The position numbers and the translations under genes are program-made. Positions 1-24,000 of a stretch of DNA of 24,000 nucleotides are shown here, piece by piece. The stretch covers positions 6,158-30,157 of the forward strand of contig JAUWOE010000009.1 in assembly GCA_030612265.1 (NCBI GenBank), given 5' to 3'. The notes beneath the pieces were generated by a model, which had not been told where the DNA came from, ran no database searches, and saw nothing but the letters and a program-made list of their open reading frames with translations. How positions within the stretch are numbered: position 1 is the stretch's first letter; the number at the start of each line of letters is the position of its first letter. The DNA comes from Promethearchaeum sp. Its GTDB lineage: Archaea > Asgardarchaeota > Lokiarchaeia > Sigyniarchaeales > Promethearchaeaceae.

Positions 1-1
1 T

Positions 2-544
2 AAAAGGTTTTATCGATTTCTTCATATCCCGATTCAGTCTGGAAGTAATAAAATATTAAAAAAAATGAAAAGAAATTATACGATTGAAGAAGCTGAAATA
101 ATTTTATTAAAATTGAAGGAATATGATAAATTGTTTAGAATTGGAACGGATATAATTGTTGGATTTCCTAGTGAATCAGAAGAAGATTTTGATCTATCAG
201 AAAATTTCATAAAAAAATGGAAACCTAGTATTTTAAATATATCAAAATATTCCGTAAGACCAAATACTGAAGCAAAAAAATATCATCAATTAAATTCCCA
301 AATTATAAAAAAGAGATCTAAGAAATTATCTATAGTTTTTTCTAATTACTCAGAAATTTTAAACAAAAAATGGGATGGATGGGAGGGTGATGTATTTTTT
401 AATGAACATCGAGAAAAGGTTCAATTTCCATATATGGGAAGAAATTTATATTACGTACCAGTATTAAGTAAAAATGCTGTTGTTGGACAAACAAAGAATA
501 TTAAAATTACTGGATATTTGAATCATTCCCTTATAGGTTATTAG
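2..544 (+). CDS. Radical-SAM methylthiotransferase (MiaB/MtaB, CDKAL1-like family), C-terminal part with TRAM-like domain; 5' end lies outside the window
   Basis: The frame is open from the window edge. Translation from nt 2 reads KRFYRFLHIPIQSGSNKILKKMKRNYT, matching the H-x-P-x-QSGS...L..M.R motif of this family. It continues ...IGTDIIVGFPSESEEDF and ends in a TRAM-like segment (WEGDVFF...GRNLYYVPV...GQTKNIKITG). Confidence 0.8.
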   Translation, partial: KRFYRFLHIPIQSGSNKILKKMKRNYTIEEAEIILLKLKEYDKLFRIGTDIIVGFPSESEEDFDLSENFIKKWKPSILNISKYSVRPNTEAKKYHQLNSQIIKKRSKKLSIVFSNYSEILNKKWDGWEGDVFFNEHREKVQFPYMGRNLYYVPVLSKNAVVGQTKNIKITGYLNHSLIGY

Positions 545-1559
545 TATTAAATAAAGGTTTAAGAATTTTTACATAATGGTCTCGAATTGAATATTCTGCT
601 ATTTTCATTGCATTTGAAGCAATTTTTTGAGTTAAAATTGATTTTGTTTCATAATCTTTTGCCAATAATTTATCTGCACAATAAACTGTTGCACTTGCTA
701 GAATAAAAGGGTTCCATGACCGTTTCCTTCCTTTATTAATGGTTTTTATTATAAATTTGCATTTATTTTCTAAAAGGTTTTTATAAACTATCATAGTCCA
801 AAGAGATTTTTTCTTTTGCATCCTATTTATAACTTCAGGTGAGTTTACAATCGAATTGATAAATCTTGCGATGAAATCTTCACTTTTATGAGGATGGTTT
901 TTCTTTTTTAGAAATTTCTGATATTCAATACTGTCTCTTATAATTAATCTTGGGCTAACTCTATGGCCCAACATGGTAAATATTTTGCATATTTCACGAA
1001 TACTAACTGGAGCATTAGAGCAAAATTCTCTCGAAGCATAAAAAATACAAAAACCAATTAATGAGATATGATTTCGAATGGATGGAGCTTTATGCTTAAT
1101 TGATTGATAATAATAGGCTGCATGATTCTTTACTATTGAAGATAGCCTTAAATATTTAGTTATATTATTTAATATTCTTAAAATTCTATAATCTGTTTCA
1201 TGATTTTTTATTTTTATTGGAAAAGTGTATGTTTTTAATTTTCTGAATTTCTTTTGATAATTTGATGAAATTACTTTATGTTTATAATCACTAAATACTT
1301 TTGTGGAGAAATAATCAATATGACTTCCTAGAGTACAAATATTATCAACAGTTTTTCCAATAGAAACAAATTGATCCCCTGTCGATAAATCTGAATTAAT
1401 TGTGTCATTAAATTGAAAGCTATCTACAAATAAAACAGAATCAATAACTAAACCGCAATTTACACAAACTCTTTCATGTCCATTTTGAATAAAATTAGCT
1501 TTACATTCTGGACAAATGTTTGAATTTTTCTGATTAATAAAATATTGGGATTGAAACAA
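531..1559 (-). CDS. tfb: Transcription initiation factor TFB (TFIIB-like), divergent paralogue
   Basis: N-terminal Zn ribbon CPEC-x12-CVNC followed by GLVIDS. Cyclin-fold-like repeats are present (NHAAYYYQSI...ISLIGFCIFYASREF...SIREICKIF). The only possible start is TTG at 1559, because an in-frame TGA lies three codons upstream and no later start precedes the Zn ribbon. Confidence 0.75.
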   Translation of the reverse strand: MFQSQYFINQKNSNICPECKANFIQNGHERVCVNCGLVIDSVLFVDSFQFNDTINSDLSTGDQFVSIGKTVDNICTLGSHIDYFSTKVFSDYKHKVISSNYQKKFRKLKTYTFPIKIKNHETDYRILRILNNITKYLRLSSIVKNHAAYYYQSIKHKAPSIRNHISLIGFCIFYASREFCSNAPVSIREICKIFTMLGHRVSPRLIIRDSIEYQKFLKKKNHPHKSEDFIARFINSIVNSPEVINRMQKKKSLWTMIVYKNLLENKCKFIIKTINKGRKRSWNPFILASATVYCADKLLAKDYETKSILTQKIASNAMKIAEYSIRDHYVKILKPLFNTNNL

Positions 1560-1754
1560 AAGAAATCACTTTAGATTTCTTTATCATTTTGTATTTAATT
1601 AAATTTTCAGACCTAAGTTTTTCTTTAATATTAAGTATTGTTTCATTAGTTGAATATATTATACTTACTCTTTGAGAGGTAACTGAAAATAAAAATTATC
1701 AGATTTCCCTGAAAATGTAGATCCTTTAATAATTTAAATTGAAAAAATCAATTA

Positions 1755-2918
1755 ATGGTTCAAAAAAGACCAACTATTTTAGACTTTCAAATTGAAAATC
1801 ATCTTATATACTATAAATTTCCAAAATTTTATGTGGGATTTTATTCTATTCGCATATATGCTACCAATATTATGGATTCTTTAACTAAAATATTAAAAAA
1901 AACCTTAAACAAAGAAAATATTTTTGGGGTAATTGATATATGCGGAGAAAATACCTTTTTATTTATTAAATTTAAAAATAAATCTATAAAAGCAATTTTG
2001 AATTATAAAAAAAGCATCTTAATGAGTTTATCTACAATAAAAAAAAAATTTTTTAAATTGCTGGCGGAGAAAGAATTGGAAAACTCTTTTTTTTATTTTG
2101 TTGATTTTAGTCAAATGAAGAATGTCCATATTTCAATTAATAAAAAAGAAAAATATATCTCCTTAATTGATTATAAAATTGCCATAGAACAAAATATTTT
2201 CAAATTTAAAGTTGAAAATTCCTTTTTTAAAGAAAATCGGATAAGACAATTAATATTGTTTTTTAGAACTATGAAAATCAAAGGATATTTCTTATTTTCT
2301 TATAAATCTGATGATTTTTTAAAATTATCTTTCATTTTAATATCAAATTCTTATGAAAAATTGATAAATTTTCTAAATTTTAATAAATCATTACCATTAA
2401 AATCGCATTTGAAATTAGTGGAAATCTCCAGATATGATTTTATTAATTTAATAAAAAGGAAACAACTTTCTAATTCATCTTTAATAGAAAATAGTGATTT
2501 TTATCATTATTTAAAAATTATTAATTCTACCAAGCAAATAAAACAAGATTTAAAGAAAAACGCAAATTTTGAAAAAATAAATAAAAAATCCCTTAGAAAA
2601 AAAATTATTACTATTTTAAACGAATTGTTAATTAGCTTTACAATTAACTCAAAATCTGATATTTTAATTAATCCCTTTAAAATACGAGTTTTAATTTTAG
2701 AAAATAATTTCAATTTGTTATTGAACTATTTTAGAAATCAAGAATATTACATAAATCATACAATTTTATTTTTTTCGATTAAAGATGAACAAAAAGCATT
2801 AATAGAAAACACGAGCATTAAGAAATTACAAAGAATTGAAATTTTTTCTAAAGATGATTTAGATTCATTTAGGTTTTTTTTAAATCAACGTAAAAATTTA
2901 GTATTAACCAATTTTTGA
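1755..2918 (+). CDS. Hypothetical protein (387 aa, Lys/Asn/Phe/Ile-rich), no recognisable domain
   Basis: Long ATG-initiated ORF in an otherwise stop-rich AT-rich context, divergent from tfb. I recognise no motifs. Confidence 0.5.
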   Translation: MVQKRPTILDFQIENHLIYYKFPKFYVGFYSIRIYATNIMDSLTKILKKTLNKENIFGVIDICGENTFLFIKFKNKSIKAILNYKKSILMSLSTIKKKFFKLLAEKELENSFFYFVDFSQMKNVHISINKKEKYISLIDYKIAIEQNIFKFKVENSFFKENRIRQLILFFRTMKIKGYFLFSYKSDDFLKLSFILISNSYEKLINFLNFNKSLPLKSHLKLVEISRYDFINLIKRKQLSNSSLIENSDFYHYLKIINSTKQIKQDLKKNANFEKINKKSLRKKIITILNELLISFTINSKSDILINPFKIRVLILENNFNLLLNYFRNQEYYINHTILFFSIKDEQKALIENTSIKKLQRIEIFSKDDLDSFRFFLNQRKNLVLTNF

Positions 2919-2989
2919 GCAATAAAAAAGGATGAAGGTTTTTTTATATTTTATGATAAAAAATAAAAACTTTCAAGAATTTATAGAAA

Positions 2990-3265
2990 TGATCGTGGGG
3001 ATTTAGGCAATCCCTTGAAGCCCTATATTGGGTGGAGCCATGCCTATAATGGACTGAAAAAACTTTGAAAATTTATGAATTAAATAAAAGAAATTATTTT
3101 ACTAGTCTATGAAACATTCGCTTTTTGAGATGGATTAGGTTAAAGCTTTTCCTGTAGAGAAAAAGTAATTAACTTAGAGGACAAAATCGGCTAGGCCAGG
3201 GATGGAGCAACCGTAAGTTCACTAATTCATGCACAATTAGTGGGGTGCTGAGACCCAAAATAATT
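2990..3265 (+). ncRNA. Signal recognition particle RNA (archaeal 7S/SRP RNA); S-domain core is secure, outer boundaries are uncertain
   Basis: This is a GC-rich island in AT-rich DNA.
- 3188-3213 reads CGGCT-AGG-CCA-GGGA-TGG-AGCA-ACCG. That is the universal SRP helix-8 apex: GNRA tetraloop GGGA, CCA/TGG closing pairs, the AGG/AGCA symmetric loop, and a CGG(C)T/ACCG stem.
- A long hairpin at 3135-3177 (TTAGGTTAA...TTAACTTAG) sits where helix 6 belongs.
- GGUGCUGA at 3244-3251 resembles the conserved helix-5 3' strand.
- The 5' hairpins (GGGAT-ttaGGCa-ATCCC and CCAT-GCCtata-ATGG) have complementary GGC/GCC loops, as in an Alu domain. Confidence 0.65.
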
Positions 3266-3378
3266 GAAGTTATCTGATAATTAGATCTAAGGAGTTGATC
3301 ATTTATTTTTATACATTTTTCTAGAACAAACTAATAAATAAAATTTTAATATAAATATTTTCCATGTAGATATCATTC

Positions 3379-3861
3379 ATGAAAAATATCGAAGTTGATC
3401 CAATTAATTTCCAATTAAAAATAAAAAATTCACAACTCCCATTAGTTTTACTACGACCTTATGATCTATTTGAATTTCATTTGTTATTGCACACAAATAT
3501 AGAAGATTCATTATATAAAATTGGGAGTTTAATTGGAGATTTCCTTTGGACATCTTTAGAACCAAAATTAAAAAAGAAGAATTTTGAATCACAGATAAAA
3601 CATCTTATAGATTTATTGTATCAATTAGGTTTCGGAAAATTATTTTTTACGAAAAAAAAAGAAATTATTAATATTTCTATCAATTCCCTCATACTATGGA
3701 TTAAATATCCCTCAGATATTTCATTGAAATCAATTGCCAATTTCTATTTTGGTCTTATTCAATATTTTTTTAAAGAGAATAAAATAATTGATAAGGAAAA
3801 ATATGATATAAATCATGAGAAGAATAACTTTAAATTATATTTCCATATAAAGAAAGGATGA
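3379..3861 (+). CDS. V4R-like domain protein (cysteine-less variant)
   Basis: The pattern matches V4R: PLVLLRPYDLFEFHLLL...SLYKIGSLIGDFLWTSL...LIDLLYQLGFGKLFF...INISINS. It lacks the C-terminal Cys triad. Its stop overlaps the next start (ATGA at 3858-3861). Confidence 0.55.
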   Translation: MKNIEVDPINFQLKIKNSQLPLVLLRPYDLFEFHLLLHTNIEDSLYKIGSLIGDFLWTSLEPKLKKKNFESQIKHLIDLLYQLGFGKLFFTKKKEIINISINSLILWIKYPSDISLKSIANFYFGLIQYFFKENKIIDKEKYDINHEKNNFKLYFHIKKG

Positions 3862-4343
3862 AAATGAAAGAACTTATAAATAAAGATGACGGTTTATCTT
3901 TTTGTGAAGAAAATATTATCCTGGTCCCTGTGGATATCATTTCCTCCCTTGGATCAATTTTTAATACTGGCTCAAAACCTATTATTCAATATTTAGGAAA
4001 GAATTTTGGTAGATTTCTTGCTGAAAAATGTGATTCTCAATATGAAACTAAAGATCTTAAAAAATTTTCAAATAATTTTCTTAAAATGGCAAGTATAACA
4101 GGTTGGGGAAAGTTTACATTAATATTTTTGAATGATGAAGAAATAACAATAAAATTGTACAATAATATCGCAACTTTTAATAAACAAGAGAAAAAATTTA
4201 TCTGTTCTTATATTCTTGGACTTCTAAAAGGTTTCGGAGAATATATAATGAAAAATGTAAATGTATTAGAAACAAAGTGTTCAATTGAGAACCCTAACAA
4301 TCAATATTGTGAATTTCTGATAAAAAAAAAAATTAAACTATAG
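3858..4343 (+). CDS. V4R (4-vinyl reductase / TRAPP Bet3-like) domain protein
   Basis: Motifs: IILVPVDIISSLGSIF...IIQYLGKNFGRFLAEK...ITGWGKFTLIF...ITIKLYNN. The V4R Cys pattern is present as C116...ETKC141-x9-C151EF (CSYILGLLKGFGEY...ETKCSIENPNNQYCEFLI). Confidence 0.7.
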   Translation: MKMKELINKDDGLSFCEENIILVPVDIISSLGSIFNTGSKPIIQYLGKNFGRFLAEKCDSQYETKDLKKFSNNFLKMASITGWGKFTLIFLNDEEITIKLYNNIATFNKQEKKFICSYILGLLKGFGEYIMKNVNVLETKCSIENPNNQYCEFLIKKKIKL

Positions 4344-4350
4344 ATTTATT

Positions 4351-4725
4351 TTATATTAAATCCATTAATGTAAAAAAGAAATTTATTATTAATAACGTTA
4401 AACTCAAAATTTTAAAAATTTTTACTTGAATTTCGATTTCAATGATTATTCCAAGATATTCTAAAGAAACTTCAGTAATTCCTTGGAAATTTAGCATTAA
4501 ATCTAAAAAATAATTTATATTATATGAAATTTCTTCACTAATTTGAAAAATTAAAAGGGTACATCCAATTTCAATCATAAAGATCATCATTTTTGGAAGA
4601 AAATCTGGTAAAATTAGAATAAAAAAACTTAAAATCACTATTATTAAGAAAACAGATGTGATTAAAACGATTTTTTTGTCAGTTTCAAAAAAAAATATTG
4701 ATAGAAATTCAATATTTTGAATCAA
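4351..4725 (-). CDS. Small hydrophobic (about 3 TM) protein, last gene of the GTPase operon
   Basis: TTG start lies 6 nt after the mglA-like stop, with AGGT upstream. Hydrophobic segments include IVLITSVFLIIVILSFFILIL, MMIFMIEIGCTLLIF and ILSLTLLIINFFFTL. No homology recognised. Confidence 0.4.
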   Translation of the reverse strand: MIQNIEFLSIFFFETDKKIVLITSVFLIIVILSFFILILPDFLPKMMIFMIEIGCTLLIFQISEEISYNINYFLDLMLNFQGITEVSLEYLGIIIEIEIQVKIFKILSLTLLIINFFFTLMDLI

Positions 4726-4731
4726 TTTAAT

Positions 4732-5304
4732 CTACCTGATGATAATAGATGGAAAGATTAATGATATTATACTTTTGAATGTTTCTGTCACTCCTTTTCC
4801 TGAGAGTGCAATTGTTTCAATTATTTGGGATGTATTAAATTTATTTAACTCGTATTTGTTTAACACTTCATTAATATCTATAATATCGGGTAAATCTCTT
4901 TTATTTAAAGATAATACTATCGGGATTTTAAAAACATTTTCTGCAAAATAATAATTTAATTCTTTCCAAGATTGATAGTTATCATCAAAATATTTTCTTT
5001 GGGAATCTATAACAAAAACAATCCCATCAGTTCCAGATAAAGTAGCAGGTCTTGTAGATGCATAAAAATCTTGCCCAGTTGCAGAATATAATAAAATTTT
5101 TACCATCCATTCACCACCAATCATTTGTAATGTACCAAAATCAAAAAATAAAGTCCTCCCGGTTGTAGTTTCTATGGATGTAAGTTCTCCATTTTTTCCA
5201 AATTTATTAAATAAGCTTTTCAAACTAGTTGTTTTCCCTGATAAAGCACAGCCATAATATACAATTTTAATCTGGATCAATTTTGTTTTATAATTAACAA
5301 TCAT
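4732..5304 (-). CDS. mglA: MglA-family small Ras-like GTPase
   Basis: - N-terminus and G1: NYKTKLIQIKIVYYGCALSGKTT (compare MglA INY...KIVYYGPGLSGKTT).
- Switch I: GRTLFFDFG.
- G3: LLYSATGQDFY, with Ser in place of the canonical Asp as in MglA TVPGQ.
- G4: NKRDL. G5: ALSGKG.
- I prefer the ATG at 5304, which lies 4 nt after the upstream stop with GGGGT upstream. The ORF-track start at 5328 is a TTG. Confidence 0.85.
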   Translation of the reverse strand: MIVNYKTKLIQIKIVYYGCALSGKTTSLKSLFNKFGKNGELTSIETTTGRTLFFDFGTLQMIGGEWMVKILLYSATGQDFYASTRPATLSGTDGIVFVIDSQRKYFDDNYQSWKELNYYFAENVFKIPIVLSLNKRDLPDIIDINEVLNKYELNKFNTSQIIETIALSGKGVTETFKSIISLIFPSIIIR

Positions 5305-5308
5305 TTTT

Positions 5309-6208
5309 TTAACCCCATAGACTTTCAAACGTATCTGTAAAATTTGATGATTTTTTTGAATTCAAAAATGTCTTAAAATCCATATTCCATTCTTGCATTA
5401 TAAAATTTAAAATTCTTTCAATTGAAGATTGATTATATGCGATTGTAGAAAATAAAGTCTTACTAGAAATGTTTGTAGGATAACCTAAAACTTCTAAATT
5501 CTTCATACGAGATAAAATATTCAAAGTTCTTTTAGATGCCAAATAAAAATCCGATATTTCCTTTTTTATGATGTTTTCCTTTAATTCCATCTCTTCAAAA
5601 TAAAAATTCATTATATTTTCGTATTGTTCATTTAAAATTTTTTTTGTATTTATCCTTTTAGAGATAATTCTTTTCATTTTTTCAATTGCGACTTCCGTAT
5701 GATTTATTGCATTCTGATATAATGATTTTTCAAATGAAATATCCAATTTAATACCGTTATTCCCTTCTTTTATAGGTTTTAAAGTATTTTTATGAATATT
5801 GATGAGTAAGAATTGAGAACTTGCCCTATTTAAAACCTTAAATAATTTATTTAGAGTAGGTCTATTTTCGACATTATTAGTGCATCCAATAATCCAAAAA
5901 TTAAAATTGCTAAATAAGCTAATTGCTTTTTCTAAAGCAAAAGGATAACAGAGAAAAACATTTCTCTGAATTTCCATGTCATACTCTTCAGATTCAAGTA
6001 AATTATTATAATCATCAAGATCAACAAAATCTGTATAAAATATCATGATATTGCGGAATGATATTAGATTTGTTAATCCATTTATTATATTTTCCACATC
6101 TTCTTCATTTGAACTAATGATCACTATTGGGATCCTATCTAAAAGACAATGTAAGATTAATGCGATGTCTTCATTTTTTGAGCTTGTAAACAATTCAATT
6201 AGGTTCAT
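5309..6208 (-). CDS. Hypothetical protein between the Roadblock and MglA genes; N-terminal alpha/beta half with core-DENN-like motifs and a helical C-terminal half (assignment tentative)
   Basis: ATG with AAGGAGA Shine-Dalgarno upstream. It is tightly packed in the operon (17 nt after the Roadblock gene, 4 nt before mglA). ALILHCLLDRIPIVIISSNEEDVENIINGLTNLI resembles the DENN-core consensus LL-E-R-R-hhhh-SS-x-L-S-x-L-x(6)-L; YPFAL and FWIIGC follow later. Confidence 0.7.
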   Translation of the reverse strand: MNLIELFTSSKNEDIALILHCLLDRIPIVIISSNEEDVENIINGLTNLISFRNIMIFYTDFVDLDDYNNLLESEEYDMEIQRNVFLCYPFALEKAISLFSNFNFWIIGCTNNVENRPTLNKLFKVLNRASSQFLLINIHKNTLKPIKEGNNGIKLDISFEKSLYQNAINHTEVAIEKMKRIISKRINTKKILNEQYENIMNFYFEEMELKENIIKKEISDFYLASKRTLNILSRMKNLEVLGYPTNISSKTLFSTIAYNQSSIERILNFIMQEWNMDFKTFLNSKKSSNFTDTFESLWG

Positions 6209-6225
6209 ATAAATTATCTCCTTAT

Positions 6226-7230
6226 TTAAAAAATTAATTCTGTAAACATCTTCTCTAAATTTAGATTTTCAGGATTTATTTCGTACTTTCGAGCTTCTTC
6301 CAATACAGTAGTAATTTTTTTACAGTATCTTGGTATGATTAACCGAAGTAAGCCTAGTTTCTGCCTCCCTTTACCAATTTCAATGGAAAATATATTTGAA
6401 TCAACCTTATTAATAAATTGAAATTTATCAACACATTCTAATAGGATTGAATTCACATGCATTTTTTTTAATAACCAAGCACATTTATCTGCTGTTTTAA
6501 AAAGTGAATACCCCATTGTAGCTTCAGAATCTAATTTATTTTGATCTATTTTTGATTGAGGATAGCTAGAAACAACAAAACCACCCTCAATTGAAATGTA
6601 AGATTTAATTAGGTCAAGGGTTTGATTACCAAGATCCCGTAGAATGTTATCTAATTCCAAATATATTCTTGGAGGGATATTTAAGGAAAATAATTGTATT
6701 TTTTCATTTTTTTTTATATCTTCTCTAACATCTGAGGCTCCGATAATTTCATCTATGTTTTTTTTTGAAAAATGCCGTAAAGGTGGTTTAAATGTTTCCC
6801 CAGAAAGAATCAGGGATTTTTTTATTTCAATTAAACTATTACGAGTTTTTAGAAATATCCCTCCTAAATTTATCATATTTTGAGCAGAGATAGCAATAAA
6901 GAAATCATTATCATTTCCTTGTAAACCCTGTGCTCGAATAATTTTGTTTAGAGTTGGACTCCCGTAATTCTTCAGTGGAAATAATAAAATTTTTCCTTTA
7001 TTCCCTTCAATTAAAATATATTTTAAATTTTGCTTATGAAGTTCAATTCCGCAATTATAAATAGCAGATGTAGCTGCAGATATACTGAAAATCTCATCTT
7101 TTGAAAACCAAATTCCAGTGTAATGAATTGGATTTCCATCTCTTTGCGTTAAAACAACATTTTCAACGCCTCTTGTAGCTTTTATTTTCTCAAGATTTCT
7201 CTTTACTTCATCTTGGAGTTTAATTATAAT
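6226..7230 (-). CDS. Tandem Roadblock/LC7 (MglB-like) protein; the true start is upstream of the ATG at 6876
   Basis: - The ORF-track product (6226-6876) contains a Roadblock domain (ISIEGGFVVSS...ATMGYSLFKTADKCAWLL...ILLECVDKFQFINKV...).
- The same frame stays open to 7230 and encodes a second complete Roadblock domain: IIIKLQDEVKRNLEKIKATRGVENVVLTQRDGNPIHYTG...EIFSISAATSAIYNCG...YILIEGNKGKILLFPL...FFIAISAQNMINLGG.
- The ATG at 6876 therefore falls inside that domain.
- GGGTGA (SD-like) and TTTAAATA (TATA-like) lie upstream of 7230. Confidence 0.7.
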   Translation of the reverse strand: MIIKLQDEVKRNLEKIKATRGVENVVLTQRDGNPIHYTGIWFSKDEIFSISAATSAIYNCGIELHKQNLKYILIEGNKGKILLFPLKNYGSPTLNKIIRAQGLQGNDNDFFIAISAQNMINLGGIFLKTRNSLIEIKKSLILSGETFKPPLRHFSKKNIDEIIGASDVREDIKKNEKIQLFSLNIPPRIYLELDNILRDLGNQTLDLIKSYISIEGGFVVSSYPQSKIDQNKLDSEATMGYSLFKTADKCAWLLKKMHVNSILLECVDKFQFINKVDSNIFSIEIGKGRQKLGLLRLIIPRYCKKITTVLEEARKYEINPENLNLEKMFTELIF

Positions 7231-7588
7231 TCACCCATTCGATTAATTGGTTAAAAAACTCCATAATTATATTTAAACATCTAAAAAAAAAACAAAAATT
7301 CTGAATTATGTTGAAAATTTAGATTATTTATTCCAAACAATAGATAAATGTGACGTTTTTAACTATATTTTAAAAATTTAAGCCTAAATTGAAACTTAAA
7401 GAAATAAAGTCTTATTTTAAATATCAACATTAATAAATTTTTTCCTTCTTATTCCTTCAGTTTGCAAAGATATTTCTAAAAATTTAAATGATATTGCGTT
7501 CCAATAATTTTATTTACTTTTCAATTGAAATATCAAAATTTAATAAGGAAGAAAACGCACTGACTTTTACACTCTAAGATTCGATATG

Positions 7589-7617
7589 TTTATATTTTCA
7601 TTTTCATTTTATATTTT
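7589..7617 (+). promoter_or_regulatory. Candidate rRNA promoter: two TATA-like boxes (TTTATATT, TTTTATATTTT)
   Basis: These are the only strong TATA-like elements about 240-270 nt upstream of the mature 16S 5' end. A GC-richer structured leader follows them. Position-based guess only. Confidence 0.25.
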
Positions 7618-7856
7618 GAGTCACAACCGACTCAAATAACTCATATCTTAAACGGCGTGAGTATTGATCACGGCAATTGCCATCGACATGAAATACTCCT
7701 TTCCAAAGATTTGGGAAACAAAATGAAGTCCTATGGAAATTAGGACTGAAGTAGTTATGAACACGGGCAAGTTTCATCTAAGATATAATGAACTTGTCAA
7801 TTCTAATAATTTTTTCTATAGTGAGCGGATAATAATGGAAGGATTCGATACAATTA

Positions 7857-9350
<1,494 letters not shown>

Positions 9351-9463
9351 ACAACATTTCTATGGGTTTAATGCCCATAGATCTTCTTTTTATTTTTTTT
9401 AGTTCTTTTCATATTTAATAAGATATAAATTTTCATTAGTATTTTCTATTTTTTTAATATATT

Positions 9464-9536
9464 GGGCCCATGGCTCAGTTGGTAGAGCACCTGACTTGCA
9501 CTCAGGGGGTCGGGGATTCAAATTCCCCTGGGTCCA
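9464..9536 (+). tRNA. tRNA-Ala (UGC)
   Basis: 73-nt cloverleaf: acceptor GGGCCCA/TGGGTCC with the G3:U70 Ala identity pair, anticodon loop CTTGCAC, T-loop TTCAAAT, discriminator A. No CCA is encoded. Confidence 0.95.
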
Positions 9537-9800
9537 TTAATTATAATATGATCCATTTCAAAAATAAGAAATATTAAGTAAGTGAGTTTTTGAAAATATG
9601 TACCAAAATTTTTTAATTATTTCAGAGAGTCTTAGAATTAGTATGTTTTTTCCACTTAAAATATCTGATTGGGATATGGAACAGTATAAATTAATACTGC
9701 AGCTATTTAGCATAGTTTTAATAGTTGTTATGTTGGTTTATATCGCTTTATCATCACGTGATAATGAATAAATGAATAAATAATTAAATTATTAGATTTA

Positions 9801-11039
9801 TTATTTTCCTTTTGAAGCAGAAACGATTCTAACAACATCTTGATTTTGTAAAATGTAAGATTCACCTAATCTCAATTTTGTTCTCCCATTTATTCCATAA
9901 ATAAAGTTTTTTGCTAAATTGGAATGGATTTTTTCATCCACAAATTCTTTTAATTTAGTTCCACTTGTAATAAGATGTGCATCTGGCAACACATTTCCAT
10001 CTTTATCAGAATATGTATTTAGATCATATACTGGATAAACTACAATTTGTTTTAAAACATCAAAGACTGAATAATTTATTATTTTCTGAATTCCTGAACT
10101 ACCAAATTTTTTTAATATTTTTTCTTCAATATTTTGAAGAGCATCTAATTCTTGAGCAGACAAACTTTTTTTATCTAATATCTTGAAATGTGAATCCCCT
10201 GGAAAATATTCAATAATTCCTTTTTCCGCAAATTTTCTTAACCATAATTCTGTTAAAGCACTACATGGAATAGTATTTTTATAAATCTTAGATAATTTTT
10301 TAAAAATTTCTTCACCATTCGGTTTATCTACCTTATTTGCGATAATAATAATTGGTTTTGAAATTTCGCGAAGTTTCGTAGCAAAATGTAAGACATCATT
10401 CTCCTTCCATACTGTTAAATGCTCAAAATCTAAATTAGATGCTTTCATTGCTAAATATATATGATCTTTTCTTACAGAAATCCCTGCCATTCGGTCATAG
10501 AAGACATCAACAAAGCTTAATTTTTCTTGTTCAATTTTGCGTACAAATTTCTGCCAATCCTTTCTTATAAGAATATCTCTAAACCAATAATTTATTTCCT
10601 TCTCTAAAAACTTAATATCTTCAAGTGGATCCCTCGAACCTTCATCAATTTCTTGACCTTCAGCGTCCAAACTTCCAGAAATATCAATCACATGTAATAA
10701 TACATCTGCTCGTGATAAATCAGAAAGAAATTTATTTCCCATCCCTTTTCCGATATGAGCATCTGGAACTAAACCTGCAACGTCTAAAAATTTAACTGGA
10801 ATAAACCTAATGCCATTTTTACAAATCGAATTTTTAGGATTATCTTTTACATTTAATTCTTTACATATACAATCTATTCGAATAAAACCTTTTCCCAAGT
10901 TCGGCTCAATTGTTGTAAAAGGATAATTTCCCACTTTAGCTTCAGTTAAACAAGCAGAATTTAAAAAAGTACTTTTACCTGATGATGGCTTTCCGACTAT
11001 TCCAATCAACATATGGTAAAATATTTTATTAAAACTCAT
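9801..11039 (-). CDS. OBG-family GTPase/ATPase (YchF/DRG-like) with C-terminal TGS domain
   Basis: Motifs: IGIVGKPSSGKSTFLN (G1), NYPFTTIEPNLG (switch I), LDVAGLV (G3), ANKVD (G4), and C-terminal LRLGESYILQNQDVVRIVSA (TGS-like). An alternative start at the ATG at 11012 (MLIGIVGKP) is equally plausible. Confidence 0.85.
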   Translation of the reverse strand: MSFNKIFYHMLIGIVGKPSSGKSTFLNSACLTEAKVGNYPFTTIEPNLGKGFIRIDCICKELNVKDNPKNSICKNGIRFIPVKFLDVAGLVPDAHIGKGMGNKFLSDLSRADVLLHVIDISGSLDAEGQEIDEGSRDPLEDIKFLEKEINYWFRDILIRKDWQKFVRKIEQEKLSFVDVFYDRMAGISVRKDHIYLAMKASNLDFEHLTVWKENDVLHFATKLREISKPIIIIANKVDKPNGEEIFKKLSKIYKNTIPCSALTELWLRKFAEKGIIEYFPGDSHFKILDKKSLSAQELDALQNIEEKILKKFGSSGIQKIINYSVFDVLKQIVVYPVYDLNTYSDKDGNVLPDAHLITSGTKLKEFVDEKIHSNLAKNFIYGINGRTKLRLGESYILQNQDVVRIVSASKGK

Positions 11040-11080
11040 AAAAAGTTATTGGAATTTCTAAATTTTCAATGGTTATAGTT

Positions 11081-13663
11081 TTAGTACGTCTGAGAATTCT
11101 CTTGGATAAGAAGTTTTTGGATTTCGCTTTCAATTTTGGCAAATACTGTCATTAAATTATCACGTTCAAAATTATTATCGTTTTTAATTGTAGTTCTCAC
11201 TATATTTAATTTATTTATTTTTCTATAGAACTCATTTAATTCTTTTTTAAATGATTGAGCCTCAGCTGTAATTAGCTTTCTATTTTCTTTTAATTCTTCC
11301 GAATTGTCGATATAAAAGGCCATATATCTCGTTTTATTTGATTTTAATCTATTTATGAAATTTCTAGCTAAATTAATAATTTCTTTAGGCATTTCTCTCG
11401 CAGAATATTTTTTCTTGTCATACAAAATTACAAATTCTAAGAGTTCTTTATTTCCTCTAGCCCAATTAGACTCAATTTCAAATATATATATATATATTTG
11501 ATAATTCTCAATTGAAACATTCATTTCACCCATATTAACATCCAAATACTTGGGAATTTGCCTTTCAATTTCTTCATTAACAATAGTAGAACCAATCTGA
11601 TAATATTTTTCTGGTCCGATTATTCTATGAAAATAATAAAAACTTACATCAAACATTCCATTTTGATTATCAGATTTCGTTTTTTGCTCGTACTTATTTT
11701 TCTCCTCTTTTCTTACGTCTATTTCATTGAGATTCTTTGAAGATTTATTCGTCAATTCTTTAAATTCATTAAAAATGTTCTTAAGATTATCCAAAGAAAA
11801 TAAAGCTTCGTGTGAAGTAATTGTCTTGGTCTTATTATATTTATCTATTAGTTTTATAAAGAATGAAGTGTTTTTACATAAAATTGAGTATTTCCAATAG
11901 AAATCTTTAGAAATTTTTTCATAAAAATTTATTATATTGCTAAATTCAGGGATTTTAAGGAAATTTCGATATTTTTGAACTAATTCTTTAAATGTCTGAA
12001 TGATTTCTCTTACACTTTGTTCATATTTTTCCTCTTTATTCAATTTTTCAGCTTCTTTTATCAAACTCTCAATTCTATTATTAATTATTTGAAGAGGAGA
12101 TGAACATACTTTATGTTTAATAACTTCTATAGGATCATTTGTTATATAATCTGCTTTCGATTCTTTTATTTTTCGATTATTTACTTTTTTCAAATTTTTA
12201 GTCCCTCTTTTTAATAATTTTATATTATTTGTATTTTTAATTTTTAACAAAAAAGCATCAGGAATTGAGTCAATTTTTGCTAAACAATACCCTGTTATTA
12301 GTTCATTGGCCTTTAATGGAAAATTACTTTGAAATCCAAGAAAATGAATAACGTCTTCATTTTTTTCATTAAATTTAAAAAAAAATTTAGATCCAGAATT
12401 TCTAATAATGTTTTTACTTATATCCAAAGTTGTGGTTAAAGTTATCAGAGCTTCCCCTTTACCACGAAGAAGCATCGCTATATCTTCTAAATATGTCGAA
12501 ATCTTTGTAGTTTCTAACATCTTTTTTGATGCAATATAAGAAGCATCTTCAAAGATTGTTAAGTGCTCTAATTCGTTTGTAGGTCTTTTTTTCATATTAT
12601 ATTCCCAAATCCATTTTAAAACTAAATTCGCAAAAAAAATCACATCTTCTTTTGAACCACCTAAATTTAAAATGTTCCCTAAATCGATTATGCAATTTTT
12701 CTTCAATAAATCAGATATTTTTTTTGTTTTTGAAGAAAAGTTAAAGAGACTTTTTAGTGGACCATCATAATACCTCCTTAATCGATTAGTTATACTAATA
12801 ATTGTTTGATTTAATTGTGGGATATCGTTTTTTTTTTTTTCAGTATAGATTTTAAGGATTTTAAAGAAATAATCCCAAGACTGCATTTTTTTATTAGAGC
12901 ATACTATTCTTAATGTATCAATTAGAACTTTTTCCATCTGAGGAGAGAAATCGCTATTGGATTCTATGATTTGACAAGATTTTAAAGCATCAAATAAGAT
13001 CTCAACATAATTATCTTCTGGGAAAATGTCATTATCAAATGGATTAAAGTAAAAATTTAATCCAGGTCGAATAACGTTGATGGATTTCACATCTTTCATA
13101 AGCTCCTTATATTCACCTTTAAATTCAAATAAAATAAAAGGAATATTTGGATATTTCTTTTCAAACTGATGAAGGAAATTATTAAGAAGAGTAGTTTTAC
13201 CCGTTCCAGTTTGACCATAAATTATTATATGTCTTTTCAAATCTTCGATATTGAGTTTAAACTTCTTAAGAATTTCCCGATTATAAAAAATTGTTCCTAA
13301 ATTTATAGTCCCTTTACTATAATTCTTAAAATCTGGTTTTTCAAGCTCTATTGAAGGAATTTTTTTTTGTTTTAGAATTATTTTTAATATTAAATTATAT
13401 AAAAAAATAATAATTGTAAAAATTGTTAACAAAAAATCAATTTTTAAGAGATTAAAAAATTTTAAACTCCAAAATATTAATGAGAAAAGAAACGCAATCT
13501 GATATATCATAAAAATTTCTTTTATTCTTATCAGAAATCGACTTTGAAGTGAACAATGCTGAGCAATTAAAAGGAAAATTCCTATTAGATCTGTCAAAAT
13601 AGAAAAAATGTACCAAAGATCTCCCCTGAAAATTAGAATATAAATAATTGGTATATTTTCCAT
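11081..13663 (-). CDS. Membrane-anchored HerA/FtsK-superfamily (DUF87-like) P-loop ATPase with a long coiled-coil and a longin-like C-terminal extension
   Basis: - ATG with AGGAAGGT upstream.
- About 3-4 N-terminal TM helices (IFSILTDLIGIFLLIA, IAFLFSLIFWSL, LLTIFTIIIFLYNLILKII).
- GTINLGTIF...LKRHIIIYGQTGTGKTTLLNNFL (Walker A) and HLTIFEDASYIA (Walker B-like).
- The C-terminal ~350 aa are helical, followed by the FYYFHRIIGPEKYY...IYIYIFEIESNWARGNKELLEFVILYD module. Confidence 0.8.
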   Translation of the reverse strand: MENIPIIYILIFRGDLWYIFSILTDLIGIFLLIAQHCSLQSRFLIRIKEIFMIYQIAFLFSLIFWSLKFFNLLKIDFLLTIFTIIIFLYNLILKIILKQKKIPSIELEKPDFKNYSKGTINLGTIFYNREILKKFKLNIEDLKRHIIIYGQTGTGKTTLLNNFLHQFEKKYPNIPFILFEFKGEYKELMKDVKSINVIRPGLNFYFNPFDNDIFPEDNYVEILFDALKSCQIIESNSDFSPQMEKVLIDTLRIVCSNKKMQSWDYFFKILKIYTEKKKNDIPQLNQTIISITNRLRRYYDGPLKSLFNFSSKTKKISDLLKKNCIIDLGNILNLGGSKEDVIFFANLVLKWIWEYNMKKRPTNELEHLTIFEDASYIASKKMLETTKISTYLEDIAMLLRGKGEALITLTTTLDISKNIIRNSGSKFFFKFNEKNEDVIHFLGFQSNFPLKANELITGYCLAKIDSIPDAFLLKIKNTNNIKLLKRGTKNLKKVNNRKIKESKADYITNDPIEVIKHKVCSSPLQIINNRIESLIKEAEKLNKEEKYEQSVREIIQTFKELVQKYRNFLKIPEFSNIINFYEKISKDFYWKYSILCKNTSFFIKLIDKYNKTKTITSHEALFSLDNLKNIFNEFKELTNKSSKNLNEIDVRKEEKNKYEQKTKSDNQNGMFDVSFYYFHRIIGPEKYYQIGSTIVNEEIERQIPKYLDVNMGEMNVSIENYQIYIYIFEIESNWARGNKELLEFVILYDKKKYSAREMPKEIINLARNFINRLKSNKTRYMAFYIDNSEELKENRKLITAEAQSFKKELNEFYRKINKLNIVRTTIKNDNNFERDNLMTVFAKIESEIQKLLIQENSQTY
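11482..11497. repeat. (AT)8 dinucleotide repeat inside the ATPase CDS
   Basis: Read directly: atatatatatatatat. It encodes IYIYI on the minus strand. Confidence 0.9.
12828..12840. repeat. T13 (A13 on the coding strand) homopolymer inside the ATPase CDS
   Basis: Read directly: 13 consecutive T. It encodes the Lys run in EKKKND on the minus strand. Confidence 0.9.
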
Positions 13664-13785
13664 TTTTTCTACCTTCCTATCATTAATTTGTAAATAAAAT
13701 TATTAAAATATCGAAATTAATAATTCAGAAAAAATTTTTAATTTTTCATGACTTAGACTTCCTAGTATAAATATTGGTGATATAA

Positions 13786-15375
13786 ATGTCAAATCTATCT
13801 GGTAAACCATTCTTAGTATTAAGACAAGGCACTGAACAGCTGAAAGGAAGAAGAGCCTTATCAATAAATATTGAAGCAATTAAAACTATTGCAGAATCAA
13901 TCCGCACCACTTTAGGTCCTAAAGGTTTAAACAAAATGATTGTGGATTCAATGAACGAAGTAACCGTCACTGGTGATGGAGCAAAAATTTTGGAAGAATT
14001 AAGTGTTGAAAATCCTGCGGCGAAAATGGTTGTTGAGCTTTCTAAAACAATTCATAAAAAAATTGGCGATGGTGCGAGCTCTACCGTAATTTTCTTAGGA
14101 GAATTAATGAAACGAGCATATGAAATGATATCAGTTGATATTTCTCCAACATTAATTTATGAAGGATATATTCATGCTCTTAAAGAAATTAAAAGACTTT
14201 TAAAGCTCTTATCCATCAAAATTGAAAAAAATGATAAAGAGATTCTTAATAATATTGCAAAAACAACTTTGAATACAAAAAATCTCTTCGGTGCTACTTC
14301 TTATTACGCTAGTATTGTTGTTGATTGCATTTTAAATATTACTGAAATGAGAGGGAATAACCCTTATGTGGATTTAGATAATATACAATTAATAAAAAAA
14401 GAAGGGGAAGGTTTATCCAATTCTCAATTAATAACGGGTATAATTGTAGATAAAGAGGTTGTAAGTTCAATTATGCCTAAATATATAAAAAATGCAAAAA
14501 TCGCCTTAATTGATGGTGCTTTGGAAATTATAAAAACTGATTTTTCATCTGAAATACAAATATCAAATCCTGATGAAATCAGTGGATTTTTAAAACAAGA
14601 AGAAAATTTGATAAAAGAACTCGCAGATGCGTTAATTTCTGCTGGAGTTAATGTAGTATTTTGTCAAAAAGGAATAGATGAAACAGCGCAACATTATTTG
14701 GCTAAATCAAATATAATGGCAATCCGTCGTGTTAAGCATTCCGATATGGTTAAATTATCACGTGCAACTGGTGCCAAGATAATCACTCGAGTTAAAACTA
14801 TTCATAGCAATGATTTAGGATATGCAAAATTTGTTTCTGAGCGAAAAATTGGTAAAGATAATATGATTTTTGTTGAAGAATGCAAAGATCCTAAATCATT
14901 AACAATTCTTATTAGAGGAGGAACCGAACTTATTGTAGATGATGCTGAACGTGCATTAAAAAATGGATTAGGTGTTATAAAATCTGTTATCGAAAATCCT
15001 GAAATCGTAGGTGGAGCAGGTTCCATTGAAATTGAATTACGAAAGCATCTAAATTTATATGCTCGAAAAATAGGCGGTAAGGAACAAATTGCAATTGAAA
15101 ATTATGCAGATGCACTTGAAATTATTCCAAAAACAATAATTGAAAATTCTGGAAAAGATTCTCTTGATTATATGACAAATTTAAGAGCTCAAAGTGATTA
15201 TTCAAAGAAAAATTATTTTGGTTTTGATTCTAGTTCTGGTGAAATTGTCAATACACATAAATTTGGTATCATTGAATCAACCTCTGTAATAACTGAGATT
15301 TTCTCATTGGCAACTGAAATGGCAATAAGTTTCATTAGAATTGATGATTATATTCGCTCATCAAATAAGAAATAA
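13786..15375 (+). CDS. ths: Thermosome subunit (group II chaperonin)
   Basis: Motifs: TTLGPKGLNKMIV, VTGDGAKILEEL, ENPAAKMVVELSKTIHKKIGDGASST, VGGAGSIEIEL, and GIIES. GGTGAT Shine-Dalgarno lies 4 nt upstream of the ATG. Confidence 0.95.
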   Translation: MSNLSGKPFLVLRQGTEQLKGRRALSINIEAIKTIAESIRTTLGPKGLNKMIVDSMNEVTVTGDGAKILEELSVENPAAKMVVELSKTIHKKIGDGASSTVIFLGELMKRAYEMISVDISPTLIYEGYIHALKEIKRLLKLLSIKIEKNDKEILNNIAKTTLNTKNLFGATSYYASIVVDCILNITEMRGNNPYVDLDNIQLIKKEGEGLSNSQLITGIIVDKEVVSSIMPKYIKNAKIALIDGALEIIKTDFSSEIQISNPDEISGFLKQEENLIKELADALISAGVNVVFCQKGIDETAQHYLAKSNIMAIRRVKHSDMVKLSRATGAKIITRVKTIHSNDLGYAKFVSERKIGKDNMIFVEECKDPKSLTILIRGGTELIVDDAERALKNGLGVIKSVIENPEIVGGAGSIEIELRKHLNLYARKIGGKEQIAIENYADALEIIPKTIIENSGKDSLDYMTNLRAQSDYSKKNYFGFDSSSGEIVNTHKFGIIESTSVITEIFSLATEMAISFIRIDDYIRSSNKK

Positions 15376-15861
15376 TTAATTTATTTCTTTTTTAACCTCT
15401 GTATTCAAAAACCCTTTATTAATCTCCCAAAAAGCCTTTCCCCAGGAGAATTTTGAAAGTAATTTCTTAGCTTCATCCTTAAAACCTGTTATAAATAATG
15501 CTGCTGCGAGTGCTTCGGCTGAGCTTATTTTATCCCATTTTCCATAATTTACTGAATTTGCTGCTAATAAATGGGGGAGCTTTCTTCCCATTTTGAATTT
15601 CTGATTAAAAACTAAATCAATCTTAGCCCAAGAACAATCGACAACAATAATTCCAGATTTTTTTAAAATTCCTCTATCTTGAAAATTTATTATTTTTTTG
15701 CTAAAAGGATCTAAGACAATTGCATTTTTTGGAAACTGTGATAATTTCTTGCCTAATTTAACCAAATTAAATTTGTTTAGTCTTAAAATTGTATTTTTTT
15801 TAGGATCATCTTGATTTAAATGCAAAGCATATAATCTTAGATCATTAAGTTCACTGTTCAT
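15376..15861 (-). CDS. tsr3: Tsr3, 16S/18S rRNA aminocarboxypropyltransferase (DUF367)
   Basis: Motifs: LYALHLNQDDPKKNT, VLDPFS, GIIVVDCSWAKI, LPHLLAANSVNYGKWDKISSAEALAAALFITGF, and FSWGKAFWEIN. Confidence 0.9.
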   Translation of the reverse strand: MNSELNDLRLYALHLNQDDPKKNTILRLNKFNLVKLGKKLSQFPKNAIVLDPFSKKIINFQDRGILKKSGIIVVDCSWAKIDLVFNQKFKMGRKLPHLLAANSVNYGKWDKISSAEALAAALFITGFKDEAKKLLSKFSWGKAFWEINKGFLNTEVKKEIN

Positions 15862-15901
15862 ATCAAAAATCTGTTTAAGAATTTTTATATTTATTGTAGA
15901 A

Positions 15902-15909
15902 TTTAAATA
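15902..15909 (+). promoter_or_regulatory. Candidate TATA box (TTTAAATA) for tRNA-Leu
   Basis: TATA-like octamer about 37 nt upstream of the tRNA 5' end. This is consistent with archaeal spacing plus a short leader. Confidence 0.35.
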
Positions 15910-15946
15910 TTTATCTTTATTAGTCGATTTTCACTTATTTTTCATA

Positions 15947-16069
15947 GCGGGGATAATCAAGTCTGGTCCACGAATTTCAATAGAAATTTTGTATCTACTA
16001 TTGAAAGTGGAATGCTGGACTTAGGATCCAGTGCGTAGAGCCGCGAGGGTTCAAATCCCTCTCCCCGCA
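15947..16069 (+). tRNA. tRNA-Leu (UAG), class II, interrupted by a 39-nt intron in the D-arm
   Basis: - Acceptor GCGGGGA/TCCCCGC with discriminator A.
- Anticodon stem-loop CTGGA-CTTAGGA-TCCAG.
- Long variable arm, and T-arm GAGGG-TTCAAAT-CCCTC.
- After intron removal the D-arm reads ATC-A-AGTCTGGTCCA-C-GAT, like other archaeal tRNA-Leu. Confidence 0.9.
15974..16012 (+). other. Archaeal bulge-helix-bulge (BHB) tRNA intron at a non-canonical position (D-stem 3' strand, about 24/25)
   Basis: - Central 4-bp helix: CCAC (15968-71) / GTGG (16007-10).
- 3-nt bulges: GA|A (15972-74) and AA|T (16011-13).
- Inner 9-bp helix: TTTCAATAG (15975-83) / CTATTGAAA (15998-16006).
- Outer 8-bp helix: 15960-67 / 16014-21 (three G-U pairs). 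Confidence 0.8.
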
Positions 16070-16229
16070 TATATCTATAATAAAAATAATATCTCTATAA
16101 GATTGTTGCCTAAATCAGAAATTCGAAATTAGAATCGATATTTTTGGCAAAATATTAATTATGAGAATATGCGAAATATAAATTAGGTTTTATTATATAT
16201 TATAATTATCAATTATTTGCGGGAAAAAT

Positions 16230-17231
16230 ATGAGCGTCCGAGAAACTTTAGTAAAACATTTATCAACTATTTTAAGATCATCCAAAGCTACAATAATGGC
16301 ATTATTATCTGATGAAAATGGACTTTCAATAGCGAAAACAGGTCGAAATACTGATTTAAACCTAGATAGTAATGCAATCACCAGCGTATCGTCTGCTGCT
16401 TTTTCTTCGAGTGAAGAGAATTGGTTTGATCTTGGAATTCAAAGACAAATAATCGCATTTTCATTTTTCGAGAAGATTTGTCTAATAACTGTACGAATAC
16501 AACAAACTCTTCTAACTATTGTTCATGATTACAATCAAGAATGGCCACTTAATGCAGATAATATTGGATCCAGCATATTTCATCTTAGAAAAGAAATCGA
16601 GAACTTTTTTGGTTCAGGGAAGGTAAATAATGATGAAATTGAATTATTTAGTAATAATGTCCGTAGTGCGATATATCTCTGCGGTATGGGCTCTGAAATT
16701 CCTTTAACTTCTTATATTCCTCCTGCTCCAGAACAAAAAGAATTAATTGAAAATATTAGTGAAATATTAGATTCTGTTCAAACTCCCGTATTTTTAAATT
16801 ATGGCTTAGTTAATTCTTCTGGATTAAATATTGATGCTAGATCAATTGATCCAGATAAATTTTCAATCCCTGTTGATGCATTTAGTGCAAATGCCAATGT
16901 GGGATTTCAAAAAATGATTGAAGAAGCAGATTCCTTAAAACTTGGTGGTTTAGTTTCGTACTTATGTGTTTCTGGAAATGATCCAGATAATTTCTATGGG
17001 ATTCTATGCAACCCAAGTGGAAAAATGGCTTTTACAGATAAAGAAACAGGAAGTTATATTAGTCAACCAATTACCTTTGTATCTTTATTCCCACTAACAT
17101 ATGGTGCGATTCCAGTTTTAAGTGAAGCAAGAAATATTGTTCATTCTATAATTGGTATTATTGGAAACGATGAAATAACCGAGAGATTTATCAATAGTGT
17201 TAACGCAATTGAAAAAACGAAGTATCAATAA
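16230..17231 (+). CDS. Tandem Roadblock/LC7-like protein (second in the window)
   Basis: The N-terminal domain reads LVKHLSTILRSSKATIMALLSDENGLSIAKTG...AITSVSSAAFSS...IIAFSFFEKICLITVRI..TLLTIVHD. The second half repeats the helix/beta-beta/helix pattern: ELIENISEILDSVQTPVFLNYGLVNSSGLNIDARS...VDAFSANANVGFQKMIEEA...VSYLCVSG. Confidence 0.65.
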   Translation: MSVRETLVKHLSTILRSSKATIMALLSDENGLSIAKTGRNTDLNLDSNAITSVSSAAFSSSEENWFDLGIQRQIIAFSFFEKICLITVRIQQTLLTIVHDYNQEWPLNADNIGSSIFHLRKEIENFFGSGKVNNDEIELFSNNVRSAIYLCGMGSEIPLTSYIPPAPEQKELIENISEILDSVQTPVFLNYGLVNSSGLNIDARSIDPDKFSIPVDAFSANANVGFQKMIEEADSLKLGGLVSYLCVSGNDPDNFYGILCNPSGKMAFTDKETGSYISQPITFVSLFPLTYGAIPVLSEARNIVHSIIGIIGNDEITERFINSVNAIEKTKYQ

Positions 17232-17264
17232 AAGATTGTTCTTTATTATTCTCTTACATAAAAT

Positions 17265-17340
17265 TGGTGCCTCCGCCGAGGTTCGAACTCGAGTCGGCGG
17301 GGTGAAGGCCCGCAATGCTTGACCACTACACTACGGAGGC
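17265..17340 (-). tRNA. tRNA-Glu (UUC) with genomically encoded CCA
   Basis: The reverse complement is GCCTCCG-TA-GTGT-AGTGGTCAA-GCAT-T-GCGGG-CCTTCAC-CCCGC-CGAC-TCGAG-TTCGAAC-CTCGG-CGGAGGC-A-CCA. As I read it, the anticodon loop has C rather than U at position 33. Confidence 0.85.
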
Positions 17341-17563
17341 AAATAAGAATTATATTCTATGCAAATATTTCATAATTTTAAAATTTTTGGGAAATAGGAA
17401 AAAAGGATTACCAGTATTTAAATCAAATTCCTTAAACAGTTTTTGAAGATTAATAAGAGATCTCATCTTAAAATTAAAAAATCAAATACCATATCATTAA
17501 TAAAATTTAAAATTAATGTTTGCTTATATATCACAATCCAGTTTTTTTATTGGATCATATAGA

Positions 17564-17636
17564 GCAGGCATAGCTTAGTTGGTAGAGCGGTCGGCTGTTA
17601 ACCGGCAGGTCGCAGGTTCGATCCCTGTTGCCTGCG
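17564..17636 (+). tRNA. tRNA-Asn (GUU)
   Basis: 73-nt cloverleaf: GCAGGCA acceptor, D-arm GCTT-AGTTGGTA-GAGC, anticodon stem-loop GTCGG-CTGTTAA-CCGGC, T-arm GCAGG-TTCGATC-CCTGT. A TTATATAT box lies about 33 nt upstream. Confidence 0.95.
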
Positions 17637-17664
17637 CTTTATTTTTTTTATTTTTAAATGTATA

Positions 17665-18480
17665 TTAAATATATATTGATTTATCAACTTCGGCAATTTC
17701 TATATAAGGTTGAGTATTTTCTAAATCTTTTTCAAGTTCTTTTCTCTTTGTCTCGAGATCTTGTGTAATTTCATCTATTTTATTTGAACTGAAATTATTT
17801 TTTATTGGAAGTCTGAAAAAGCGACCAACTAACTCGAGTAATTGAATTGAAGCTTGTAAATCTGTCATATTATCATTCATTATTGCAGAATTATCTGTTT
17901 CAGCCAATAAAACAATACCCTCTATTCCAAATCGTGCCTTAGCAAGTGTGGGAATAAGACCATTTGAGCCTATAATGACTCCCTTTTTAACTAGTTTCGT
18001 TTCACCTGTTTCAAGAAATTGGGTAATGAATTTAGTTTCTGTTGAAGTTACATAAATATCTATTTGTTTTGATTTGGATTTTTTTATTGGGTATGCACCT
18101 AATGCCAAAATTTTTGCTACTCCTAATTTTTGGATTATTGTAGCAATATAATCTGAGATTTCATAAATTCCTCTAGGAGACATTGCCTGAGCATCTGCGG
18201 TGATTAGTATTAAATCTTGGATTTGTTTTGGATCTTTATGAAATAAAATTTCTGCTTTTGGAGTGGAAAGAATGCTTTCATCAACTATGGCGCCTGCTGG
18301 ATAATCATTAAAAATTATTTCGCAATATTTTTTTGCCTGAAAAATCCCTATAAGTTGATCTACTGCAAATTTTCCAATATCTGCAATTCCAGGCATTCCT
18401 ATAATACATAGTGGATTATGGAGTGATGAAGGTTCTAATTTTTCAAATTGAATTAATCTAAAATTTGACATATGATTCAC
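17665..18480 (-). CDS. PAC2-family proteasome assembly chaperone (PbaA/PbaB-like)
   Basis: LCIIGMPGIADIGKFAVDQLI matches the PAC2 GFPG-x-G-x-VG motif region. The tail is an acidic coiled-coil, and the C-terminus ...SIYI fits an HbYX proteasome-docking motif. Confidence 0.7.
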   Translation of the reverse strand: MNHMSNFRLIQFEKLEPSSLHNPLCIIGMPGIADIGKFAVDQLIGIFQAKKYCEIIFNDYPAGAIVDESILSTPKAEILFHKDPKQIQDLILITADAQAMSPRGIYEISDYIATIIQKLGVAKILALGAYPIKKSKSKQIDIYVTSTETKFITQFLETGETKLVKKGVIIGSNGLIPTLAKARFGIEGIVLLAETDNSAIMNDNMTDLQASIQLLELVGRFFRLPIKNNFSSNKIDEITQDLETKRKELEKDLENTQPYIEIAEVDKSIYI

Positions 18481-18646
18481 GATTTTTTTGTTAAAGAGAT
18501 AGTTCTATGAAAAATTATGAGAAAAATCTTTAATCAATTCTCTTGCCATTAACAAAATATGAAAAAAATATCACGATATTACATTTCCCAAAAGAATTTA
18601 TTATTTAATATAATCATATTAAAAAATAATCACATTTTAAAGATTA

Positions 18647-19339
18647 TTGATGATGTTAAGTAAGAATTCTTATATTCAGTTTGACTACCCATTTATATCT
18701 CTTTTATCTACTGGTTTAGATAGTCCAATTGCCACATATTTAATAATGAAAAAAAAAAGGGATTGTTTTTCCTTATCTTTCTTAAACGGAGGGGTAAAAA
18801 TGGAAAAAAATAGAAATAAAATAATAAAAGTTGGAAGAAGATTAGTAAAATTAACAGAACGTAGGTTAAGAATGCATTTTGTCGATTATGAGAAAATATT
18901 ACTGCAAATTCAAACAAAATGTAATCCAAAATTAACATGTGTAATTTGCAAACGCACAATGATTTCAGTCGCAAGAGAACTTGCAAAATTTTATATTGTA
19001 AAAGTAATTGTGAATGGAGATATTTTGGGTGAACAAGCTTCGCAAACATTAGATAATTTATATGTTGTTAATCAAATTAATCGGGATATTCCAATTATAC
19101 GCCCTTTGATTGGATTTGATAAACTTGATATAATAAAAATCAGTCAAGAATTAGGTTTTTATGAATTAAGTTTGATTAGCGGTCCAGCATGTGAATTTAA
19201 TCCTAAATTTCCTGAAACAAGGGCAAAAATCAAGGAAGTAATTCAAACTGAAGAAAATTTAAATAGAGATTCTTTAATGAAAGAAATATTCGATTTAATT
19301 AACTATATTGATATTTTTCCTGATTTACCCTTAAGATGA
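18647..19339 (+). CDS. thiI: ThiI-like tRNA sulfurtransferase, PP-loop domain only (no THUMP/NFLD N-terminus)
   Basis: Motifs: LLSTGLDSPIATYLIMKK (a variant of SGGxDS), CVICKRTMISVARELA, IVNGDILGEQASQTLDNL, IPIIRPLIGFDKLDIIKISQELG, and GPACEFNPKFPETRAK. Only about 18 aa precede the PP-loop. Confidence 0.75.
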   Translation: MMMLSKNSYIQFDYPFISLLSTGLDSPIATYLIMKKKRDCFSLSFLNGGVKMEKNRNKIIKVGRRLVKLTERRLRMHFVDYEKILLQIQTKCNPKLTCVICKRTMISVARELAKFYIVKVIVNGDILGEQASQTLDNLYVVNQINRDIPIIRPLIGFDKLDIIKISQELGFYELSLISGPACEFNPKFPETRAKIKEVIQTEENLNRDSLMKEIFDLINYIDIFPDLPLR

Positions 19340-19348
19340 ATTTTTTAT

Positions 19349-20014
19349 TTATTTTTCAAATCCATTTTCTCCAATCAAGGGAACAAAAATAACTTTACAA
19401 ACTTTTTTTTTTATATATTTCCCTTTAATTCTATTTATAACTATTAGATCTTGATCCCAATGGCGTTTTCCAACAGGAATACATAAAATACCATTATTAG
19501 GATTTAGTTGCACTAACAAACTCTTTGGAATTTTTGGACTTGCAGCGGTAACTAAAATTTTATCAAATGGTGCTTTAGATTCTAATCCTTTTGTCCCATC
19601 ATTAATTATAACTTCAACATTTGAATAAGATAATTCCTTCAATTTTTCCTTAGCTTTTATAGCTAATTCAGGAATCCTTTCTATTGTGTAAACTATGCCA
19701 TCTTTTCCCGTTAATTCTGCTAATATTGCTGCATGGTATCCAGATCCTGTTCCGATTTCTAATATTTTATCTCCCGGTTTAATTTCAAGATATTCACACA
19801 TCATTGCATTCATATGAGGTGCAGAAATTGTCTGACCTTTCCCTATTTGTTGAGGTGTATCAATATAAGCTTTATCTAAATTAAGTTCTGGTAAAAAAAG
19901 ATGACGAGGGACGTTTAACATAGCATTATATACATTTTCAGAAACAATAATTCTTCTTGCTTTCAAATTATTGATTAGATTTAAACGTTCTTGAATAATT
20001 TTATTATTTTTCAA
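19349..20014 (-). CDS. pcm: Protein-L-isoaspartate O-methyltransferase
   Basis: Motifs: AYIDTPQQIGKGQTISAPHMNAMMCEYLEIKPGDKILEIGTGSGYHAAILAEL, VYTIERIPELA, FDKILVTAA, and VIFVPLIG. Confidence 0.92.
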   Translation of the reverse strand: MKNNKIIQERLNLINNLKARRIIVSENVYNAMLNVPRHLFLPELNLDKAYIDTPQQIGKGQTISAPHMNAMMCEYLEIKPGDKILEIGTGSGYHAAILAELTGKDGIVYTIERIPELAIKAKEKLKELSYSNVEVIINDGTKGLESKAPFDKILVTAASPKIPKSLLVQLNPNNGILCIPVGKRHWDQDLIVINRIKGKYIKKKVCKVIFVPLIGENGFEK

Positions 20015-20041
20015 AGTAATCTTCTCATTTAGTTGAATTTA

Positions 20042-20980
20042 TTAAAAAAACTCTGTATAATTTCTTTTTTTTAAGAATTGAATAACTTGTTCATATGAAG
20101 GCATCCCTGTTCGCGCACCAATATTTTGAATCTTTAAAGCAGCAGCAGCATTTGCAAATAAAGTTGCTTTTTCAATATTAAACTTTTTTAAAACATATGA
20201 ATAACAAAATGCTGCACAAAAGGTATCCCCTGCCCCTGTTGTATCAACTGGTTTTACTTTAATTGCTGGAATAATTACGTTTTTATTTTTAGTAACGATT
20301 AAAGCACCTTGATGTCCTAAAGTTATGATAATAGTCTTAACTCCTAAATCTAAAAATTTTTTTGCTGCTTCTTCTGGATTTCTTGATTTAGTTAACTCCA
20401 TTGCACCAGCTTTATTTGGGATTAACAAATCTACTTGTTGTAAAATAGGTTTTAATTTAGATAAACCTCTAAGTGCAATTTGCTTTTCTAAATCCAAGGA
20501 AACGAAAATATTTTTCCTTTTAGCCAATTCAATTGCTTTAATTGTTAAATCATGGTAAATTGCAGAAGTATGTAATAATTTTATATCTTCAAATACTTTT
20601 TCATCAAGATCAGAAATATTTGGAACAGTAGAATGCATATATGGGCTTTGGATAATGACTTTTTCACCAGTATTTTTTACAACAAATATAAAATTGACAG
20701 GCGTTGATTTGTTCTCTTTTGTAATTAGATAAGAACAATCAACATTTTCATTTTTGAAATCATTTTTTAAAAAATTCCCATAAGAATCATTTCCAATGGC
20801 TCCAAAAAAACCAGTTTTTGCTCCAAGTCTTGAGGTTGCAACAGTAAAATTCGCAGTCACCCCTCCACTGAACATATATTGGCTCAAAGAATCAATTTTC
20901 TCATCACGTTCAGGAAAATGATCAATTAATGATACCCAATCAACAACAACTTCACCCAAACCTAAAATCTCAAATCCCAT
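20042..20980 (-). CDS. PfkB-family carbohydrate/nucleoside kinase (ribokinase-like)
   Basis: Motifs: ILGLGEVVVDWV, GGVTANFTVATSRLG, and DTTGAGDTFCAAF (PfkB signature 2). I prefer the ATG at 20980 (MGFEILGLG). The longer ORF-track start at 21049 adds a non-homologous hydrophobic leader that overlaps the RPA gene. Confidence 0.85.
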   Translation of the reverse strand: MGFEILGLGEVVVDWVSLIDHFPERDEKIDSLSQYMFSGGVTANFTVATSRLGAKTGFFGAIGNDSYGNFLKNDFKNENVDCSYLITKENKSTPVNFIFVVKNTGEKVIIQSPYMHSTVPNISDLDEKVFEDIKLLHTSAIYHDLTIKAIELAKRKNIFVSLDLEKQIALRGLSKLKPILQQVDLLIPNKAGAMELTKSRNPEEAAKKFLDLGVKTIIITLGHQGALIVTKNKNVIIPAIKVKPVDTTGAGDTFCAAFCYSYVLKKFNIEKATLFANAAAALKIQNIGARTGMPSYEQVIQFLKKRNYTEFF

Positions 20981-21038
20981 AAGGAAAAATAAATTTGAGG
21001 ATTTAAAAATCATTATGCAATTTAATGAAAAAAATTTT

Positions 21039-22751
21039 TCAAATATCATTAAGTAAATCCAATGTATTCTGGGCTTCTAGTTCAGGATTAACTTCTTTAA
21101 AACTTCTAATGTTTATTTCATATTTATCATTATAATCTGAGAATTTTGCTTTTCCACTAAATATAAATTCTTTTCCAATTAATTCAAGGTTCTTCTCTTT
21201 CAGAAATTCATCCAATTTCCCATTTTCTTCCATTTTTTTAATGTTATCAGTCGATTCATTAAAAAATAATTCTGCTTTTTCACCCATCAAAGTACCACGA
21301 ATAGTACTGCTTTCATCATCTAAAATTAAATTTAGAATCATTCTGTTAACTTTTTCTCCAGGTTTATCACATTTGCAATTATCAATTTTTCTATTACATT
21401 TTGAACATGCCGTGTATAAAGAAATTTTTTTTATATCTTGAATTATCGATCCTTTAAATTCATAAAAATCATCTTCATTTATCTCTTCTATTTTTTTTCT
21501 TTCACCTGTGCTCTCTTGTTGGGGTTTTCTTAATGTTTTTGAAGTTTTTTTAATTTTAAAATTTTTATTGGATATTTCAATAGAACTCCTTGTTGATAGC
21601 GATGCTTCCATCTCATTTGAGTAAGAATTCACTTTAGCTATAACCTTTTTTATTTGGATTGAATCATCCACTTTTAACTCTGGGTTAACTTTATCCCCCC
21701 AGATTGCTACGAGAATTTCTCCAGTTTCATCCGCTAATATCAATTTTTGGAGTTCTTTTGTTTCACCATTCTTTAATTGAATTGATTTTACATCATCAAT
21801 CTCTTGGATTTTTCCCTCAATATTCCCAAATCCCCCTTTTTCAAGAAGATTACCTATTTCAATAAAAGAATTTTCAAGATGAGTTTCTTCTTCAATACTT
21901 ATAATTTCGGTGCTTGATGTAGCTGTTAAATCTATTTTTGATTTGTCTCTGTAATTTGTTTTAGGCGAAAGTTTAGAAATTCTCACATTTTGATCTTCTT
22001 TGAGATCTTTAATCTTTCCACAATGATCTCCCCAAAATGTTAAATATACTACTCCTGTAGAATCTGTTATTTGAATAGAAGCGCGTTTACCTTCTATTCC
22101 ATTTTGACGAGTAAATTTTTTTGTTGGATATAAAGCAGTGATAACTCCCTCAATTGAAAGAGTTGGAATTTTTAAAGATAGCTGATTTATGGGGGTAATT
22201 TTTGTAGCAGTTTGGTTTATTTTAGGGATGAGTGCTCTGTCTACCTCATCTGGTTGTATTTGTACCCTGCTTTTTGAGCCAATATGTATTTCAAGACCAC
22301 CATCTTGGCTAGGTTTTGCAAACCCATTTACGATTCTAATGATTTCATTTAATTTAAAGTTATTATCATTAATAATTTGAGTGTTAAAATCTCCCCATGC
22401 TAAACAACGGATCATTCCACTAGTATCTTCTAAAATAAATGGTAATAACGACCCTTTACTCCCGTCTTTTTTATTAAATGTTCTAATATCACTAATTTCA
22501 ATGATTCTACCAACAACTGAAGCATTTATTCTAGGTTTTAGATCTTTTATTAATTGATCTGTATCCATTTTGGCAGATTCTTGATGTGATTTAACGTCAA
22601 TACCAAGTTCTTTTGCAACAATTACAATGGCTCCTTCTTCATCTATCAATCCGCTGAAATCTTCTATTTGTTTATTGATCAGTTTCTTGATTTCCTCGCG
22701 TGTTAGCTTTTTTATTTCCATTATTTTTTGAATAGTATCTTCTAAACCCAT
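21039..22751 (-). CDS. rpa: Replication protein A (ssDNA-binding, multiple OB folds plus Zn ribbon)
   Basis: N-terminal helical module IQKIMEIKKLTREEIKKLINKQIEDFSGLIDEEGAIVIVAKELGI. Repeated OB-fold blocks are present (VVGRIIEISDIRTFNKKDGS.G.LLPFILEDTSGMIRCLAWGD; IEGVITALYP...ASIQITDSTGVVYLTFWGD; IEGKIQEI...LILADETGEILVAIWGD). Zn ribbon is CSKCNRKIDNCKC. ATG at 22751; the ORF-track start at 22781 is a TTG. Confidence 0.8.
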   Translation of the reverse strand: MGLEDTIQKIMEIKKLTREEIKKLINKQIEDFSGLIDEEGAIVIVAKELGIDVKSHQESAKMDTDQLIKDLKPRINASVVGRIIEISDIRTFNKKDGSKGSLLPFILEDTSGMIRCLAWGDFNTQIINDNNFKLNEIIRIVNGFAKPSQDGGLEIHIGSKSRVQIQPDEVDRALIPKINQTATKITPINQLSLKIPTLSIEGVITALYPTKKFTRQNGIEGKRASIQITDSTGVVYLTFWGDHCGKIKDLKEDQNVRISKLSPKTNYRDKSKIDLTATSSTEIISIEEETHLENSFIEIGNLLEKGGFGNIEGKIQEIDDVKSIQLKNGETKELQKLILADETGEILVAIWGDKVNPELKVDDSIQIKKVIAKVNSYSNEMEASLSTRSSIEISNKNFKIKKTSKTLRKPQQESTGERKKIEEINEDDFYEFKGSIIQDIKKISLYTACSKCNRKIDNCKCDKPGEKVNRMILNLILDDESSTIRGTLMGEKAELFFNESTDNIKKMEENGKLDEFLKEKNLELIGKEFIFSGKAKFSDYNDKYEINIRSFKEVNPELEAQNTLDLLNDI

Positions 22752-22902
22752 ATTTTTCACTAAAAAATATTCTTTTAACAATTAAAAATTAATTATTAAA
22801 AATCTTTTTAAAGTCCTAACCGCCAAAAATTTTTTAAGGGGAATTATTTTTTAGGTGAATCAAACCAATATAATTTAGAGCAAATTTAGAAAGTTGATTT
22901 AA

Positions 22903-23457
22903 ATGGCTAAGAAGAAAACTAGAAAACTGGGAATAATTAACTTAAAACCATTAGTTCTTAAAGGTCCGAAATATTTGGTTCAAGGAATTTCATCATCAAT
23001 TGCGGGCATTCAAACTACTAAAGTTATTCAGACTTATATAATGGAAAACAATAATTTAAGGATAATGATTGCAAAAGATGGAAGAGTTATCTTCTCTGGT
23101 ATTGTCAAATGGATTGGAAATAGGGAAGATAATAGTCAGGGAACTGTAATGTGTGTTGCTTCTTCTGAAAGAGGAGGTAGTGACCTTCGTTTAATCGTTC
23201 CATCTGAAGATACTGTTCAAGATATTGGTTTGGATGTTGAAAAATCATTAATAAAGGTGAATAGCAAAGAATCCGTCAAATGTAGTGTTTGTGGAAAAGG
23301 AATACAAATTTTTGATGAAATCTTAGCTTGTCCTTTATGTGACTCGAAGGCTCATTCTGATCATTTATTAGAATGGATAAAAATGCGCCATAGTTGTCCA
23401 ATTTGTAAGAAAAACCTCGAATTGGATAATATTGGAAATATAGTTCCAAAACAATGA
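22903..23457 (+). CDS. Protein with C-terminal RING-like (C4H2C2) zinc finger; N-terminal domain unknown
   Basis: The ligand pattern is C127-x2-C130-x12-C143-x2-C146-x4-H151-x2-H154-x10-C165-x2-C168, with HLLEW and SCPICKK as in RING-H2 fingers (H..C/H...W......CP.C+). Confidence 0.6.
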   Translation: MAKKKTRKLGIINLKPLVLKGPKYLVQGISSSIAGIQTTKVIQTYIMENNNLRIMIAKDGRVIFSGIVKWIGNREDNSQGTVMCVASSERGGSDLRLIVPSEDTVQDIGLDVEKSLIKVNSKESVKCSVCGKGIQIFDEILACPLCDSKAHSDHLLEWIKMRHSCPICKKNLELDNIGNIVPKQ

Positions 23458-23461
23458 AGTT

Positions 23462-24000
23462 TTACTCAAACAAATTTAACTCTTTTTTTATTTCGCAAAA
23501 ATAGCAAAATTCTCTTTTTAATCCACAAGGCATTTGACATATTTTGCAGATACCCTTCTTTTTTACTTCTTGATTTATTTCCTTCTTTAAATAATTCGTT
23601 GTAACCTTATTTATTATTTTTTCATTCATTTTAAGTAAATTATATTTTATTTCTGCGCTTTGGTTCTCTAAAATATTAATAAAATGTTGGATTTTTTTCC
23701 TTAAAATATAATATTTTTCTACATAAGGACAGGGGGTAACTTGTATTGGGATATCTTTATAATAGCAATATAATGCTATTTCTTTCTCTGGGATAGACAT
23801 TAGTGGTTTCATACGTTGTACAATCTCTTTTTTATCACTCTTGATATTTCCATTGGGAGGATGGAGCAATATTTGTTTAAGATCATTTCGAACAATGTTC
23901 TGTAAAAAAGTTTCAATTTGATCATCTAGATTATGACCAATTGCAAGACGATCTGCTCTCAATTCATAAGCTTTATCATTCAATAATCTTCTACGTACAG
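23462..24000 (-). CDS. TtuA/NcsA-family tRNA 2-thiolation PP-loop ATPase, C-terminal part; 5' end lies outside the window
   Basis: The frame is open to the window edge (..VRRRLLNDKAYEL..). Motifs: LAIGHNLDDQIETFLQNI, MKPLMSIPEKEIALY, TPCPY, and the C-terminal Zn finger CKICQMP-x7-CYFC. The 'M' at 23983 in the ORF track is an internal TTG. Confidence 0.8.
   Translation of the reverse strand, partial: VRRRLLNDKAYELRADRLAIGHNLDDQIETFLQNIVRNDLKQILLHPPNGNIKSDKKEIVQRMKPLMSIPEKEIALYCYYKDIPIQVTPCPYVEKYYILRKKIQHFINILENQSAEIKYNLLKMNEKIINKVTTNYLKKEINQEVKKKGICKICQMPCGLKREFCYFCEIKKELNLFE

Follow-up and report, generated by a model that had tools for sequence, protein, structure and literature searches.

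In the window, the whole stretch of 24,000 nucleotides analysed here, which derives from a Promethearchaeum-like lokiarchaeon of the Asgard group, four genes lie on the minus strand. Their products, in gene order, are a protein with tandem Roadblock domains, a protein of 299 aa, a GTPase of the MglA type and a protein with three hydrophobic segments (the TM protein). The genes are separated by gaps of 17, 4 and 6 nt and converge on two coupled V4R genes that overlap by 4 nt, with 7 nt (4344-4350) between the convergent stops (Table 1). The ORF coordinates agree exactly with this layout as given in the preliminary description. The genes are genuine and not chance ORFs, because their dN/dS values against MK-D1 fall between 0.07 and 0.40 (Roadblock 0.08, 299-aa protein 0.14, GTPase 0.07, TM protein 0.40, V4R1 0.36). 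By this measure, the first three are under strong purifying selection.

Table 1. Genes, protein segments and upstream signals of the locus (window coordinates unless residues are given)
Feature	Position	Strand	Remarks
V4R1	3379-3861	+	ORF
V4R2	3858-4343	+	ORF
TM protein	4351-4725	-	ORF, TTG start, 124 aa
MglA-type GTPase	4732-5304	-	ORF, ATG start, 190 aa
GTPase motifs (alignment)			P-loop G18-T25; R50-T51; S74-A-T-G-Q78; N134-K-R-D
299-aa protein	5309-6208	-	ORF
299-aa protein, alpha/beta domain	~residues 1-150
299-aa protein, helical domain	~residues 158-275
299-aa protein, tail			disordered; ends in near-invariant DTFESLWG
Tandem Roadblock ORF	6226-7230	-	ends at 6226; frame open from 7230
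Roadblock domain 1	~residues 3-141		modelled as part of a fused MglB-like protein
Roadblock linker	residues 145-148		invariant FKPP motif
Roadblock domain 2	~residues 185-313
Roadblock C-terminal helix	residues 323-331
Shine-Dalgarno-like GGGTGA	7231-7236	-	lies before the non-canonical start; contains the in-frame stop TGA
Putative archaeal TATA box TTTAAATATA	7268-7277	-	~50 nt upstream of Roadblock start; read from sequence

No canonical start codon (ATG, GTG or TTG) suited to the Roadblock ORF was found. The TGA at 7231-7233 closes the frame upstream, and the earliest ATG, GTG or TTG in it, at 6876, lies within domain 1 and lacks a Shine-Dalgarno sequence. The ATG at 7238, first taken as the end of the cluster, proved to be out of the Roadblock frame (ATG GGT GAA TTA TAA). 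Translation probably begins at ATT 7224, giving 332 aa, or at ATA 7227. These codons lie 6 and 3 nt past GGGTGA, whose complement is present at the 3' end of the 16S rRNA (...GGATCACCTCC), as read in the same window. GGTGA is conserved in the corresponding position of MK-D1, L. ossiferum and locus L003, with ATC, ATA and ATA, respectively, 6 nt past it; the MK-D1 gene has an ATG one codon downstream, and the genes of L. ossiferum and L003 likewise have no canonical start. Further upstream, TTTAAATATA sits in the intergenic region common to the Roadblock gene and the divergent 16S rRNA gene and would act as the TATA box of the former. MK-D1 carries the block gtttaaatataattat unchanged.

The assignment of the GTPase to the MglA family was confirmed by sequence comparison. 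A phmmer search of the PDB retrieved the MglA proteins of M. xanthus and T. thermophilus at E=1e-32, and Arf and Rab at 1e-7. The motifs agree: a Ser replaces the canonical Asp of G3, an Arg adjoins the G2 Thr, and R50, the intrinsic arginine, and Q78, the catalytic glutamine, are retained as in group-1 MglA (groups as defined in PMC4316618). The protein is not a Rag, because it has no C-terminal Roadblock domain.

The Roadblock protein has homologues in 389 clusters, of ~333 aa. Domain 1 matches Pfam Robl_LC7 with 27.4 bits (cutoff 23), and the AF2 model (pLDDT 77, pTM 0.77) contains two alpha-beta-beta-alpha-beta-beta-beta-alpha units. In Foldseek searches this model aligned with MglB, Roadblock and LAMTOR chains at TM 0.8-0.88 on the target (0.85-0.88 for MglB chains). 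The proposed tandem Roadblock architecture was thus borne out, and the protein models as a fused MglB-like pseudo-dimer, with two MglB-like domains in one chain; similarity between domains 2 and 1 was not detectable by hhalign.

The 299-aa protein belongs to a family of 100 representatives of ~300 aa. A Pfam search with the window's own protein gave no match, and profile searches against the PDB gave spurious matches only. The best three PDB matches of its AF2 model (pLDDT 88.9, pTM 0.86) in Foldseek were DENND1B/DENND1A (E 5.6e-3 to 1.1e-2, prob 1.0), with rmsd 5.8-6.9 A and TM 0.29 on the query. The FLCN match reached TM 0.51 on the target, and C9orf72 was also listed. The E values are only ~1e-2, and AAA+/clamp-loader folds score close behind. 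Two relatives, P0039 and P0044, weakly match Folliculin_C (P0039: E 4.8e-4, with residues 5-62 aligned to profile positions 4-62), the sole Pfam family recurring among the relatives, with N-terminus aligned to N-terminus. The chain has no longin domain. These results support the earlier suggestion of a possibly DENN-like protein, in the form of a modelled longin-less DENN/folliculin-C-like protein whose sequence similarity stays below threshold. Some paralogues of the family occur without an adjoining Roadblock gene or GTPase gene.

The Roadblock, DENN-like and MglA genes are kept together in 23/23 related genome loci. Three distant loci (L024, L030 and L031), whose flanking genes are different, also have the trio, with gene overlaps of 4-7 nt. 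Gene order is strict and junctions are tight or overlapping down to ~25% identity, unrelated genomic contexts included. On this comparative evidence, what is conserved is an Asgard operon of three genes, whose products are a protein with two Roadblock domains, a DENN/folliculin-C-like protein without longin and a small GTPase of the MglA type. Of the further genes covered by the synteny comparison that the preliminary description had proposed for all six, the TM gene belongs to the operon as its fourth gene in a restricted lineage only. Its product (hydropathy peaks at residues 19-37, 42-64 and 106-124; 65% identity to MK-D1) is poorly conserved, and L001-L005 and L023, unlike L006-L022, have a gene that matches it in position and length. 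The membrane protein holds its place downstream of MglA in the Promethearchaeum/Lokiarchaeum/Harpocratesius group and only there. The V4R pair adjoins the trio, on the opposite strand, only in the window and MK-D1.

The core of the module is already known, from prediction only, because Liu, Makarova et al. (bioRxiv 10.1101/2020.10.19.343400; Nature 2021) described a conserved putative operon of Asgard archaea that combines genes for a Roadblock-superfamily protein, a DENN protein and a small GTPase; the initial statement that the arrangement was undescribed is wrong for this core. Those authors likened the operon to FLCN/Ragulator, proposed an FLCN/Ragulator-like regulatory role and explicitly set the GTPase apart from Rag. 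The trio, with the same three gene kinds in a conserved putative operon of Asgard archaea, is probably identical with theirs. Those authors name the GTPase Rab-like and the Roadblock protein LAMTOR1-like, whereas the refinements offered here are an MglA-type GTPase with an intrinsic Arg, a fused Roadblock dimer with domains closest to MglB, a DENN-like protein without longin, and a non-canonical start codon.

With the mglB-mglA systems of bacteria and archaea (M. xanthus, T. thermophilus; PDB 3T12, 6IZW, 6H5B) the trio shares the GTPase family (~40% identity over 184 residues), the Arg finger adjoining the G2 Thr, a G3 without Asp, the catalytic Gln, and a Roadblock-fold partner encoded upstream in the same operon. 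Unlike the single-domain homodimer MglB, the partner here carries two diverged Roadblock domains in one chain, the DENN-like gene separates the Roadblock and GTPase genes, and the neighbourhood lacks RomR/RomX, MglC or Frz partners. The eukaryotic DENN module and folliculin (DENND1B-Rab35, FLCN-FNIP, C9orf72-SMCR8) resemble the 299-aa protein in an alpha/beta core with an all-helical domain after it, corresponding to the cDENN+dDENN lobe, in the register of the N-terminal 60 residues of two relatives with the start of Folliculin_C, and in the association with a small GTPase and Roadblock/longin-type domains. In contrast, the protein described here has no N-terminal longin (uDENN), the Roadblock domains reside on a separate protein, the client GTPase is MglA-type and not Rab, Rag or Arf, and the sequence similarity of this candidate regulator stays below Pfam thresholds. 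Zhang et al. (2012) proposed that the longins of DENN modules derive from MglB-like GAPs of MglA-like GTPases.

The Roadblock-DENN-like-MglA module is probably a self-contained GTPase switch, and a three-gene Asgard operon working in this way is the explanation held with moderate confidence. The two Roadblock domains would fold back onto each other as a hard-wired asymmetric counterpart of the homodimer in which MglB binds one MglA. Since the GTPase retains R50 and Q78, this platform would most likely be its GAP, repositioning both residues. The 299-aa protein would supply the cDENN/dDENN half of what eukaryotes combine as longin+DENN+dDENN in one polypeptide, and would most likely enter the Roadblock-GTPase complex as an exchange or nucleotide-state-selective partner, with the invariant DTFESLWG peptide as a possible docking element. 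In the Promethearchaeum/Lokiarchaeum group, the TM protein may tether the switch to the membrane. GAP and GEF roles are assigned to the two partners by analogy only; recent M. xanthus work shows that the behaviour of MglB itself can lean towards that of a GAP or that of a GEF. As bacterial MglB alone can combine GAP and GEF-like behaviour, a separate GEF is not required, and the 299-aa protein could instead be an effector or adaptor recruited by MglA-GTP, with the Roadblock GAP alone in control of MglA as in bacterial mglBA and the DENN-like fold a mere structural resemblance. The sub-threshold DENN evidence, the missing longin lobe of eukaryotic DENN GEFs and a C-terminal peptide resembling a docking motif for another partner are in line with this possible but rather unlikely reading. 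Against it, in every trio the 299-aa gene occupies the middle position, its junctions with the Roadblock and GTPase genes being coupled, as is typical of stoichiometric complex partners, and the structural and sequence hints all indicate the FLCN/DENN regulator class.

It is very unlikely that a single membrane-associated multi-subunit switch comprises the products of all six genes, with the V4R (Bet3/TRAPP-like) pair giving a TRAPP-like GEF platform beside the Roadblock, DENN and TM components, as had been proposed, even though the genes are physically adjacent and MK-D1 has the same arrangement. V4R2 plausibly consists of a single V4R domain, and its Cys116, Cys141 and Cys151 are conserved; Pfam V4R matches 7/9 members of its family at E ~0.004-0.007, below cutoff, and its best family match is the C-terminal V4R region of the redox sensor MsvR (NCBIfam, E 4.4e-6). 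V4R1, without Cys and without a Pfam match, is probably a degenerate V4R paralogue translationally coupled to V4R2: BLASTP aligns it collinearly with V4R2 at E 0.1, hhalign gives E 0.005 and probability 7%, and UniRef names its orthologue in MK-D1 (DSAG12_00678) as a V4R domain protein. V4R1 homologues form only 15 clusters, every one at least 67% identical, confined to the genus-level lineage of the window. In L002-L005 and L023 the 10-kb flanks of the trio yielded no detectable V4R homologue, L006-L022 have a single unpaired V4R2 homologue ~8 kb away, beyond TFB, and the distant trios have no V4R neighbour. Tran et al. regard Asgard V4R/TRAPPC3 proteins as likely ligand binders. By gene order, the V4R pair is a convergent, lineage-specific and probably unrelated neighbour and no conserved part of the module. 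The likening of the parts list to Rag/Ragulator or TRAPP is not supported either: Roadblock/longin dimer platforms hold and regulate a small GTPase there too, and TRAPP has Bet3-family (V4R-related) subunits, but here neither a pentameric scaffold nor a longin heterodimer or TRAPP core is present. The interpretation first given to the cluster is, as a whole, partly supported.

Returning to the DENN-like protein of the three-gene operon, a degenerate P-loop/AAA+-like (clamp-loader-type) alpha/beta and helical-lid protein unrelated to DENN is highly improbable. Clamp-loader, RFC, ORC and secretion-ATPase chains appear in Foldseek at E 1e-2 to 1e-1, just behind DENN, but with rmsd 16-24 A, the 299-aa sequence contains no Walker A or B motif, and Folliculin_C alone recurs in the family. 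Such cross-matches are expected, because the cDENN domain itself has been described as a Rossmann-like beta-alpha sandwich. Finally, inherited synteny without functional coupling, in a very stable region near the 16S rRNA gene where the thermosome-HerA-YchF-16S-tRNA-trio-...-TFB stretch is syntenic across Lokiarchaeial genomes, has next to no probability and is largely refuted by L024, L030 and L031, where no rRNA is present and all flanking genes differ, but the trio keeps the same order and overlapping genes.

Three adjacent minus-strand genes, encoding a predicted tandem Roadblock protein, a 299-aa protein with probable DENN/folliculin likeness and an MglA-type GTPase, form a conserved, co-oriented and tightly coupled unit. 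The ORF map reproduced the gene layout of the preliminary description, with gaps of 17, 4 and 6 nt along the minus strand and 7 nt between the convergent stops (see the table). A genome scan restricted to one genome per species yielded 23 loci, among them those of Promethearchaeum syntrophicum MK-D1 (84% identity), Lokiarchaeum ossiferum and Harpocratesius repetitus. In 23/23 the three genes share a strand and keep the order tandem Roadblock, 299-aa protein, MglA. The same trio was present in three distant loci (L024, L030 and L031), where identity to the window proteins is 24–29% for the 299-aa protein, 29–39% for Roadblock and 41–53% for MglA, the genes overlap or abut and the flanks are wholly different. 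Of the six genes grouped together by the preliminary description, only the three-gene core is kept in all these loci. The dN/dS values calculated against MK-D1 were 0.07–0.14 for the trio and 0.36–0.40 for the small transmembrane (TM) protein and V4R1, the first of two convergent V4R genes. The 299-aa family is small: it comprises 33 clusters at 90% identity, all Asgard where named, and at 50% identity it has 100 representatives, almost all of which are about 300 aa long or fragments; some paralogues lack one or both partner genes next to them. Near-identical trio proteins also occur in MAGs labelled Hermodarchaeota, Thorarchaeota, Hodarchaeota, Odinarchaeota and even Patescibacteria (loci L008, L013 and L014; proteins P0196 and P0237). 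Since these conflicting labels cannot all be right, taxon names are not usable to judge the spread of the module.

Positions of the features discussed, in window coordinates unless another locus is named
Feature	Position	Strand	Remark
TFIIB-like (TFB-like) zinc-ribbon protein	531–1559	−	
387-aa protein	1755–2918	+	without Pfam or NCBIfam match
V4R1	3379–3861	+	ORF map
V4R2	3858–4343	+	ORF map; overlaps V4R1 by 4 nt
TM ORF, 124 aa	4351–4725	−	ORF map; TTG start
GTPase	4732–5304	−	ORF map; ATG start
299-aa ORF	5309–6208	−	ORF map
DTFESLWG segment	5309–5353		residues 285–299 of the 299-aa protein; low confidence, probably disordered
Roadblock ORF	ends 6226	−	ORF map
FKPP linker motif	6781–6792		residues 145–148 of the Roadblock protein
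Non-canonical start and conserved GGTGA Shine-Dalgarno region	7222–7236	−	L002, 8972–8985; L003, 333–346
Archaeal 16S rRNA	7857–9351		
tRNA-Ala	9463–9537		

The identity of the GTPase came from phmmer searches of the PDB, in which it matched MglA of M. xanthus and T. thermophilus with E values of 1e-32 to 4e-32, the next-best matches being Arf1 (1.3e-7) and Thor-Rab (3e-7); this difference bears out the MglA-type assignment made earlier. The Rag part of the suggested Rag/Ragulator/FLCN parallel was not sustained, as the protein is a 190-aa single-domain member of the MglA family without the C-terminal Roadblock domain of Rag. Alignment located the P-loop (G18–T25), R50–T51, S74ATGQ78 and N134KRD. 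The G3 segment S74-A-T-G-Q78 aligns with T-V-P-G-Q of M. xanthus, so that the canonical Asp is absent and the catalytic Gln kept, a combination common to all trio GTPases examined. In addition, G49-R50-T51 aligns with D-R-T of M. xanthus and places an arginine beside the G2 threonine. An intrinsic arginine is the defining feature of group-1 MglA (PMC4316618), and on these alignments the GTPase is classed as an MglA family protein of group-1-like type.

The tandem Roadblock architecture was upheld by two kinds of evidence. Pfam Robl_LC7 (PF03259) matched domain 1 (residues 11–89 of 332 aa) with 27.4 bits against a cutoff of 23, and most Roadblock homologues carry a precomputed PF03259 assignment. 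For domain 2, no sequence-profile match was found by Pfam scan or hhalign, and the hhalign comparison of domain 1 with domain 2 was not significant (E 0.26). The second unit was recognised in the topology of an AF2 model built with 26 homologues (pLDDT 77, pTM 0.77), in which an alpha-beta-beta-alpha-beta-beta-beta-alpha unit appears twice, at residues 3–141 and 185–313, and the chain closes with a C-terminal helix (323–331). Foldseek retrieved MglB, Asgard Roadblock and LAMTOR chains (TM 0.8–0.88 on target, E 5e-6 to 3e-4), these being matches of the whole model that do not distinguish the domains. The duplication is thus a property of the predicted structure and not of the sequence alone, and the whole-chain pTM of 0.77 suggests a defined arrangement of the two domains. 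The linker between them is poorly modelled and contains the motif FKPP, which is invariant or near-invariant within a low-confidence, probably disordered segment and looks like a docking peptide.

The 5′ boundary of the Roadblock gene had to be revised. The ATG at 7238 chosen earlier as the start lies in a different frame, which reads ATG GGT GAA TTA TAA. The Roadblock frame is closed by a TGA at 7231–7233 and open from 7230, and its first ATG, GTG or TTG codon, at 6876, falls within the first Roadblock domain. The closing TGA belongs to the sequence GGGTGA, complementary to the 16S 3′ end ...GGATCACCTCC of the same window, and an ATT at 7224 lies 6 nt downstream of GGGTGA. In MK-D1 the corresponding gene reads GGTGA-N9-ATG, with the ATG one codon later, and in L. 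ossiferum and at the homologous locus L003 a canonical start codon is missing over 85–118 codons and an ATA lies 6 nt after GGTGA. Initiation at the internal ATG 6876 was rejected, as this codon is not preceded by a Shine-Dalgarno motif and its use would remove Roadblock domain 1. A frameshift or recoding event to account for the missing start was also rejected, since the in-frame TGA is part of the conserved Shine-Dalgarno motif and the same layout is found in three other genomes. From these sequence comparisons we conclude that the gene probably extends over 6226–7224/7230, with AUU or AUA as its near-cognate start codon. In practical terms, the non-canonical start has led to truncated annotations in public records, where the gene calls of relatives are shortened to 216 aa (P0151), 232 aa (P0139) or 266 aa (P0133).

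The 299-aa protein encoded in the window had no match in Pfam, NCBIfam or PDB sequence searches, the ferritin, TNIK-kinase and Fis1-type PDB matches obtained by phmmer and two profile searches being judged due to chance. Its AF2 model (pLDDT 88.9, pTM 0.86) is confident and shows an alpha/beta domain followed by a helical one, with a tail that is disordered. When this model was searched against the PDB with Foldseek, the three best matches were DENND1B and DENND1A, and FLCN and C9orf72 were also present, with E values of about 1e-2 and AAA+ folds close behind the DENN matches. Among 52 members of the family, Folliculin_C was the sole recurrent Pfam family (3/52), its best match reaching an E value of 4.8e-4 and 20.2 bits, below the cutoff of 27; in the proteins P0039 and P0044, residues 5–62 lie on profile positions 4–62, start to start. 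The tripartite longin(uDENN)-cDENN-dDENN architecture is absent, as the protein begins at the alpha/beta domain without a longin/Roadblock unit, and the family is uniformly of about 300 aa. The confident fold, the DENND1 and FLCN matches and the in-register Folliculin_C alignment are together the reason for calling the protein, with moderate confidence, DENN/folliculin-C-like without a longin domain. R52 is the sole residue invariant across the 52 diverse family members. The tail ends in DTFESLWG, a motif that hardly varies within the family and has the look of a docking peptide. In distant relatives the DENN-like gene also occurs in other combinations: it is followed by two GTPases, one MglA-type and one canonical DxxGQ Ras-like, at L028 (1376–2646), and two DENN-like paralogues stand in tandem at L032 (1126–2744). 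At L031, an extra 138-aa protein (2764–3180) is encoded after the GTPase and by eye resembles a single Roadblock domain.

The Roadblock, DENN-like and MglA identities together with the conserved gene order support the three-gene core of the earlier interpretation. The arrangement is not new, as was then thought: the core had already been predicted as an operon "conserved in most Asgard archaea", with a GTPase that is not a Rag and a proposed FLCN-like role (Liu et al.), and the window trio is, by comparison of the descriptions, very probably the same module. MglA-like GTPases have been reported in MK-D1, where as a rule the genes for GTPases do not share operons with those for Roadblock proteins (Tran et al.); that study does not describe the trio locus, and the cultured MK-D1 carries an orthologous operon. 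No experiments or biochemistry on the module were found in the searchable literature, where it is known from prediction. The refinements proposed here are the MglA type of the GTPase, the fused MglB-like Roadblock dimer, the longin-less DENN-like protein and the non-canonical Roadblock start, and they make the module a concrete three-protein system amenable to in vitro work.

The origin of the eukaryotic small-GTPase regulators (DENN, folliculin and longin GAPs/GEFs) is an open question of eukaryogenesis. In this operon, which comes from a close relative of MK-D1, the genes for three components are neighbours: a GTPase of MglA type, a double Roadblock resembling MglB and a protein with DENN likeness. 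It has been proposed that the longins of DENN modules derive from MglB-like regulators of MglA-like GTPases (Zhang et al., 2012), a hypothesis that the split arrangement of the trio and the refinements listed above fit. In the mechanism that we propose, the fused Roadblock pair would stand in for the MglB homodimer, which binds one MglA in solved complexes, and would most likely act as a GAP that positions the intrinsic residues of the GTPase, because R50 and Q78 are retained. The DENN-like protein would give a cDENN/dDENN lobe in trans, perhaps docking via its C-terminal peptide. Acting either as a GEF or as a partner selective for the nucleotide state, it would probably complete a two-part regulator. 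Such a division of labour between GAP and GEF is hypothetical, since recent work on M. xanthus indicates that MglB itself can act as either. In the main alternative, the 299-aa protein would serve as an effector and not as a regulator. Taken as a regulator, it would be part of a free-standing prokaryotic DENN/folliculin module, a tentative reading to which we give well under even chances, in which control of the MglA-type GTPase would be shared between a Roadblock pseudo-dimer derived from MglB and a cDENN/dDENN protein that is a separate chain. If it is true, a single operon would encode both GAP and GEF functions, and fusion of such neighbours would have given rise to the longin-DENN-dDENN architecture of eukaryotes. 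Under the same reading, the small TM protein encoded downstream would tether the switch to the membrane in Promethearchaeum-like Lokiarchaeia, and operon expression might be tied to growth, because the operon is divergent from the 16S rRNA promoter region.

A membrane component had been counted as part of the operon, and a TM gene with three hydrophobic segments does lie there. It follows MglA only in L001–L005 and L023, which lends little weight to a membrane component of the module at large; the TM protein may act as a membrane tether specific to its lineage. Small TM ORFs after two distant trios are unrelated to it. In place of the TM gene, L006–L022 have a small gene and, on the other strand, a second MglA-like GTPase of 228 aa (L006, 3645–4331, minus strand; same position in L007–L022). 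This paralogue lies about 0.5–0.7 kb downstream of the trio and shows a switch-I Arg replaced by Ser, a TVAGQ G3 and a C-terminal extension of about 40 aa.

The V4R pair, which had been taken as the TRAPP-like part of the switch, adjoins the trio only in the window and in MK-D1, and neither in the other 22 genome loci nor at the distant trios, so this part of the proposal is unsupported. In the remaining loci, V4R2 either stands by itself about 8 kb from the trio or is undetected within the 10-kb flanks. V4R2 scored 16.9 bits against Pfam V4R (PF02830), below the cutoff of 31, and PF02830 was matched by 7/9 members of its family, with no other family matched. Its best match among curated families was the C-terminal V4R region of NCBIfam MsvR (E 4.4e-6), a redox-sensing regulator of methanogens. 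V4R1 had no V4R profile match and was weakly linked to V4R2 (hhalign E 0.005, probability 7%); its MK-D1 orthologue is named V4R domain protein by UniRef, and its relatives are all close (at least 67% identity). The MsvR match and the three invariant cysteines of V4R2 (116, 141 and 151), against none in V4R1, suggest that V4R2 senses a ligand or the redox state and that its partner is degenerate.

The window is archaeal and strongly AT-rich (GC about 19–32% outside the rRNA gene). The 16S gene is divergent to the Roadblock gene and about 0.35–0.65 kb from it in the six long Lokiarchaeial loci (L001, L002, L004, L005, L018 and L021), and another 17/23 loci reach a contig edge within 1 kb on the upstream side of the Roadblock gene, consistent with assembly breaks at the rRNA. 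No 23S rRNA was found in the window, although the 16S rRNA and tRNA-Ala are present, and no rRNA near the distant trios L024 and L030. The tRNA beside the 16S gene spans 102–103 nt in L018 (6742–6844) and L021 (6818–6919), against 73 nt in the window, which suggests an intron-containing tRNA. On the other side, nearly all genome loci of sufficient length (20/23) have the TFB-like gene downstream of the trio, and the 387-aa gene is conserved beside it, in divergent orientation, in the Promethearchaeum, Lokiarchaeum and Harpocratesius loci.

Follow-up and report, generated by a model that had tools for sequence, protein, structure and literature searches.

The locus raises the question of what kind of domain lies at the C-terminus of a membrane-anchored archaeal ATPase, and what it might do at the membrane. 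A complete open reading frame of 860 aa (11081..13663, minus strand) was found in the window, that is, the whole analysed stretch of 24,000 nt; it encodes a membrane anchor, a HerA/FtsK-type ATPase, a helical linker, a longin domain and a C-terminal helix, and all features given with coordinates below are likewise on the minus strand. In the initial annotation, residues 670–790 (11294-11656) were interpreted as a folliculin/DENN-type longin-like module; these residues do correspond to these positions, and residues 670–751 read MFDVSFYYFHRIIGPEKYY...NYQIYIYIFEIESNWARGNKELLEFVILYDKK exactly as quoted there. The ATPase-borne domain is a genuine longin of the NPRL2/FLCN/SMCR8 ‘GAP-longin’ class, located within the last ~190 residues, and with a probability that we put at about one half it would make the protein a membrane-tethered GAP for small GTPases or a nucleotide-state-specific dock for them.

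The DNA originates from an Asgard archaeon closely related to the cultured Promethearchaeum. A 100% identical NCBI/ENA protein carries no name; orthologs are present in P. syntrophicum MK-D1 (69% identity) and L. ossiferum (45%), and database homologs are labelled only as ‘ATP-binding protein’, ‘DUF87’ or ‘hypothetical’, the ATPase–longin fusion being annotated in none of them. The N-terminal membrane anchor (aa 1-100, 13364..13663) comprises three hydrophobic segments (~16-34, ~49-67 and ~78-96; Kyte–Doolittle scale, 19-residue window, >=1.6), the sequence of which varies while hydrophobicity is kept in all orthologs. It is followed by the P-loop ATPase core (aa 113-475, 12239..13327) with the Walker A motif GQTGTGKT (aa 150-157, 13193-13216) and the Walker B motif TIFED (aa 369-373, 12545-12559). 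The Pfam models DUF87 (HerA; E 5.4e-11, 43.5 bits, cut-off 23.2) and TrwB_AAD_bind (26.6 bits, cut-off 20.5) match above their cut-offs, FtsK_SpoIIIE matches below its cut-off and is recorded for many homologs, and the best sequence matches in the PDB are HerA proteins, led by 4d2i (E 5e-5). Nearly all of the 119 columns invariant among nine orthologs fall within this core. Judged by the P-loop, both Walker motifs and these matches, the protein is a member of the FtsK/HerA superfamily, in agreement with the membrane HerA-like ATPase proposed at the outset.

N-terminal transmembrane helices preceding a DUF87/HerA and TrwB_AAD_bind P-loop ATPase are also the layout of the FtsK, VirD4/TrwB and HerA ATPases; in contrast to these, the protein belongs to a distinct family, found so far, in the scans made, in Asgard genomes only, with its gene in a conserved block beside those of the thermosome and a YchF-related GTPase, and one lineage carries a longin at the C-terminus. 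This long form, in which three transmembrane segments, the ATPase, the linker, the longin and the terminal helix follow one another, was found only in Lokiarchaeales-like genomes; at least 26 cluster representatives share the architecture, as do the two cultured Lokiarchaeia, P. syntrophicum MK-D1 and L. ossiferum, whereas other Asgards possess a form of 550-610 aa without the longin. The Lys/Glu/Asn-rich, mostly helical linker (aa 476-667, 11663..12238) is weakly conserved, differs in length between orthologs and is missing from the short forms. The amphipathic C-terminal helix (aa 838-857, ...FAKIESEIQKLLIQEN..., 11093..11152) is predicted as helical at low confidence only, but its pattern Φ-x-x-Φ-x-x-Φ-I-x-x-L-Φ-x-x-E/Q recurs in long and short forms (compared by eye over the last 40 residues in ~70 loci). 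The host is an older, Asgard-wide, TM-anchored HerA/FtsK-type ATPase, and in the Lokiarchaeales lineage the longin and the helical linker were inserted between its core and the conserved terminal helix.

The longin domain itself occupies aa 672-818 (11210..11650), as supported by AlphaFold2, Foldseek and profile search, with the elements β1 (672-679), β2 (683-690), α1 (697-709), β3 (712-718), β4 (721-731), β5 (739-749), α2 (760-775) and α3 (788-818). An AlphaFold2 model of the isolated domain, built on a 95-sequence alignment, reached pLDDT 95.8 and pTM 0.90, with the predicted topology β1β2-α1-β3β4β5-α2-α3 (ββαβββαα); in model numbering the strands are 5-12, 16-23, 45-51, 54-64 and 72-82, and the helices 30-42, 93-108, 112-117 and 121-151. 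This model was used for the fold search, and an earlier one from seven sequences, of poor quality (pLDDT 50), was not. In Foldseek against the PDB, chains of GATOR1/SEAC rank first (E 2e-5 to 4e-4); 8adl_S and 6ces_N were verified as Npr2 and NPRL2, respectively, and for the remaining top chains entry and chain length are consistent with NPRL2. Second come the FLCN chains 6nzd_H and 6ulg_L (E ~1e-3), the NPRL2 and FLCN matches having a probability of 1.00, and lower ranks are taken by longins of FNIP2, Lst4, DENND10 and VAMP7 and by Roadblock domains. The same modelling and fold search had been proposed in the initial annotation, which named beforehand the absence of a longin/Roadblock-like sandwich as grounds for abandoning the idea; the predicted structure is an α-β-α sandwich of the longin type, and its closest structural relatives are catalytic longins of the FLCN/NPRL2/SMCR8 type.

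A Roadblock/LC7 identity (MglB-type GAP) was rejected: the permuted order α-β-β-α-β-β-β is absent from the model, which is of the longin type, and Roadblock-containing chains (LokiRagM, LAMTOR/Rag CTD) rank far below NPRL2 and FLCN. A full FLCN-like architecture was rejected as well, there being neither room nor signal for a DENN domain C-terminal of the longin; the ~40 residues past α3 (aa 819-860) include one conserved helix and gave no Pfam matches, and so contain neither a DENN nor an NPRL2 C-terminal domain. In eukaryotes, FLCN, NPRL2 and SMCR8 work as heterodimers of longins and carry a DENN domain or another domain C-terminally. For the ATPase-fused domain, no second longin subunit was identified, nor any NPRL3-like, DEPDC5-like or FNIP-like protein. 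Of the ‘FLCN/DENN-type module’ originally suggested, the longin fold and the correspondence with FLCN therefore stand; the DENN part does not, and the nearest relatives are of the NPRL2 type.

Comparison of sequences gives a weak signal that seems to point in the same direction as the fold, to NPRL2 and FLCN. NPRL2 is the top match of the longin profile against the PDB; hhalign aligns the domain with NPRL2 at E 6.2e-5 (65% probability, over 36 columns) and with FLCN at E 0.048 over 29 columns. The match to Pfam PF11704 Folliculin is below the cut-off (E 0.0095, 16.2 bits, cut-off 23.3), with 6 of 95 family members matching this model and weak matches to Afi1 likewise in six of the 95. Single-sequence searches of the C-terminus against Pfam and the PDB remained sub-threshold, a PDB sequence search with a shallow profile returned noise only (e.g., HMG-CoA reductase and PRPP synthetase), and a word-indexed homology search started from the C-terminus alone returned only six close fragments. 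An exhaustive profile search of 1.84 billion proteins, by contrast, retrieved 117 cluster representatives at E<=1e-3, 30 of them at <=1e-10.

By homology in this search, the domain is placed in a large Asgard family already present in the literature, the ‘NPRL2-like longins’. The family was described as expanded in Asgard archaea, with members fused to two-component signalling domains (Liu et al. 2021, 10.1101/2020.10.19.343400), and the assignment agrees with PAS and histidine-kinase fusions among the relatives retrieved here: the fused domains in 105 scanned representatives include 6 PAS, 3 HATPase_c, 2 HisKA, 12 Arf/Ras and 3 V4R. The small-GTPase fusions (Arf/Ras/Roc-type, ~11% of the representatives) were detected by a Pfam scan with a check of the P-loop and NKxD motifs, phmmer with the MglA-like GTPase of the window against the family members being too insensitive; in at least 10 of them the longin is N-terminal, the GTPase C-terminal, and both the GP motif and the arginine discussed below are kept. 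The profile retrieved some 100 Asgard proteins, either free-standing or joined to other domains, that carry SYF-x(3)-IGP and FEI-x-S-x-WARG-x-KE and belong to the same family as the ‘NPRL2-like’ or ‘FLCN-SMCR8-type’ longins (Liu et al. 2021; Traffic 2025, PMC12290439). The longins described there either stand alone or are joined to two-component, DENN or GTPase domains, whereas here the partner is a HerA/FtsK ATPase. This fusion to a TM-anchored ATPase is the new element and appears undescribed: no Asgard HerA–longin fusion was found in the main texts of the literature searched.

Two motifs of the domain correspond to the putative catalytic site of GAP-type longins. The GP motif, G683-P684 (11612..11617; model residues 16-17), forms the first residues of β2, and R736 (11456..11458; model residue 69), in the block S-x-W-A-R-G-x-K-E, lies in the predicted loop 65-71 linking β4 and β5 and is the candidate arginine finger. 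Both had been pointed out in the initial annotation as F-x-x-x-x-GP and ARG blocks, and both are strongly conserved: in the 95-sequence alignment, the members of which share only 19-36% identity with the query except for five close relatives at 61-79%, G683 is found in 93 sequences, P684 in 90 and R736 in 89, and F678, G683, P684, S732, R736, E740 and Y784 are each conserved in at least 90%. In hhalign, the GP motif is aligned opposite NPRL2 G20-P21 and R736 opposite FLCN R164. A GP at the same position has been described for FLCN, NPRL2, SMCR8 and C9orf72, and Asgard FLCN/SMCR8-type longins have been reported with both GP and an arginine finger; the combination of GP and a β4-β5 arginine occurs in GAP longins, and FNIP2, NPRL3, adaptins, TRAPP and DENND proteins lack it (PMC12290439). 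The same source agrees with the initial annotation, in which the arginine of the FLCN block was given as its arginine finger.

The two motifs are kept or lost jointly: both were found in 102 sequences, neither in 12, GP only in 4 and Arg only in 5 (Fisher p = 7e-10, phylogeny ignored). Their joint loss suggests one functional site. Nine of the 26 long forms, at the same syntenic position and with the longin kept, have lost both; the core role of the protein is accordingly independent of both motifs.

The NPRL2/Npr2 longin, belonging to the catalytic subunit of the Rag GAP GATOR1/SEACIT, is the best structural match and also the best sequence-profile match, the latter over the β1-GP-β2-α1 region. 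Its R78 (‘...IEHKKYSRNALLF’, sequence verified) is located in the β4-β5 loop, as is R736; the role of R78 was reportedly addressed by Shen and colleagues in 2019. Unlike NPRL2, the protein lacks the NPRL2-specific C-terminal domain, its longin is fused C-terminally to a TM-anchored HerA/FtsK ATPase, and identity is only ~14-19%. The longin of FLCN, the RagC/D GAP with arginine finger R164, has the same fold, a GP turn after β1 and F-x-I-x-[DE]-S-x(1,2)-A-R-G in register, the sub-threshold PF11704 match covering exactly this block, but the ATPase longin lacks the DENN domain and the long β2-α1 insert of FLCN. Monomeric DENN/longin GAPs (Avl9, Afi1, DENND6A/B and DENND11) use an arginine finger from the same β4-β5 loop, as described for Avl9, and have no second longin subunit (10.64898/2026.01.05.697756); they possess full DENN modules, whereas the ATPase protein has the longin part only, and the fold search places DENN-family structures below NPRL2 and FLCN.

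On the basis of these comparisons, the following mechanism may be proposed. The ATPase would form a ring embedded in the membrane and hold its longin domains at the cytoplasmic face, where each could bind a small GTPase of the Ras superfamily (Arf-, Rag- or MglA-like). Reaching from the β4-β5 loop into the nucleotide pocket, which the adjacent G683-P684 turn would shape, R736 would stimulate GTP hydrolysis. The protein would then act as a GAP tethered to the membrane or, at a minimum, as a dock for GTPases in a particular nucleotide state; the small-GTPase switch could be coupled to whatever cargo the ATPase translocates. The fullest version, a Lokiarchaeales ring ATPase, present also in the two cultured species, with an active, permanently tethered NPRL2/FLCN-type GAP that couples the switch to ATP-driven translocation across the membrane or to membrane remodelling, seems rather unlikely. 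If it held, the eukaryotic lysosomal GATOR1/FLCN/C9orf72 GAP platforms would have a functional forerunner in this prokaryotic tethered GAP-longin, which would also be a first experimental handle on targets of Asgard small GTPases.

A possible but less favoured explanation is that the longin serves as a non-catalytic scaffold or dimerisation module, pairing with another longin, either a neighbour within its ring or a free-standing paralog, or recruiting a partner. The Arg/GP surface might then, equally tentatively, be needed for folding or contacts, possibly on a GEF-type or adaptor platform such as TRAPP, Mon1-Ccz1 or SRα-SRX. Among longin domains, GAPs are the minority, most being platforms or parts of GEFs (PMC12290439), VAMP7, Lst4 and FNIP2 longins occur among the fold matches, R736 could be structural, in a salt bridge with the equally conserved E740, and the nine syntenic orthologs keep the longin without either motif. 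However, the top fold matches are the catalytic subunits NPRL2 and FLCN and not platform longins, the combination of GP and a β4-β5 arginine occurs, according to the same source, in GAP longins and not in the platform-type and other proteins listed above, and its joint loss suggests a single functional site.

According to another explanation, very unlikely in our estimate, the longin regulates the adjacent, probably co-transcribed GTPase as its GAP or membrane dock. This gene (9801..11039), announced initially as an OBG-type GTPase 41-68 nt downstream, begins 41 nt after the ATPase gene, or 68 nt if counted from its second Met, and encodes a YchF-related (YGR210-type, Obg-family) GTPase with a TGS domain (NCBIfam PRK09602, 505 bits, cut-off 387; Pfam YGR210-like_G4, MMR_HSR1 and TGS), a housekeeping protein. 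The ATPase gene adjoins it in ~60 of 80 Asgard loci searched, with gaps of ~30 nt or overlaps, which argues for a functional link between ATPase and GTPase. The adjacency is, however, equally conserved for the longin-less short forms; it is older than the fusion and therefore no evidence of a GAP–substrate pair, and the YchF-related GTPase was dropped as the leading substrate candidate. The entire block is syntenic, and the linkage may partly be inherited gene order; the GTPases found fused to the longin family (Rosetta-stone fusions) are of Arf/Ras type and not of Obg type. The GTPase has a hydrophobic residue past the G3 glycine (DVAGL), as is typical for Obg/YchF GTPases, which are not known to rely on arginine-finger GAPs.

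An origin of the resemblance in chance or composition, with the C-terminus as a low-complexity tail of a K-, N-, I- and E-rich protein in an AT-rich genome of ~26% GC, has a negligible probability: the sub-threshold single-sequence matches and the seven-sequence model would fit it, but it is refuted by the 117 homologs, the motif columns invariant at such low identity, the high-confidence fold from the deep alignment and the Foldseek probability of 1.00 to NPRL2/FLCN.

The reading as a tethered GAP or dock bears on a wider problem, as Asgard genomes are rich in small GTPases and in longin or Roadblock proteins, the regulator–target pairs and cellular location of which are almost unmapped. The fusion fixes an NPRL2/FLCN-type longin with an intact, catalytic-looking GP/Arg site at the membrane; its presence in both cultured Lokiarchaeia makes localisation, pull-down and GAP assays feasible, with the GP/Arg-less orthologs and the longin-less short form as natural controls. 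An active domain would imply that membrane-tethered longin GAPs are older than eukaryotes, with a bearing on the origin of lysosome-associated GATOR1, FLCN and C9orf72, and an inactive one would add a case to the domain shuffling already known to be extensive among Asgard signature proteins.

The conserved block consists of genes for a tandem Roadblock protein, Tsr3, the thermosome, the ATPase and the YchF-related GTPase. Genes of conjugation or DNA-repair partners (NurA, Mre11/Rad50) were absent near the ATPase gene, and no small-GTPase gene lies immediately beside it, the nearest being the MglA-like gene ~6 kb away. The latter has Roadblock and DENN-like partners of its own.

The ORF at 11081–13663 (minus strand) encodes an ATPase–longin protein of 860 aa, an identical copy of which is present in NCBI/ENA without a name. 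The window has a GC content of about 26%, and its proteins share 69–97% identity with their counterparts in Promethearchaeum syntrophicum MK-D1 and in a Promethearchaeum MAG, which places it in a Lokiarchaeial (Asgard) genome. Three hydrophobic segments were found within the first 100 residues of the protein, and a P-loop ATPase (residues ~113–475) contains the motifs GQTGTGKT (Walker A) and TIFED (Walker B). The ATPase part matches Pfam DUF87/HerA (E 5e-11) and TrwB_AAD_bind, both above threshold, and HerA is its top hit among proteins of solved structure; the membrane HerA-like ATPase described in the initial annotation is thus confirmed. The sequence of residues 670–751 is identical to that quoted there, and G683–P684 (GP) and R736 were located at nt 11612–11617 and 11456–11458 of the minus strand, respectively. 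All factual elements of the initial finding proved correct.

With the isolated C-terminus, a word-indexed search retrieved six close fragments and no more, and AlphaFold2 gave a poor model from so shallow an alignment (pLDDT 50). When 1.84 billion cluster representatives were searched exhaustively with a profile, 117 proteins were obtained at E ≤ 1e-3, including 30 at ≤ 1e-10. The domain is N-terminal in most of these relatives, with lengths of 150–450 aa, and lies near the C-terminus in nine relatives of 700–950 aa. In an alignment of 95 sequences, the majority of which are 19–36% identical to the query, residues F678, G683, P684, S732, R736, E740 and Y784 are at least 90% conserved, and the family can be recognised by the signature SYF-x3-IGP ... 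FEI-x-S-x-WARG-x-KE ... YKAFY. AlphaFold2 with this alignment gave a model with pLDDT 95.8 and pTM 0.90 and the order β1(5–12), β2(16–23), α1(30–42), β3(45–51), β4(54–64), β5(72–82), α2(93–108), α3(121–151). The predicted topology is that of a longin domain, with GP forming the initial two residues of β2 and Arg placed within the β4–β5 loop. Assignment of the domain to Roadblock was also considered and is ruled out by the longin order of the model.

Top PDB ranks in Foldseek are occupied by GATOR1/SEAC chains (E 2e-5 to 4e-4, probability 1.00); 8adl_S and 6ces_N were confirmed as Npr2 and NPRL2, respectively, and the remaining top chains are consistent with NPRL2 by entry and length. FLCN comes next (6nzd_H and 6ulg_L, ~1e-3, probability 1.00), while FNIP2, the Lst4 longin, DENND10, Asgard Rag-like GTPases and VAMP7 longins occupy lower ranks. 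The model and these structural neighbours of the isolated domain, a check proposed in the initial annotation, support its interpretation as an FLCN-class longin-type module. Weak sequence signals all point in the NPRL2/FLCN direction. The best match of the family profile among 177,635 PDB sequences is NPRL2, in the β1–GP–β2 segment (E 0.11). In hhalign comparison with the verified human proteins, NPRL2 was aligned with the domain at E 6.2e-5 and 65% probability, with GP opposite G20–P21, and for FLCN the segment IFEIESNWARG stands against 10 residues, with R736 opposite R164, in line with the FLCN Arg block proposed as the counterpart of the conserved ARG. Pfam Folliculin and Afi1 were matched below threshold only.

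The domain class was previously known in Asgards. NPRL2-like longin domains are abundant there and are fused to two-component signalling domains (Liu et al., 10.1101/2020.10.19.343400); a GP motif and an arginine finger are common to FLCN, NPRL2, SMCR8/C9orf72 and one Asgard longin class (2025 Traffic, PMC12290439); monomeric longin/DENN GAPs, e.g., Avl9, use an Arg in the β4–β5 loop (2026 preprint, 10.64898/2026.01.05.697756). When 105 full-length members of the family were scanned with Pfam, fusions were seen to Arf/Ras/Roc small GTPases (12), PAS (6), histidine-kinase domains (2–3) and V4R (3), as well as to zinc ribbons or TIR; therefore, the family is the one described in these papers. 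At least 10 representatives carry an N-terminal longin and a C-terminal small GTPase and retain GP and Arg, and such cis fusions connect this longin class with small GTPases in the Rosetta-stone sense. The fused proteins are about 320 aa long (P0045, P0047, P0064, P0068, P0069, P0072, P0074 and P0112) or larger (P0098, 1772 aa; P0119, 833 aa); their GTPase, assigned by Pfam to Arf/Ras/Roc, spans ~105 residues from the P-loop to NKxD. In Rag GTPases the GTPase is N-terminal and Roadblock C-terminal, whereas the longin–GTPase fusions show the reverse order.

Scanning one genome per species revealed 80 ATPase loci, every one of them Asgard. Most Asgards (Loki, Hermod, Hod, Odin) carry a short form of 550–610 aa, in which the TM anchor and the ATPase are followed by a short tail and a conserved amphipathic helix at the C-terminus. 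The long form (700–950 aa) is restricted to Lokiarchaeales-like genomes, including P. syntrophicum MK-D1, L. ossiferum and Harpocratesius, and has the longin, preceded by a variable helical linker, inserted between the ATPase and the terminal helix. These proteins are named only 'ATP-binding protein', 'DUF87' or 'hypothetical', with no longin domain in their database records, and none of the paper texts searched joins Asgard, HerA and longin. The fusion of a longin to a TM ATPase, previously unannotated, appears to be new. In the MAG contig of locus L070 (3–3187), the ATPase ORF (3–1295) and the linker–longin ORF (1307–3187), which retains GP and SRG, are in separate reading frames; the fusion is naturally split there, or else the break comes from a frameshift or an assembly error.

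Arg is kept, together with GP, in 17 of the 26 long-form cluster representatives, P0026 having GE; both motifs are gone from the other nine, which preserve the domain and its genomic position. Long forms without the motifs are L005 5677–8223, L007 5932–8511, L008 5986–8538, P0095 and P0132–P0139, all with the same syntenic position and a still recognisable C-terminal domain (…FKGFFL / VFLGYNL…). These are natural 'pseudo-GAP' versions, one of them (L007) in Harpocratesius repetitus. Across the family, both motifs were found in 102 members, neither in 12, GP only in four and Arg only in five (Fisher p = 7e-10, uncorrected for phylogeny); joint retention or loss is an argument for a single functional site made up of both motifs. 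Since nine of 26 syntenic orthologs lack it, this site is dispensable for the basic role of the ATPase. The motif-losing orthologs are natural controls, and the fusion is present in cultured organisms.

We consider a GAP or dock for a small GTPase the best reading of the longin (probability about 0.5). The membrane-embedded HerA/FtsK-type ATPase would present NPRL2/FLCN-type longins at the cytoplasmic face, where R736, adjoining the GP turn, would bind a Ras-superfamily small GTPase and probably stimulate its GTP hydrolysis. The analyses establish the fold, the family, the conservation and position of the motifs, and the architecture with its distribution; GAP activity and its substrate, as well as the oligomeric state and any coupling to ATP hydrolysis, are inferred from them. 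A longin serving as a non-catalytic platform is a tenable, though doubtful, alternative.

The downstream gene noted as encoding an OBG-type GTPase (9801–11039, minus strand like the ATPase gene) starts 41 nt beyond the ATPase gene; its product is of the YchF-related/YGR210 type within the Obg family and includes a TGS domain. The block of tandem-Roadblock protein, Tsr3, thermosome (minus strand), ATPase and YchF-related GTPase is kept in ~60 of 80 loci; the last two genes lie on the same strand, ~30 nt apart or overlapping (L022, L033, L042 and L060). The ATPase may well work with this GTPase or be co-expressed with it; the adjacency suggests an unexplored Asgard-specific ATPase–GTPase pair. 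Pairing is equal in short and long forms and is therefore older than the longin insertion, so it is no evidence that the longin acts on the YchF-related GTPase. Such action is unlikely also because in DVAGL a hydrophobic residue follows the G3 glycine, as is typical of Obg/YchF proteins, for which no Arg-finger GAPs are known. Chance resemblance can practically be dismissed: 117 relatives and columns at least 90% conserved in the 95-sequence alignment argue for conservation far beyond chance or composition.

The gene at 4732–5328 (minus strand) encodes an MglA/Arf-like small GTPase with G3 'SATGQ' (…LYSATGQDFY…DGIVFVIDSQ), in agreement with its earlier designation as MglA-like. Together with genes of a small TM protein (4351–4725), a 299-aa protein without Pfam match (5309–6208) and a 216-aa Roadblock-like protein (6226–6876), all on the minus strand, it forms a four-gene row (4351–6876) in the same order as the LAMTOR1-like/DENN/small-GTPase operon of Liu et al. 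2021; this cluster contains its own candidate regulators of the MglA-like GTPase. The Roadblock-like/299-aa/GTPase trio recurs ~2.5 kb past the YchF-related gene in L002, L004, L036, L038, L058, L060, L077 and L080.

A 333-aa protein (16230–17231, plus strand), likely with two tandem Roadblock/LC7 domains, matches Pfam MAPKK1_Int weakly (E 0.011) and none of the PDB sequences; its identity between Loki, Hermod and Hod genomes exceeds 50%, and it is always grouped with Tsr3 and thermosome. The archaeal 16S rRNA gene (7857–9351, plus strand) is followed by tRNA-Ala(UGC) (interval 7857–9537, plus strand) and then by a gene on the opposite strand; no 23S rRNA gene was found in the remaining 14 kb of the window, and the rRNA genes appear unlinked. 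Two adjacent ORFs of ~160 aa with a 4-nt overlap (3379–4343, plus strand) may encode V4R/TRAPPC3-like proteins, another Asgard trafficking-related class; in the second, NCBIfam gives a match to the V4R-type C-terminal region of MsvR at E 4e-6, which falls far short of the cut-off for that family.
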